The notes under the pieces were generated by a model that did no database searches, was not told where the DNA came from, and was given only the letters and a program-made list of their open reading frames with translations. 64,000 nt of DNA from Nitrospirota bacterium (lineage in GTDB: Bacteria; Nitrospirota; UBA9217). Shown here in pieces: positions 1-64,000 of this stretch. The stretch's first letter is position 1. Every line of letters begins with the position of its first letter. The translations under genes and the position numbers were made by a program. Location: contig JAOUEV010000003.1 in NCBI GenBank assembly GCA_029858565.1, positions 32,001 through 96,000 on the forward strand, given 5' to 3'.

Positions 1-71
1 TCCAGTATCTTAGCTTCAACGGCTGCTGAGTGGGGCACATTCTTCATCGTGATCTGAGGTGCGATCTTCAT
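1..71 (-). CDS. HPF/RaiA-family ribosome-associated protein, N-terminus only (runs off the window)
   Basis: Minus strand from ATG 71 reads MKIAPQITMKNVPHSAAVEAKIL, like the 'QITFRN..S.A.E..I' start of HPF/S30EA proteins; RBS-like AGGGAGG upstream. Confidence 0.55.
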   Translation of the reverse strand, partial: MKIAPQITMKNVPHSAAVEAKIL

Positions 72-317
72 GGTGATGCCTCCCTGCACTAAAGATGTTT
101 GGCTTTGATTCAAAAGTAGCAGAAAAATGCGGTACTGTCAATTTGACCAAATGGGCGTTTGACAGACGGCGATGCATGGTCAAACAATTTAACGCAGATT
201 TTCGTTGAGTTGTTCATGCTCGCTTCTGATGAAAATTGCTGCAGCGTTCAAATCCTCGAACAGGTTTGGATAGACGCTCCCTGCAGCAAGCTGCGGAGAA
301 TGCGCTCGCTGCTGGAT

Positions 318-728
318 TCAATAGGGGTGACAAACCAGACAGAGATCGGTTTCCTGCCTCCTGAGAAGAGCGTCGTACTTGTTGCTGTGAGGATCGTGGC
401 AGGTGAGGCAGGTCATCTTGCCGTCCAGGAGCGGAAGACCTTTGACCTGCATGGTCGGTACGATGTCCACCTTGTGTTCCTGCGGCGCGATGCGGTCCGG
501 ATGGCAGTCGAGGCAGAGCGCCGAGCCTTGCTTCTTGACGCTGTCGGTCCTGCGGGCCCCTTCCATGATGTGACAGGTGGAGCAGTCTTTCTTGATCTCG
601 GGAAGCGGCAGCGGGAGCCTTGTCCTGGTCCGGACGGCAGCCTGGGCGCAGCCGAAGAGGGTGAACGTGAAGCAGATCATCATGACGATGAGAAAGATGC
701 GGTTTGCTGACGGTCCTGTAAGAACCAT
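318..728 (-). CDS. Small tetraheme c-type cytochrome lipoprotein (doubled CxxCH type)
   Basis: Four CxxCH motifs (CSTCH, CLDCH, CLTCHDPH, CLVCH); hydrophobic leader ending in lipobox LFGC; start at 728 is my choice. Confidence 0.85.
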   Translation of the reverse strand: MVLTGPSANRIFLIVMMICFTFTLFGCAQAAVRTRTRLPLPLPEIKKDCSTCHIMEGARRTDSVKKQGSALCLDCHPDRIAPQEHKVDIVPTMQVKGLPLLDGKMTCLTCHDPHSNKYDALLRRQETDLCLVCHPY

Positions 729-795
729 GATTGCTCCTTTGCGGTCATCTGCCGCTTTCATTGAGGCTAACACTCTCCTTGTGCTTTGTCAAGGC

Positions 796-857
796 GCGCT
801 AAAGCCGGGTGTCAAGCCGGTGCGCTAAAGCCGGTTGTCAAAGCGGTGAGCTGGTTG
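796..857. repeat. Imperfect ~26-bp direct repeat in the divergent intergenic region
   Basis: gcgctaaagccgggtgtcaagccggt / gcgctaaagccggttgtcaaagcggt. Confidence 0.7.
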
Positions 858-897
858 CGCGAAACAGCGTAAGTACGCGGCAGGATGGGCCTTTTTC

Positions 898-926
898 TTG
901 CACAATAAATCGGGTTATGTTACTAT
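898..926 (+). promoter_or_regulatory. Sigma70-type promoter for the amidase operon
   Basis: TTGCAC-17 bp-TACTAT. Confidence 0.5.
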
Positions 927-936
927 GCCTGCCGAT

Positions 937-1947
937 ATGCGGACTTTGTCAGTGATCTTCTGTGTGCTCATGCTGTGCTGCTTTTCCGCGGCTTTTGCCG
1001 CGGAAAAGGGGGTCACGGTCAAGGGAATCCGGTTCTTTTCCTATCCCGATTTCACCCGTGTGGTGTTCGAGATCGATGCCGCGGCGCCGTATGTGCTGAC
1101 GCGCTCCGGCGACGGACGCACGCTGTCCTTCAGTTCCTACGGCGGTCCTTTTGCGGTCTCCGCGGCCCAGCTTCCGGTCATCAACGACGGCGTGGTGAAG
1201 CAGCTCGAGAACCGGCAGGACGGCGACCGGAGGACGATCGCCATAGTGCTGGCCCAGGGCGCGGGCGAGGCAAAGGACTTCGTGCTGCGCGGACCCGACC
1301 GCATTGTCGTTGATATCCTGCGGGGCACGCCTGCTGTGACTGCCGTGGGCGCGGTTCCCGTGGTCGTGATCGACGCCGGACACGGCGGCCAGCAGAACGG
1401 CCTGGTGACCGGACAGGGTGTGGAAAAATCCGCAACTCTGGAAATGGCCCTTGCCGTTCGCAGGATCCTGCGCGGCGCCGCGGTAAAAATGAAGGTTCTT
1501 CTGACGCGAGACTCCGACCTGGCCCTGTCGCTGGATGAACGGGCCGCGGCTGCGAACGCCGGCGAGGCAACGGTGTTCGTGAGCCTGCATATGGGGCAGG
1601 GGACGGAAGCCCGTGTGCTCCTCCTTGATCCCGACGAGGGACAGGCGGTGACCTTGGGCGGAGGGCCCGCGGATTTCATGGGTTTTGACGCGGTGAGCGA
1701 ACAGCAACAGATGCTCTGGGGCTCCCAGCAGGCGCGCCACGCACCGGAGAGCGGCCGCCTTGGCCGGGCGATCATCCGTTCGCTCTCCCTGCGCGAGGAA
1801 GCCGAGCCGGACCAGGCGCCCCTGGCGCTGCTTCGTCCGGTGGATGCGGCGGCGGTGCTTGTGGAGACGGGCTTCGGCATGGACCGCGCAGCCGCTGCCA
1901 AACGTATTGCCCAGGGGATCGAACGGTATGTTCACGAAAAGCGATAG
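937..1947 (+). CDS. N-acetylmuramoyl-L-alanine amidase (AMIN + Amidase_3)
   Basis: Signal peptide; AMIN-like TRVVFE and PDRIVVD; Zn/catalytic motifs IDAGHGG, EK, FVSLH, VLVETGF. Confidence 0.85.
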   Translation: MRTLSVIFCVLMLCCFSAAFAAEKGVTVKGIRFFSYPDFTRVVFEIDAAAPYVLTRSGDGRTLSFSSYGGPFAVSAAQLPVINDGVVKQLENRQDGDRRTIAIVLAQGAGEAKDFVLRGPDRIVVDILRGTPAVTAVGAVPVVVIDAGHGGQQNGLVTGQGVEKSATLEMALAVRRILRGAAVKMKVLLTRDSDLALSLDERAAAANAGEATVFVSLHMGQGTEARVLLLDPDEGQAVTLGGGPADFMGFDAVSEQQQMLWGSQQARHAPESGRLGRAIIRSLSLREEAEPDQAPLALLRPVDAAAVLVETGFGMDRAAAAKRIAQGIERYVHEKR

Positions 1948-1951
1948 AAGC

Positions 1952-2524
1952 ATGGGCACGAGCGGACCGCTGCGGATACTCATGGTTCTTGCGGCGCTGG
2001 CCGTTGCGACAGCAGTGGGGTACTTTTTCTGGAATCACTACCGCCCTGTCGCTCCCGGAGCGCCGCTGTCTCCTGCTGCTGATGCGGTCCCGGCCGCGGC
2101 GGTCCCGGGTGAGCAGCTGCCCGTGACCCTGTTCATTCCGGAGAATGACACGCTCCATGCGGTGGCCACAACGATCACCAGGCAGCCCGATATGCGGCTG
2201 GAGGCTCGGGGGGCGGTCAACGCGCTGCTCGGTGCGGGGCCGGATGCACCGCCGGTGCTCCGGGACCTGTCACTGCGCGGATGGTATCTTGGCGCGGGCG
2301 GGACAGCGTATGTTGATCTTGCGCCCACGGGACAGCGGGAGATCCGCGCATCGGCACGGGAGGAACTGCTGGCCATCTATGCTGTGGTGAACACGCTCAC
2401 CCAGAATTTCACGGAAGTGCGGCAGGTCAGGATCCTTGTGGACGGCAGAGAAGCACAGACCCTGGCCGGGCATATTGATCTCTCCCGGTTCCTGAGCAAA
2501 AGGATGGACCTGGTGAGACCGTGA
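1952..2524 (+). CDS. GerMN-domain membrane protein
   Basis: N-terminal TM helix; 'AYVDL...ELLAIYAVVNTLTQNFTEVRQVRILVDG...TLAGHIDL'; position between amidase and murI. Confidence 0.85.
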   Translation: MGTSGPLRILMVLAALAVATAVGYFFWNHYRPVAPGAPLSPAADAVPAAAVPGEQLPVTLFIPENDTLHAVATTITRQPDMRLEARGAVNALLGAGPDAPPVLRDLSLRGWYLGAGGTAYVDLAPTGQREIRASAREELLAIYAVVNTLTQNFTEVRQVRILVDGREAQTLAGHIDLSRFLSKRMDLVRP

Positions 2525-2638
2525 TCCAAGTGCGGAATGCGGAGTGCAAAGTGCGGAGTAAGTGACGGGATACCGTGGAACATACGAATGGCGTTGAGGA
2601 AAACAGTCACGGTGCGGCGGTAGGGTGATTTATTGACC

Positions 2639-3442
2639 ATGCAAAAAGCGATCGGCATATTCGACTCGGGTATCGGCGGGCTCACGGTGCTGAAGGAGCT
2701 CATCGCGGCGCTGCCCCGGGAGCACACGATCTATCTCGGGGACACGGCGCGGGTGCCCTACGGCATCCGTTCCGCGGAGACGGTGACTCGGTACAGCTTT
2801 GAGAACACCCGGTTCCTCCTGGCGCAGGAGATCAAGATGCTCGTGGTTGCCTGTAATACGGCATCGGCGATCAGTCTTGACGCGGTCAAGCATGAGTTCC
2901 CCCTTCCCGTGATCGGCGTGCTCGAGCCGGGTGCTCGCGCCGCGGCCGCAGCCACGGGCAACAAGAAGGTCGGCATCATAGGCACCGAGGCCACGATCGC
3001 AAGCGGCGCCTATGAACGGGCGGTCAAGAAGATCGATCCCGCGATCGATGTCTTCAGCATGGCCTGTCCGCTCTTTGTTCCGCTGGTCGAGGAAGGATGG
3101 TTCGACAACGATGTGGCGGAGCTGGTGGCGAACCGGTACCTTGCGCCGCTCAAGGCGCGGGGGATCGATACCCTGGTGCTGGGGTGCACGCACTATCCGA
3201 TCCTGAAAGGGGTCATCAGCCGCGTGCTCGGCAGCGGCATCCGTCTTATCGACTCGGCCACCGAAACAGCGAAGGAAGTGTCCGAGGTCCTGGACAAGCT
3301 CAAATGGAAGAGGACCGATGGGGGAACGGCGGTGCGCAAGTTTTTCGTGACCGACACCCCGGCCCGGTTCGAAAAGATCGGAACGCTCTTTCTCGGAGAA
3401 GGAAGCCTGAAAGCCGAGCAGGTGCGTGTCGGAGGAGTGTAA
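2639..3442 (+). CDS. murI: Glutamate racemase
   Basis: IGIFDSGIGGLTV, VACNTA, LGCTHYP. Confidence 0.97.
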   Translation: MQKAIGIFDSGIGGLTVLKELIAALPREHTIYLGDTARVPYGIRSAETVTRYSFENTRFLLAQEIKMLVVACNTASAISLDAVKHEFPLPVIGVLEPGARAAAAATGNKKVGIIGTEATIASGAYERAVKKIDPAIDVFSMACPLFVPLVEEGWFDNDVAELVANRYLAPLKARGIDTLVLGCTHYPILKGVISRVLGSGIRLIDSATETAKEVSEVLDKLKWKRTDGGTAVRKFFVTDTPARFEKIGTLFLGEGSLKAEQVRVGGV

Positions 3443-3486
3443 GGACCGTCCCGGGCATCGTCTGCGGGTCGAGAATAGTGGGGACC

Positions 3487-4389
3487 ATGAATACAGCGTG
3501 TGAATATACCCGGAGCCGTCTATCCCGGTACCAGACCGGGCACCTGTTCAAGCTGCAGCAGTCCCGGATCGAACAGCATCTTGCGGAGTGTCCGGTGTGT
3601 CGTTCCGAGTTCGATGCGCTCAACCGCATCCGGGAGACCGAGCGGTTCCTTGTCGATCTTGAAGGGACCGGCGGGGTCCCCGGCAAGGTGCGTTCTCTCG
3701 CGTCGGCCGGGTCCCGTCTCCTGTTCCGCCCCCTCTGGGCGGCGCTGATCGTCATTGCGGTGCTGGCAGCCTATCGCTACGTCGTGGACCCGATCCTCCA
3801 CGACCCCGATCTTGAGAAGCTCGACACCGGATCCGTGACCTTGGCGCCAGCCGTGCCGCAGGCTGCGGTGCAGACCGCTCCCACACCCACGACCTCTCCC
3901 GCGGTACAGCAGGCAAGGCCCGAGCAGATGAAGGAGCCTGCGCCGGCTGCAGATTCGCTTGTGGTCACTATTTCCGTGGAAAAAGAGCACGAGAAGGAAA
4001 GCCTCAAACAGATCAACGATGCCATGAAAGAACATGCGCTCCTCCGCACCATGCGGTTTAGCGACAAGGTGCGCGAGGTCGCGGGCAATCTCACCGCAGA
4101 TGAACTGCACACCTTCTTCAACCGCATTCAGGGGGCGGCGAAGGTCCTGTATAAGCGCTCCCGTCTTACGTCCCTGGCCCAGGGCGAACTGGTACCTGTT
4201 GTGATCAAATTGCAGACCCACGCGGCTCCCGCGCGCAGGGAAAGCGAACAGCAGCAGCCGAAACCTGGGGAAAAACCTGTACAGAACCCTGTGCAAAAGC
4301 CTGTTGATATCCCTGTGGAGAATCCTGTGGGGAAACCGTTGAAAACCATTGACGAACAGGCCGCTGCTCCAGCCCAACCTGCTCGCTGA
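3487..4389 (+). CDS. zf-HC2 anti-sigma-like membrane protein
   Basis: N-terminal Cys plus HLAECPVC (HxxxCxxC), one TM helix, Pro/Ala linker, C-terminal PVxx repeats. Confidence 0.7.
   Translation: MNTACEYTRSRLSRYQTGHLFKLQQSRIEQHLAECPVCRSEFDALNRIRETERFLVDLEGTGGVPGKVRSLASAGSRLLFRPLWAALIVIAVLAAYRYVVDPILHDPDLEKLDTGSVTLAPAVPQAAVQTAPTPTTSPAVQQARPEQMKEPAPAADSLVVTISVEKEHEKESLKQINDAMKEHALLRTMRFSDKVREVAGNLTADELHTFFNRIQGAAKVLYKRSRLTSLAQGELVPVVIKLQTHAAPARRESEQQQPKPGEKPVQNPVQKPVDIPVENPVGKPLKTIDEQAAAPAQPAR
4264..4347. repeat. Seven 12-bp tandem units (CCTGTGxAxAAx) resembling DnaA boxes, inside the CDS
   Basis: cctggggaaaaa cctgtacagaac cctgtgcaaaag cctgttgatatc cctgtggagaat cctgtggggaaa ccgttgaaaacc. 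Confidence 0.7.
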
Positions 4390-4402
4390 AACCGGAAAGA
4401 GC

Positions 4403-5737
4403 ATGTCCTATCAGGAAACCATCGAATATCTCTTCGGTCTTCAGAAGCACGGCATCAAGTTCGGCCTATCCAACAGCTACAAGCTTATGGCGCTGATGGG
4501 CGACCCACAGCAGCGGTTCCGGTCCGTGCATATCGCAGGGACCAACGGCAAGGGATCCACCGCCGCGTTTCTCTCGTCCATGCTGCGTGCGGGAGGGTAC
4601 CGTGTGGGCTTGTATACCTCACCGCATCTCGTCAGTTTCACGGAGCGCATCCGGATCAACGGCGTCCCGATCTCCGAATCCCGTGTTGTCGAGCTCGCGT
4701 CCGAGATCAGGTCCCGTGCCGCCGGATTGCCTGCCGAGAAGGACGGCGGCGCGTTCTCTCCCACGTTCTTTGAGGTGACTACCGCATTGGCCTTTGCTTA
4801 TTTTGCCGAGCAGGCTGTGGACATTGCCGTGGTCGAGACCGGGATGGGCGGGAGGCTCGACTCCACCAATGTGATCATTCCGCTGGTGTCCGTGATAACC
4901 ACGATCGATCTGGAGCATACCGAGTTCCTGGGAACGACCCTTGGACAGATCGCCGCGGAAAAAGCAGGTATCATCAAGCAGGGCGTTCCTGTCGTGACCG
5001 GTGTTCTGCAGCCCGAGGCACTTGCCGTGCTTCAAGCGGAAGCAGGACGTCAGGGAGCGGTCTTGTACCGCATGCCGGCAGACATTGGGCCGGCCGATAT
5101 CATGCCCGGCGCTCCGCAGCAGTTCCGGTATCAGGGATTCTCATCGTCCTACAGCGATCTTCGCATCACCATGCGGGGAAAGCACCAGATAGGGAACGCC
5201 TCCCTTGCACTGGGTGCGCTTGAGTGTCTTCGGCACGGGGGATTTTCGGTGCCCGAACAGGCGATGCGGTCGGGGCTCGAGCGGGCGTCGTGGGAAGGCC
5301 GGCTGGAACAGGTTGCCGAGGGCCCGGCGGTCTTTCTGGACGGCGCCCATAATCCAGCTTCAGCGGCCGTCCTTGCCGAGGCGCTTCAGGACCTGCGCAG
5401 GGGATACGGCCGGTGCGTGCTCGTCATCGGGATACTGAAGGATAAGGACTGGCAGGGAATCCTCGACCGGCTCCTTCCGCAGGCCGACCAGGTGGTCGTG
5501 ACGAAGCCGCAATACGCGCGGGCGATGGATGTCGATGTGCTGGCCGCGGAGGTCCGTCGCAGGACGAAGAATGCGGTGACAGTCAGCGAGCTGCCTGATG
5601 CGATCACCCGTGCGAGGCACGAGGCCGGAACAGATGGACTGGTCGTGGTCACCGGCTCCCTTTACACGGTGGGTGACGCGCGCGCCGCGCTGTGCAATGA
5701 CCCGTCTCCGGGTCCCTTTAAGGAGCTGAAGGGTTGA
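4403..5737 (+). CDS. folC: Folylpolyglutamate synthase/dihydrofolate synthase
   Basis: HIAGTNGKGS, YTSPHL, ETGMGGRLDSTN, LDGAHNP, TGSLY. Confidence 0.97.
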   Translation: MSYQETIEYLFGLQKHGIKFGLSNSYKLMALMGDPQQRFRSVHIAGTNGKGSTAAFLSSMLRAGGYRVGLYTSPHLVSFTERIRINGVPISESRVVELASEIRSRAAGLPAEKDGGAFSPTFFEVTTALAFAYFAEQAVDIAVVETGMGGRLDSTNVIIPLVSVITTIDLEHTEFLGTTLGQIAAEKAGIIKQGVPVVTGVLQPEALAVLQAEAGRQGAVLYRMPADIGPADIMPGAPQQFRYQGFSSSYSDLRITMRGKHQIGNASLALGALECLRHGGFSVPEQAMRSGLERASWEGRLEQVAEGPAVFLDGAHNPASAAVLAEALQDLRRGYGRCVLVIGILKDKDWQGILDRLLPQADQVVVTKPQYARAMDVDVLAAEVRRRTKNAVTVSELPDAITRARHEAGTDGLVVVTGSLYTVGDARAALCNDPSPGPFKELKG

Positions 5738-5739
5738 TC

Positions 5740-7791
5740 ATGGACCGAGCGTCCCTCCTCCATACCTGGCTGATCAGAAAAGGGTCATTGCCTCTTCTGA
5801 TCGCTATCTGCGTGCAGGCATTTGCCGGCTTGTCCGGCGGAGCATCAGCCGAAGAGCTTCCGAAGAAGATCCCCGTGGCGGTCACGGCGGACAAGCTCGA
5901 TTACGATCGCGCCAGCGATGTCTATACCGCGGTAGGGCATGTTAAGATCGAGCAGCAGGACATCCGTCTGGAGGCCGACCGCGTCGTACTGAACAACAAG
6001 ACCGGCGAGGCGATCGCTGAAGGCAACGTTTATCTGCAGGACAAGGGCGACGTTCTGACCGCTGACCGGGTGGAGATCAACGTGAACACCCGGTCAGGGA
6101 TCATTTCCCGCGGCGACCTGTTCATGAGCAAGGACAACTATCACCTGAAGGGGGAGCGGATCGAACGGCGGTCGGAAACGGTATATCACGTCGAGAACGG
6201 CAGTTTTACGACCTGTGATGATGATGAATGGTATCTCAAGGCCCGGGAGATCGACGTGGACCTCGGCAGGAACGCAAGCGGCAGCGGCGTCTCGTTCAAC
6301 ATGGGGGGACTGCCGGTCCTGTACACGCCCTATCTGATGTTCCCGGTCCGGAGGCAGAGCGGTCTGCTCATCCCCGAGATCGGCTTCAGCAGCAAGGACG
6401 GATTTCTCATGAAGAACTCCGTGTTCTGGGCGATCTCCGATTACCAGGACATGACGTTCACCTCGGATTACCGGGCGCGGACCGGTCACGGCACCGGCAT
6501 CGAGTATCGCTATGTGAACTCGCGCGATTCCTCGGGAAGGGCCTATTACAATTATTTCGACACGTTCCATGACGATACGGCGCGCTGGGAACTCCAGTTC
6601 CAGCACCGCGAGGAGTTTGCCGAGGACCTCTCCCTGCGGTCCGATGTGAACCTGGTGAGCGACGAGTTCTATTATCGCGACCTGGAGCGGAAACTCTCCC
6701 TGCGGTCGCTGCCGTCGCTTGATTCCAATGTCTTTTATGTCGAACGCTGGAACACTGCATCTCTTTACCTGCTGGGCCAATACACGACCGATCTCACGCA
6801 GGGGAACGACAAGACGATCCAGAAGGTTCCCGAGCTTCGGTACACGCTCTACAGCGAACGACTGGCGCCGTTCCTGTACCTGGACTTTACCGGCGCCGCA
6901 GCGAACATGACCGCCCGGGAAGGGGAAACGGTCCGCCGCGCCGATTTCCAGCCTGAGTTGAAAACCGTGCTCAGCGCCGGCGGCCTGAGCCTTACCCCTC
7001 GTGTGGGCGGGCGGGCGACCTACTACGACCGGGGCGCCACGACGATCGAGCCGACGGACCGGAAATATTATTACGCCGCCGCCGACCTGAACGCGCGCTT
7101 GTCCCGGGTCTACGGCAATGACGAAGAAACCGGCATCGGGCGCATCCGTCACTCGGTCGAGCCCACGATCTCCTATCTCTATCTCCCGAAGATCGACAAA
7201 GGGGATGTCCCGCTCCTCGATTCGACCGAGGATGTGCTGGTGCAGAACGTGGTGACCCTGTCCATCATCAACCGCCTGACGGCGCGCTATCGCGATGGGG
7301 CCGGGGTCCGGACATTCGATCCCCTTGTGTTCCGGCTGGCCCAATCCTATGATGTCAATGAGGCGCGGGACCGCGCGATCGTCGATGCCCGGCCCCGCTC
7401 GGAGATACGGGCCGAGCTGTCGGTGAAGACGCCCAGGGTCCTTGCGGTCTCCGCAAACGGCAACTACAATACCTATACCGACCGTCTTTCCTCGTCATCG
7501 GAGACCGTTATGGTCAAGGGAGACGTGGTGCAGTTCGATATCACCCACCGGTATCTGCGCGAACCCCGAACAGCATTCCTGATCGGAGGGCTGGGATTCA
7601 AGATCGCCAAGTGGACCTTGAGCGGTCAGGTCTGGCGTGATGTGGAGAACCGTATGACCACTCAGCAGGAATATAAGACCCACTACGCATCGCAATGCTG
7701 GGGCTTGGGTTTATCCTATATTACCAAACCCGGGGAGACCCAGTATCTTCTGGTCCTGGACCTGAAGGGGCTGGGAGCAGTGAAATTCTGA
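5740..7791 (+). CDS. lptD: LPS assembly protein LptD
   Basis: OstA-like N-domain (TADKLDY...GHVKI), FTTC, LPVLYTPY..P.RRQSGLLIP, barrel with late QCWG and terminal Phe. Confidence 0.9.
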   Translation: MDRASLLHTWLIRKGSLPLLIAICVQAFAGLSGGASAEELPKKIPVAVTADKLDYDRASDVYTAVGHVKIEQQDIRLEADRVVLNNKTGEAIAEGNVYLQDKGDVLTADRVEINVNTRSGIISRGDLFMSKDNYHLKGERIERRSETVYHVENGSFTTCDDDEWYLKAREIDVDLGRNASGSGVSFNMGGLPVLYTPYLMFPVRRQSGLLIPEIGFSSKDGFLMKNSVFWAISDYQDMTFTSDYRARTGHGTGIEYRYVNSRDSSGRAYYNYFDTFHDDTARWELQFQHREEFAEDLSLRSDVNLVSDEFYYRDLERKLSLRSLPSLDSNVFYVERWNTASLYLLGQYTTDLTQGNDKTIQKVPELRYTLYSERLAPFLYLDFTGAAANMTAREGETVRRADFQPELKTVLSAGGLSLTPRVGGRATYYDRGATTIEPTDRKYYYAAADLNARLSRVYGNDEETGIGRIRHSVEPTISYLYLPKIDKGDVPLLDSTEDVLVQNVVTLSIINRLTARYRDGAGVRTFDPLVFRLAQSYDVNEARDRAIVDARPRSEIRAELSVKTPRVLAVSANGNYNTYTDRLSSSSETVMVKGDVVQFDITHRYLREPRTAFLIGGLGFKIAKWTLSGQVWRDVENRMTTQQEYKTHYASQCWGLGLSYITKPGETQYLLVLDLKGLGAVKF

Positions 7792-7815
7792 CCTTGCCCG
7801 CAGCAGGAGGTTCCC

Positions 7816-8136
7816 ATGACTGATGCCGTTGTTGTGCTGATCACCGCGGGATCTGAAGAGGAGGGCGCGAAGATCGCCGATGCGCTCGTGGCCGAGCATT
7901 TGGCGGCTTGCGTAAATCTCATTCCAGGCATACAGTCGCGGTTCTTCTGGGAAGGGAGGGTCCAGCAAGCAGCGGAGTGCCTGCTCATCTGTAAAACCGC
8001 GGCATCTGCTGTTGACCGCCTTATTGCCAGGATCAGGGAACTTCACTCCTATTCCGTGCCCGAGGTCATCGCCATACCTGTTATAGCAGGCCTCCCGAGC
8101 TATCTGACCTGGGTGAGCGAGTCGACGATATCCTGA
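7816..8136 (+). CDS. cutA: Divalent-cation tolerance protein CutA
   Basis: LAACVN, S.F.WEG, HSYSVPEVIAIPV. Confidence 0.95.
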   Translation: MTDAVVVLITAGSEEEGAKIADALVAEHLAACVNLIPGIQSRFFWEGRVQQAAECLLICKTAASAVDRLIARIRELHSYSVPEVIAIPVIAGLPSYLTWVSESTIS

Positions 8137-8256
8137 CATTGCATGAACATGGTTCCGCGAAGCGGATCTCGGATGAATGGAGTATCTAGATATAGACGTG
8201 TATCAGCGGCCCCTACTACAGATTGTGGGTAAGCAGTTGCCGCAACAAAGAAAATG

Positions 8257-8286
8257 TTGACAACGGGATAGCCACTATGCTAATCT
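8257..8286 (+). promoter_or_regulatory. Sigma70-type promoter for the M23 peptidase gene
   Basis: TTGACA-18 bp-TAATCT with a TG extension. Confidence 0.5.
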
Positions 8287-8325
8287 TTATGTGGAGATAG
8301 GTGCGTCTTGGCACCTGGAGGGATA

Positions 8326-9261
8326 ATGAAGGCTCGCAGCACCCGGCATATAAAGAAGAAAGAGTACTTTACGATCATGATCGTGCCGGGTCCGAACTCC
8401 CGTGTCCGCACGATCCGTATATCCAAGTCCGCTATAAAATCAACCCTTTATTCACTGCTCGGCATTTTTCTGCTTTCCTTTTATCTTGCATACGAATATC
8501 ACGATGTGAAGGGCAAGGTTGGCGAGCTGCAGTCCGTTCGTGAAGAGCTGATGGAGCAGAAGGCCCAGGTGCAGAACTTCGCCCTGAACCTTCTCGACTA
8601 TAAACGTCAGATGTTCCTGCTTCGTGATCTGGATACGAAACTGCGGCGTGTGGTCAGTCTGGGACCCCGTGACAAGGCCCAGCAGGTCCTGGGTATCGGA
8701 GGTCCTGACGAGTTGGGACTCCAGAACCTTGCCGCGTTGGGAGAGAAGAGGCAGGCTGACGCGCTCAAGGAGATGAGCCAGGAGCTGTCCCAGTTAAAGG
8801 GCGCGGCGTCGCGGCAGGAAGCAAGCCTGCAGATGCTGATAGAATATTTCGAGGATAAGCGTTCGCTGTATGCCTCCACGCCGTCGGTCTGGCCGGTCCG
8901 GGGCTGGGTGACCTCCCGCTACGGCACACGTACGTCGCCATTCAGCGGTATCCTGAAGTTCCATGAGGGTATCGATATCGCCGCCCAGACAGGCACCCCG
9001 GTAGCTGCATCGGCCGACGGGGTGGTGATCAAGGCGGGATTCAGCACGGGATACGGCAACATGGTCGAGATCAGTCACGGTTACGGGATAAAAACCCTGT
9101 ATGCTCATAATTCCCGGCTTAATGTAAAAGCGGGGCAGCGGGTCCATCGCGGCGATGTGATCGCTTACGCCGGAGATTCCGGTTCCAGCACCGGTCCCCA
9201 TCTGCATTACGAGGTCAAGATCAACGGTCTGCCAGTCAATCCTGCGAAGTACTTGAACTGA
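8326..9261 (+). CDS. M23 family murein endopeptidase with TM anchor and coiled coil
   Basis: HEGIDIAA, YAHNS, STGPHLHYEV. Confidence 0.93.
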   Translation: MKARSTRHIKKKEYFTIMIVPGPNSRVRTIRISKSAIKSTLYSLLGIFLLSFYLAYEYHDVKGKVGELQSVREELMEQKAQVQNFALNLLDYKRQMFLLRDLDTKLRRVVSLGPRDKAQQVLGIGGPDELGLQNLAALGEKRQADALKEMSQELSQLKGAASRQEASLQMLIEYFEDKRSLYASTPSVWPVRGWVTSRYGTRTSPFSGILKFHEGIDIAAQTGTPVAASADGVVIKAGFSTGYGNMVEISHGYGIKTLYAHNSRLNVKAGQRVHRGDVIAYAGDSGSSTGPHLHYEVKINGLPVNPAKYLN

Positions 9262-9489
9262 CGTTTGTTGTCATGCAGGGGGTGTTCCTACCATAAGTCA
9301 TTCTTCCACAGAGCAGTTATTCCCCAACAACGGAAATGCACGGGATCGTCAGGGAATTGAGCGCGGGGGACGTACCAGGCTCAGCCCTGTTGTTCTAAAC
9401 CGCATTTCCGCACCTGGTCCGATGCGCGGTACGCTCGTCACGCACGGATGAACCGGGGCGGAGGCACACGCAAGGAGGGAACTGGCATT

Positions 9490-9696
9490 ATGTCGAATGG
9501 GAAAGTGAAGTGGTTCAACGAGGCAAAGGGATACGGATTCATCGAGCCTGATGGCGGCGGCCGCGACGTGTTCGTGCATTATTCCGCCATCCAGGGCGAG
9601 GGCTTCAAGACGCTGTCGGAAGGTCAGCAGGTATCCTTCGATGTCGTCCAGGGTGAAAAGGGACCGCAGGCTGCCAACGTTTCGAAGTCGGCCTAA
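9490..9696 (+). CDS. Cold-shock protein (CspA family)
   Basis: [24 protein letters not shown]; RBS AAGGAGG. Confidence 0.97.
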
Positions 9697-9775
9697 CGAC
9701 CAGTACCATCGGGACACGGACTGAACGCGCGATCGCACGCAGTTCACACCGTGGCTGCCGAATACCAAGCATACC

Positions 9776-9812
9776 GAAAACCTCGGAGAATCCCCCTCTT
9801 CGAGGTTTTTTT
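9776..9812 (+). terminator. Rho-independent terminator after csp
   Basis: aaaacctcgga...ttcgaggtttttt hairpin with U tract. Confidence 0.75.
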
Positions 9813-9857
9813 ATTTCGGGGAAAGGGACATCCGACCGGATGTCAGTTGATCTTGTC

Positions 9858-10196
9858 TCAACAGGGGAGATAATTGATGTCGTAGCCGTTCCTGCGGAAT
9901 GCCTGCCTGAGGTCTTTTCGCTGCTCCGGTGACATGGTTCCGTAGAGTTCCTTCACCTTCGTTCCCGATCGTTCCTCAGCGCATGTCGCGCGAAAGAGCC
10001 TGTCCCGTGTTTCCTGCGGCAATTTCGTGTCGTTCAGTATCCTGGCCATATCCCCGGACTTGCAGAACATCTCAAACGCCGCGTCGGAACCGCTTCCGAT
10101 ATGGTATCCTTTCCCGTCCTTGCTGGCCAGAAAGGTCGACGAGCACCCGACAAGGCCGAGCAGGGCAGCGATCATCCAGGTAATACCTGTTCTCAT
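9858..10196 (-). CDS. Hypothetical lipoprotein with extra cysteines
   Basis: Lipobox LVGC; further Cys in MFCK, ATCA and C-terminal YLPC; start overlaps the stop of the TlpA gene. Confidence 0.75.
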   Translation of the reverse strand: MRTGITWMIAALLGLVGCSSTFLASKDGKGYHIGSGSDAAFEMFCKSGDMARILNDTKLPQETRDRLFRATCAEERSGTKVKELYGTMSPEQRKDLRQAFRRNGYDINYLPC

Positions 10197-10717
10197 CGTG
10201 TTTTCTCCTTTCCGTCGAGCAGGCCGGCTATCCGTGCCCGCACCGCGGCGTCGTCCCAGTTGATCTCACCAACGAGCCTCTCCGCTATGACGCCGTTGCG
10301 GTCGATAAGGAAGGCCGCGGGAAGGGCCGTGACCGCATAGAGATCGAAAGACACCTCTTTCTCGACATCGACGAGAACGGGAACGGTGACTCCTTTCTTC
10401 TCGATAAAATCCCTGACCTTCTTCGGGTATTCATCAACGGAGATCGCGATAACGGAAAATCCTTTTTCCCGAAAGGTCGTGTGCATGCGGCCCAGTGCCG
10501 GCAGTTCCGCGACACAGGACGGACACCAGGTGGCCCAGAAGACAACGAGTACCACTCCGCCCCGATAATCCGCAAGGGACCGGCGTTTTCCCTCAAGGTC
10601 GGAAAGGGCGAAGAGCGGCGCTTCCTTTCCCGCGACGGGAACCTGCGCCATTGCCGGGACCGGAAGTACACCTGCGAGCAGGAGGACGAGGACGACTAGG
10701 GTGAGTGCTTTGTTCAT
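10193..10717 (-). CDS. TlpA/ResA-like thiol-disulfide oxidoreductase
   Basis: Signal peptide; FWATWCPSCVAELP; cis-Pro loop ALPAAFLID. Confidence 0.92.
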   Translation of the reverse strand: MNKALTLVVLVLLLAGVLPVPAMAQVPVAGKEAPLFALSDLEGKRRSLADYRGGVVLVVFWATWCPSCVAELPALGRMHTTFREKGFSVIAISVDEYPKKVRDFIEKKGVTVPVLVDVEKEVSFDLYAVTALPAAFLIDRNGVIAERLVGEINWDDAAVRARIAGLLDGKEKTR

Positions 10718-10765
10718 GGTAAAGAAAAGCGGGGAGGGGGCATCCCCTCCCCGCGTGAGAGACGA

Positions 10766-12253
10766 TTAGAAACGAACGTTGAAGGTAAGGTATACATCCG
10801 TGGCTTTTTCCAGCGGAGCATACATTTGCGTGGCCATGACATCGGTCATGGACGTCGGGTTCGAGGTCAGGTCGGAGATCTTTTTCGGTTCTCCGAGCCA
10901 GCTGTTGCTGCCTGTGTACTCGAACTTGTAGAGCTGATAGCCGAGGCGGAAGAAGGCGCTGCCTTTTTTCGCTACCGGGGCCTGGTTCAGCTCCTGGATC
11001 ACATAGATCTCGTAGACCTGGCCGCGGGTGCCGACCTTGCTCGCGATCATATCGTCCGAAGCCGGTGCAAAAGCGATCCAGTTCTTCGAGCCCTGGTTGT
11101 ACTCCAATCCGATCTTGGTGCGGGTCTTGGTGATGTCATACCGCGCGCCGACAAAGATCGCAGAGCCGGTCTTGCTTTCAACCGCGGCGCCGCCATCGTA
11201 CAGCAGACCGAACCGCGCCATCTGCGGAGCGCCGCCCATGTCATAGAACGGAGCATCATATCCATTGTCATTCGGGCTGGTTTTGCTCACTGCGCCCGAC
11301 AGGAACCAGTTCAGTGCATTGCCGCCGCCCGCATTATCGACTTTGCCGACCAGCAGCACACCGTACTGCTCGATGTCGCCGAGGTTTGACTGTACCGGGC
11401 CGAAAGCGTCGATCGGCGGGTTGGACATCATGTTGAAGGCTTTGTCGTACTGGAATTCCACATGGAGTGCCGTTGTGTCGTAGGGAACGACGTTCACGCC
11501 GACCATATCGACGTCCTTGAGATAGGTCGGATTGTTGATGGACTTGTAACCGCTCTCATAACCGCGGCCGTAGCAGACCTTTGCGAATGCGCCGGGAAGA
11601 GCTTCGATGTCCGGAGCATAGCCGACCGTCATGCCGTCAAAGGCGTAATCGATCAGGAAGGAGGGGACGCCTGCTGTGCCGCTCTTCTCCGAGTTCGCCT
11701 TGAGGTTCGACGGGGTGCCGCCGGTCGAAGGACGACGACCGACCGAGAACCATGCCGGCAGGCCGCCGACATTGCTCCAGGTCGCGTAGGCGTAGTCCAC
11801 GCGGAGCGCGTTGTCCTCGGGAACATGGCTGGTATTGCCGTCAAAAACACCCGACTTCTCGGGCGAGAAGAACGGGGAGGTGACTGCCGACGAATCGCCG
11901 CTGCCCCAGACCTTGTACATGTCGAACTTCGCCTTCACCGTGACGTCTTCGGTCGCTTTTGCTTTCAAGTGGAGGCCGAACTTGTTGGTCATGAGCGAGT
12001 TGTTCTTCACCTCGTAGCCCGGAACGCCCATGGTGTAGATGTTCATATCCGGATATCCTGCGCCCATGGGATTCGGGAAGGTCATAAAGCTCTGCCCTCC
12101 CGTGTACTGCATGTACTCGTGGACCGTGCCCTTGAGTGCATCATAGCGGAACTGGTACTCACCGCCAAGCTCGAGCCATGATGCTTCTTCTGCAACCGCG
12201 ATCCCCGCGGTCAACAGCGCCATAGCGGTAATGACAAACAGAACCTTCTTCAT
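10766..12253 (-). CDS. DUF3373-like outer-membrane beta-barrel protein
   Basis: Signal peptide MKKVLF...AVA; alternating beta strands; SVGRRPSTGG motif; terminal FNVRF; strong RBS AAGGAGG. Confidence 0.8.
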   Translation of the reverse strand: MKKVLFVITAMALLTAGIAVAEEASWLELGGEYQFRYDALKGTVHEYMQYTGGQSFMTFPNPMGAGYPDMNIYTMGVPGYEVKNNSLMTNKFGLHLKAKATEDVTVKAKFDMYKVWGSGDSSAVTSPFFSPEKSGVFDGNTSHVPEDNALRVDYAYATWSNVGGLPAWFSVGRRPSTGGTPSNLKANSEKSGTAGVPSFLIDYAFDGMTVGYAPDIEALPGAFAKVCYGRGYESGYKSINNPTYLKDVDMVGVNVVPYDTTALHVEFQYDKAFNMMSNPPIDAFGPVQSNLGDIEQYGVLLVGKVDNAGGGNALNWFLSGAVSKTSPNDNGYDAPFYDMGGAPQMARFGLLYDGGAAVESKTGSAIFVGARYDITKTRTKIGLEYNQGSKNWIAFAPASDDMIASKVGTRGQVYEIYVIQELNQAPVAKKGSAFFRLGYQLYKFEYTGSNSWLGEPKKISDLTSNPTSMTDVMATQMYAPLEKATDVYLTFNVRF

Positions 12254-12501
12254 GAAAAATACCTCCTTAGGATTTGTGGTATTGCAGGGCAAACTGATAC
12301 GCATGTGAGAAGCGCTCCCACCTCCCTTCGGCCATGGAGTTCCTGAAAACCGGATGCGGTTTCAGTAATTATAGGTTGTTAGGCTTGAAATTGGGCGCAT
12401 CTTACTGCACAGAGCCAATTTTCGCGCCCCAACCTATGGTTAAACAGTTTCTAATAACTGCAACTTTAAGCCCAAAAAAAAACGAGCTGTTTGCTCGTTT
12501 T

Positions 12502-12831
12502 CTATTCACCCACTGTTTTTTTCCTGGACATATGCTGCTCAAAAAGGACTTCCTTCATGAGAGCGCAGGCCTCAATGACCTTGGGATTGGCAACGCGGTA
12601 GTAGATGTTTACACCGTCCCGTCGCGTGGCAAGGATGCCTTTATGTCGCATGACCGCAAGATGCTGTGAAACATTGGCCTTTGACGCTCCCAAGACATTG
12701 ACAAGTTCGGTCACCGTTTTCTCCTCATTCTTGAGGGTATTCAGGATCTCGATGCGCTTGGGATTGGTCAGGGTCTTACAAATCTCGGCCTGCATCTCAT
12801 AGAGAGATTTGTCCGTAATCACCACTTTCAT
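12502..12831 (-). CDS. ArsR/SmtB family transcriptional regulator
   Basis: KTLTNPKRIEIL, VTEL...NVSQHLAVMR..GIL..RRDG..IYY; two Cys. Confidence 0.93.
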   Translation of the reverse strand: MKVVITDKSLYEMQAEICKTLTNPKRIEILNTLKNEEKTVTELVNVLGASKANVSQHLAVMRHKGILATRRDGVNIYYRVANPKVIEACALMKEVLFEQHMSRKKTVGE

Positions 12832-12864
12832 GGCTCCTTTTTAACTTATTGCAACGATGTTTGT

Positions 12865-12880
12865 CAAGTTATAAAACTTG
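12865..12880. promoter_or_regulatory. Palindrome upstream of arsR (candidate operator)
   Basis: CAAGTT-ATAA-AACTTG. Confidence 0.5.
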
Positions 12881-13107
12881 TAAACAATGCCTAAGTAGAT
12901 TAATAACAGCTGTTTTGTTGCGCCCTGTGGCTCACTAGAACTGCACTATTATACACTATTCTGAACCTACTGTTTCAACAAGTAGATGGTGAAAGGGGAC
13001 GCACAGTTTCGGCAGTGGATTTTACCGACGCTCTGCATCTACCGATGCAACCTGCCCTGCGGCATGTGTGTTCAAGCACTGCAGGGTTCAGCAAAAACAC
13101 ATTTCCC

Positions 13108-13136
13108 TTGAATTTACATGCTAAAGTGATTAACAT
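13108..13136 (+). promoter_or_regulatory. Sigma70-type promoter for secA
   Basis: TTGAAT-17 bp-TAACAT. Confidence 0.45.
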
Positions 13137-13167
13137 TGTAAAATTTTTCAATTGGGACGGAGCATAC

Positions 13168-15840
<2,673 letters not shown>

Positions 15841-15877
15841 TATTGAACTGATTGTAAATAAAGGTGAGTATAGAAGG

Positions 15878-15912
15878 AAAGGGTTTAGAGAATGATCTCT
15901 AAACCCTTTTTT
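15878..15912. terminator. Probably bidirectional terminator between secA and the cassette array
   Basis: aaagggtttagaga-atga-tctctaaaccctttttt. Confidence 0.85.
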
Positions 15913-16011
15913 ATTAGGCTGTATCGATCACCGTGCGGAATGCAAATAACACCTACAAGTGTGCAATATCAGTCGACTTACAATATCATCAGATACTGAT
16001 TGAAATTTGCA

Positions 16012-16071
16012 GATGAACGCACGGGTGAGACTCGCGTTTCTTGCGCATCAGATTTGATCCGCAGGTTGGGC
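16012..16071 (-). mobile_element. attC-like recombination site 1
   Basis: Minus strand GCCCAAC (R'', exact RYYYAAC)...CGTTCATC (R'); 60 bp imperfect palindrome right after a TAA stop. Confidence 0.65.
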
Positions 16072-16212
16072 GCTTATTCAGTGCGGATTTTTCTCTTATT
16101 TGTCGCTACTACAAGAAACAGAGATATGCCCAATGATAGTAATATATAGCCCATGGAGCAAAAACGCTGAAAAAACCAGTCCGTACTTGTTCAATCTGCT
16201 CTTGTACCCGTA

Positions 16213-17904
16213 CTACTTGGCTAGCTTAATTAACAGCTCAGTCTCGCTTTCTGCCTTAAATTGCTTTTGTGACAAGTCAAGCCCTGATTTTTTAAAAATT
16301 GCAGTGCACTTGTTAAACAATGCTATACATTTGTTTTCATCGTTTAGTTCAGCAATAAACAAATCACAAAGGCTTTCGATTTTATTACTATTAAAAGGCG
16401 GCAAGTCCCTTCCAATAGACACTAGCCGTGCTAGCATCAACAGATGAAATCTTACTTTCTTAAATTCAGGATCAACAGAACCAGTTCTAAAATGTCCTTC
16501 TAGTTTATTAAAACATAAGGCGCTTGCGTAATATGGTGAATACTTGTGATCTGAACCAAATATTTTCCCCTTAAAGCTTTTGGCAATAGTTCCATAGTAA
16601 CCGCTAACGGCATGAGGAACACCAAGGAATACCGAGGCAAAAGACTTGATTTGAACGGGAATAGATATTATCTGAGTTTTTTTAATTCCGACTGCAGAAT
16701 GATACTGCTGTGATCGTCTTTCATAATACAATCGGCCCTCTCCCTTAATGGCATTGTAATATTGTTCTAACTTTTTCTGAAATTGTGTTAAGGCTTCAAG
16801 TTGTTCGGGTTTGACCTCTGTTTGACTGTTTGTTGCAAGCGTGATTTCATTTTTTATTTCTTCATCTTCCGTGACAACTATTTTTACCGGGACATTCACG
16901 CCGTTGATACCGTTAATATTTCTGCACTCATGCAATACATTGCTAGTCTGGCAACCGTTAACTACTTGATAGTCACGTAATGTGAACCTATTACCTGCTG
17001 GCGTTACAGACGAGGCAACTATTGTTATGCCGTTATTTAATACCGAGAAAATATCAAATTTGCCTGATTGGAGTGTTTCTTTGATTTTTCTATTCACGTC
17101 ATTATCGCCTTGGAAGTCTCTAACGTTGTCATCGAATATGCTATAAATTGTCTGATTTTCATCCTGCACAAGACTGATAAATTCAAGATAGGGAAGGATG
17201 CCAAGATAAGCTTCTTTTACTCCAGCAATATCTGGTAAAGTTATTCTGTTTTGGAAAGTAATTGTTGCTGACAACTTGTTGCGTGTTTCATGGTATAGCT
17301 TCTGTATTTCATTTGCACCTAAGGGGAAAAAAGAAACTTCATTAAAAAGCTCGCTATCGTCAACTTCTTTCTTCCCACCATTTACTATGGCTTTTAAATT
17401 CTGATCATTAGTCCACTTACCAGTTGTCACGTAAAATAACTTACAGTTAGGACGTCTATTGACCATATAAGCAGATTTGGCAATAATATGCTCCCAGATT
17501 TCTTTAAATGACTTCAATCTAGAATTATGAACAAGCTTTGATTGATCAGAAAGAAAATCTTTTACACCGAATACGAAGCTTCCGATTTCTGACCCTTCGA
17601 AACTAGAAGATGTCTTGGATTGTATAAAAACAATATCGCAGTCCAAGTATCCGCTTTCTGCGACAACATCATCCAACTCATCTATCTCAGTTACGAGTTT
17701 TCCATTCACGATTATCGCTAAGCCATCTATAGCAGCATCTCCTCCGCCCCCGGTAAATACGGAATCCAATTCGAAGGTTGTCCTATGCAACTTAGAAATA
17801 ACGGAAAAATTGACGAAGTTCTCGAACTGTTTGTCCTCGGCAAGCTTAACTAACTCATTATCGATCGAAAATGAGTCTAGCAGCGATCTTGTAATTTTGT
17901 CCAT
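16213..17904 (-). CDS. AIPR-family (abortive infection phage resistance) protein
   Basis: GGGDAAIDG, FIQSKTS, IFDDNVRDFQG, LNNGITIV, QVVNGCQTSNVL, ATNSQT; low GC; RBS AAGGAAGG. Confidence 0.88.
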   Translation of the reverse strand: MDKITRSLLDSFSIDNELVKLAEDKQFENFVNFSVISKLHRTTFELDSVFTGGGGDAAIDGLAIIVNGKLVTEIDELDDVVAESGYLDCDIVFIQSKTSSSFEGSEIGSFVFGVKDFLSDQSKLVHNSRLKSFKEIWEHIIAKSAYMVNRRPNCKLFYVTTGKWTNDQNLKAIVNGGKKEVDDSELFNEVSFFPLGANEIQKLYHETRNKLSATITFQNRITLPDIAGVKEAYLGILPYLEFISLVQDENQTIYSIFDDNVRDFQGDNDVNRKIKETLQSGKFDIFSVLNNGITIVASSVTPAGNRFTLRDYQVVNGCQTSNVLHECRNINGINGVNVPVKIVVTEDEEIKNEITLATNSQTEVKPEQLEALTQFQKKLEQYYNAIKGEGRLYYERRSQQYHSAVGIKKTQIISIPVQIKSFASVFLGVPHAVSGYYGTIAKSFKGKIFGSDHKYSPYYASALCFNKLEGHFRTGSVDPEFKKVRFHLLMLARLVSIGRDLPPFNSNKIESLCDLFIAELNDENKCIALFNKCTAIFKKSGLDLSQKQFKAESETELLIKLAK

Positions 17905-17923
17905 TTTGGTTCCTTCCTTTATT

Positions 17924-17975
17924 AAATAACGCGGATTTCACACGCCGCGTAGCGCGTCGGCGTGGAACGACTTGT
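17924..17975 (-). mobile_element. attC site 2, main part (split by the intron; remainder at 19913-19917)
   Basis: With the intron removed the minus strand reads TTCCAACAAGTCGTTCCACGCCGACGCGCTACGCGGCGTGTGAAATCCGCGTTATTT (57 bp). Confidence 0.8.
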
Positions 17976-19912
17976 GTACGCCCGGCACGGGCGTGAACTA
18001 ATGGGGTGCAAGTCCCCTGTACGAGAACCACAGTAGCACAAGTACCAGCCCAAGGCAAGGGCGGAAGGGCGACCGACCGTCCGAAGGAAGCCTACGGCAA
18101 ACGTGCGAGCCGACGAACAGAAACCGCATATAAGGCTCAGTCCCCGGGCGAGTCAGCACTACATGACGAAGCCCGCCGGTTCAGGGGATAGGGTAAATGC
18201 GGCGGTTGTGCACGGACAGTTCACGTTCTTATCCGGGGAGATCTGCACGCCATGCGATAGGACCGTCATGAGAGATTCCGGATCGGGCCAACCGGTATAA
18301 GGCCCCGGCGTATCAACGGCTGTCGCTTGATACGAGTCCCTCGGGAAACACGAAACAGACAGCATCTCATGATGATTCCCTATAGCGCCGTCTCTGGAAA
18401 CAGAGGCGGTGTGCGCGCAGAAGTCAGCAGACGGCATAGTACCCGGAATCCGCTCCGGGGAAGGCCAGAACGCGGAAAGGAGGAACGGCAGTCCATAAGC
18501 TTCGGCACGGTGATGAGTTCGTCAGGATGAGCCGCGTCCGGGCGCGTTGTGGAACAAAGCCCCCTCAAATGACCACAGTGGAACAAGTAGTAAGCAGTGA
18601 GAACATGAAGCTCGCATGGCAACAGGTCAGGACGAACGCAGGAGCAGCCGGCATCGACGATATGTCGATTACGGACTATCCCGTCTTCGCCCGAGCCAAC
18701 TGGGCGCGGATCAAAGACTCTTTGCTGGACGGGACCTATGTTCCCGCTCCGGTCAAAAGGGTCGAAATCCCCAAAGACAACGGGGGAACCAGGCCACTCG
18801 GTATCCCCACGGTCTCCGATCGCGTGATCCAGCAGGCGATCACCCAGATACTCGTCCCCGTTTTCGATCCTCAGTTCTCGGAGTCGAGCTATGGATTCAG
18901 GCCAGGCCGTTCGGCGCACCAGGCGGTAAAGAAGGTGGTTGAGTCGATCAACCAAGGATACCATTACGCCGTGGACATCGACCTTGCCAAGTTCTTCGAC
19001 ACGGTCGATCACGATGTGCTGATGCAGAGAGTCAGCCGTCGGGTAACGGACAAAGGCATTCTGAAGTTGATCGGCAAGTACCTTCGGGCCGGGGTGGTCG
19101 TAAACGGAAGGCTGAACCAGACATCCAAAGGAGTGCCGCAGGGCGGGCCGTTATCACCGCTCTTGAGTAATATCCTTTTGGACGATCTCGACAAAGAACT
19201 GGAGAAGCGAGGGCATCGGTTCTGCCGATACGCCGACGACCTCATCGTTCTGGTGAAGTCCAAGCGCAGCGGAGAGCGCGTGATGGAGAGCATCAGCCGG
19301 TTCCTTGAAAAGAAGCTCAAGGTGCAGGTCAACCGAGACAAGAGTCGAGTGGTGCGGTCCGAGAAGAGCACCTTTCTCGGGTTCACATTCACCGGCAGGA
19401 GACTGACGGTCTCGGAAAAGTCCCTCACGCGCTGCAAGAACGAGCTGCGCCGCCTTACGTGGCGCAGTTGGGGCGTTGCCATGGAATACCGGTACCGGAA
19501 AATCCGCACCTACGTGCAGGGGTGGATGAACTATTTCGGTATCGGGATGAGGTACAAGACCGCCAACGAGTGGGATCAATGGTTCCGCCGCCGCGTTCGG
19601 ATGTGCTACTGGAAACAGTGGCGCAAGACGAGGACGCGGGTCAGGGAAATGATGAAACTCGGGGTCGGTGAGCGGCACGCGGTCAAGGCCGGGATGAGCA
19701 GGAAAGCGTACTGGCATCTTGCGAAGACCGAGGCCTTGAACGTGGCATTGTCCAATCGCTATCTCAAAGAGCAGGGACTCACGTCGCTACGAACACTGTG
19801 GATCAAGATACACCACCCGGCCACGGCCCGGTGATTTCCGCGAACCGCCTAGTGCGTACCCGCATGCTAGGTGGTGTGGGGGCTGGGGGAGAGAATCCCC
19901 CGGCTACCCGAT
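17976..19912 (+). mobile_element. Group IIC intron (attC-targeting type), apparently full length
   Basis: 5' end GTACGCCCGGCACGGGCG after exon ...TTGT; domain V GAACCGCC...GTGGTGTGGGGG with CGC triad; domain VI ending CTACCCGAT; 3' exon starts with T; antisense to the cassettes. Confidence 0.93.
18569..19834 (+). CDS. ltrA: Group II intron reverse transcriptase/maturase with no endonuclease domain
   Basis: RPLGIPTVSDRVIQQA, SYGFRPGRSAHQA, GVPQGGPLSPLLSNI, RYADD, GWMNYF; alternative start 18527. Confidence 0.96.
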   Translation: MTTVEQVVSSENMKLAWQQVRTNAGAAGIDDMSITDYPVFARANWARIKDSLLDGTYVPAPVKRVEIPKDNGGTRPLGIPTVSDRVIQQAITQILVPVFDPQFSESSYGFRPGRSAHQAVKKVVESINQGYHYAVDIDLAKFFDTVDHDVLMQRVSRRVTDKGILKLIGKYLRAGVVVNGRLNQTSKGVPQGGPLSPLLSNILLDDLDKELEKRGHRFCRYADDLIVLVKSKRSGERVMESISRFLEKKLKVQVNRDKSRVVRSEKSTFLGFTFTGRRLTVSEKSLTRCKNELRRLTWRSWGVAMEYRYRKIRTYVQGWMNYFGIGMRYKTANEWDQWFRRRVRMCYWKQWRKTRTRVREMMKLGVGERHAVKAGMSRKAYWHLAKTEALNVALSNRYLKEQGLTSLRTLWIKIHHPATAR

Positions 19913-19927
19913 TGGAATTCTGCATTA

Positions 19928-20482
19928 TCAAGAGAAAGCAAAATTACCCATTGTTTGGCGAGTGACATTTGTAGTCACATTAATAAACAGATCCACATGA
20001 GTCGAATCTACATTTGGCTCGAGTAACTGTTCGGTTCTAACTGCAACAGCAGTTACCAAGTTGTCGTCTTCCAACAAGCAAAAAAATGGATTTTCATCCG
20101 TAGTCGGGCTTGACTCTCGTGGTAGGGCATTTTCATGCCGCGGCATTGTTAAAGCGTCAAATAGGGTCTTTAGTCTATTATCAATATCTCCACCCTGCGT
20201 AATTAAATGCCCCGGTGATTCAGGTCGCAGAAGTGTTATGGAAAGCTCAGCAACAACGTTCATTTCATTTGTAATAAGAGGCGCAAAGATAAAAGAACCT
20301 AGTGGACGAAGCAGGGAATACTCACCTGTTCTCCTTTCACCAAGCAATCCTGGTTGATCAGAAAGAGGTGCTTGTTTCCACAGCGTTGCAAGCTGTTGAT
20401 GGAAATGCCTACGCAGATCGTGCTTGTGATCTGGCTTGCCATTTGCGTTCAACTTACCACGATAGTGCAGTACAAGTTTCAT
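19928..20482 (-). CDS. Hypothetical protein with RusA-like nuclease motifs
   Basis: GGDIDNRLKTLFDAL...LLEDDNLV matches DxDNxxKxxxDAL...DD; low GC; followed by attC 2. Confidence 0.6.
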   Translation of the reverse strand: MKLVLHYRGKLNANGKPDHKHDLRRHFHQQLATLWKQAPLSDQPGLLGERRTGEYSLLRPLGSFIFAPLITNEMNVVAELSITLLRPESPGHLITQGGDIDNRLKTLFDALTMPRHENALPRESSPTTDENPFFCLLEDDNLVTAVAVRTEQLLEPNVDSTHVDLFINVTTNVTRQTMGNFAFS

Positions 20483-20493
20483 TGTTTATTTCT

Positions 20494-20555
20494 CTCAAAC
20501 AAAATCGCCTGACGCGGTTCGGGCAATGCACTGATGCTGTGTTTGCTGGTAACTT
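20494..20555 (-). mobile_element. Degenerate attC-like site 3
   Basis: Directly after the stop of 20555-21310; shares ACCAGC...CGCGTCAGGCG with site 4; ends GTTTGAG. Confidence 0.45.
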
Positions 20556-21310
20556 TATATGCCATGCATAATTCTTGACCAGTCAATGGCTTTGCCCTGA
20601 TCACGATAGCTATATCCTGTACCCGTGTATCCGCAGTCTTCACGTTGAATTACATCATGGAGCTGATGTAGAAGTTCCACATGAGCTTTGTAGAACTTGT
20701 CAAAATCTCTGTCATCTAAGATTACCGGGCATGGCTTAGTCTGGTCAGCTTTCCATTCAACATAGTCTTTATGCAGATCAAACTTTCCGCGTATCGGAAG
20801 TGCGGTGGTCTCGTATTTCGAATTGTACAATCCGTTGTTGTGAAGATAGCAATTCCGAAACCGTCTAACGTGGTCAACGTCTCTCCTGTTTTGATCTAAA
20901 CGTGCCAACATGCCCTGCGACCCGTATGTTGTTTTAGTCAGTCTGTCAAAAGCCCAGTCTAGCCGTGGCTTGTAATCGGGATTGCTGCCCTTTGCTTGAT
21001 GAATATTTCTAGACTCCAATAGCTCCCAGAAATCGGCAAGGACGCCTTCGAATATCGCTGCAATTGCAATAAGGCAACTGCGGACATGGTAGTATGGGAA
21101 AGTACTTCTCATCACGGCCACTAGGGCAACGGGGTCATAAGCTCTACTCCAATCATTCGTCATTGGATGAAGAGGAGGCAATTTAGACACAAGGTCACTA
21201 TCTTTGGTGCAACTATAGGAGGCTGCGGCAAACGCAAAATAAGCCCAAACGCCATGAAGCGCATCATCCGCTCTTTCAAATAAAACTTGGGCATCTGGGT
21301 CGAAATCCAT
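20555..21310 (-). CDS. Putative HEPN-domain protein
   Basis: AIFEGVLAD helix plus RRFRNCYLHNNG (RxxxxH); RBS GAGGGTG. Confidence 0.6.
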   Translation of the reverse strand: MDFDPDAQVLFERADDALHGVWAYFAFAAASYSCTKDSDLVSKLPPLHPMTNDWSRAYDPVALVAVMRSTFPYYHVRSCLIAIAAIFEGVLADFWELLESRNIHQAKGSNPDYKPRLDWAFDRLTKTTYGSQGMLARLDQNRRDVDHVRRFRNCYLHNNGLYNSKYETTALPIRGKFDLHKDYVEWKADQTKPCPVILDDRDFDKFYKAHVELLHQLHDVIQREDCGYTGTGYSYRDQGKAIDWSRIMHGI

Positions 21311-21330
21311 ATCTCACCCTCATCAAAACG

Positions 21331-21389
21331 GACTAATACGCGCCTGACGCGCCGCCTTCAGTTCGTCGCCGTCGAGGCGCTGGTTGTGA
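21331..21389 (-). mobile_element. attC-like site 4 with GTT to ATT change in R'
   Basis: Minus strand TCACAACCAGCGCCTCGACGGCGACGAACTGAAGGCGGCGCGTCAGGCGCGTATTAGTC (59 bp). Confidence 0.65.
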
Positions 21390-21392
21390 TTA

Positions 21393-21602
21393 GTCGTAGG
21401 TTGGGCTGAGTTACACGAAGCCCAACACTCCTATTCGCGACCCTATCGCAGCTTCCAGTCAGGCAGGGTAAAAGCTTACCCTGCCCACAATTTCTCGAAC
21501 ATGATTCGTTGGGCTTCACACGAACCGTTCAGCACAACCTACGACTGATGCACTCAATAATCAATCACGTCGGATTTCGCCTGGCTCTATCCGACCTACG
21601 AC
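21393..21602. repeat. GTAG-type REP-like cluster (inverted doublet plus a third unit)
   Basis: gtcgtaggttgggctgagttacacgaagcccaac...cgttgggcttcacacgaaccgttcagcacaacctacgac; tcggatttcgcctggctctatccgacctacgac. Confidence 0.75.
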
Positions 21603-22603
21603 TGGTCAATATTATCTTCCAAGTAGGTTTTGATGATTTCTTTTTTTGAAATCGGCCTCACTTGGCCTCTTTCAATAATAATGTCCATTTTTACGTGGCT
21701 GACTCCAACAGTTTCCTTCCAAGGCAATTCGAAAGTCTCACTAGTTTCCGGATTTTCAAAACGACACTTGTCTCCCGAGATCCCATTTATCATACGGAGC
21801 CAGCTAATCACATTATTGATGGATGCTGATATCAGTAGAAGCCCATTGGCTAAATTGACTGGGTTCCAGTTATGCGCGTGCCTGCTTGGTCGGAAATTAT
21901 ACTTGTCGCTCGGGTCAATACGATCCGGAACAAAGTATGACGACCCATACAGACTACTTCCTATCAATTCCATTTTTTCTGGTGCTGCCGGGACACCCGG
22001 TTTATCTTCTATTCCAAATGCTAGATGAAAGCCACCTGGCCTCACTCGGAATCCATGTTTTAATCCGTTATATTCTAAAATCATATCGGCATTGACAAAA
22101 TCACTTGCAAAGTGTCGCCATAACCTCCCAAACCCAGATTGAATCCATTCTTTCTTTTCTTCATCATATTTAAGATAGGTGTGGACAAGCTTAGCCAAAT
22201 ACTCCCACGTAACCGGCCGGTCCTTCATTCTTGTATAAATTGATTTATCAAGTGATATTTTTCTGACAAGATCCACAAGATCATTATTTCGATAGCAGAG
22301 AATCCATCCAAGCGAGCACTGAGGGGCCTGTACTGCTGAACAGAGTAACGCGAATAGAGTTTCCAAACCATGGTAATAGGCAAGTCGCAACGACAAAGCC
22401 GCCTTTTGTTTGTCTGCCCCTTCCAGATGATCTGACTGCGTCCTTACAATATAGTCGAAATAATCGGGTTCGAATCCTTCAAGAAACTCTAGATTCTTTT
22501 TCACCAATTCCATATCCCAAAAGGCAAAAGGTGTTTCATTGACTACAAACCTAATCACTTCCATAATCATATTCCTCGTAGAGTCTGATAACGGGGTAGC
22601 CAT
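21596..22603 (-). CDS. Hypothetical protein, possibly a divergent HEPN
   Basis: 335 aa low-GC ORF; YHGLETLFALL...EYNGLKHG. Confidence 0.6.
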   Translation of the reverse strand: MATPLSDSTRNMIMEVIRFVVNETPFAFWDMELVKKNLEFLEGFEPDYFDYIVRTQSDHLEGADKQKAALSLRLAYYHGLETLFALLCSAVQAPQCSLGWILCYRNNDLVDLVRKISLDKSIYTRMKDRPVTWEYLAKLVHTYLKYDEEKKEWIQSGFGRLWRHFASDFVNADMILEYNGLKHGFRVRPGGFHLAFGIEDKPGVPAAPEKMELIGSSLYGSSYFVPDRIDPSDKYNFRPSRHAHNWNPVNLANGLLLISASINNVISWLRMINGISGDKCRFENPETSETFELPWKETVGVSHVKMDIIIERGQVRPISKKEIIKTYLEDNIDQS

Positions 22604-22937
22604 GGGATCGCTTTTTGATAGGCTAATTCCGGGACGTTGATGCTTTTAATGCATTGCGACCAAAATTACGGAATGTAATCTGTATCAGCCTATCACGTTC
22701 GTCCGCTGTAGCTTACAGGAAGTTATCTTGGTTAGTGGTTCGCGACGGTTAGGAGTATATCAGAAACCTACGAACGGATAAAGCGAAATAATGGGAGTAT
22801 GCCGGGACTTCGGTCACGATCGGAGAGCTTGCATAAACGTTGAGCGCGGACTGCGGACGGTCGGGCAGGGACTGCGATTTAGCTCTTGTAAACACACGAT
22901 ACTATCAGGTAAAATCTTCATCGTTGGAGGGGGACCC

Positions 22938-23783
22938 ATGCGGATCGCGGGCATACAAACAGGCGCTTCTCACGACGTGGACAGGAACATCACCCACGCT
23001 GTGGAGCTTGCCGAGATAGCGGCGGAAAAAGGCGCAAAGTCCATTTGCTTCTCCGAACTGTGCCTCACGCCGTGGTTCCTGCGGCATGAGGACAAGAAAT
23101 ACCTGGAGCTTGCCCGTGAGCGTTCCAGCGGCATCCTTGATCCTTTCCTGGCATCATCGCTCAAGACCAAGACCGTCATCGTACTCCCCTTTTTCGAGAG
23201 GTATGATGGCAGGTTTTTCAGCAGCGCGGCCGTCATGGACTGCGGCGTTCTGAAGGGTGTTTACCGCAAGGTCCATATTCCCGATCTTCCCCTGTACAAG
23301 GAGCGGTTCTATCTCAGCTCCGGAGACGGCGACTTTCCGGTCTTCGAGACCTCGCACGGCAGGATCGGCGTGCAGCTCTGCTGGGACAACCTGTTCCCCG
23401 AAGGAACGCGCATCCTGGCGCTCAAGGGCGCGGATTTGGTCTTTGCTCCCACGGCCGCGTCGCAGGATACCCATGCGCACTGGGAACGGGCGATCTCCGC
23501 GAACGCTTTTGCGAACAACCTGACCGTGTTCCGGGTGAACCGCGTGGGGACCGAGGACGGGCTTGTGTTCTACGGCAGGAGTTTCTGCGCAGGACCCTGG
23601 GGAGACATGGTCTCGGAGCTGGCAGGCAGCAAGGAGGCGATCGTGATGGCCGAGGTCGACCCTCGCGAGCGCGACACGGCGCGGGAGACCTGGGGATTCC
23701 TGAACCATCGGCAACCGTCAGCGTACAGGGATATTATCAATGACCGGCCGGGGCCGGGCGCATCAAGGGAGCAGAAGAACTGA
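22938..23783 (+). CDS. Carbon-nitrogen hydrolase (nitrilase/N-carbamoylamidase family)
   Basis: Glu-Lys-Cys triad: FSEL, YRKVHIP, QLCWDNLFPE. Confidence 0.92.
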   Translation: MRIAGIQTGASHDVDRNITHAVELAEIAAEKGAKSICFSELCLTPWFLRHEDKKYLELARERSSGILDPFLASSLKTKTVIVLPFFERYDGRFFSSAAVMDCGVLKGVYRKVHIPDLPLYKERFYLSSGDGDFPVFETSHGRIGVQLCWDNLFPEGTRILALKGADLVFAPTAASQDTHAHWERAISANAFANNLTVFRVNRVGTEDGLVFYGRSFCAGPWGDMVSELAGSKEAIVMAEVDPRERDTARETWGFLNHRQPSAYRDIINDRPGPGASREQKN

Positions 23784-23785
23784 TC

Positions 23786-24454
23786 ATGGGAAATGTCCAG
23801 CAGATAGAGTTCATGAAAGACCTTGCCCCGAGACTCCGGGGGCCTATCCTCGAGATCGGCAGCAAGCGCTATGGCGGCTACCCGATGTTCTTTGACTACC
23901 GGACCCTCTTCCCCGAGGGTACGAAGTATGTTGGCGCGGACATGGAGGCAGGCGACGGTGTCGATGCGGTTGCCGATCTGACGGAGGATATCGAGGTGAT
24001 CCGTCAGAAGCTTGGTACGGCGAGCTTCCAGACCATTATCTGCTTGAGCGTAATGGAGCACGTCGGCGACATAGCGGCTTTTTCCCGCAACGTGGAAGCC
24101 TTGCTGGAGCCCGGCGGCACGCTGGTGCTCTCGGTGCCCTTTGTCTGGGAGATCCACGCGTATCCTTACGATTACTGGCGCTTCACGCCCCGCGCCATCG
24201 AATTCCTCTACCGGAACATTGCATTTGATCCCGCGATCAGCCGCCTGCATACTGACACCGGGCGGGTGGCGAGCCTGCGTGATGTCGGGGATGACATGAA
24301 CCGGTTCGTGAAGATGATCTACAAGCCCGGCGGCAAGAAGACGATCGGCCAGCGGGTCCGGATCATGGGCTACTCCCTGTTCCGCAGGATGCTCGGCCTT
24401 GGCAAGAATCCCCTCTATAACACCCATATCGAGATGGTCGGACGCAGGAAGTAG
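23786..24454 (+). CDS. Class I SAM-dependent methyltransferase
   Basis: ILEIGS, YVGADM, SVMEHV, LEPGG, HAYPYDYWRFT. Confidence 0.85.
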   Translation: MGNVQQIEFMKDLAPRLRGPILEIGSKRYGGYPMFFDYRTLFPEGTKYVGADMEAGDGVDAVADLTEDIEVIRQKLGTASFQTIICLSVMEHVGDIAAFSRNVEALLEPGGTLVLSVPFVWEIHAYPYDYWRFTPRAIEFLYRNIAFDPAISRLHTDTGRVASLRDVGDDMNRFVKMIYKPGGKKTIGQRVRIMGYSLFRRMLGLGKNPLYNTHIEMVGRRK

Positions 24455-24524
24455 GGTCCGCAGCAGTACACGCCTCAGCTTAATTACGGGTTTACATTCC
24501 CTCCATGCTATGTTACAAATCATC

Positions 24525-27302
24525 ATGACGCAGTTTCTCCGTCTGTGCTCCGCTCTCTGCCTTACCCTGCTGCTCCTTCCCGTCTCCGCCGCGGCCGGGG
24601 ATCTCTTTGGCCTCCCCATACGATCGATCATGCATGTTGATGAAGACGGCGCGCCCTGGCCCGAGGCAGACAGTCTTCTGCCGCTTCTCATGGTCAAGCC
24701 GGGCGATCGCCTCGACGCTGAGACGGTCCGCGAAGGGATCACGAACCTCTATCTCAAGCGGCAGTTCCGGGACGTCCGGGTCGAGGCCTATGGGGAGAAC
24801 GGCGGCGTGGCGCTTGTTGTACACTTGACACCAGTCACCATCGTGGACAAGATCGTTCTGCGGGGCAACCACTCCCTGTCCGATCGGGCGATCAAGGATG
24901 CCATGGCCGGCATGGTAGGCAGGGAGCTTCGCGAGGAACAGTATCCCGACATCAGGATGAGCATCCAGGCGCTTTATCAGGCTGAGGGCTTCTACGGCGT
25001 GCGCGTGAACTTCAGGTCGGAGAAAGCCTCCCGGCCCCATGCCGTGCATCTGTATGTCTATGTGATCGAACCGAAGCGGACGGTTATCGAGAAGGTCCGT
25101 TTCAGGGGAAATACCGTGTTCGCGGAGAAGGAACTGGCTTCCGCGATGCAGAACAGGGCAGGGACACCGCTCCTGACCAATGTCCTGTTCGAGCAGGACC
25201 TGCCCGCGATCCAGCGGATATATGCAGAGGCCGGGTACCCGGCTGCCCAGCCCGGACCGGTCAGCATGAGCTTTAAGGAGGAGCGGGCGTTCCTGGATAT
25301 CGGCGGCAGTGAGGGGCCGAAGGTGACGGTTTCCTTTGGCGGCAACCGGGTGTTCAGCGATAGAGAGCTCGGGGAGCTTCTGATACTGCGTCAGGAGCAT
25401 GATGTGTCGGACACGGTGATCGAGAGCAGCGCGGAAAAGATCCGCAACGCCTACCGGGACGAAGGCTACGCCGATGTGAAGGTCGAAACAGCAAAAAGGA
25501 CCGGCAGTCCGGCGGCATTGCACATTCACTTCGCGGTCACCGAAGGCCCGCGGGTGATCGTGGAAACCGTGCGCGTGGAGGGCAACAGCAGTCTGGGCAC
25601 CACGGAGATCCTCGACATCATGGAGACCAAGGGTACCCGCTGGTACCGTCGAGCAAGGCCTTTTCGCGAAGACCTGCTTGAAAAGGACCGTGATCACGTC
25701 CTGGACCGTTATAATGCCGCCGGCTTTCTCAACGCCGAGGTCAAGATTATCGTAGCGCGGTCCGCGGATGGGAAAACAGCGACCATCACGCTGAAGATCG
25801 TTGAGGGGATGAAGACCCTGGTGGGGAACATTTCCTTTGAAGGAAATGCACTTTTCCCGAGGGAAGAACTGGCCTCGATTGTGGCTGTCAAGTCCGGAAT
25901 GCCCTACAGCGACCGCATGGTGGAGGAGGATAAATACCGCCTGCTGACGCGCTACGCTGCAAAAGGATACCTCTATGCCCGGGTGGATGCGGAAAAGCGA
26001 TCCGTTGCCGGAGAAGGCCAGACAGAGGTAATGGACATCCAGTTCCGCATCACCGAGGACAAGCTGGTCACGGTCGGCACGGTCATCCTTCGGGGAAACG
26101 CCTATACCCGCGACTGGGTCCTGATGCGGGAGCTGGAGCCGAAAAAAGGCGAACCTTACAGCTACGAAAAGATACTGCAGAGCCAGCAGCGGGTCTACCG
26201 GTACGGTTATTTCAGCCAGGCGCGATACGAGCCCATAAAACCCTTTGAACGGACCTACCAGAAGGATATGCTTTTCACAGTGGAGGAGCGCCCCGCAGGC
26301 GCCGTGGAGTTCGGCGTGGGGTACGGCGACCTGGACCGCTTGCGCGGGTTCGTGGAGCTGTCCCACCGCAACCTCTGGGGCACGGCGCGTTACGCGAGCC
26401 TGCGGCTCGAGGGAAGCGATATCCTGAAGCGCGCGGCGGCAACGTTCCAGGAGCCCTGGTTCCTGGGACATCGGCTCCAAAGCCACCTTACCCTTGCATG
26501 GTCGGACCGTAAGAACATCAACCAGGACACGCGGGACGTGAACTACCAGACCAGGAAGACCACCGCGGCCTACGGTATTGACAAGCTCTACAACGGTTTC
26601 AAGAGCTCCCTGACCTACCAGTTCGAGAACGTGGACAACTACAACGTCAAGCCCGAGGCGCAGCTCAGCTTCGAGGACAGCGGCAGGGTCCTGATCTCCA
26701 GCCTGAACCCGGCGGTCATCTGGGACCTGCGCGACGATCCTTTCAATCCTACCCGCGGCGGCATTCACGGCATCGTGGTGAAGGAATCAATGAAGGAGCT
26801 GGGTTCCGAGGCGGTATTCACCAAGGCTTCGGTCCAGAGCTCCTGGTTCTTCGGGCTTTTCGGCAGATCCGTTCTTGCCCTGTCGGGCCGCGCCGGAATG
26901 GCCTGGGCCCACCAGGACACCGAGGTCGTCCCCATCCACGAGCGGTTCTATCTTGGCGGCGGTACCACGATCCGGGGCTACACGCAGGATTCCGTCGGGC
27001 CCTACATCGTTGATGCGGCAGGCGAGCGGATCCCGACCGGCGGCTCCAGCATGGCGCAATTGAACGCCGAAGTCCGGGTGAACAGTACCACCGGAGGAGG
27101 GGGGATCGTCCTTTTCACCGACGGAGGCAACGTGTGGATCGACAAGAAGATCCGGCCCGACGATCTCCGGGCATCCTACGGCATCGGTCTCCGGTACAAT
27201 ACGCCGGTCGGCCCGCTGCGCGTGGATTACGGCCAGAAGATCCACCGGAGGTCGGGCGAGACACCCGGGGAACTGCATTTCAATATCGGCCATGCGTTCT
27301 GA
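24525..27302 (+). CDS. Omp85/BamA-family outer-membrane assembly factor with about 7 POTRA domains
   Basis: Repeated '(I/V)..(I/V).F.GN' POTRA starts, ERFYLGGGTTIRGY, TPVGPLRVDYG, terminal IGHAF. Confidence 0.9.
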   Translation: MTQFLRLCSALCLTLLLLPVSAAAGDLFGLPIRSIMHVDEDGAPWPEADSLLPLLMVKPGDRLDAETVREGITNLYLKRQFRDVRVEAYGENGGVALVVHLTPVTIVDKIVLRGNHSLSDRAIKDAMAGMVGRELREEQYPDIRMSIQALYQAEGFYGVRVNFRSEKASRPHAVHLYVYVIEPKRTVIEKVRFRGNTVFAEKELASAMQNRAGTPLLTNVLFEQDLPAIQRIYAEAGYPAAQPGPVSMSFKEERAFLDIGGSEGPKVTVSFGGNRVFSDRELGELLILRQEHDVSDTVIESSAEKIRNAYRDEGYADVKVETAKRTGSPAALHIHFAVTEGPRVIVETVRVEGNSSLGTTEILDIMETKGTRWYRRARPFREDLLEKDRDHVLDRYNAAGFLNAEVKIIVARSADGKTATITLKIVEGMKTLVGNISFEGNALFPREELASIVAVKSGMPYSDRMVEEDKYRLLTRYAAKGYLYARVDAEKRSVAGEGQTEVMDIQFRITEDKLVTVGTVILRGNAYTRDWVLMRELEPKKGEPYSYEKILQSQQRVYRYGYFSQARYEPIKPFERTYQKDMLFTVEERPAGAVEFGVGYGDLDRLRGFVELSHRNLWGTARYASLRLEGSDILKRAAATFQEPWFLGHRLQSHLTLAWSDRKNINQDTRDVNYQTRKTTAAYGIDKLYNGFKSSLTYQFENVDNYNVKPEAQLSFEDSGRVLISSLNPAVIWDLRDDPFNPTRGGIHGIVVKESMKELGSEAVFTKASVQSSWFFGLFGRSVLALSGRAGMAWAHQDTEVVPIHERFYLGGGTTIRGYTQDSVGPYIVDAAGERIPTGGSSMAQLNAEVRVNSTTGGGGIVLFTDGGNVWIDKKIRPDDLRASYGIGLRYNTPVGPLRVDYGQKIHRRSGETPGELHFNIGHAF

Positions 27303-27465
27303 GCTAATTTCCCCTTAGAGATCACGTCATGATCCAGCTTTTCCAATCCTGGCAGTAGAGCTTCAAAAACATTGACTCCGCTCCCTTGCCCAACTGGACG
27401 TTCCTCCCAGGCGGTGGTATTATTGAGTACGCGGACCCGCTGTCCGGTCCCTTCCCTATTACAAT

Positions 27466-29397
27466 ATGAAGATCCATAGAAGACTGATCGTCCTTGTCGG
27501 CCTCGGTATGCTGCTCATCATGAGCATCACCGTGCTGTCGCTGCTCAACATAACGGCCGAGTTTACGGCGTCCATGCGGCGGATGGGGCAGATATCGCTG
27601 GAGGTCAAGCGGATATGGACCATCGAGCAGAGGATCGGCGACGCGACGCGGGCGGTGCGCAGATACGTTGAGACCGGCGACAGCCGCTTCAAGGCGAACT
27701 ATGCGAGCTTTCATGACGAGATCAAGCGGGAGCTGGACGAGACCCGTTCCCTGACGCTGGTCGACCGGGAACTTGTGCTCATTACGGCTTTGATCAATGA
27801 TTTCCGCACGATGGAAGAGCAGGCGGAGCGGATCTTTTCACTGCCCCTGAATTCTTCCCGCGACCGCGCAGCTGCGAAGCCCATCCTTGCGGACCTGGAC
27901 AATCTGGTCATCTGGACGCAGCACGATATCGAACGCTACCGCGAGGACAATGCCACCAAGCTCGACGAGGTTGCATCGGAGCTGGGCGGGACGAAAGTCC
28001 GCATCAGTTTCCTCTTTGGTCTGATCCTGGTCACCATGGTCGGGCTTCTTTTCGCTTTGGGGATCTATCTCTACCGCAAGGTCTCCCTGCCGTTGTCCCA
28101 GCTCTGGGCCGGCACCGGCGAGATCAGCCGGGGAAACCTTGATTATCAGGTGCAGGTCCGCGGCGAGAACGATATTGTGCACCTTGCTGAACGGTTCAAT
28201 GAGATGTCGCAAAAGCTCAAGGTCTCCTATGCGGCCCTTGAAGATCGGCTCCTGGATCGGACAAAGCAGCTCACCGCGCTGAACTCGGTCTCCCTGACCC
28301 TGGGCCAGGGCGGCTCCCTCCGTGAGGTGCTGCAGCGTTCGCTGACAACGGTCCTCCAGAGCTTTGCGGACATGGCGCCGCGCGGCGGCATCTTTTTGTG
28401 CGAACCCGACGGCGAAACGCTCCATCTCGTCGCCCATGTGGGCCTGCCCCGCGATTTCGCGGTCAAGGAAGAGCGGATCCGGATGGGTGAATGCCTCTGC
28501 GGCATCGCGGCCCAGACCGGCGAGGTCATCTACACCGAGCAGGGATGCAGCGATCCCCGCCATACGCGGCAGGCCTGGTCTGTGGCCGGGGCTCATATCG
28601 TCGTGCCGATAAAATCACGCGGGATCGTGCTGGGCGTCATGTTCCTCTATCCGGCGCGACAGTTCAGCCTGAAGCAGTCCGACCTGCAGCTGTTCGATAC
28701 TATCGGCGCCGGCCTCGGCATGGCCGTGGAGAACCTGCGGCTCTACGGCGAGGTGAAGCAATCCAGCCACCGCTACTGGGACCTTTTTGAAAAGTCCCGT
28801 GACATCCTGTTCACCATGGACATGGAGGGACGGCTTACCTCGGCGAACGAGGCAATGGAGCATTTCACCGGCAGGCCCAAGTCCGGCATCATCGGCGCCA
28901 ACATCGTCGATTTCCTTGCCGATGACGGGAAAGCGCTGATCCGCCGCATCCTGATCGGAGAGGAGCCCCTTGCCGACCGGATCCATGAGATCGAGATGAC
29001 GCGGCCCAACGGGGAGCGGGCGTTCCTCGAGATCAGCGGCAGGAGCCTGTTCCAGCTCAATAAGCCGCTGGGATTCCAGATCGCCGCGCGGGACGTGACC
29101 GAGCAGAAGATCCTTCGCGAATTGGTGGTCCAGGCGGAACGGCTCGCGGCCATCGGACAGATCATGGTCACGGTCCGGCACGAGGTCAACAATCCGCTCA
29201 CCACCGTGATCGGGAATATCGAGCTTCTGATCGACCGGTACGGACAGGGCGACGGCGATCTCAAAAGGCGCCTCGAGACGGTGCTGGACAATTCGCTGCG
29301 CATCTCCGAGATCATCAAACGGCTTCAGGAGATCAAGGAGGTCAAGACCGTTGACTATGTGAAGGGTGTGAAAATGACCGATCCGGGGTCCCGCTAG
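27466..29397 (+). CDS. Sensor protein: 2TM-HAMP-GAF-PAS-HisKA, no ATPase domain
   Basis: HAMP (ISRGNLD...FNEM), GAF, PAS (ARDVTE), H-box RHEVNNPLT; ends about 70 aa later with no N/G1/G2 boxes. Confidence 0.85.
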   Translation: MKIHRRLIVLVGLGMLLIMSITVLSLLNITAEFTASMRRMGQISLEVKRIWTIEQRIGDATRAVRRYVETGDSRFKANYASFHDEIKRELDETRSLTLVDRELVLITALINDFRTMEEQAERIFSLPLNSSRDRAAAKPILADLDNLVIWTQHDIERYREDNATKLDEVASELGGTKVRISFLFGLILVTMVGLLFALGIYLYRKVSLPLSQLWAGTGEISRGNLDYQVQVRGENDIVHLAERFNEMSQKLKVSYAALEDRLLDRTKQLTALNSVSLTLGQGGSLREVLQRSLTTVLQSFADMAPRGGIFLCEPDGETLHLVAHVGLPRDFAVKEERIRMGECLCGIAAQTGEVIYTEQGCSDPRHTRQAWSVAGAHIVVPIKSRGIVLGVMFLYPARQFSLKQSDLQLFDTIGAGLGMAVENLRLYGEVKQSSHRYWDLFEKSRDILFTMDMEGRLTSANEAMEHFTGRPKSGIIGANIVDFLADDGKALIRRILIGEEPLADRIHEIEMTRPNGERAFLEISGRSLFQLNKPLGFQIAARDVTEQKILRELVVQAERLAAIGQIMVTVRHEVNNPLTTVIGNIELLIDRYGQGDGDLKRRLETVLDNSLRISEIIKRLQEIKEVKTVDYVKGVKMTDPGSR

Positions 29398-30060
29398 ATG
29401 ACCTGGAGGCGCGGCAAGAGGGACAGGCCGTGGACCGGTCTGCTCGCGGCGGTGGCGGCTGTTGCGCAGCTCCTCATCGCGGCACCTGCCGGCGCGGAGC
29501 TGGTCGACCGGGTTATCGCCGCGGTGAACAACGATGTGATCACCCGCAGCGAGCTCCGGCAGGCGGTCATGTTCAACCTCAGCCTGTCCGGCGGGAGCGA
29601 GGCCGGCCGCAAGGTCGAAGCAGAGACGCTGGAAGGCCTGATCAACCGGAAGCTGCTGCTGCAGGAAGCCTATCGTCTGCGCTATGTCGAGGTGACCGAT
29701 CAGGACGCGGCTGAGGAGGTCAAGAAGCTCCGCGCCAGGCTCGGAACGGAGCAGGCGTTCCAGGACCTGCTGGAGCGCACCGGCATGACCGGGGACAGGC
29801 TTGCCCGCCTTCTGGGAGAGCGCCTCCTGGTGGAGCGTTTCATTGACAAGAAGATCGGGATCTTTGCCCGTGTCAACCGCGACGAGGTCGAGCAGTACTA
29901 CCGCGAGCATGGGACGGAATTCAGCGGCAAGCGTTTCCCCGAGGTCCAGAAGCAGATCACCGCTTTCCTGACCCAGCAGAAGACGCTCCAGCAGCTCGAT
30001 CTGTATATCGCTGAACTGCGGGGCAGGGCGGATATACGGATCAATGGGATGGAAGAGTGA
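29398..30060 (+). CDS. SurA N-terminal domain chaperone
   Basis: VDRVIAAVNNDVITRSEL, LINRKLLLQEA, ELRGRADIRI. Confidence 0.85.
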   Translation: MTWRRGKRDRPWTGLLAAVAAVAQLLIAAPAGAELVDRVIAAVNNDVITRSELRQAVMFNLSLSGGSEAGRKVEAETLEGLINRKLLLQEAYRLRYVEVTDQDAAEEVKKLRARLGTEQAFQDLLERTGMTGDRLARLLGERLLVERFIDKKIGIFARVNRDEVEQYYREHGTEFSGKRFPEVQKQITAFLTQQKTLQQLDLYIAELRGRADIRINGMEE

Positions 30061-30094
30061 CTAGTGACGAGAGACGAGTGAGGAAAAGGGCTTT

Positions 30095-31033
30095 ATGAAA
30101 AAAATCATCATATCCGCGGTCGCGATTGCCCTGCTTGCCGGTCTGTCCGGTTGCACGTTGCTCAAAGTGAACGTTCTGGAGGAGCTCCAGCCCTTTGAAG
30201 AGAAGGTCATCGCCGGCAGCGGCAGCGACAAGGTCCTGGTCATCGACCTCACCGGCGTGATCATGAGCGGCGACAGCGGCGGGATCGGCGACCGGAAAAA
30301 ACCCGGCCTTCTGGCAAAGATGCGCGAGACCCTGGATTGCGCGCGGTCGGACAAGAGCATCAAGGCTGTGGTACTCCGGATCAGCAGCCCCGGAGGCGGG
30401 GTCACGGCATCGGACACGCTCTATCATGAACTGAAGCGTTACAAGCAGGAAGCCGGGGTGACCCTGGTCGCCCATATCATGGATGTGGGGGCTTCAGGCG
30501 CCTATTACGCCGCGCTCGCGGCGGACGCGATCACAGCCCAGCCTACGAGCATTACCGGCAGCATCGGCGTGATCATGTACCGCGTGGATGCCACCGCGCT
30601 CATGCAGAAGATCGGGGTCCAGGCCGTTGCCATCGCTTCGAACGAGCGCAAGAGCATGGGTTCTCCCTTCCGTCCCTTTACCGAGGAAGAGCGCAAGCAT
30701 TTCCAGGGAGTGATCGACACGCTCTACGGCCGCTTCGCAGGTCTTGTTGCCGAGGAACGCAAGATGACCCCCGATGCGGTGAAGCTGGTGGCCGATGGCA
30801 GGATCCTTATGAGCGATGAGGCGCGCAAGGCCGGCCTGATCGACGGGATCGGATATCTCGATGATGCGGTCGCGCTGGCGAAGAAGAAGGCCGGGCTCAA
30901 GGAAGCATCGGTCGTCATGTACCATCGCCCGGGTGAATACCGCGCCAACCTCTACTCCCAGAACCTGGTATCCATAGACATGGGCGCATGGACCGATGCC
31001 GGCGCGCAGTTCCTCTATCTGTGGTGGCCCTGA
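30095..31033 (+). CDS. sppA: Signal peptide peptidase SppA (36K type lipoprotein)
   Basis: LRISSPGG, GASGAYY, TGSIGVI, DGR; lipobox LSGC. Confidence 0.93.
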   Translation: MKKIIISAVAIALLAGLSGCTLLKVNVLEELQPFEEKVIAGSGSDKVLVIDLTGVIMSGDSGGIGDRKKPGLLAKMRETLDCARSDKSIKAVVLRISSPGGGVTASDTLYHELKRYKQEAGVTLVAHIMDVGASGAYYAALAADAITAQPTSITGSIGVIMYRVDATALMQKIGVQAVAIASNERKSMGSPFRPFTEEERKHFQGVIDTLYGRFAGLVAEERKMTPDAVKLVADGRILMSDEARKAGLIDGIGYLDDAVALAKKKAGLKEASVVMYHRPGEYRANLYSQNLVSIDMGAWTDAGAQFLYLWWP

Positions 31034-31266
31034 CCTGCATAAGCCGGAAGCAAAGCGCTTGTGACCACGGGCGTCGACGCCGCGCATTGATGGCAACGAA
31101 ATCTGGGCACCACTTTTTAACAAGATGCCGGTCAGCCACAAAAAGCACATAACGCGCAAAAGGGATTAAAGGCAACAATTGGCTGCCTTTTTTTTGTGAA
31201 TTCTGTGCCTTTTGCGGCCAATCCCGTTCCCTCCTCCTTCCTGTTCACTACAATCCAAGATATTTC

Positions 31267-31295
31267 TTGCAGAGGTCTGGGGTATTGTGTAAAAT
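31267..31295 (+). promoter_or_regulatory. Sigma70-type promoter for the TPR gene
   Basis: TTGCAG-17 bp-TAAAAT with TG extension. Confidence 0.5.
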
Positions 31296-31322
31296 TCGAC
31301 ACAGTCTGTTCAAGGGAGCGCG

Positions 31323-31883
31323 ATGATGAAAAAAGGTGTATGTTCGCTATTGTTCATCCTGTTCCTGTGGTCCGGTGTTGCCGGCGCGGCCGTAAGCCGT
31401 CCGACGTCGGACTATAAACAGGCTGACGAGCTTTTTTCCGGACAGCAATACGAAAAGGCCCTTGCCCTGTATCAGCGGGCGCTCACCACTCCTCCCGCCG
31501 GCATCCCTGCCGGCGACATTCACACCAAGATCGGGGACAGCCATTTCCGGCTCGGCCGATATGCGTCAGCGCTATCAGCCTACCGCGAAGCGGACAAGGA
31601 CCGCCGCACCTCGGACCGCGCAAGGGTCCAGTACTGGATCGGTTTCTGCTGCTTTCTCACCGGCCGCGATGCCGAGGCGGTATCAGAGCTGCTGAAGGTT
31701 CCCAAGCTGTACCCTGACGCCGGCATGTGGGTCAGCACCTCCTACTACTGGGCAGGCAAGGCCAGCGAGCGCATGGGACGGAAGGACCTTGCGGCGGAGT
31801 ATTATAAAAAAGCAAGCGGCAACGGCAAGTCGGCACAGGGGAAGTACGCGATGAAGAAGGCGGAAGCTGCGAGAGGAAAATAA
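31323..31883 (+). CDS. Periplasmic TPR protein
   Basis: Signal peptide; four TPR-like units (YEKALALY, IGDSHF, YWIGFC, YWAGKA). Confidence 0.85.
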   Translation: MMKKGVCSLLFILFLWSGVAGAAVSRPTSDYKQADELFSGQQYEKALALYQRALTTPPAGIPAGDIHTKIGDSHFRLGRYASALSAYREADKDRRTSDRARVQYWIGFCCFLTGRDAEAVSELLKVPKLYPDAGMWVSTSYYWAGKASERMGRKDLAAEYYKKASGNGKSAQGKYAMKKAEAARGK

Positions 31884-32023
31884 AGGAGTATAAGTAAGAA
31901 CAAGGATCAAAGGATTAGAGGGCTAAGTATAGAAGCAATAAATTGAAGCGACAAACAATTAGCAAACAAAGACTTACCTGATGATTAAACGGCAGGAGTA
32001 ACGCAGCAGCAAAGGAGGTAGGT

Positions 32024-32203
32024 GTGGACACACTAAAACAAGAGGCGATCAAGGTAATATCGAAACTCCCTGACACGGTGAAGATCGAAGACATTATGTA
32101 CGAACTTTACGTTGTCGATAAAGTGCGCAAGGGGAGGGATGCCGCGGCAAAGGGTGAAGTCGTTTCTCTTGAGGAACTGAAGAGGGACATGCAGACATGG
32201 TAA
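32024..32203 (+). CDS. Putative antitoxin (59 aa, not in the ORF track)
   Basis: GTG start after AAAGGAGGT; MDTLKQEAIKVISKLPDTVKIEDIMYELYVVDKVRKGRDAAAKGEVVSLEELKRDMQTW; overlaps the toxin start. Confidence 0.8.
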   Translation: MDTLKQEAIKVISKLPDTVKIEDIMYELYVVDKVRKGRDAAAKGEVVSLEELKRDMQTW

Positions 32204-32502
32204 AGTGGGCTGCTCCGGCCCGGGAGGATCTGCGGCAGATCTTCGACTATATCGCGAGGGACTCGCGGCTCTATGCGCAGCGGGTTACGCAGGATATCGT
32301 TGAAAAGACCGAAAAGCTCGACCGCTTTCCCGAGATCGGGCGGATTGTGCCGGAGTTAGGCGAGCCAAATGTGCACGAGTTGATTATAGCGCCTTATCGT
32401 ATCATCTACGAAATTCATCCTGAAATGATCGTAGTCCTTGCTGTTATTCATGGCCGGCGGAACCTGCTTGCCGAGGAAATTGCTACCCGCAAGGGAATAT
32501 GA
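32197..32502 (+). CDS. RelE/ParE family toxin
   Basis: VKW...AREDL..I.DYIA.DS, FPEIGRIVPE, YRIIY, VIHGRR. Confidence 0.9.
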   Translation: MVKWAAPAREDLRQIFDYIARDSRLYAQRVTQDIVEKTEKLDRFPEIGRIVPELGEPNVHELIIAPYRIIYEIHPEMIVVLAVIHGRRNLLAEEIATRKGI

Positions 32503-32526
32503 AATAACGGGTACCATCCATTAATC

Positions 32527-34227
32527 ATGTTGAAAGAATTAAATATCAAGAACTTCGCCATCATCGACCAGCTCCGCGTGGAGTTCGGACCGGGGCTGAA
32601 CGTGTTCACCGGCGAGACCGGGGCGGGCAAGTCGATCGTTGTGGACGCGCTGAACCTTGCCCTGGGCGAGCGGGCGAGCGGGGACCTGATACGGACCGGG
32701 GCTCAAGAGGCCGTGGTGGAGGCGGCGTTCGAACTGAACAGTCATGCTCCGACGGCGATCGGCCGGATACTGTCGGAACAGGGCATTGAGATGAACGAGG
32801 GCGATGATCTCATTGTCCGGAGGATCCTTGCAGCTTCGGGCAAGAACAAGGTCTACATCAACGGCAGCCTGGCGAATCTCGCTACGCTCGCCGCAATCGG
32901 AGCGCACCTCGCGGATATCCATGGACAGCACGAACACCAGTCGCTTCTTTCTCTGGAACAGCAGATGGAGATGCTTGATTCCTTTGGAAACCTGCTGAAA
33001 CTGAGGAGCGCGTTCGGCGAGCTTTTCATCGGACTTCGGACCCTTCGGGAAGAACTCTCGGGGCTGGAGGCAGGAGAGCGGGAAAAGGCGCAGCGCGAGG
33101 ACCTGCTGCGGTACCAGGTGAACGAGATCGAGGCTGCCCGGCTCAAGCCGGGCGAGGACGAGGAGCTTCTTGCCGAGCAGCGGGTGCTGGCGAACGCGGA
33201 AAAGCTCGGCGGTCTGGCACAGGCGGCCGACCAGGTACTGTACTCGTCCGAAGGTTCGGCACTGGCCGGATTGAAACGGGCGATCACGAGCATTCGGGAC
33301 ATCGTTGCCATTGACCCGACCCTTTCCCCGACGCTGGAGATGCTTGAATCAGGCAAGGCGCAGCTCGAAGAGGCGGCACGCGAAGTTGCCACCTACGCAG
33401 ACCGGGTCGAGTTCGATCCCGCACGGCTTGAATCGATCGGTGACCGGCTCGACCTTATCCAGAAGCTCAAAAAGAAGTACGGGGCGACGCTTGCCGAGAT
33501 CATCGCGTTTGGTGAGACAGCGGCTGCTGAGCTGGAAAAGATCGAGCGGAGCGGGGAAGAAATGGACCGTCTCCGGAAAGAGATCGCCGGGCTAAAGGAC
33601 CAGATCACGGTCAAAGCAGCCGAGCTGACGAAAAAGCGCGCCGCAGCGGCACGGGAGCTGGAAAAGAAGGTGGAAACGGAACTGGGCCACCTGGGCATGA
33701 AAAAGACGACCTTTGCGGTGCGGATCGAGCAGGAGGCGGGAGACGATACCGCTGACGGACACAAAGCCGGTCCCCGCGGCGCGGACCGGATCGAGTTCCT
33801 GATCTCCGCCAATCCCGGAGAGGAGCCCCGGTCACTGGCAAAGATCGCGTCAGGCGGTGAACTGTCCCGGATCATGCTGGCGCTCAAGACCATCCTGGTG
33901 GAAGGCGATCCCATTCCCACGCTGGTGTTCGATGAAGTGGACGCGGGCATCGGCGGCGCGGTGGCCGAGGAAGTGGGCAGGAAGCTCAAGCGGATAGCGG
34001 GAAAACGGCAGGTCTTCTGCATCACCCACCTTGCCCAGATCGCGAGCATGGCATCGAGCCATTACGGCGTTGCCAAGGCGGTAAAGAAGGACCGGACCAG
34101 CACGGAAGTGAGGCTGCTGGAGCAGCGCGAACGGATCGACGAGGTCGCCCGCATGCTTGGCGGCAAGACCATTACCGATGCAACGATTAAGCACGCCCAG
34201 GAAATGATCGAACGAGGGATGAATTAA
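32527..34227 (+). CDS. recN: DNA repair protein RecN
   Basis: TGETGAGKS, IHGQHEHQ, ASGGELSRIMLA, FDEVDAGIGG, CITHLAQIA. Confidence 0.98.
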   Translation: MLKELNIKNFAIIDQLRVEFGPGLNVFTGETGAGKSIVVDALNLALGERASGDLIRTGAQEAVVEAAFELNSHAPTAIGRILSEQGIEMNEGDDLIVRRILAASGKNKVYINGSLANLATLAAIGAHLADIHGQHEHQSLLSLEQQMEMLDSFGNLLKLRSAFGELFIGLRTLREELSGLEAGEREKAQREDLLRYQVNEIEAARLKPGEDEELLAEQRVLANAEKLGGLAQAADQVLYSSEGSALAGLKRAITSIRDIVAIDPTLSPTLEMLESGKAQLEEAAREVATYADRVEFDPARLESIGDRLDLIQKLKKKYGATLAEIIAFGETAAAELEKIERSGEEMDRLRKEIAGLKDQITVKAAELTKKRAAAARELEKKVETELGHLGMKKTTFAVRIEQEAGDDTADGHKAGPRGADRIEFLISANPGEEPRSLAKIASGGELSRIMLALKTILVEGDPIPTLVFDEVDAGIGGAVAEEVGRKLKRIAGKRQVFCITHLAQIASMASSHYGVAKAVKKDRTSTEVRLLEQRERIDEVARMLGGKTITDATIKHAQEMIERGMN

Positions 34228-34265
34228 TGCGGAATTCGGAATAATAACAAGGGGCAGGGACTGTA

Positions 34266-34472
34266 ATGGGGAAAGTCGTCATCAACTTGGAATATTGCAA
34301 AGGATGCGAACTGTGCACCACGGCGTGCGCCAAGAAACTGCTGAAGCTGGGGAAGCAGTTCAATAAGAGCGGTTATTATTTCGTCGAATATTGCGACGAA
34401 AAAGGCGAGTGCACCGGGTGCACGCTCTGCGCTGAGATGTGCCCTGATGTTGCGATAGAAGTGTGGAAGTAG
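34266..34472 (+). CDS. 2[4Fe-4S] ferredoxin (delta subunit of a 2-oxoacid:ferredoxin oxidoreductase)
   Basis: CKGCELCTTAC and CTGCTLCAEMCP. Confidence 0.92.
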   Translation: MGKVVINLEYCKGCELCTTACAKKLLKLGKQFNKSGYYFVEYCDEKGECTGCTLCAEMCPDVAIEVWK

Positions 34473-34524
34473 CAGATCAGGAACCGGTAGCCAGTAGCCG
34501 GTAGCCAGGAGAGGTTACGAAAGA

Positions 34525-35589
34525 ATGTCCAAAGTCTTGATCACGGGAAACGAAGCCCTTGCCGAGGCAGCGGTGCGCGCAGGCTGCCGCCGCTATTTCG
34601 GCTATCCCATAACTCCGCAGAACGAGATCCCCGAGTATATGTCCCGGCGCATGCCCGAGGTAGGAGGGACGTTCCTGCAGGCAGAGAGCGAGCTTGCAGC
34701 CATCAATATGGTCTACGGCGCGGCCGCAGTCGGGGAGCGGGCAATGACGTCGTCGTCCGGTCCGGGCATCAGCCTGATGCAGGAGGCGCTTTCGTTCATC
34801 GCGGCATCGGAGCTTCCCGCGGTGATCGTGAACGTTCAGCGCGGGGGTCCGGGACTGGGCAGCATCTCCGCGTCCCAGGCAGATTACTTCCAGGCGGTCA
34901 AGGGAGGAGGCCACGGCGACTATCATCTGCTGGTGTACGCACCGTCGAACCTGCAGGAGATCGTAGACCTGACCATCAGGGCCTTTGACAAGGCCGACGA
35001 ATACCGCACGCCGGTCATGATCCTGGCGGATGGCGTGCTTGGCCAGATGATGGAGCCCGTGGAGTGGCCCGATATCACGCCAAAGGTGTTCGAGAAACCC
35101 TGGGCGCTCACGGGCGCGAAGGACGGCGAGCCGGGCAAAGTGATCCGATCGCTCTTCATGCTTCCGGGCGAGGACGGCATGCTGGAACAGCACAACTACA
35201 GGCTCCGGGAAAAATATGAACGCATGGCAGCGCATGAGGTCATGGTGGAGCAGATGCTCATGGATGACGCGGAGATCTCGGTCGTTGCTTACGGGACCGC
35301 GGCGCGTATAGCCAAGTCCGCGATCGCCGCGGCGCGTTCTGAAGGGATACGCGTCGGACTCATCAGGCCCATCACGCTCTTCCCGTTCCCGGAAAAGGCC
35401 GTTGCGGCTGCTGCAGCGAAGGTCAGCCGGTTCCTGGTGACGGAGATGAACCTCGGGCAGATGGTGGAAGATGTGCGGCTCGCGGTGAACGGTAAGTCGC
35501 CGGTGGCATTCTACGGCAGGCCGGGCGGCGCGATCCTGGCGGTGAATGATATTGTGAAGAAAATCAAAGAAGCAGCAGGCAAGGGGTAA
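34525..35589 (+). CDS. vorB: 2-oxoacid:ferredoxin oxidoreductase alpha subunit (VorB-like)
   Basis: GNEALAEAA, YFGYPITPQ, QAESE, TSSSGPGISL, KGGGHGDY, EMNLGQM. Confidence 0.85.
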   Translation: MSKVLITGNEALAEAAVRAGCRRYFGYPITPQNEIPEYMSRRMPEVGGTFLQAESELAAINMVYGAAAVGERAMTSSSGPGISLMQEALSFIAASELPAVIVNVQRGGPGLGSISASQADYFQAVKGGGHGDYHLLVYAPSNLQEIVDLTIRAFDKADEYRTPVMILADGVLGQMMEPVEWPDITPKVFEKPWALTGAKDGEPGKVIRSLFMLPGEDGMLEQHNYRLREKYERMAAHEVMVEQMLMDDAEISVVAYGTAARIAKSAIAAARSEGIRVGLIRPITLFPFPEKAVAAAAAKVSRFLVTEMNLGQMVEDVRLAVNGKSPVAFYGRPGGAILAVNDIVKKIKEAAGKG

Positions 35590-35764
35590 GTGGTAAGGGG
35601 TAAGCAAGCTGCAGGTAACGACCAAGAGAACAAAAACCTTGAACCGTCAAGGCGCGAAGGTCGCCAAGGAAAACAGGGGCGAACGTTTTTTGCAGACCTC
35701 CTTCGCGTTCTTTGCGATTTCGCGGTGAGAACGAACTTTGATCTTCATTCATTCGAGGTGTCCC

Positions 35765-36685
35765 ATGGCTAAGGTAAAAACCATTCTCGACATGATCGGC
35801 AATACGCCGATGGTGCGGTTGACCCGGGTAGCGGACAGTGCCGGCGCCGAGATCTGGGCAAAGCTCGAAGGGCTCAATCCCGGCGGCAGCGTCAAGGACC
35901 GGCCGGCGCTCGCCATGATCGAGGATGCCGAACGCAGGGGCAGGCTCAAGAAAGGCATGAAGATCGTGGAGCCCACGAGCGGCAACACAGGCATCGGGCT
36001 CGCCATGGTCGCCGCGATCAAGGGCTATCCCATCATCCTGACCATGCCCGAGACCATGACCCTGGAACGAAGGCAGCTCCTGCAGGCCTATGGCGCGGAA
36101 CTGGTCCTCACCGAGGGCGCCAAGGGCATGAAAGGCGCCATTGCCAGGGCAGAGGAGCTTGTTGCGTCGGGGAAAGAGTACTTCATGCCCCAGCAGTTCG
36201 AGAATCCCGCGAACCCCATGGTTCACCGGCAGACGACAGCGCGCGAGATCCTGGCATTCATGGGCGGGAAGCGGGTGGACGCTTTTGTCGCCGGCGTGGG
36301 CACGGGCGGCACGATCACCGGCGTGGGCGAGGTGCTCAGAAAGAAGTTCAAAGGCGTAAAAATATTCGCTGTGGAGCCGGCTGCGTCCCCGGTGCTCTCC
36401 GGCGGCCAGGCCGGTCCGCATACGATCCCCGGCATCGGCGCGGGGTTCGTGCCCAGGATCCTGAACAGGGCGGTCTACGATGAGATCATCAAGGTCTCGA
36501 ACGACGACGCGAAAGCGACCACCAAGCGCCTGGCGCTGGAGGAAGGCCTGCTCGTCGGCGTCTCCTCGGGCGCGGCCTGCTGGGCAGCGCTCCTGGTGGC
36601 TGCGAAGCTCGGCAAGGGTAAGCGGGTGGTGACGCTTTTCCCCGACGGCGGGGATAGGTATCTGTCGTTGGGAGTGTTTGGATGA
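35765..36685 (+). CDS. cysK: Cysteine synthase A
   Basis: [39 protein letters not shown]. Confidence 0.95.
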
Positions 36686-37803
36686 CCCGCATCTACCTCG
36701 ACTACAACGCCAGCACCCCTATCGCGCCTCAGGTACTTGAGGCGATGATGCCGTTCCTTACGTCGAAGTTCGGCAATCCCTCGTCATCCCACAGCTTCGG
36801 TGTGGAATGCCGCGAGGCCATTGAGCAGGCGCGGGAACGGGTCGCGGCCCTCGTTGGCTGCGCCGCAGGGGAGATCTTTTTCACCAGCGGCGCCACGGAA
36901 TCGAACAACATGGTGCTCAAGGGGATCGCCAAGGCAGCGGGCAAGGGCAAACACATCATCACCTCCCGGGCCGAGCACCCTGCGGTGCTCGAACCGTGCA
37001 AACACATCGAACGGTTCGGCTACACCGTGACCTATCTTCCCGTGGACCGTTCCGGCAGGATGGATCCCGGCGATCTTGAGAAGGCGATCCGTCCGGAGAC
37101 CGCGCTGATCACGATCATGCACGCGAACAACGAGGTCGGCACAATTCAGCCGATCGCGGAACTGACGAAGGTGGCCGCGGCCCGTGGAGTGCCCTTTCAC
37201 ACCGACGCGGCGCAGAGCGTCGGCAAGGTGATGTGCCGGGTCGACGTACTGGGCGTGGATTTCCTGACGCTCGCCGGCCACAAGTTCTATGCGCCCAAGG
37301 GAATCGGCGCGCTCTATATCCGCCAGGGAAAGCATCTTCCGCCGATGCTGCATGGCGCGGGACATGAGCGGGGGATGCGGCCCGGGACCGAGAACCTGGC
37401 GAGCATCGTCGGTCTCGGCGCTGCCTGCGATCTCGCCGGCCCGCTGCTCGAATCCGAAGGGAACCGTCAACGGCAGCTCGGGAACCGGCTGATGGAAGGT
37501 CTCAAAACCGCCGGGTTCAAGGTCCATCTGAACGGCCATCCCAAGGAACGGCTTCCGAACACATGGAATATAAGCTTCGAGGGATACAATACATCTCGGA
37601 TCATGGAAGCGCTTGGCAAGGACATCGCGGTCTCCGCAGGCGCCGCCTGCCACGGGGACAAGGTCACGGCATCCCATGTGCTCGTTGCCATGGGCGTGCC
37701 GCCCGAGCTCATGAAGGGAGCCATCCGCTTCAGCTTGGGCAGGGAGACGACAGAGGCGGAGATCGATAGGGTGGTGGAGATTCTTGTAAAGAATCTTCAT
37801 TAA
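36682..37803 (+). CDS. Cysteine desulfurase/selenocysteine lyase-like class V PLP enzyme
   Basis: [46 protein letters not shown]. Confidence 0.92.
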
Positions 37804-37825
37804 CCGCAAAAACAGCGGGGGATAT

Positions 37826-38095
37826 ATGCCGGTCATATCGATGTTCTATGGTATCATCATCCTGATGTTCAACTTCGATAATAAGAAACACCACCTTCCG
37901 CATATTCATGCTCAATATGCTGAGCATACCGCTGTAATTTCAATAGAAAACGGCGAAGTGCTGGATGGCGCCCTCCCCGGATCAAAAATGAAACTTGTTC
38001 AGGCATGGATGGAGATACATCGGGATGAGCTGATGGCAGACTGGCAGCTTGCACTGGAAGGGAATAAGCCTTTCAAAATCGAGCCGCTTAAGTGA
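37826..38095 (+). CDS. DUF4160-family protein (putative TA component)
   Basis: MPVISMFYGIII.M....HHLPHIHAQY...KIEPLK. Confidence 0.88.
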   Translation: MPVISMFYGIIILMFNFDNKKHHLPHIHAQYAEHTAVISIENGEVLDGALPGSKMKLVQAWMEIHRDELMADWQLALEGNKPFKIEPLK

Positions 38096-38104
38096 GGTGA
38101 AGCT

Positions 38105-38371
38105 ATGATTAAAGTCATTTCAGTGGAGCCTGTCGAACAATTTAAACTGAACATCGTACTGTCCAATGGTAAAAAGGGCTTGTTCGATGTCTCTCCCTAT
38201 CTTGAGCTGGGGGCCTTTCACGAGTTGAACGACCAGACGTATTTTCGCCGCGTCAAGATCTCTTTCGGCGGGATTGCATGGCCGAATGAACAGGACCTGA
38301 GCGCCGATACCATTGAACATGAATTGCAGGAATCAACGGAAACGAACGCGGGGAAAATAAACGCGGCATGA
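38105..38371 (+). CDS. DUF2442-family protein (putative antitoxin)
   Basis: V.P..Q.KL...L.NG....FD, F..V....GGIAWPNEQDLSADT. Confidence 0.88.
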   Translation: MIKVISVEPVEQFKLNIVLSNGKKGLFDVSPYLELGAFHELNDQTYFRRVKISFGGIAWPNEQDLSADTIEHELQESTETNAGKINAA

Positions 38372-38451
38372 GCGTGCTATGCTGTTCGGCTGAGCGAGAT
38401 TAGTGTGCTTTGCGCAACACGCGCACGTGTAGATGTGTTGTTTGGATAAGC

Positions 38452-38560
38452 CGTTGGGTATCACGGAGTTCACCCAACCTACTACTGTGCGAACACAGAT
38501 GCAAATAGACGTTTTCGAATAAACTGAATAGGTTGGATAATTGAGAGCCCTTTTATCAAC
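38452..38560. repeat. REP-like units left of the 38572 gene
   Basis: cgttgggtatcacggagttcacccaacctac and taggttggataa...ttatcaac. Confidence 0.6.
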
Positions 38561-38571
38561 AGGTCCAGGAA

Positions 38572-38895
38572 ATGTCTGAGATTATAGCTTCAACTCAGGT
38601 TGAGTGCAGTCGTAGGTCTGGAAAACGACATCTTGTGGCTATAGAACTGGGTCGTCCATATCAAACACAATCTGGAGACTGGGCTTGTCCTCTCGCTATG
38701 CGAGGTTTGTACGATAGTCTGCGTGACGTCAGAGGAGAGGATTCCTTTCAAGCAGTTTGTTTGGCGTTGACTCTCGCACGACGGTTACTTGAAGGTGTTG
38801 TCAATGAGGGCGACCGGATTGTGGTTGTAGGTACAAACCAAAATCATCCAATTGAAGCCGTTTTCTCAGCAATAGGAAAAACTAGTGGTCTGTGA
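38572..38895 (+). CDS. Hypothetical protein (DUF6968-like)
   Basis: ELGRPY....DWACP....G......GEDSFQA..LAL; lower GC; RBS CAGGA. Confidence 0.65.
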   Translation: MSEIIASTQVECSRRSGKRHLVAIELGRPYQTQSGDWACPLAMRGLYDSLRDVRGEDSFQAVCLALTLARRLLEGVVNEGDRIVVVGTNQNHPIEAVFSAIGKTSGL

Positions 38896-38949
38896 TAATC
38901 CAGCTTCGTTTTCGTAACGTGCAGTCTCTCATTAGTTGGGCTGTACGTC

Positions 38950-39028
38950 CGTAGGTCGGGTACGACGCAAAGTTTGAAGCAACTTTTCGGAAACATGTTG
39001 GTGTCACTACGTTCAGGCTAACCAACCA
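38950..39028. repeat. Degenerate REP-like doublet right of the 38572 gene
   Basis: cgtaggtcgggtacg...tgttggtgtcactacgttcaggctaaccaacc. Confidence 0.5.
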
Positions 39029-39047
39029 TTATTAAATTACTAACTCT

Positions 39048-40430
39048 ATGCCAATCGAAACCATACTCATAATCGACGACGAAGAGTCCATCCGGAAATC
39101 CCTCAAGGACATCTTGATGGACGAGGGATACGAGGTCGCGACCGCGGCATCGGGCCGCGAGGCACTGGACCTGTTGTCCGAGGCGCAGCCTGCCCTGGCG
39201 CTCCTGGACATCGCCATGCCGGACATGGACGGCATCGAGACGCTCAAACGGATCAAGGAAACGCGGCCCGAGATGCAGGTCATCATGATCACCGGCCACG
39301 GCACCATCGACACGGCGGTCCAGACCACGAAGATGGGAGCCTATGATTTCCTGCAAAAGCCGCTGTCCCTCGAACGGGTGACGCTTGCGGTGAAGAACGG
39401 CCTTGAAGAGCACCGGCTCAGGCAGGAGAACGAAGCGCTCAAAAGGAACATCGAGCGGCGCTATGAGATCGTGGGGGAGAGCGCGGCCATCGTGGCGCTC
39501 AAACGCCAGATCTCCCTGGCCGGTCCGACGAACGGCTGGGTCCTGATCCATGGAGAGAGCGGGTCAGGCAAGGAGCTGGTTGCCCGGGCGATCCACCGCC
39601 AGAGCAGGCGCGCGTCAGGTCCTTTCGTCGAGGTGAACTGCGCGGCCATACCCCAGGAACTGATCGAGAGCGAATTGTTCGGCCATGAAAAGGGCGCATT
39701 CACCGGCGCCACGGGAATGAAGCGGGGCAAGTTCGAACTCGCGAACAGCGGCACGATCTTCCTGGACGAGATCGCGGACATGAGCCTTGCGACCCAGGCC
39801 AAGGTGCTGCGCGTTCTGGAGGGCCAGGAATTCCAGCGCGTGGGCGGGACCCGGAACCTGAAGACCGATGTGCGGGTCATTGCGGCCTCGAACAAGGACC
39901 TGAACGAGGAGATCGGAAGGGGCGCTTTCCGCGAGGACCTCTTTTACCGTCTGAACGTCGTCCCCCTTGAGGTCCCGCCGCTCCGGGAGCGGAAGGACGA
40001 CATCCCGGTGCTGGCCGAACACTTTCTGCGCGAGTTCGCCGCCGAATACGGCCAGCGTCCCAAGTCGCTGTCGCCCGAGGCCATTGACCTGTTCCTCCGC
40101 CACCCCTGGAAGGGCAATGTGCGCGAGCTCAGGAACCTTACCGAACGCCTGGTGATCATGGTGCCCGGTCCGGTCATAGATGCGTCCGATGTGCCGCCGC
40201 CCGTGGCCAGGCAGCAGACCGGCCGGCCGCAAACGGGCGGATGTGCGGACCAGGCCATGTATACGGGATACGCAACGCTCAAAGAGGCCCGCGCCGCGTT
40301 CGAAAAGGAATATATCACCCGGAAGCTCAAAGAGAACAACGGCAACGTGAGCAAGACCGCTGACGAGATCGATGTGGAGCGCAGCAACCTGCATCGGAAG
40401 ATCAAGGCATTGAACATAGAAACGGATTAG
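39048..40430 (+). CDS. Sigma54-dependent response regulator (NtrX/NtrC family)
   Basis: Receiver domain (IIDDE, LLDI.MP), GESGSGKE, ESELFGHEKGAFTGA, GNVREL, Fis-type HTH. Confidence 0.95.
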   Translation: MPIETILIIDDEESIRKSLKDILMDEGYEVATAASGREALDLLSEAQPALALLDIAMPDMDGIETLKRIKETRPEMQVIMITGHGTIDTAVQTTKMGAYDFLQKPLSLERVTLAVKNGLEEHRLRQENEALKRNIERRYEIVGESAAIVALKRQISLAGPTNGWVLIHGESGSGKELVARAIHRQSRRASGPFVEVNCAAIPQELIESELFGHEKGAFTGATGMKRGKFELANSGTIFLDEIADMSLATQAKVLRVLEGQEFQRVGGTRNLKTDVRVIAASNKDLNEEIGRGAFREDLFYRLNVVPLEVPPLRERKDDIPVLAEHFLREFAAEYGQRPKSLSPEAIDLFLRHPWKGNVRELRNLTERLVIMVPGPVIDASDVPPPVARQQTGRPQTGGCADQAMYTGYATLKEARAAFEKEYITRKLKENNGNVSKTADEIDVERSNLHRKIKALNIETD

Positions 40431-40529
40431 AACACCAAAACAAGGATTAAGGATTGAAGGATCAGCCAGGTGTTTGTGTGGTTGTAATCCTATGATCCTT
40501 ACTCCTCCTAATCCTTCACTTGCAGTCCT

Positions 40530-41369
40530 ATGATAGAGACCATCAACCTCACCAAGCAGTTCGGCAGCCTCACGGCGGTCAAAGAACTTCATATCGCTGT
40601 CAAAGATGGCGAGGTCTTCGGCCTTCTGGGGCCGAACGGCGCGGGCAAGACCACGACGATCCGGATGCTCACCACGCTTTCCCGTCCTGCTTCAGGCACT
40701 GCCAGGATAGCCGGTTTTGACATCATCAACGACCCCCTTGCTGTCAAGAGCATTATCGGCGTTGTTCCCCAGATGCTGAACCTCGATATCGACCTCACGG
40801 CAGCGGAGAACCTGGAGTACCACGGAAGGCTGCACCGCATGGAGGCGGCAGATCGCCGCGGCCGTGCCGAGGAACTGCTCCGGTTCACGGGCCTCTGGGA
40901 AAAGCGGGACACCCATGTGGAGCATCTGTCCGGCGGCATGCGGCGCAGGCTCCTGATCGCCCGCGGGCTGATGCACCGGCCCAAGGTGGTCTTCCTGGAC
41001 GAGCCGACCGTGGGGCTCGATCCCCAGGCGCGGCGCATGATCTGGGGCATGCTCCTTGATCTGAAGCGGAGCGGCATCACCATCCTGCTCACGACCCATT
41101 ACATCGAGGAGGCCGACGCGCTGTGCGACCGCGTGGCGATCCTGCGGCAGGGAACGGTCATCGCGCTGGACAGGCCGTCGGCGCTCAAGTCGAACGTCGG
41201 CGCGTTCGCGCTTGAGTGCCTGGGCAGGCAGGACATTGCCCGGAAGTTCTTTCGCTCGCGCGAAGAGGCGATCGAGGCCGGCAAAGATGTTTGCACCGAC
41301 ATCGTTGTCCGCGACGTGACCCTGGAGGACGTGTTCATCAAATTGACCGGGGAACGGATTGAAACATGA
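40530..41369 (+). CDS. ABC exporter ATP-binding protein (NodI/DrrA-like)
   Basis: GPNGAGKTT, LSGGMRRR, LDEPTVGLD. Confidence 0.95.
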   Translation: MIETINLTKQFGSLTAVKELHIAVKDGEVFGLLGPNGAGKTTTIRMLTTLSRPASGTARIAGFDIINDPLAVKSIIGVVPQMLNLDIDLTAAENLEYHGRLHRMEAADRRGRAEELLRFTGLWEKRDTHVEHLSGGMRRRLLIARGLMHRPKVVFLDEPTVGLDPQARRMIWGMLLDLKRSGITILLTTHYIEEADALCDRVAILRQGTVIALDRPSALKSNVGAFALECLGRQDIARKFFRSREEAIEAGKDVCTDIVVRDVTLEDVFIKLTGERIET

Positions 41370-42100
41370 ACTTCTACCCCATCTTCTGGAAAGACCTGCT
41401 CTTGATCCGCAAGAAGCCCTGGAAGTTCCTCGCATCCAGCATGGTGATGCCGGTGCTCTACCTGGTCACTTTCGGCTGGGGGCTCGGCAGGGGGATGGCC
41501 ATGGCCAACGGCGGGACCTATCTCGACTTTGTGCTGCCGGGCCTGCTCGTCATGTCGGCGATGAACAACAGCTTCGGCCCGGTGTCCACGTCGGTGAACG
41601 TGAGCAAGCTTTACACCAAGACTATCGAGGAGGTGCTGGTCTCGCCGGTGAGCCACTGGGACATTGCCCTGGGCCGCGCGCTCATGGGGCTTGTGCGCGG
41701 CATGTTCTCCGCGCTGCTCCTGCTCGTGGTGGGACTGCTGTCCGGAGCGCGCCTGCATCTGTCGCCCGGTCTGGTGCTCGTGCTCGGCCTCACGTCGTTC
41801 TGCTTTGCCTCCGCTGCCGTCGCAGCCGCCATGGTCGCCAAGTCCCACGAGGACATGTCGAACTTCAACAGCTTTGTGATCATCCCCATGTCCTTTCTCG
41901 CGGGTACGTTCTTCACCCCTGACAAACTGCCCGAGCCCTTCCACAGCGCGGTGCTGATCTATCCGCTGACCCACGCCAGCATGCTCTTGCGCGCGTTCGC
42001 TGCGGGAGAAGTCCCGTCGATCCCGTCCCTGCTGATTCTCACGGCCTATGCAGCGCTGTTCTTCTATCTCGCCGGCAGAATGGTGAAGCGGGCCGTGTAG
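41366..42100 (+). CDS. ABC-2 type permease
   Basis: About six TM helices, YLDFVLPG, PMSFLAGTFF, PLTH. Confidence 0.92.
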   Translation: MNFYPIFWKDLLLIRKKPWKFLASSMVMPVLYLVTFGWGLGRGMAMANGGTYLDFVLPGLLVMSAMNNSFGPVSTSVNVSKLYTKTIEEVLVSPVSHWDIALGRALMGLVRGMFSALLLLVVGLLSGARLHLSPGLVLVLGLTSFCFASAAVAAAMVAKSHEDMSNFNSFVIIPMSFLAGTFFTPDKLPEPFHSAVLIYPLTHASMLLRAFAAGEVPSIPSLLILTAYAALFFYLAGRMVKRAV

Positions 42101-42285
42101 CCGCGGTGATCGAGGGAAAGCAGTATAGCATCGATCTTACCGCCTCCGGAATCGAAGAGATCGATCGACGCTCCACCTGATCCCCATTTGCCCGTCCAAC
42201 CCCCTCATCGGGAGACAACTAGTCCAAAATTAACCTCTGCAGCCAGCGCAGACCGTTTCTTTCCCCTCCAACGCCTTGTTTTGGA

Positions 42286-42314
42286 TTGACTTTTCAGGCC
42301 CTGAGGGCTAATAT
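42286..42314 (+). promoter_or_regulatory. Sigma70-type promoter for the GH57 gene
   Basis: TTGACT-17 bp-TAATAT. Confidence 0.55.
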
Positions 42315-42368
42315 TTCAGACTGTATATCCGCCGTAACTATTTAAAAAAAGCAGGGTTTTCCAAGCAC

Positions 42369-44546
42369 ATGCCCAAGGTCCAGTTCATCTTTGCCATACA
42401 TAACCATCAGCCTGTGGGCAACTTCGACTTCGTCGCCGAGGAGGCGTACCAGAAGTCCTACCTCCCCTTTGTCAATGTTCTTCAGCGTCACAAGGGCATC
42501 AAGATCACGCTCCACTACACCGGTATTCTCTACCGGTTCTTCGAGGAAAAGCATCCTGAGTACCTGGACATGCTGCGGCAGCTGGTGAAGGAAGGACGGG
42601 CGGAGATCCTTTCCGGCGGGTTCTATGAGCCTATCCTGGCCGTGCTTCCTGACGAGGACAAGGTCGGCCAGGTGCGGGCCCTGTCGGATTATGTGCGCAA
42701 GCAGATCGGGTACGACTGCCAGGGCATGTGGCTTGCCGAGCGGGTATGGGAGCCCCATTTGCCCCGGTTCATCGCTGCGGCGGGCATAGACCACGTGGTG
42801 GTGGACGACTACCATTTCAAGGCGGCCGGGCTTCGGGACCAGGAGCTGGACGGCTACTTCCTCACCGAGGAACAGGGCGCCCTGGTCCGCATCTTCCCGG
42901 GCAGCGAGCGGCTTCGCTATCTCATCCCGTTCCATGCTCCCGAGGACACCATCGCCCATCTCGCGACGCTCAAGTCACCGGAGCGGAACCGTCTCATCGT
43001 GATGGCCGATGACGGCGAGAAGTTCGGGGTCTGGCCCGAGACCTATCGCACGGTCTATGAGGAAGGGTGGCTCGACCGGTTCTTCACGCTCCTGGAGCAG
43101 AACAGCGACTGGCTCGAGACAACAACCTTCTCCGGGTTCATCGCGAAGGAAGGGCCGCGGGGCAGGGTATATCTGCCCACGGCCTCGTACATGGAAATGG
43201 GCGAGTGGACGCTGCCGACGGCCACGATGCGGGAATACGACGACGCCCTCGCGGTGATCAAGACCCTGCCCGAGGCCGACCGCATCAAGCCCTTCATGAA
43301 GGGCGGGACCTGGAGGAACTTCCAGGTCAAGTATCCCGAGAGCAACCACATGCACAAGCGGATGCTCATGGTGAGCGAGAAGGTCCACCGGGTGCTTGAT
43401 GCGCCGGGCGCCCTGGCGCGCTTCGACCGCGAAACAGCCAGCATGCTCGACCACCTGTACCAGGGCCAGTGCAATGACGCATACTGGCACGGCGTCTTCG
43501 GCGGACTGTATCTTCCCCATTTGCGGACCGCGGTGTACGAACATCTGATCCGGGCGGAATATCTCGCGGACAAGGCGCGGAAGACCCTGGGGCCGGTGCT
43601 GCGGGCCAAGGCGCAGCAGCAGCGGAAGCGCGAGTCCGACGGGTGGCTCGACATCGAACAAGGCGACTTCGACCGCGACGGCAGCGACGAGGTGATGCTC
43701 AATTCCGAACTTCTGAACGTACTGGTGGATCCCGCCGAAGGCGGCCGGATCACGGAGCTCGACTGGAAACCCCTGTCCTTCAACCTCATGAACACCCTGA
43801 CCCGCAGGCCCGAAGGCTACCATGACAAGATCGCGCTTGCCGGAAAGGGAACCACCGGGGTCAAGACCATCCATGACCGGGTCGTGGTGAAGGAAGAGGG
43901 GCTCCAGCACCATCTCCATTACGACTGGTACACCCGGGCTTCGCTCATCGACCATTTCCTGGAGACCGGCGTGGACCTGCAGAGCTTCATGCGGTCGGAG
44001 TACTATGAGGCCGGGGACTTCGTGCTGGGCTCCTACGAAGCAACGACACGGAAACAGCGGAGCGTGGCCCTGGTCGTGCTGGAACGCGAGGGGAGCGCCG
44101 CGGGTATTTCCATCAAGCTCCGGAAGACGCTGTTCCTGCGCGCGGGAGCTGCCGAGGTCATTATCCGGTACGAGATCGCGAACCAGGACCGGTCGGAGCT
44201 GAACACCACCTTCGGCTGCGAGTTCAATTTTTCGCTGCTGGCCGGCAACGCCCACGACCGGTACTACGAGATCCCGGGGCACATGCTCGAGAAGCGAAAC
44301 CTGGCGTCCATCGGCGAAACGAACAATGTAAGCAGTCTGAGCCTGGTGGACGAATGGTTGAAGCTGACGGTTGGGCTCTCCTTCTCCCGGCCCGCGGTGC
44401 TGTGGCGGGCGCCGGTGGAAACGGTCTCCCAGTCCGAGGCGGGATTCGAGCGGGTGTACCAGAGCTCCCTGGTGATGCCGTTGTGGAAGATCTCGCTCCG
44501 GCCCGGCGGGATCTGGGACGCCGAGATCCGGGTGAGTTTGACGTAA
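42369..44546 (+). CDS. GH57 alpha-amylase/4-alpha-glucanotransferase
   Basis: HNHQPVGN, YEPIL, WLAERVWE, DDGEKFG.WP, QCNDAYWHGVFGGLY, SEAGFERVYQ. Confidence 0.93.
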   Translation: MPKVQFIFAIHNHQPVGNFDFVAEEAYQKSYLPFVNVLQRHKGIKITLHYTGILYRFFEEKHPEYLDMLRQLVKEGRAEILSGGFYEPILAVLPDEDKVGQVRALSDYVRKQIGYDCQGMWLAERVWEPHLPRFIAAAGIDHVVVDDYHFKAAGLRDQELDGYFLTEEQGALVRIFPGSERLRYLIPFHAPEDTIAHLATLKSPERNRLIVMADDGEKFGVWPETYRTVYEEGWLDRFFTLLEQNSDWLETTTFSGFIAKEGPRGRVYLPTASYMEMGEWTLPTATMREYDDALAVIKTLPEADRIKPFMKGGTWRNFQVKYPESNHMHKRMLMVSEKVHRVLDAPGALARFDRETASMLDHLYQGQCNDAYWHGVFGGLYLPHLRTAVYEHLIRAEYLADKARKTLGPVLRAKAQQQRKRESDGWLDIEQGDFDRDGSDEVMLNSELLNVLVDPAEGGRITELDWKPLSFNLMNTLTRRPEGYHDKIALAGKGTTGVKTIHDRVVVKEEGLQHHLHYDWYTRASLIDHFLETGVDLQSFMRSEYYEAGDFVLGSYEATTRKQRSVALVVLEREGSAAGISIKLRKTLFLRAGAAEVIIRYEIANQDRSELNTTFGCEFNFSLLAGNAHDRYYEIPGHMLEKRNLASIGETNNVSSLSLVDEWLKLTVGLSFSRPAVLWRAPVETVSQSEAGFERVYQSSLVMPLWKISLRPGGIWDAEIRVSLT

Positions 44547-44701
44547 AGGCTGGACAACACCGGAAAGCTCATGTCGCACGAAGAAACAAAGACACGAAGA
44601 AAGTCGTTCCGGAAAAGGTGACAGCATTTCTCCGTGGCTTCGTGAATTCGTGCGAGAACAGGTCTGACTATGTCAATCTTTTGTGAAGGAATGAAAAATC
44701 C

Positions 44702-46501
44702 ATGAAGAAGTTCGCGGCAGTTCTTATCGGTTTTCTGCTCCTGATGCCTCTCGCGGTGCGCGCGGAAAAAGCGCTCGGCCCCGAGGAGGTCACCTCGGTC
44801 GACGAGATCGCCGTGTCGATCGCTTCCTACTTCCCGAAGGTGCAGGGAGAAGTGAGTGCCCTGCAGGGCGACCGGCTCACGCTGTCCGTGGGCAGGAAAG
44901 AAGGATTGCTGCCCGGCATGGTGTTGTCGCTCTGGCGCGAGGGCAGGGAATTCCAGCACCCGGTCACCAAGGCGGTGCTTGGCCACGTGGAGGATGAGAT
45001 TGGGTCCGTGGAGGTCCTGACCGTGGCAGAGGGCTCATCCACCGCGGTGATGAAGAACAAACTGAAGGACCCGAAGCAGGGCGATCGGGCGCGCATTTCG
45101 CCGCGCAAGCTCGCGCTCGGGGTGCTTCCGGTCGTGGCCGACCGGCCGGAGATCATCCAGGGGCTTTCGGACCGGCTGCAGGAACTGGGAAGGTTCTCGG
45201 TCCTTGAGACCCAGAAGACGGTATCCTTTCTGAAAGGCAAAAAACAGCGTGACACGTCGCTTGTGCGCGAGATGATCGACGCCTACAAGCTTGATGCGGT
45301 CACTGCAGTGGGTCTCTATCCCGTGGGAGAGAAGCTCCTGGTCACCGCGCGGGTGTTTTACGCCAATGAATCGGATCCGGTGGACACGATAGTCGTTCTG
45401 CTGTCGCTTGCTTCAAAACGCGAAGCGCTGGGCGACGTACGTCCCTTCTTCGCTCCGGTGCAGGCGGCGCAGGAAAAGCTTCCCGACCTTCCGGTGGCTG
45501 CGCGGTATTTCGGCGCCGGCGATCTTGATGGGGACGGTGCCCTGGAGTATGTTTTTTCCGACGAGATGAGGCTCCATATCTACCGGCCGGAACCGTCGGG
45601 ATGGAAGGAAGCATGGACGGAACAGGTCCCGATGGGTGAAAAGGAAGGCCGGCAGTTCCACCTGGATGTCGCGGATATCGATGGCAACGGGAAACCGGAG
45701 ATCTACGTCACCCGCATGCTGAACAGCAGGGTCTCGACCGTTATTCTCGAGCACCAGGGCAAGGGATTCCAGCGTGTCGCGGAGATGAACGGGTTCCTCC
45801 GGGTCCTGCGTCAGCCCGGCAGGGGCATGGTCCTCATCGGCCAGGACTATGACCCGGCGACCTTCTATGCCGGGCCGGTGCGTGAATATGCCTGGTCCGG
45901 TGGCAAGATTGCGGCGGGGCAGACGATCGCGCTCCCGAAGGATGTGAACCTCTATGGATTCACCTTTGCTGATTTCGGCGAAGCCCGTCCGTTGCTCGTC
46001 CTGTTCGATCGCGACAACCGGTTATCGGTCTACTCCGGGGACACGGTGCTCTGGAGGAGCGAAGAGCGGTATGTTGCGGTTGACGCTGTGGTGATCAAGC
46101 CCCTCTCCGGTCTTGACTCCGCTGTCGGCCGCACGGCAAGCGATCTGGACCGTGCCATGGGCAGTGCCGCGGCCCAGCGCGAGAAGGACAGGGAGATACG
46201 CATCCCGGGCGACATCCAGGCACTGGACCTGGACGGGAACGGGAAGGATGAACTGGTGCTCCCCCGGAACACACCGGTCCCGCTGCTCGGCGGATACAAG
46301 GGCGGCGAAGTGCACAGTCTCGCGTGGACCGGAAGCAGGCTGGAGCCCCGGTGGACGGTGAAGGACCTGGCAGGCCCGGTCCTGGCAGCGCAGATACTGC
46401 CGCCGGTCAGGGGCGCCGCGACGGTCGCAGCCCTGGTCCAGATCCCCGGCGGTCTGTTCAGCAAGGACGCCTACCGGGTGGAGCTGTACGAAGGGAAGTA
46501 G
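44702..46501 (+). CDS. Secreted FG-GAP/VCBS repeat protein
   Basis: Signal peptide; GDLDGDGALE, ADIDGNGKPE, LDLDGNGKDE. Confidence 0.8.
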   Translation: MKKFAAVLIGFLLLMPLAVRAEKALGPEEVTSVDEIAVSIASYFPKVQGEVSALQGDRLTLSVGRKEGLLPGMVLSLWREGREFQHPVTKAVLGHVEDEIGSVEVLTVAEGSSTAVMKNKLKDPKQGDRARISPRKLALGVLPVVADRPEIIQGLSDRLQELGRFSVLETQKTVSFLKGKKQRDTSLVREMIDAYKLDAVTAVGLYPVGEKLLVTARVFYANESDPVDTIVVLLSLASKREALGDVRPFFAPVQAAQEKLPDLPVAARYFGAGDLDGDGALEYVFSDEMRLHIYRPEPSGWKEAWTEQVPMGEKEGRQFHLDVADIDGNGKPEIYVTRMLNSRVSTVILEHQGKGFQRVAEMNGFLRVLRQPGRGMVLIGQDYDPATFYAGPVREYAWSGGKIAAGQTIALPKDVNLYGFTFADFGEARPLLVLFDRDNRLSVYSGDTVLWRSEERYVAVDAVVIKPLSGLDSAVGRTASDLDRAMGSAAAQREKDREIRIPGDIQALDLDGNGKDELVLPRNTPVPLLGGYKGGEVHSLAWTGSRLEPRWTVKDLAGPVLAAQILPPVRGAATVAALVQIPGGLFSKDAYRVELYEGK

Positions 46502-46574
46502 ATCCCGGACGATCGACCGGGTGTGGAGCGGGGGCCAGGAGAGACCCGGCCGCTCTTGAGAGGATCGCAGCACT

Positions 46575-47375
46575 ATGAAGAAAAAAGAATCTACCGTGGA
46601 GGATCTGCGGGGGATGATCGACATGCAGAAGCTGCCGCGCCACATCGCCATCATCATGGATGGGAACGGCAGATGGGCGCAGCGCCGGGGCATGCCGCGG
46701 GTGTTCGGGCATAAGCGCGGTGCCGAGCGCGTCAAGAACGTGGTGGAGCAGTGCCGCGCCCTGGGCATCCAGATCCTGACGCTGTACGCCTTTTCCGACG
46801 AGAACTGGGGCCGTCCCCGTGAGGAAGTGAGCTTCCTCATGGACATGCTCGGCAGCTATCTCCGCTCAGAGATAGATTCCATGAAGAAGAACGGGATCCG
46901 GTTCCGCACCATCGGCAGGATCGAACGGCTGCCCGCAAGCGCTTCCACCTGGATCGAGAAGGCCAGGTCCGAGACCGAGCAGAACTCGGGCATGGTCCTG
47001 AACCTGGCGCTGTCCTACGGCGGACGGGGAGAGATCCTGCAGGCCATCCGGAGGCTGCAGAGCGCGGGAGGGATACCGGAGGAACTTCGCGAGGAGCATC
47101 TGTCCCGCCATCTGGACACCGCGGGCCTGCCGGACCCCGACCTGATGATCCGCACGAGCGGCGAGCAGCGCATCAGCAATTTCCTGCTTTGGCAGGCCGC
47201 CTATGCCGAACTTTACTTCACCGAGGTGCTGTGGCCGGATTTCGACGAAAAGGAACTGCTGTTGTCCATCGTCGATTACCAGAAGCGACACCGGCGTTTC
47301 GGCCTGACCGGGGAACAGCTTCCGCAGGGCGTCGGTCGCGACGACGCTCCGACAGCCGCAGAATCCCATCGTTAA
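46575..47375 (+). CDS. uppS: Undecaprenyl diphosphate synthase
   Basis: HIAIIMDGNGRWA, YAFS.ENW, RTSGEQRISNFLLWQ. Confidence 0.97.
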   Translation: MKKKESTVEDLRGMIDMQKLPRHIAIIMDGNGRWAQRRGMPRVFGHKRGAERVKNVVEQCRALGIQILTLYAFSDENWGRPREEVSFLMDMLGSYLRSEIDSMKKNGIRFRTIGRIERLPASASTWIEKARSETEQNSGMVLNLALSYGGRGEILQAIRRLQSAGGIPEELREEHLSRHLDTAGLPDPDLMIRTSGEQRISNFLLWQAAYAELYFTEVLWPDFDEKELLLSIVDYQKRHRRFGLTGEQLPQGVGRDDAPTAAESHR

Positions 47376-47387
47376 CGGAGACCTTGC

Positions 47388-48188
47388 ATGAGCGGAACCC
47401 GCGTTGCCACCAGCGTCGTGCTGATCCCCCTGCTGTTCATCATTGTGTGGGTCCTGCCGCCGATCTATTTCGCGGGGCTCGCGGTCGTTGCCGCGGTCGT
47501 CGGGCTGCAGGAGTTCTACGGCATGGTCAAGGCGCGCGGTCTCAAGCCGCTCGAAACGATCGGTTTCCTGCTCGGCGCGGTCCTTATCCTGGAGTTTTCC
47601 CGTACCGGCATGCAGCGCCTCGGGTATGACCTTGTCCTGACGTTTAGCGTGCTCGCGGTCCTGTGCGCGCGGCTCTTCTCCCGGCGGCCCGTGGAAGGGG
47701 CGCTCGAGGAGATCGCCGTGACCCTGCTGGGCGTTCTCTATGTTGCGCTGCTCTTCGGGTTCCAGGTTGCCATCCACCGGGGCTCCCAGGGCAAGTACTG
47801 GCTCATGTTCATGTACCTGGTGATCTGGGCGTCCGATACCGGCGCGTATTATGTGGGCAGCGCGTTCGGAAAGCACCGGCTCTACGAAAAGATCAGCCCC
47901 AAGAAGAGCGTCGAGGGACTTGCAGGCGGCGTTGCGGCATCGGTGCTTGTCGCGGTCCTGTGCAAGCTCTGGCTCGTCAAAGGCCTGGGCTGGGGACCGG
48001 CGATCGCGCTTGGCGCGGTTCTCGCGCTGGTCGGGACCGTGGGCGACCTTGCGGAGTCCCTGCTCAAGCGGAGCGCCGGCGTAAAGGACTCGGGAGCGCT
48101 CATCCCCGGACATGGCGGTATCCTGGACCGCATGGACAGCATGCTGTTCGCCGCGCCGGTGCTCTATTATTATCTCAAGATGAGGTGA
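47388..48188 (+). CDS. cdsA: Phosphatidate cytidylyltransferase
   Basis: SDTGAYY, ISPKKSVEG, GDLAES..KR..GVKDSG..IPGHGGILDR. Confidence 0.97.
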   Translation: MSGTRVATSVVLIPLLFIIVWVLPPIYFAGLAVVAAVVGLQEFYGMVKARGLKPLETIGFLLGAVLILEFSRTGMQRLGYDLVLTFSVLAVLCARLFSRRPVEGALEEIAVTLLGVLYVALLFGFQVAIHRGSQGKYWLMFMYLVIWASDTGAYYVGSAFGKHRLYEKISPKKSVEGLAGGVAASVLVAVLCKLWLVKGLGWGPAIALGAVLALVGTVGDLAESLLKRSAGVKDSGALIPGHGGILDRMDSMLFAAPVLYYYLKMR

Positions 48189-48230
48189 AACAGTGTGGAG
48201 TGCGGAGTGCGAAGTGCGGAGTAAAAAGAC

Positions 48231-49388
48231 GTGAAGCGGATATCCATCCTCGGTTCCACCGGGTCCATCGGAACGTCGACGCTCGCGGTCGCGGAGCAGT
48301 TCCCTGACCGGTTCAAGGTCGTTGCCATTGCCGGCGGGAACAACAGCGAACTGCTCGAAGCGCAGATCAGGAAATTCCGGCCTTCCCTGGCGGCGATCGT
48401 GAGCGAACGGTCCGCTGCTGATCTCCGTGAACGGTGCAAAGACCTGCCGGTGCGCATCCTCTCGGGCGTCGAGGGCATGATCGCGGTCGCGGCAGCCGAC
48501 GAGGCGGACATCACGGTCTCGGCCATCGTGGGGACCGCGGGGCTTGTGCCGACCATGGCCGCGGTCCAGGCGGGCAAGGATATCGCGCTGGCGAACAAGG
48601 AAGTGCTGGTCACGGCGGGCGAACTGGTCATGGAAGAATGCCGGACCCGCAACGTCCGCCTGTTCCCCGTGGACAGCGAGCACAGCGCCATATTCCAGAG
48701 CCTCCAGGCCGGTGAGCGGAAGGACGTGAAACGCCTGGTCCTCACGGCCTCGGGAGGCCCGTTCCGGAACCACTCTGCCGCGGACCTGGCAAAGGTGACG
48801 CTTCAGCAGGCCCTGAAGCACCCGAACTGGAACATGGGCAAGAAGATCACGATCGATTCCGCCACGCTCATGAACAAGGGGCTCGAGGTCATTGAGGCGC
48901 ACTGGCTCTTTGGCGTGCGGCCCGAACAGATCAGCGTGCTGGTCCACGCACAGAGCATCATCCATTCGCTCGTGGAGTTCCAGGACGGCTCCGTGATCGC
49001 CCAGCTCGGCATGCCTGACATGAAGGGGCCCATTGCCTATGCGCTTTCGTGGCCCCACCGGCTTCCCGACGTTTCACCGGGCCTCGATCTGGCGTCGATA
49101 GCGACGCTCACCTTCAAGGAGCCGGACCTCGAACTCTTCCCGTGCCTGGGATACGCATACGACGCCATCCGCACCGGCGGAAGCATGCCCGCGGTCCTGT
49201 CGGCGGCGAACGAGGTGGCGGTCAAGTATTTTCTGGAAGAGAAGATCGGGTACCATGACATCGCGAGGACGATCAAAGCGACCATGGACGCCCACCGCCC
49301 CGTGCAGTTCAAGACCGTGGAGGACGCGCTGAAAGCGGACCTCTGGGCACGGGGAGAAGCGGAGAAAATCATAGCAAGCAAGGATTAA
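48231..49388 (+). CDS. dxr: 1-deoxy-D-xylulose 5-phosphate reductoisomerase
   Basis: ILGSTGSIG, LANKE, PVDSEH, TASGGPF, KITIDSATLMNKGLE. Confidence 0.98.
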   Translation: MKRISILGSTGSIGTSTLAVAEQFPDRFKVVAIAGGNNSELLEAQIRKFRPSLAAIVSERSAADLRERCKDLPVRILSGVEGMIAVAAADEADITVSAIVGTAGLVPTMAAVQAGKDIALANKEVLVTAGELVMEECRTRNVRLFPVDSEHSAIFQSLQAGERKDVKRLVLTASGGPFRNHSAADLAKVTLQQALKHPNWNMGKKITIDSATLMNKGLEVIEAHWLFGVRPEQISVLVHAQSIIHSLVEFQDGSVIAQLGMPDMKGPIAYALSWPHRLPDVSPGLDLASIATLTFKEPDLELFPCLGYAYDAIRTGGSMPAVLSAANEVAVKYFLEEKIGYHDIARTIKATMDAHRPVQFKTVEDALKADLWARGEAEKIIASKD

Positions 49389-49475
49389 AGGAGTAAAGGA
49401 TTAATAGGATTAAGGTGATGTACCGGTAATCCTCGTAATCCTCTAATCCTGTAATCCTGGTTTTCTGGAGGTTTC

Positions 49476-50759
49476 ATGACTTTAGTCTATTTTCTTATTG
49501 TGATCGGCATTCTCGTGTTCGTGCATGAGCTGGGACACTTCATCACCGCCAAGCGCGCAGGCGTGCGGGTGGAGAAGTTCTCGCTCGGCATGGGGCCGAA
49601 GCTTTTCGGATACAAGAAGGGCGACACGGAGTATGTGCTGTCCGCGCTGCCGCTGGGCGGGTACGTGAAGATGGCTGGCGAGAATCCCGATGAAGAACCG
49701 ACCGGCGCGCCTGACGAGTTCCACTCCAAGACCGTATGGCAGCGCGCCAAGATCGCCGCGGCGGGGTCGCTCACGAACATCGTGCTCGCGTTCGTCCTGA
49801 TGCCGCTGGTTTATATGGTCGGCACCTATGCCGAGGGACCTGCCAAGGTCGGATTCGTGGAAAAGGGTTCACCTGCCGCCAAGGCGGGATTCCTGGCCGG
49901 CGACGTGATCACCGAGATCAACAACCGGACCATTTCCGACTGGACCAAGGCGTTATCCCTCATAGCCGTGAATCCCGACACCGATGTGACCGTAACACTT
50001 GAGCGGGGGAGCGAGAAGAAGGTGCTGACGCTCAGACCGGAAGCGGCAACAGAGCTCAGGATCGGCACCGCGGGTCTCATGCCGGACATGCCGGCCGAGA
50101 TCGGCAGGCTGCGGTCAGGTTTGCCCGCTGAAAAGTCCGGCTTGAAGGTGAATGACAAGATCCTGGCTGTCGACAATGTCACGATCTACCACTGGAACCA
50201 GTTCTCCCTTGCGGTAAAGGAGAGCGGGGGCAAGGCGCTGAACCTCAGGATCGAGCGTGCGGGGAAACGGCAGGATATGACCATTATCCCGGTCATGGAT
50301 AGCGGAAGATACGTGATCGGTGTGGAGCCCTATATCCGCTATGTGTTCAAGAAGTTTGGCTTCTTCGAATCCATCCGGCTCGGATTCACCAAGACGCTCG
50401 AGACCGCGGACCTGACGTTCATCACCCTCAAGAAGCTCCTGTCCTTTGGACTTTCGATCAAGACCCTGGGCGGTCCGGTGATGATAGCCCAGATGTCCGG
50501 AGCTGCCGCAGCGGCCGGTCTTTCGGCCTTTATCGCCCTCATGGCGACCATCAGCCTGTCGCTCGGCATGCTGAACCTGCTTCCGATCCCGGTGCTGGAC
50601 GGCGGCATGCTGCTGTTCCTGGCCATCGAGGCCGTGCGCAAGAAGCCCATGAGCCAACGGGTCATGGAAGTGAGCCAGGGGATCGGCGCCGCGCTCCTGA
50701 TCACGCTGATCGCGGTGGTATCGTACAATGATGTGATGCGGTTGTTCTTCAATAAATAG
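49476..50759 (+). CDS. rseP: RIP metalloprotease RseP
   Basis: HELGH, PLGGYVKM, two PDZ domains, NLLPIPVLDGG. Confidence 0.96.
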   Translation: MTLVYFLIVIGILVFVHELGHFITAKRAGVRVEKFSLGMGPKLFGYKKGDTEYVLSALPLGGYVKMAGENPDEEPTGAPDEFHSKTVWQRAKIAAAGSLTNIVLAFVLMPLVYMVGTYAEGPAKVGFVEKGSPAAKAGFLAGDVITEINNRTISDWTKALSLIAVNPDTDVTVTLERGSEKKVLTLRPEAATELRIGTAGLMPDMPAEIGRLRSGLPAEKSGLKVNDKILAVDNVTIYHWNQFSLAVKESGGKALNLRIERAGKRQDMTIIPVMDSGRYVIGVEPYIRYVFKKFGFFESIRLGFTKTLETADLTFITLKKLLSFGLSIKTLGGPVMIAQMSGAAAAAGLSAFIALMATISLSLGMLNLLPIPVLDGGMLLFLAIEAVRKKPMSQRVMEVSQGIGAALLITLIAVVSYNDVMRLFFNK

Positions 50760-50765
50760 AGGCAG

Positions 50766-51854
50766 ATGAATCCCATTCCCCGAAAAAAAACCCGTCAGAT
50801 CAGCGTAGGCCCGGTGAAGATCGGCTGGGGCGCGCCGGTGGTCGTGCAGTCCATGTGCAACACCGACACGCGCGATGCCGCTGCCACGATCGGTCAGATC
50901 AACCGGCTGCAGGCGGTCGGGTGCGAGCTTGTGCGGCTTGCGGTCCCTGATGAGGATGCTGCACGGACGCTCGGAAGGATCAAGCAGGGTACGACCATGC
51001 CGCTGATCGCGGACATTCACTTCAGCCATACGCTGGCTTTGGAAGCGATCAAGCAGGGCGTGGACGGGCTCAGGATCAATCCCGGGAACATCGGCGGCAA
51101 GGACAAAGTGAGCGAGGTCGTTGCAGCATGCAGGGACCGGAACATCCCGATCCGGATCGGCGTGAACGCGGGCTCGCTGGAAAAACATCTGCTCGAAAAA
51201 TACGGCCATCCCACGCCCGAGGCAATTGTTGAGAGCGCCTTCGGCCATATCCGCATCCTTGAAGAGCTTGATTATCAGAACATCAAGGTCTCGCTCAAGG
51301 CATCGGACGTGCTGACCACGGTTGAATCCTACCGGTTGTTCTCGAAACGATCCGATTATTCGGTGCATATCGGCATTTCCGAGGCAGGCACACTTCACTC
51401 GGGAACGATCAAGTCCAGTGTCGGTCTGGGCATTCTCCTGTCCGAAGGCATCGGCGACACCATGCGGGTATCGCTTACGGCCGATCCGGTCGAGGAGGTC
51501 CGCGTTGCTTACGAGATCCTGAAGTCACTCAGGATCCGGCAGCGGGGCGTGAACATCATCTCCTGCCCCACCTGCGGCAGGACGGAGATCGATATTATCG
51601 GCCTGGCCGAGACCGTGGAAAAGCGGCTCAGCCATATCACCGAACCGCTCACCGTGGCGGTAATGGGCTGCGTGGTGAACGGGCCGGGCGAAGCGCGCGA
51701 GGCCGACATCGGCATCGCCGGCGGCAAGGGAACCGGTCTCCTGTTCAAGCATGGGGAGATCGTGAAGAAGTTCGATGAGAAGGAACTGGCGGATGTGCTG
51801 GTGAGGGAAGTGGAAAAGATCGTGAGGGAGAAAGAATCGTCTCGTTGTGATTGA
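50766..51854 (+). CDS. ispG: HMB-PP synthase
   Basis: VQSM, ADIHF, RINPGN, RIGVNAGSL, SCPTCGR, MGCVVNGPGE. Confidence 0.98.
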   Translation: MNPIPRKKTRQISVGPVKIGWGAPVVVQSMCNTDTRDAAATIGQINRLQAVGCELVRLAVPDEDAARTLGRIKQGTTMPLIADIHFSHTLALEAIKQGVDGLRINPGNIGGKDKVSEVVAACRDRNIPIRIGVNAGSLEKHLLEKYGHPTPEAIVESAFGHIRILEELDYQNIKVSLKASDVLTTVESYRLFSKRSDYSVHIGISEAGTLHSGTIKSSVGLGILLSEGIGDTMRVSLTADPVEEVRVAYEILKSLRIRQRGVNIISCPTCGRTEIDIIGLAETVEKRLSHITEPLTVAVMGCVVNGPGEAREADIGIAGGKGTGLLFKHGEIVKKFDEKELADVLVREVEKIVREKESSRCD

Positions 51855-51886
51855 CAGGAATCGGGGCAACTCGGATAATAACTGCC

Positions 51887-52177
51887 ATGGGAATCGACGA
51901 ACTTATAAAAGATAAACGAACTGAAATCCTCCGCATCGCCGAGAAGCACGGTGCCTACAATGTCCGTATTTTCGGGTCAGTAGCCCGCGGCGAAGCAGGC
52001 CCTGCCAGCGACATTGACATCCTGGTCGAGGTGGGGCAAAAGCATTCGTCCTTTTTCCCCGGCGGTCTTGTCGCTGATCTCGAAGAGCTCCTCGGCCGGC
52101 GTGTGGATGTGGTCACCGTGAAGGGATTGAACAAGTTTCTCCGCGATCGGGTGCTGAGGGAGGCTGTGGCGCTTTGA
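51887..52177 (+). CDS. MNT minimal nucleotidyltransferase antitoxin
   Basis: FGSVARGEA...SDIDILV, LEELLGRRVDVV. Confidence 0.92.
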   Translation: MGIDELIKDKRTEILRIAEKHGAYNVRIFGSVARGEAGPASDIDILVEVGQKHSSFFPGGLVADLEELLGRRVDVVTVKGLNKFLRDRVLREAVAL

Positions 52178-52378
52178 AGGACGATCGTATCTACCTTTAA
52201 ACTCAAACACCCTGAAATCGATTGGAGAAACATCTCGGGATTTCGCAACGTAGTAGTTCACGACTATCTCGGCATAGACGTTGAGCAAGTCTGGGATATT
52301 GTCGAACGTGATTTGCCGAAGCTGAATGCCGCGGTTAACGCAATGATCAGCGAATTAGGCGATCCTGCCACGAAGTAA
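52174..52378 (+). pseudogene. HepT/DUF86 HEPN toxin with an internal deletion and frameshift
   Basis: TTG start gives MKDDRIYL*; another frame gives KHPEIDWRNISGFRNVVVHDYLGIDVEQVWDIVERDLP (RNxxxHxY). Confidence 0.88.
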
Positions 52379-52420
52379 AGCCATTCATTGATAATGAAAT
52401 AAGCTGGAAGTGGAGGTTGT

Positions 52421-54115
<1,695 letters not shown>

Positions 54116-54164
54116 GGACGTGACACGTGATGCGTATGACGTGGAGCGTAAGGGGTACGGGGAA

Positions 54165-54419
54165 ATGCAGGAGCAGGACCTAGCGAAGATCAGAGCAATC
54201 ATAGAAGAGCGGAACGTCCGTTATGCTCCCAAGGGAGGCAGCGTTACCCTTGCGGGTATCGAGGGCGGGACCGTGAAGATCGCGCCTGCGGGATTCTGCT
54301 GGCGGTGACATGTGACCCGTATAGCCCTGGTCGAGGGCTTGCAGGAAAAGTTGAAAAAGGAGTTTCCCTGGGTTGAACAGGTCATTGTGATCAACCTGGA
54401 TAAGACAAAAAAAGCTTGA
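54165..54419 (+). CDS. NifU/Nfu-like domain protein with CxxU (putative selenoprotein, TGA at 54306-54308)
   Basis: MQEQDLAKIRAIIEERNVRYAPKGGSVTLAGIEGGTVKIAPAGFCWR-U-HVTRIALVEGLQEKLKKEFPWVEQVIVINLDKTKKA; Nfu-like pattern continues past the TGA. Confidence 0.8.
54323..54339 (+). promoter_or_regulatory. Putative bacterial SECIS hairpin
   Basis: AGCCCT-GGTCG-AGGGCT; G-initiated loop begins 20 nt after the UGA. Confidence 0.7.
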
Positions 54420-54444
54420 ATTTCAAGGACAAAGTTCCTATAAT
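54416..54444 (+). promoter_or_regulatory. Near-consensus sigma70 promoter
   Basis: TTGAAT-17 bp-TATAAT. Confidence 0.65.
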
Positions 54445-54473
54445 TAAATTCGTCATCGGAGGGAGCGCAACCC

Positions 54474-54701
54474 ATGGACGAGTCTATCAAGATCTCGCTT
54501 ACGCCCCAGCAGAGCGCGGAGATCAAGAAACAGATCGGATTCGAACTTACCGAGATATACCTCACCAAACGTTCACTGAACAAGCTTCGTGTCTTCCGGC
54601 TGCGCCTGAGCGAGGAACAGCAGGAGCAGATCACCGAGGCTTGGGGTCAAAAGGTGAAAGAATTGACCGTGACCCGCTCAGTCGCCACCCGGATAATGTA
54701 A
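54474..54701 (+). CDS. Small hypothetical protein with an internal duplication
   Basis: RBS GGAGGGAG, own promoter; ISLTPQQSAEIKKQIG..LTEIYLT versus LRLSEEQQEQITEAWG..VKELTVT. Confidence 0.7.
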   Translation: MDESIKISLTPQQSAEIKKQIGFELTEIYLTKRSLNKLRVFRLRLSEEQQEQITEAWGQKVKELTVTRSVATRIM

Positions 54702-54780
54702 TTGAGAGAATGATCGCGCCGCGCAAGGGGCGCGCAGGTTTATTGTTGGTCCAGACCGAATGCGAAGGGAGGTGATTCCT

Positions 54781-54981
54781 GTGAAAAAGGCATTTTCGCT
54801 CCTGCTTTCATTGGTTATTGTTGCTACATTTGTCATGATCGGCTGTGAGAAGAAGCCCGAACCCCCGAAGCCGGCCCCGGCTCCGGCGGTAACGCCTCCT
54901 CCACCGCCCCCGGCTCCGGCACCTGCTCCGGCTCCCGCGCCGAAGCCTGCCCCGGCCCCCGCAAAACCGGCAAAGAAGTAG
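54781..54981 (+). CDS. Small Pro/Ala-rich lipoprotein
   Basis: RBS GGGAGGTG, GTG start, lipobox MIGC, (PA)n tail. Confidence 0.8.
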   Translation: MKKAFSLLLSLVIVATFVMIGCEKKPEPPKPAPAPAVTPPPPPPAPAPAPAPAPKPAPAPAKPAKK

Positions 54982-55015
54982 CGGTCCGCGGGATGTACAG
55001 TATGGCGATCAGCTC

Positions 55016-55043
55016 AAGGCCCCCATATGGGGGCCTTTTCTTT
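55016..55043 (+). terminator. Rho-independent terminator
   Basis: aaggcccccat-atgggggccttttcttt. Confidence 0.75.
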
Positions 55044-55163
55044 CGATGGTGTCGGTGGGAGTCCGACTTGGAAGCAGTGGAAACCGGGATGCCGGAGGGT
55101 GTGATGCTCCGGGACCACGGTGTCCCTTGCTGGCAGTCTCTACGCGAACGTGCGGGAATCCCT

Positions 55164-56960
55164 ATGAACAAACTGACAACGGACATTCTGTGCGATATCC
55201 TGCTCAAAGCCAAGGAGATCACGGCCGAACAGGCGCGGGAGATCAAGCTCAAACAGGACCATCAGCGCATGAAGATCCTGCGCTCCCGGGGCGAATCGGT
55301 CCACCGCGGCAGGGTGCATCTCGAGGAGGAGGTGTCGGCCATCGAGGTCGCGGCATCCTTTGAATTTCCGTCAGCGGCTGCAGCAGGAAGGGTGCTGAAC
55401 GAGGACACGGTGACCGAGATCGTGGCTCGCCACGCGGGCCTGCCCTTTCGCAAGATCGACCCCCTGAAGCTCAATCCGGAGATAATCACCCAGATCCTGT
55501 CCCGGGCGTTCGCCCGAAAGAACACCGCCGTTCCCATCGAGCGGACCGACGACCAGCTCGTTGTTGCCGTCGCCGATCCCTACAACCTCGAAGTGGTCGA
55601 GAACATCGGGCGCATGGGCTACAAGGTGGCGCGTGTCATGTCGCCCAAATCGGACCTGGTCAAGATCATCACCGAGTTCTACGGATTCCGTTCGTCGGTG
55701 AGCGCCGCCGCCAAGGAGATCTCCGGCGAGGTGGACCTGGGAAACCTCGAGCAGTTCGTCAAGATGAAGGCCGTGTCCGAGATCGAGGCCACGGACAAGC
55801 ATATCGTGAACGCCGTGGAGTTCCTGTTCCGGTACGCTTTTGACCAGCGGGCAAGCGACATCCACATCGAGCCAAAACGGGAGACCTCGGAAGTGCGCCT
55901 CCGGATCGACGGAATGCTCCATTCGATCCACAAAGTGCCCCGCCAGATCCACCCGGCGCTCGTTTCCCGCGTCAAAATGCTGTCGCGCATGGATATCGCC
56001 GAGAAGCGCAGGCCCCAGGACGGACGCATCAAGACCGAGTACAAGGGCAGGGAGGTCGAGCTTCGCGTGTCGACCATGCCGGTCGCGTTCGGCGAGAAGG
56101 TCGTGGTCAGGATCTTCGATCCCGATGTGCTGCTCCAGGACCTGGAAGAGCTGGGATTCGCGCCCCGGGAATATGAGCTTTTCCGTTCGTTCATTGCCCG
56201 GCCCCACGGCATCGTGCTGGTGACCGGGCCGACGGGAAGCGGCAAGACCACGACGCTCTACTCGGCGCTCAAGACCATTGCCGTGCCGGAAGTGAACGTG
56301 GTCACCATCGAGGACCCGATCGAAATGGTCCATGACCGGTTCAACCAGGTGGCGGTCCAGCCCCAGATCGGGGTGACCTTCGGCAGCACGCTCAGGACGA
56401 TCCTCCGCCAGGACCCGGACATCATCATGGTGGGCGAGATCCGGGACCTGGAAACCGCAGAGAACGCGGTGCAGGCAGCCCTGACCGGCCACCTGGTGTT
56501 CTCCACGCTGCATACGAACGACGCGGCGAGCGCTGTGACACGGCTCCTGGACCTCGGTCTCCCCGCCTATCTGATAGCATCGACCGTGATCGGGATCATG
56601 GCCCAGCGGCTGGTCCGCAAGGTGTGCAAACATTGCGAGCGGACCTATGAGCTGCTGCCCGAGGAGGCTGAAGCGGTCGGGCTCACGTCGGACTCGCGCA
56701 AGCCGGTGACGGTGAAATACGGCGAAGGATGCGCGCAGTGCCGGGGAACGGGCTACCTGGGCAGAAGCGGCATCTACGAAGTCATGGAAGTGAACGAGAA
56801 AGTACGCCCGCTCATCACCGAGAAGGTGGATGCAGACCGCATTAAAAAGACCGCTGTCGGCGACGGCATGGTTACCCTGCGCGCGGCGGCGGTGCACAAG
56901 ATGATTGAGGGTGAGACCACCTTTGACGAGGTCATCCGGGTAACAGGGGAGAAGATTTGA
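55164..56960 (+). CDS. GspE/PilB family secretion ATPase
   Basis: RASDIHIEP, RRPQDGR, TGPTGSGKTTTLY, LRQDPDIIMVGEIRD, STLHTND, two CxxC. Confidence 0.95.
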   Translation: MNKLTTDILCDILLKAKEITAEQAREIKLKQDHQRMKILRSRGESVHRGRVHLEEEVSAIEVAASFEFPSAAAAGRVLNEDTVTEIVARHAGLPFRKIDPLKLNPEIITQILSRAFARKNTAVPIERTDDQLVVAVADPYNLEVVENIGRMGYKVARVMSPKSDLVKIITEFYGFRSSVSAAAKEISGEVDLGNLEQFVKMKAVSEIEATDKHIVNAVEFLFRYAFDQRASDIHIEPKRETSEVRLRIDGMLHSIHKVPRQIHPALVSRVKMLSRMDIAEKRRPQDGRIKTEYKGREVELRVSTMPVAFGEKVVVRIFDPDVLLQDLEELGFAPREYELFRSFIARPHGIVLVTGPTGSGKTTTLYSALKTIAVPEVNVVTIEDPIEMVHDRFNQVAVQPQIGVTFGSTLRTILRQDPDIIMVGEIRDLETAENAVQAALTGHLVFSTLHTNDAASAVTRLLDLGLPAYLIASTVIGIMAQRLVRKVCKHCERTYELLPEEAEAVGLTSDSRKPVTVKYGEGCAQCRGTGYLGRSGIYEVMEVNEKVRPLITEKVDADRIKKTAVGDGMVTLRAAAVHKMIEGETTFDEVIRVTGEKI

Positions 56961-57042
56961 GAAGCGTGAGGCGTAAGTGGTAAGGGGTAAGGGGTAAACA
57001 GGATCGACCCCCCGCAGCTCGGCAGGATCGACCGTATAATTT

Positions 57043-58326
57043 ATGATTGAATCTTTGATCTCAGCCCTTTCCGGCCAATGGCCGATGCTCGCCGGGGCGT
57101 TCGCGAGCGTTCTGCTCGCGGCGTTCTTCGCTGCGTCGGAAACGGCCATGCTTTTCGCGAACAAGGCGCGCCTGCACCAGCTGGCCGAACAGGGAAATAC
57201 GCGGGCGGACGCCGCACTGAAGCTTTCCCACGAACGGAACAATCTGCACAGCACTCTCCTGCTGATCGAGAATTTCTTCCTCGTCCTCTCCGTTGTGCTG
57301 GCAACCGCGGTGCTGCTCCGCATCTTTGCCGGGAAACTGTCAGCGGTCGCCCTGACAGCGGTCACCATGAGCCTCATTATCGTCCTGTTCGCGAAACTGG
57401 CGCCCAAGGGACTTGCGTCGCGCGACCCCGACCGGCTCGCGCTGGCTGTTGCCTATCCCATGCTCCTGCTGGTGAAGCTGGTCGCGCCGGTCTCGGGAGT
57501 TGTCGCGGCGACCGCGGAATTCTTTGCCGGGCCCGCTTCCGCGAGGCCGCTGTCCTGCACCGCCGTAGTGACGGAAGAGGACATCAAGGCAATGATCAAT
57601 CTCGGCGAGGAAGAGGGCGCCCTCAAAGAGGAGGAGAAGGAACTGCTGCACAAGGTCTTCGAGTTCGGTGATACGCTGGCGGTGGAAGCCATGCGGCCGA
57701 GGACCGAGATCGTCAGCGTGCCCACGGCGGCGACGGTCCATCAGGTACTGTCGCTGGTGTCCCAGTACGGCTACTCCCGGTACCCGGTGATCGATAAGTC
57801 CGTCGACTCCGTGGTCGGCATCCTCTATATCAAGGACATCCTGGTCGCCATGGCCGAGGACGATGTCAAGCGCGAGGACCCGATCCAGCCGTTCATACGC
57901 CAGGCTTACTTCATTCCCGGGAACAAGCGGGTGAGCGAACTGCTGACCGAAATGCAGCGGGACAAGTTCCAGATCGCGATCGTCATCGACGAGTTCGGGG
58001 GGACCGCGGGACTGGTGACCCTGGAGGACCTGATCGAGGAGATCGTGGGGAGCATCCATGACGAGCTGGATGCCGTGGACAGGGACGTGCAGATCGTTGA
58101 CGAGAAGAACCTGGTGGTGGCGGGCCAGTCAGCGATCGACGAGGTGAACGAGCTTCTGGGCTCGCAACTGCAGTCCAAGGATTTCAACACCATCGGAGGC
58201 CTGTTGTTCGGGCTCTTCGGCAGAATGCCGCGGGTAGGCGAGCAGCTCCGGTACAAGGACCTTAAATTCGAGGTCCTGGAGCTGGACGGAAGGAAGATCG
58301 ATAAGATCAAGATAACGAAACTGTAA
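57043..58326 (+). CDS. HlyC/CorC (CNNM-CBS) family transporter
   Basis: FFAASETA, TM domain, CBS pair (YSRYPV, DEFGGTAGLVTLEDLIEEIVG), CorC domain. Confidence 0.93.
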   Translation: MIESLISALSGQWPMLAGAFASVLLAAFFAASETAMLFANKARLHQLAEQGNTRADAALKLSHERNNLHSTLLLIENFFLVLSVVLATAVLLRIFAGKLSAVALTAVTMSLIIVLFAKLAPKGLASRDPDRLALAVAYPMLLLVKLVAPVSGVVAATAEFFAGPASARPLSCTAVVTEEDIKAMINLGEEEGALKEEEKELLHKVFEFGDTLAVEAMRPRTEIVSVPTAATVHQVLSLVSQYGYSRYPVIDKSVDSVVGILYIKDILVAMAEDDVKREDPIQPFIRQAYFIPGNKRVSELLTEMQRDKFQIAIVIDEFGGTAGLVTLEDLIEEIVGSIHDELDAVDRDVQIVDEKNLVVAGQSAIDEVNELLGSQLQSKDFNTIGGLLFGLFGRMPRVGEQLRYKDLKFEVLELDGRKIDKIKITKL

Positions 58327-58422
58327 TCGAGAGTGACGAGTGACAAGAGACGAGATACGAGAAGAAGGCAAGGCTTCTCGCTTGTCACTTGTCTCTTGTC
58401 GCTGAATTTACGGAGGTAGACT

Positions 58423-59346
58423 GTGCGGAAGAAAGTGACTATTGCAGGAGCAGGGAATGTGGGCGCCACGCTGGCGCAGCGGATCACCGAACGGGACCTG
58501 GTGGATGTGGTGATGATCGACGTGACCGAGGGCGTGCCGCAGGGCAAGGCGCTTGATCTGCTGGAAGCGGGCCCGGTGCTGGGGTACGACACCTGCGTCA
58601 CCGGGACCAATAACTATGACGACACGGCGAATTCCGACATGATCGTGATCACCGCAGGCCTGGCGCGGAAGCCCGGCATGAGCCGTGACGACCTGCTTGC
58701 CGCGAACGCGGGCATCGTGAAGGAGGTGGCCGCAGAGACCGCGAAGCGGTCGCCGAACGCGGTCATGATCGTGGTGACCAATCCCATGGATGTGATGGCC
58801 TTTGTGGCCATGCAGGCCAGCGGATTCCCCAAGGAGCGGGTGATCGGTATGGGCGGGGTGCTCGATTCCGCCCGCTTCCGGACCTTCATTGCCACGGAGC
58901 TTGCCGTATCCGTCGAGAACGTGCATGCTTTTGTAATGGGCGGCCACGGGGATACCATGGTGCCGCTGCCGCGCTATTCCTCGGTGGCGGGGATCCCGCT
59001 TCCGGAACTGCTTCCGGCGGACCGGATCAACGCGCTTGTCGAGCGGACCCGGAACGGCGGCGCCGAGATCGTGGCACTGCTCAAAACCGGCAGCGCCTAC
59101 TACGCGCCCTCTGTCGCGACCCTGGAAATGATGGAGTCGATCCTCCAGGACAAGAAAAAGATCCTTCCCTGCTCCGTGCGGCTCGACGGCGAATACGGCG
59201 TGAACGGCGTTTTTGCCGGCGTGCCGGTGAAGCTGGGCGCGAAGGGCATCGAACAGATCATCGAGGTCAAGCTGAACGCTGATGAGAAAGCTGCGTTCAT
59301 GAAGTCCGTGGAGGCGGTGCGGTCAGGATGCGCGAAATTCACGTAG
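58423..59346 (+). CDS. mdh: Malate dehydrogenase (LDH-like)
   Basis: [45 protein letters not shown]. Confidence 0.97.
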
Positions 59347-60167
59347 AAGAGATCCGCGACAATGTCGCGCGCATGTGCGTCGAGGCGTCCTGCGACCTCT
59401 CCGAGGATGTGGAGACCGCTTTTGACCGGGCGCTCGAAGCGGAGACCGCGCCGACAGGCAGGGAGATCATCGGCCTCCTGAAGGAGAACGCGCGGATCGC
59501 CCGGGAGGACCGCATCCCGATCTGCCAGGACACGGGTATTGCCGTGTTCTTTGTCGAGATCGGACAGGACCTGAGGATCAAGAACGGTTTCATCACCGAC
59601 GCGATCAACGAAGGGGTCCGGAAGGGCTATAGGGAAGGATATCTCCGCAAGTCCGTTGTCGAACCCCTGACGCGCAAGAACACCGGGGACAATACGCCGG
59701 CGGTCGTCTACACGGAACTGGTGCCCGGGGACAGGCTCAGGATATCCTTCATGCCCAAGGGCGCGGGAAGCGAGAATATGAGCGCCATCCGCATGCTGCG
59801 GCCGACCGACGGCGTGGAGGGCATAAAGGAATTCGTGGTCGAATGCGTCAGGAACGCAGGGGCCAATCCCTGTCCTCCTATTGTTGTCGGCGTCGGCATC
59901 GGCGGGACCTTTGAGAAAGCGGCGCTTCTGGCGAAAAAATCGCTTCTCCGATCCATCGGGAGCCCGAATTTGAAACTTGAGCTGGCTTCCCTGGAAGAGG
60001 AACTGCTGAAGGCGGTGAACCGGACCGGCATCGGACCCGAGGGCCTTGGCGGCAGGGTAACAGCAATGGCGGTTCACGTGGAGACCTTCCCCTGTCATAT
60101 CGCGAGCCTGCCGGTGGCGGTGAACATCAACTGCCACGCGGCGAGACATAAAACAATAATTCTTTAA
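59328..60167 (+). CDS. Fe-S fumarate hydratase, alpha subunit
   Basis: [39 protein letters not shown]. Confidence 0.94.
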
Positions 60168-60273
60168 GAGCCGTGAGGCGTGAGGCGTGAGGGGTAAGGC
60201 GTAAGACGTGAGACGTGAAATGTGAAGAACCAGTGACCCTGTGTTCATTTGCTGTTAAGGAACGTGATCTGAT

Positions 60274-60834
60274 ATGTCTTCTCCAATAAAAATAGCATCC
60301 CCCTTGACCGACGAGGCCGTGTCCAAGCTCCGGGCCGGTGACCGCGTGCTGATCACCGGGACCATCTATACGGGCAGGGACATGGCTCACAAGTACATGG
60401 TCGAGGGACATCAGAAAGGCGAGAAAGTGCCTTTTGATCTCAAGGGACAAGTCCTTTACTACACCGGTCCGACGCCGGCGCCTCCGGGCAAGCCGATCGG
60501 TGCGGCCGGCCCTACCACGAGCTACCGCATGGACAAATACGCGCCCTACCTTCTCGATCTGGGGCTCAAGTGCATGATCGGCAAAGGTCCTCGCGGCGCA
60601 GCGGTGCGGGAGTCGATCAAAAAGAACAAGGCCCTGTATCTTGCCGCCATCGGCGGGGCAGGCGCGCTCATATCAAAGTCCATCAAAAAGGCCGAAGTGA
60701 TCGCTTATCCCGAGCTTGGGACCGAGGCGGTGATGCGGCTCGAGGTCGAAGACTTCCCCGCTATTGTCGTGAACGATATTGTCGGCGGGGACCTGTATGA
60801 GCTGGGCGTGGCGGAGTACCGGGAAGAGAAATAA
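60274..60834 (+). CDS. Fe-S fumarate hydratase, beta subunit
   Basis: GRDMAH, GPTTSYRMD, IGKG, ELGTEA. Confidence 0.94.
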   Translation: MSSPIKIASPLTDEAVSKLRAGDRVLITGTIYTGRDMAHKYMVEGHQKGEKVPFDLKGQVLYYTGPTPAPPGKPIGAAGPTTSYRMDKYAPYLLDLGLKCMIGKGPRGAAVRESIKKNKALYLAAIGGAGALISKSIKKAEVIAYPELGTEAVMRLEVEDFPAIVVNDIVGGDLYELGVAEYREEK

Positions 60835-60944
60835 CTGCTATTTGTCGACGCTGAGGACACTGAGAAAGCTTATGAAAATTCGCTTTTTTCATAACTTCGT
60901 CTGTGTCCTCAGTGTCAAAGAATATTTACTGTCAAGGAGAAGTC

Positions 60945-61478
60945 ATGTCGATCAAATCAAAGATCAGAACCGTACCGAACTACCCGAAAAAAGGCATCAT
61001 GTTCCGCGATATCACCACGCTCATCAAGGACCCCGTCGGATTCCGTCTGGTGATCGATACGATCACGCAGCGCTATATCCATGACGATTATAACTTCAAC
61101 GTCATCGTTGGCATCGAGTCCCGGGGCTTCATCATCGGCGGAGCCCTGTCCTACACGCTCGGAAAGGGTTTTGTGCCGATCCGGAAGAAGGGCAAGCTTC
61201 CGGCTGAGGTCGTTTCCCAGGAATACGAACTTGAGTACGGCACGGACAAGATCGAGGTGCACAAGGACGCGCTCAAGCAGGGGGACCGCGTGCTGTTGAT
61301 CGACGATCTGCTCGCTACCGGCGGCACTGCCATGGCGGCAGCCGCGCTTATCGAGAAGCTGGGCGCCAAGGTCGTGGAGATGGCATTTATCGTGGATCTG
61401 CCTGATGTGGGAGGGCGGAAGAAGCTTGAAGCAAAGGGATACAAGGTCTACGCTCTTACGGAGTTCGAAGGTGATTGA
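60945..61478 (+). CDS. apt: Adenine phosphoribosyltransferase
   Basis: FRDITT, ESRGF, RKKGKLP, LEYG, IDDLLATGGT. Confidence 0.97.
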   Translation: MSIKSKIRTVPNYPKKGIMFRDITTLIKDPVGFRLVIDTITQRYIHDDYNFNVIVGIESRGFIIGGALSYTLGKGFVPIRKKGKLPAEVVSQEYELEYGTDKIEVHKDALKQGDRVLLIDDLLATGGTAMAAAALIEKLGAKVVEMAFIVDLPDVGGRKKLEAKGYKVYALTEFEGD

Positions 61479-61509
61479 TACGGTTTGATCGGATTAATTA
61501 TCCTGATGG

Positions 61510-61550
61510 AAAAGGCGAAGCATGAAACGCATGCTTCGCCTTTTTTGTTT
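61510..61550 (+). terminator. Rho-independent terminator after apt
   Basis: aaaaggcgaagcatg-aaacg-catgcttcgcctttttt. Confidence 0.85.
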
Positions 61551-61600
61551 GAAAATTCAATTGGTTGGATAGGCCGGGTGTAATGGGAGGCAAAGAATTG

Positions 61601-61659
61601 TTGACAATTGTCAATTATTCTAACATCTACTTGACAGATAATCTAACTCATGGTATGGT
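61601..61659 (+). promoter_or_regulatory. Operator palindrome and promoter of the XRE-Panacea TA operon
   Basis: TTGACAATTGTCAA perfect palindrome; second TTGACA (61631)-17 bp-TATGGT with TG extension. Confidence 0.6.
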
Positions 61660-61682
61660 GGCTCCATGGTAGGAGGGCTGCT

Positions 61683-62471
61683 ATGAGTGTTTCCAATAAA
61701 ATAGGCCGGCGGATCAAAGAGTTGAGGGAAAAGGCCGATATGAGCCAGGATGCGTTGGCGATCGCGATGAAACTGCCGCGACCCGCGATTGTTCTCATCG
61801 AGAAAGGATCGAGAAAGGTGTCCGCCGATGAACTTGTCGGTTTTTCCAAGTTGTTCCATGTGGCAGTGGATGAGCTGTTGAATCCCGGGAAAGAACCGGA
61901 TGTTCGGCTGCCCGAGGAGAGGGCAGAAATAGCTGCTAAACCGGGTCTGCGGATCAGTGTGCCGCAGAAAAACCTCGTGAAGTTCAAGGAAGTGCTGCTA
62001 TACATCCTGAACAAGGTCGGCGCCAAGGAGAATATCGGCGAGACGGTCATCTATAAGCTGCTTTATTTTATCGATTTCGACTATTACGAGAAATACGAAG
62101 AACAGCTGATCGGCGCCACGTATATCAAGAACAAGTTCGGACCAACGCCGGTCGAGTTCGTCAAGATCGTCGAGAAGATGATCAAGAACGGGGAGATCGA
62201 AAAGGTCAAAAGCGAGTACTTCAAGCTGCAGCAGACCAAGTATCTGCCCCGTAGAAAAGCGGACCGCGCGAAACTCACGGCTGGAGAGGTCGAAGTGATC
62301 GATGACGTGCTGAACCGGCTCTCGGACATGAATGCCAACCAGATCAGCGCATATTCGCACAGCGACGTGCCCTGGATGTCAACAAAGGATGGCGAGACCA
62401 TTGATTATGAATCGGTCTTCTATCGCACACCGCCCTATTCCGTGCGGGCTTACGCGGAAGAGAACGGATGA
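61683..62471 (+). CDS. XRE HTH fused to a DUF4065/Panacea antitoxin domain
   Basis: IKELRE...SQDALA...IEKGSRKVS; YKLLYFIDF, FGPTP, SAYSHSDVPW. Confidence 0.88.
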   Translation: MSVSNKIGRRIKELREKADMSQDALAIAMKLPRPAIVLIEKGSRKVSADELVGFSKLFHVAVDELLNPGKEPDVRLPEERAEIAAKPGLRISVPQKNLVKFKEVLLYILNKVGAKENIGETVIYKLLYFIDFDYYEKYEEQLIGATYIKNKFGPTPVEFVKIVEKMIKNGEIEKVKSEYFKLQQTKYLPRRKADRAKLTAGEVEVIDDVLNRLSDMNANQISAYSHSDVPWMSTKDGETIDYESVFYRTPPYSVRAYAEENG

Positions 62472-62833
62472 GCGGTCCGTTCTACAGAGAATTCTCCGGC
62501 ACACTGTTTAAAAAGATCACCCATGTGCCGGAGTTCGAAAAGGACCTGAAGAAGTTGCTGAAACGCTTCTCTTCTCTGGAAGAGGACCTGCAGACCTTCA
62601 TCAAGGTTGCAATGAGCCTGTTCCATAAGCAGAAGATCGACAGCAACGCCATCTTTCACGTATCCGATCTCGGGATTAAATCTCCGAAAATATATAAAGC
62701 TAAGAAGTTCGCCTGTAAGGCGCTGAAAGGCAAGGGCGCACAATCGGGGATCAGGGTCATTTATGCGTATCATGAGGAAGAGGATTGGGTGGAGTTTGTG
62801 GAAATCTACTGTAAAGAGGATAGGGAAAGATGA
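62468..62833 (+). CDS. Putative RelE-like toxin
   Basis: EFEKDLKKL.KRF.SL.EDL, KGKGAQSGIRVIYAY, EIY; ATGA overlap with the antitoxin. Confidence 0.75.
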   Translation: MSGPFYREFSGTLFKKITHVPEFEKDLKKLLKRFSSLEEDLQTFIKVAMSLFHKQKIDSNAIFHVSDLGIKSPKIYKAKKFACKALKGKGAQSGIRVIYAYHEEEDWVEFVEIYCKEDRER

Positions 62834-62835
62834 TG

Positions 62836-62877
62836 AGAATAACTTCCTCAGAATAATTTCATCAGAATAATTTCATC
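62836..62877. repeat. Three tandem 14-bp repeats
   Basis: AGAATAACTTCCTC AGAATAATTTCATC AGAATAATTTCATC. Confidence 0.85.
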
Positions 62878-62931
62878 CGATTGAATGTTTTGCATATAAA
62901 TGATATACTCTTTCATTCGTTAGGAGTCGTT

Positions 62932-63840
62932 ATGAATTTCCCTCCACCTACAGCTGAAGATATCAAGGTGCTGTTTCCTCAGTTCCAGGAAGTCCGCTTC
63001 CTTAAAACTGGCGGTTTTAAAGCAGTTTACAAGGCTGTTGTAAAGGACAGACCAGAAGCCTTCAAGCTTGTTTACGTTCCGGAAGTGAATGGAGTCGATC
63101 CGGAAGTTGCTAAGGAAATCCGAAAAGAATCGCTCGGAAGAATTACGCGAGAAATAAAAATACTTAATAACTGCAAGTCCCCAGAAATAGTGAAACTCGG
63201 TTCTATGCAACCATCTCCCGTCTCAATTGGGGGGCGTGAATATATCGCGTACTCTGAGGAGTATCTTGATGGGAATGCGCTGAGGGAGTTAATTAATCAA
63301 TCAACAAAACCGACAGAAGATGATATTCGAGCCCTATTTCTGAGTCTGCTTAAAGCTATTCGTGAACTTTGGTCTTTCAATGTTATCCATCGAGACATAA
63401 AACCTGATAACGTTATGAAGCTAAATCAAAAAGATAGACGATTTGTGGTTCTTGATCTGGGGATTGCATTTTCCCCTGCCGATACTCCACTTACCTTCGA
63501 TGCATCGCATCGTTTGCCACCGGGAACGTTTCGCTATATTGCACCCGAAATGCTCCAGCCGGGATTCCGCGATTCAATAGATTTCAGAAGCGACATTTAT
63601 ACCGCAGCAATGACTGTTTATGAATATGCTGCTTGGCAACACCCGCTTGCTAAGGATAAAGATGATCTTATCGCAACACTATCGCGAATCGTTCGCGAGT
63701 CTCCTAAGTCACTAAAAGAACATAGGCCAGATCTTTCTCAGTTGGTTATAGGAACGGTAGATCAAATGCTAAAAAAGATACCAGCATTAAGGCCTTCAAA
63801 CATAAATATGCTAATCGATAAATTAGAGAGAAACATATGA
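62932..63840 (+). CDS. Hanks-type Ser/Thr protein kinase (soluble, kinase domain only)
   Basis: GGFKAVY, AFK, REI, IHRDIKPDN, DLGIA, GTFRYIAPE, SDIY; low GC; RBS AGGAG. Confidence 0.92.
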   Translation: MNFPPPTAEDIKVLFPQFQEVRFLKTGGFKAVYKAVVKDRPEAFKLVYVPEVNGVDPEVAKEIRKESLGRITREIKILNNCKSPEIVKLGSMQPSPVSIGGREYIAYSEEYLDGNALRELINQSTKPTEDDIRALFLSLLKAIRELWSFNVIHRDIKPDNVMKLNQKDRRFVVLDLGIAFSPADTPLTFDASHRLPPGTFRYIAPEMLQPGFRDSIDFRSDIYTAAMTVYEYAAWQHPLAKDKDDLIATLSRIVRESPKSLKEHRPDLSQLVIGTVDQMLKKIPALRPSNINMLIDKLERNI

Positions 63841-64000
63841 AACTATATGCGCAACACGGATATGGGGAAGGTGAAAAAATAAGCCAAGGACTGCAAAAAG
63901 GATTAATTTCTGGTGTTGTCTATGGCGCAAAGGATATAAACCCAGACCGGCTTAGGGAACGACTAGGTGGGATTGCCACTAGTATGCCAACTGCCGGTAG
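63837..64000 (+). CDS. Hypothetical protein coupled to the kinase (partial)
   Basis: ATGA overlap; MKLYAQHGYGEGEKISQGLQKGLISGVVYGAKDINPDRL..., open to the window end. Confidence 0.7.
   Translation, partial: MKLYAQHGYGEGEKISQGLQKGLISGVVYGAKDINPDRLRERLGGIATSMPTAG

Follow-up and report, generated by a model that had tools for sequence, protein, structure and literature searches.

The described systems that come closest to the gene reported here are the Nfu domain (Pfam NifU, PF01106), the HesB-like selenoprotein (TIGR01911) and redox selenoproteins such as the SelW-like, AhpD-like and GrdA proteins. HesB is related to the A-type carriers, and the folds of the SelW-like, AhpD-like and GrdA proteins are thioredoxin-like or of other kinds, different from that of Nfu. 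In Nfu, function depends on the CxxC motif of the C-terminal domain, through which the homodimer binds a [4Fe-4S] cluster at its interface, and a Gly just upstream of this motif is also reported to matter (PMC5014551). A 2026 review of the prokaryotic selenoproteome includes selenoproteins with selenocysteine (Sec) at sites where Cys homologues bind Fe-S, and those that it describes belong to other domains, none of them Nfu/PF01106 (PMC13188914). PF01106 is absent from Table 1 of this review (119 families or subfamilies, supplements aside), and NifU/Nfu is absent from the available text of two selenoproteome reviews (PMC13188914, PMC9312934). We found no Sec-containing Nfu in the open literature searched, a scope outside which supplements and subscription papers fall.

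The window (the whole stretch of DNA analysed, 64,000 nucleotides of a contig from a Nitrospirota bacterium) contains a gene, hereafter nfuSec (54165..54419, + strand; 84 codons including Sec48, plus a terminal TGA), that is very probably a genuine selenoprotein gene with one 84-residue product and SelB-dependent decoding of the UGA at codon 48. An ATG at 54165 opens the plus-strand frame, which runs into an in-frame TGA at 54306-54308 and then continues for 36 extra sense codons (HVTRIALVEG...KTKKA) to a second TGA at 54417-54419. With the first TGA (54306..54308, + strand) read as U, the product has 84 residues and the motif G43-F-C45-W-R-U48-H49; the assignment of this codon to Sec is based on the conservation of the TGA and on alignment to CxxC. 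The table-11 ORF list splits the gene in two, 54120-54308 (62 aa) and 54312-54419 (35 aa), and gives GTG 54120 as an alternative open start. We took ATG 54165 as the start because the orthologues carry 46-48 residues ahead of U, and the second TGA (54417..54419, + strand) as the true stop because conservation ends upstream of it; the C-terminal tails of the orthologues differ in length and sequence and their stops are TGA, TAA or TAG. When the sequence was re-read, the layout given in the original prediction (TGA 54306, 36 open codons, hairpin strings and coordinates) was correct throughout. Contigs from two DNA runs span the TGA (X2 record 6, 54267-54510; X3 record 14, 54185-54525), and there was no change at 54306-54308 among the changes listed for them. 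In an RNA run (X7, 7% of words), cover was zero across 54010-54774, which is uninformative on expression either way.

The readthrough product contains the full Nfu domain, as had been predicted. With C substituted for U, residues 10-74 match PF01106 over profile positions 2-67 of 67, across the TGA, with a score of 38.2 bits against a cut-off of 27; the NCBIfam scan returned only weak, far sub-threshold matches to NifU and NfuA and no dedicated model. A profile of 10 orthologues matches five solved Nfu-domain sequences (2z51, 1xhj, 1veh, 2m5o and 2jnv), and in the alignments listed (2z51, 1xhj and 1veh) C45 and U48 fall on both Cys of the CxxC motif ('GfcWrch' over 'GaCgsCps'). The proposal that the TGA codon takes the place of the second CxxC ligand agrees with this alignment of U48 to the second Cys of solved Nfu structures, and from these alignments the ligand pair of Nfu would be kept in the nfuSec product only if Sec is inserted at U48. 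An AlphaFold2 model built from the 28-member family alignment (mean pLDDT 81.7, pTM 0.66) places a helix at residues 2-23, strands at 26-33 and 36-42, a loop with C45 and U48, a helix at 49-66 and a strand at 72-75, which is the element order of the Nfu fold (helix, two strands, ligand loop, helix, strand).

Compared to canonical Nfu domains (1xhj, 2m5o, 1veh and 2z51), the nfuSec product is alike in its match to PF01106 above the cut-off, in the order of secondary structure, in the position of the ligand pair in the loop before the second helix, and in the invariant Gly two residues before the first Cys (G43, present in 28/28 family sequences). The second ligand, however, would be Sec where canonical proteins have Cys, and the motif reads C-W-R-U-H where they have C-G-S/T-C-P. 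Residues W46, R47, H49, T51 and R52 are invariant in the 28 family members, whereas canonical Nfu has G-S/T...P there; the presence of W46, R47, H49 and R52 in place of the small residues and Pro of CGSCP could point to chemistry other than cluster carriage. The HesB-like selenoprotein (TIGR01911) is alike as a small selenoprotein akin to an Fe-S carrier family, but by its description in the review it is a different family with the motif UxGP (PMC13188914). The SelW-like, AhpD-like and GrdA redox selenoproteins listed there have the CxxU motif in common with nfuSec. We also considered CxxUH as a haem c site resembling CxxCH and rejected it: the N-terminus has no signal peptide by eye, and the domain is Nfu.

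The genome from which the window was taken has the complete machinery for Sec decoding, which the original prediction had named as a check. In the source assembly (144 contigs, 100% complete by marker genes), selA, selB, selC and selD all score over their curated cut-offs; selA and selB adjoin on one contig, selD is present in two copies with one in-frame TGA in each, and ARAGORN confirms the tRNA-Sec, which passes the Rfam cut-off, as tRNA-SeC(tca). TGA also serves as the ordinary stop in the nfuSec gene itself and in its orthologues, and this is therefore not a recoded genome. Among nine relatives that carry an orthologue, selA was found in seven, and neither selA nor selB was matched in the remaining pair, G005 (89% complete) and G009 (96% complete). 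In both genomes selD is present and contains an in-frame TGA, and the tRNA-Sec of G009 scores over the Rfam cut-off; the missing selA and selB are consistent with incomplete bins.

Orthologues of nfuSec were identified in 9 of 40 relatives' genomes (three of the same genus, six of the same family) at 52-70% identity. Each contains exactly one in-frame TGA, always in the same column, and conservation reaches residues 76-84. Rows with one TGA from three other genomes (G015, G026 and G036) were discarded as non-orthologous, their TGA being the ordinary stop of canonical Nfu genes. For a wider survey, we used a degenerate DNA pattern back-translated from G-[FY]-C-W-R-x-H-x-T-R, in which the x at the U48 site is TGA, TGC or TGT; by our own arithmetic, about one chance match is expected per 596 Gb, and the pattern fixes the flanks G[FY]CWR.H.TR, so Cys or Sec forms with other flanks escape it. 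Scanning 185,579 species genomes gave 28 loci, all in Nitrospirota (their record titles name Nitrospirota, Nitrospirae, Nitrospiria, Nitrospiraceae or Thermodesulfovibrionales), and scanning a metagenome collection gave 85 stretches that reduce to 80 loci. The variable codon is TGA in 28/28 genome and 80/80 metagenome loci, and a Cys codon (TGC or TGT) occurs at the U48 site in none of the 108 pattern-matched loci.

The sequence behind the TGA also varies as coding sequence does. In 28 distinct sequences (L072 was omitted for its disrupted frame), the entropies at codon positions 1, 2 and 3 are 0.72, 0.40 and 1.15 over the 27 codons after the TGA, compared to 0.69, 0.67 and 1.40 over the 28 codons before it. 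After the TGA, in-frame stops occur in 0/28 sequences, and stops in the other two frames occur in 24/28 and 10/28. The original prediction had made its claim depend on conservation beyond the TGA, and this is seen both in the orthologues and in the coding signature. Frame disruptions were found in L072 among the 28 genome loci and in L093, L111 and L131 among the 80 metagenome loci, L072 and L093 being the same sequence, and contig ends truncate several loci. At the place of GTG 54312, the first codon of the second listed ORF, 14 of 29 distinct sequences have ATC, ATA, ATT, GTC, GTA or CTG; because these lack ATG, GTG or TTG there, a restart after the TGA is unlikely to be conserved. That the TGA recurs with an open frame behind it, in the relatives and in 108/108 loci, is beyond chance.

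Protein databases hold nfuSec as pieces cut at the TGA, as had been expected of standard pipelines. Among 5.8 billion proteins, a word-indexed search found 17 matches, all of 46-63 aa with 53-55% query cover and all unnamed or labelled 'hypothetical protein', one of them from a Nitrospirota MAG. In a HMMER search of 1.84 billion representatives with a 10-sequence profile (88 matches), the best nine (68-83 bits) all stop at profile position 46-47, five others begin at position 49-52, and the best full-length matches (35-45 bits) are ordinary CxxC Nfu proteins. Neither this search nor the 108 loci yielded a Cys-bearing member of the nfuSec subfamily that would show the site to tolerate Cys.

The nearest Cys relatives are the canonical Nfu proteins, with about 30-35% identity to the nfuSec product. 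A canonical CxxC Nfu is also present in the source genome and in each of the nine orthologue-bearing relatives; the source paralogue reads ...GACGSCPMS... (CGSC) and, like the nfuSec product, is a single-domain protein of about 80 aa. Cys occupies the U48 column in the canonical Nfu of the source and related genomes and in the solved structures. The alternation of Cys and TGA that the original prediction looked for accordingly holds against the wider Nfu family, of which the CGSC paralogue is an example, but not within the subfamily, where the codon is TGA in 108/108 loci. In a tree of 84 columns, the 28 Sec sequences lie on one side of a branch with support 93/90 and length 0.91, recovered in 96% of bootstrap trees; the bootstrap had not settled, and the tree supports just the grouping of the Sec rows. 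An inner group of nine Sec sequences (100/100) is hereafter clade 2. One long Cys row, P0103, attaches beside the Sec group and was flagged as possible long-branch attraction. Compared to known Nfu proteins, nfuSec is a separate long-branched group, which the species-genome scan recovered solely from Nitrospirota records.

A SECIS-like hairpin lies in frame behind the UGA (54319..54342, + strand), with an upper stem at 54323-54328/54334-54339, the loop GGUCG at 54329-54333, a lower stem at 54319-54321/54340-54342 and U54322 bulged. Its core, AGCCCU/GGUCG/AGGGCU, occupies 54323-54339, and the loop starts 20 nt past the UGA. The bSECIS model given in the Fig. 2 legend of the 2026 review has an apical loop of 3-9 nt, an upper stem of at least 4 bp, a G within the first two loop positions, a distance of 16-37 nt from the UGA to the loop, and an MFE of -7.5 kcal/mol or lower (PMC13188914). 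The window hairpin satisfies all four constraints (loop GGUCG, 6 bp, spacing 20, -10.0 kcal/mol). Under our own strict version of the rules, in which no stem mismatch is allowed, 63 of 82 distinct family segments pass and 19 fail, compared to 206 of 1924 background codon positions (about 11%) in four neighbouring genes; the 63 passes come from related family members and are not independent trials. In the passing segments, the spacing is always 20-21 nt and the loops are GGUCG, GUC, GUG, GUU, GGUC or GGUCAG. RNAalifold on 10 orthologues returns the six hairpin pairs, one of which (24-40) is AU in four, GC in four, GU in one and AC in one.

Statistics on the RNA structure are unremarkable. Dinucleotide shuffles fold as well as the native sequence (z = -0.24), the covariation score of the 10 orthologues is equalled by 81 of 500 column shuffles, and synonymous-codon resampling gives p<=0.05 in just 7 of 29 sequences (median 0.113), none of them in clade 2. 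The amino-acid sequence ALV-x-G, when written in preferred codons, already favours stem formation. We set aside shuffles, column shuffles and codon resampling as insufficient for a stand-alone proof of selection on RNA structure. Comparing 53000-56000 with Rfam at E<=10 returned neither a SECIS nor any other family of relevance, a result of little weight, as Rfam may hold no general bacterial SECIS model. By eye, the hairpin of clade 2 is apparently offset by one register, with a mismatch inside it. The SECIS claim of the original prediction stands as to the hairpin and its 20-nt loop spacing, but the hairpin alone is not beyond chance. It fits a SECIS and keeps its place in the family, and we treat the RNA evidence as supportive and not as a proof in its own right. 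Our main grounds for Sec are the place of U at a ligand site of the Nfu domain, the Sec machinery and the comparative evidence.

Upstream of nfuSec by 49 nt lies proS (prolyl-tRNA synthetase; 52421..54115, + strand, from the ORF list), a name taken from the original prediction and from high tblastn identity among the loci. No terminator-like site was found between the two genes, which are probably co-transcribed. Directly downstream in clade 1, the clade of the window, is orf75, a conserved neighbour of 75 aa (54474..54701, + strand), which has 73-89% identity and is present in every clade-1 locus whose DNA extends far enough; it has no Pfam family, only 12.8 bits in NCBIfam, and nothing usable came from the ESM Atlas. 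A promoter-like site (TTGAAT-17-TATAAT, 54416-54444) overlaps the nfuSec stop codon ahead of orf75. The clade-1 order ispG-proS-nfuSec-orf75-(small Pro-rich ORF)-T2SSE ATPase-CNNM/CorC is kept wherever the locus DNA reaches. In clade 2, to which a record titled Mn-Nitrospirae-1 (L080) belongs, two loci (L058 and L075) show nfuSec between a radical SAM gene followed by a nitroreductase gene on the opposite strand, and a SLOG cluster-4 gene. The two clades have no partner gene in common, and the neighbourhoods name no Fe-S pathway. Since the clades share no partner, gene context was dropped as a clue to function.

Could the first TGA be a real stop in a split or decaying Nfu gene, leaving a 47-residue peptide and perhaps a separate 35-residue one? 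Gene callers agree on such a division, 17/17 database relatives are pieces of 46-63 aa, the representative library has N-terminal and C-terminal fragments, and GTG 54312 could start the second piece in the window. Against this, the TGA is kept in 108/108 loci with coding-type variation on both sides and in-frame stops downstream in 0/28 sequences, almost half of the distinct sequences (14/29) have no start codon at the GTG place, the break would cut through the CxxC motif, and frame disruptions affect only 3/80 metagenome loci and 1/28 genome loci; we consider a split gene very improbable. Equally slight is the chance that the UGA is read through as a standard amino acid (near-cognate Trp, Cys or Arg) or belongs to a recoded genome. 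The weak hairpin statistics would allow it, but TGA also acts as a normal stop here and in the orthologues, the genome has every component of the Sec system, on which selD itself depends, and the codon sits at a Cys ligand position with a hairpin that has bSECIS spacing and a G-first loop.

A different question is what a Sec-containing protein of this fold does, for which the original prediction named an Fe-S carrier or a redox protein. It may be no carrier at all, with C45-x-x-U48 forming a selenylsulfide redox centre or binding another ligand (a metal, or a sulfur or selenium species) together with H49, R47 and R52. According to the 2026 review, most uncharacterised selenoproteins carry CxxU or UxxC and are probably redox proteins (PMC13188914). 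The invariant W46, R47, H49, T51 and R52, unlike the canonical G-S/T...P, and the long branch (0.91) that separates the Sec family from all sampled Cys forms are both in keeping with a changed function, and the canonical Nfu retained in the genome means that the carrier role is already covered. On the other side, cluster-binding Nfu domains have the same fold, the same G-x-C-x-x-C spacing and a pair likewise placed where the second helix begins, and we know of no redox enzyme with the Nfu fold. We regard a non-carrier role, the chief rival to cluster carriage, as possible, if rather doubtful.

Our preferred explanation is that nfuSec encodes a Sec-decoded, 84-residue accessory Fe-S carrier of the Nfu type, to which we assign a probability of about 55%. 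Under this explanation, the UGA at 54306-54308 would be decoded by SelB with Sec-tRNA(Sec), recruited by the in-frame hairpin with its GGUCG loop, and translation would end at the second TGA (54417) to give a single-domain protein. By analogy with Nfu, a [4Fe-4S] or [2Fe-2S] cluster may then bridge two subunits, each of which contributes Cys45 and Sec48 as ligands, and the bridged cluster may be handed to client apoproteins, so that the product would act as an accessory carrier alongside the ordinary CGSC Nfu paralogue. Sec insertion, dimerisation, cluster binding and cluster transfer are steps that we infer for this protein. Given that nfuSec is a genuine selenoprotein, the odds of an Fe-S carrier function, argued from its Nfu relatives, are about even.

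We rate nfuSec as a branch of the Nfu domain with Sec alone, and as an addition to the CxxU selenoproteins. More tentatively, and at somewhat less than even odds, it may be a Sec-only Nfu lineage, so far confined to Nitrospirota, in which Sec is a direct ligand of a transferable Fe-S cluster and the W-R...H...R residues tune the site for faster or more oxidation-tolerant delivery than by the Cys paralogue. Because the protein is small and a Cys paralogue exists in the same genome, cluster binding and transfer with Sec and with Cys can be compared directly. The annotation error is systematic, in that no copy found in the databases is full-length, and proteomics and comparative work on Nitrospirota of groundwater, sediment and wetland therefore miss the gene. 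If real, nfuSec adds to the prokaryotic selenoproteome a family missing from the 119-family inventory tabulated in 2026 (PMC13188914) and provides an Fe-S cluster carrier in which selenium occupies a ligand site. If the reading of Sec as a ligand is true, this would be a natural Se-ligated cluster within the machinery of Fe-S trafficking.

Immediately 3' of nfuSec lies orf75, a 75-aa ORF on the forward strand (54474–54701), with a predicted promoter-like site nearby (54416–54444). Among the loci of clade 1, which share the ispG-proS-nfuSec-orf75 gene order of the window, identity of orf75 is 73–89%, higher than that of nfuSec itself (52–70%). No Pfam or NCBIfam family was found for orf75, and a search of the ESM Atlas gave nothing useful. 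Farther upstream, between ispG and proS, a forward-strand ORF of 108 aa (51851–52177) encodes a nucleotidyltransferase domain (PF01909) and shares 4 nt with the end of ispG; no tblastn match to this ORF was found in the other loci whose DNA extends that far.

The second subgroup of the nfuSec family, clade 2, is well supported, and comprises L058, L075, L059, L064, L066, L067, L074, L076, L079, and L080, the last of which comes from a record titled Mn-Nitrospirae-1. Its members show the sequence pattern ...RIRPTG[FY]CWRUHMTRMDLV..., and the hairpin in this subgroup seems to have its register moved by one and to contain an internal mismatch. In the two clade-2 loci examined for gene context (L058 and L075), a radical SAM gene lies upstream of nfuSec, which has a SLOG cluster-4 gene on one side and a nitroreductase gene, encoded on the opposite strand, on the other. 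Using tblastn, no orf75 match was found in the clade-2 loci.

The reading frame is disrupted upstream or downstream of the TGA in three nfuSec copies (L072, identical to L093; L111; and L131), which may reflect either gene decay or faulty assembly. In two loci from metagenome-assembled genomes (L061 and L056), the proS or ispG match was split into several tblastn pieces, and this fragmentation suggests frameshifts or indel errors in these assemblies. Among representative proteins, two long matches to the family profile, P0032 (1184 aa) and P0036 (733 aa), align through 10 and 6 separate short stretches, respectively, and may be repetitive proteins.

Two full-length selD genes (L001 and L002) are present in the genome from which the window derives, at 2376–3290 of contig C3 and 90529–91446 of contig C14. 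Because each carries one in-frame TGA, their sequences point to two putative Sec-containing selenophosphate synthetases in this bacterium.
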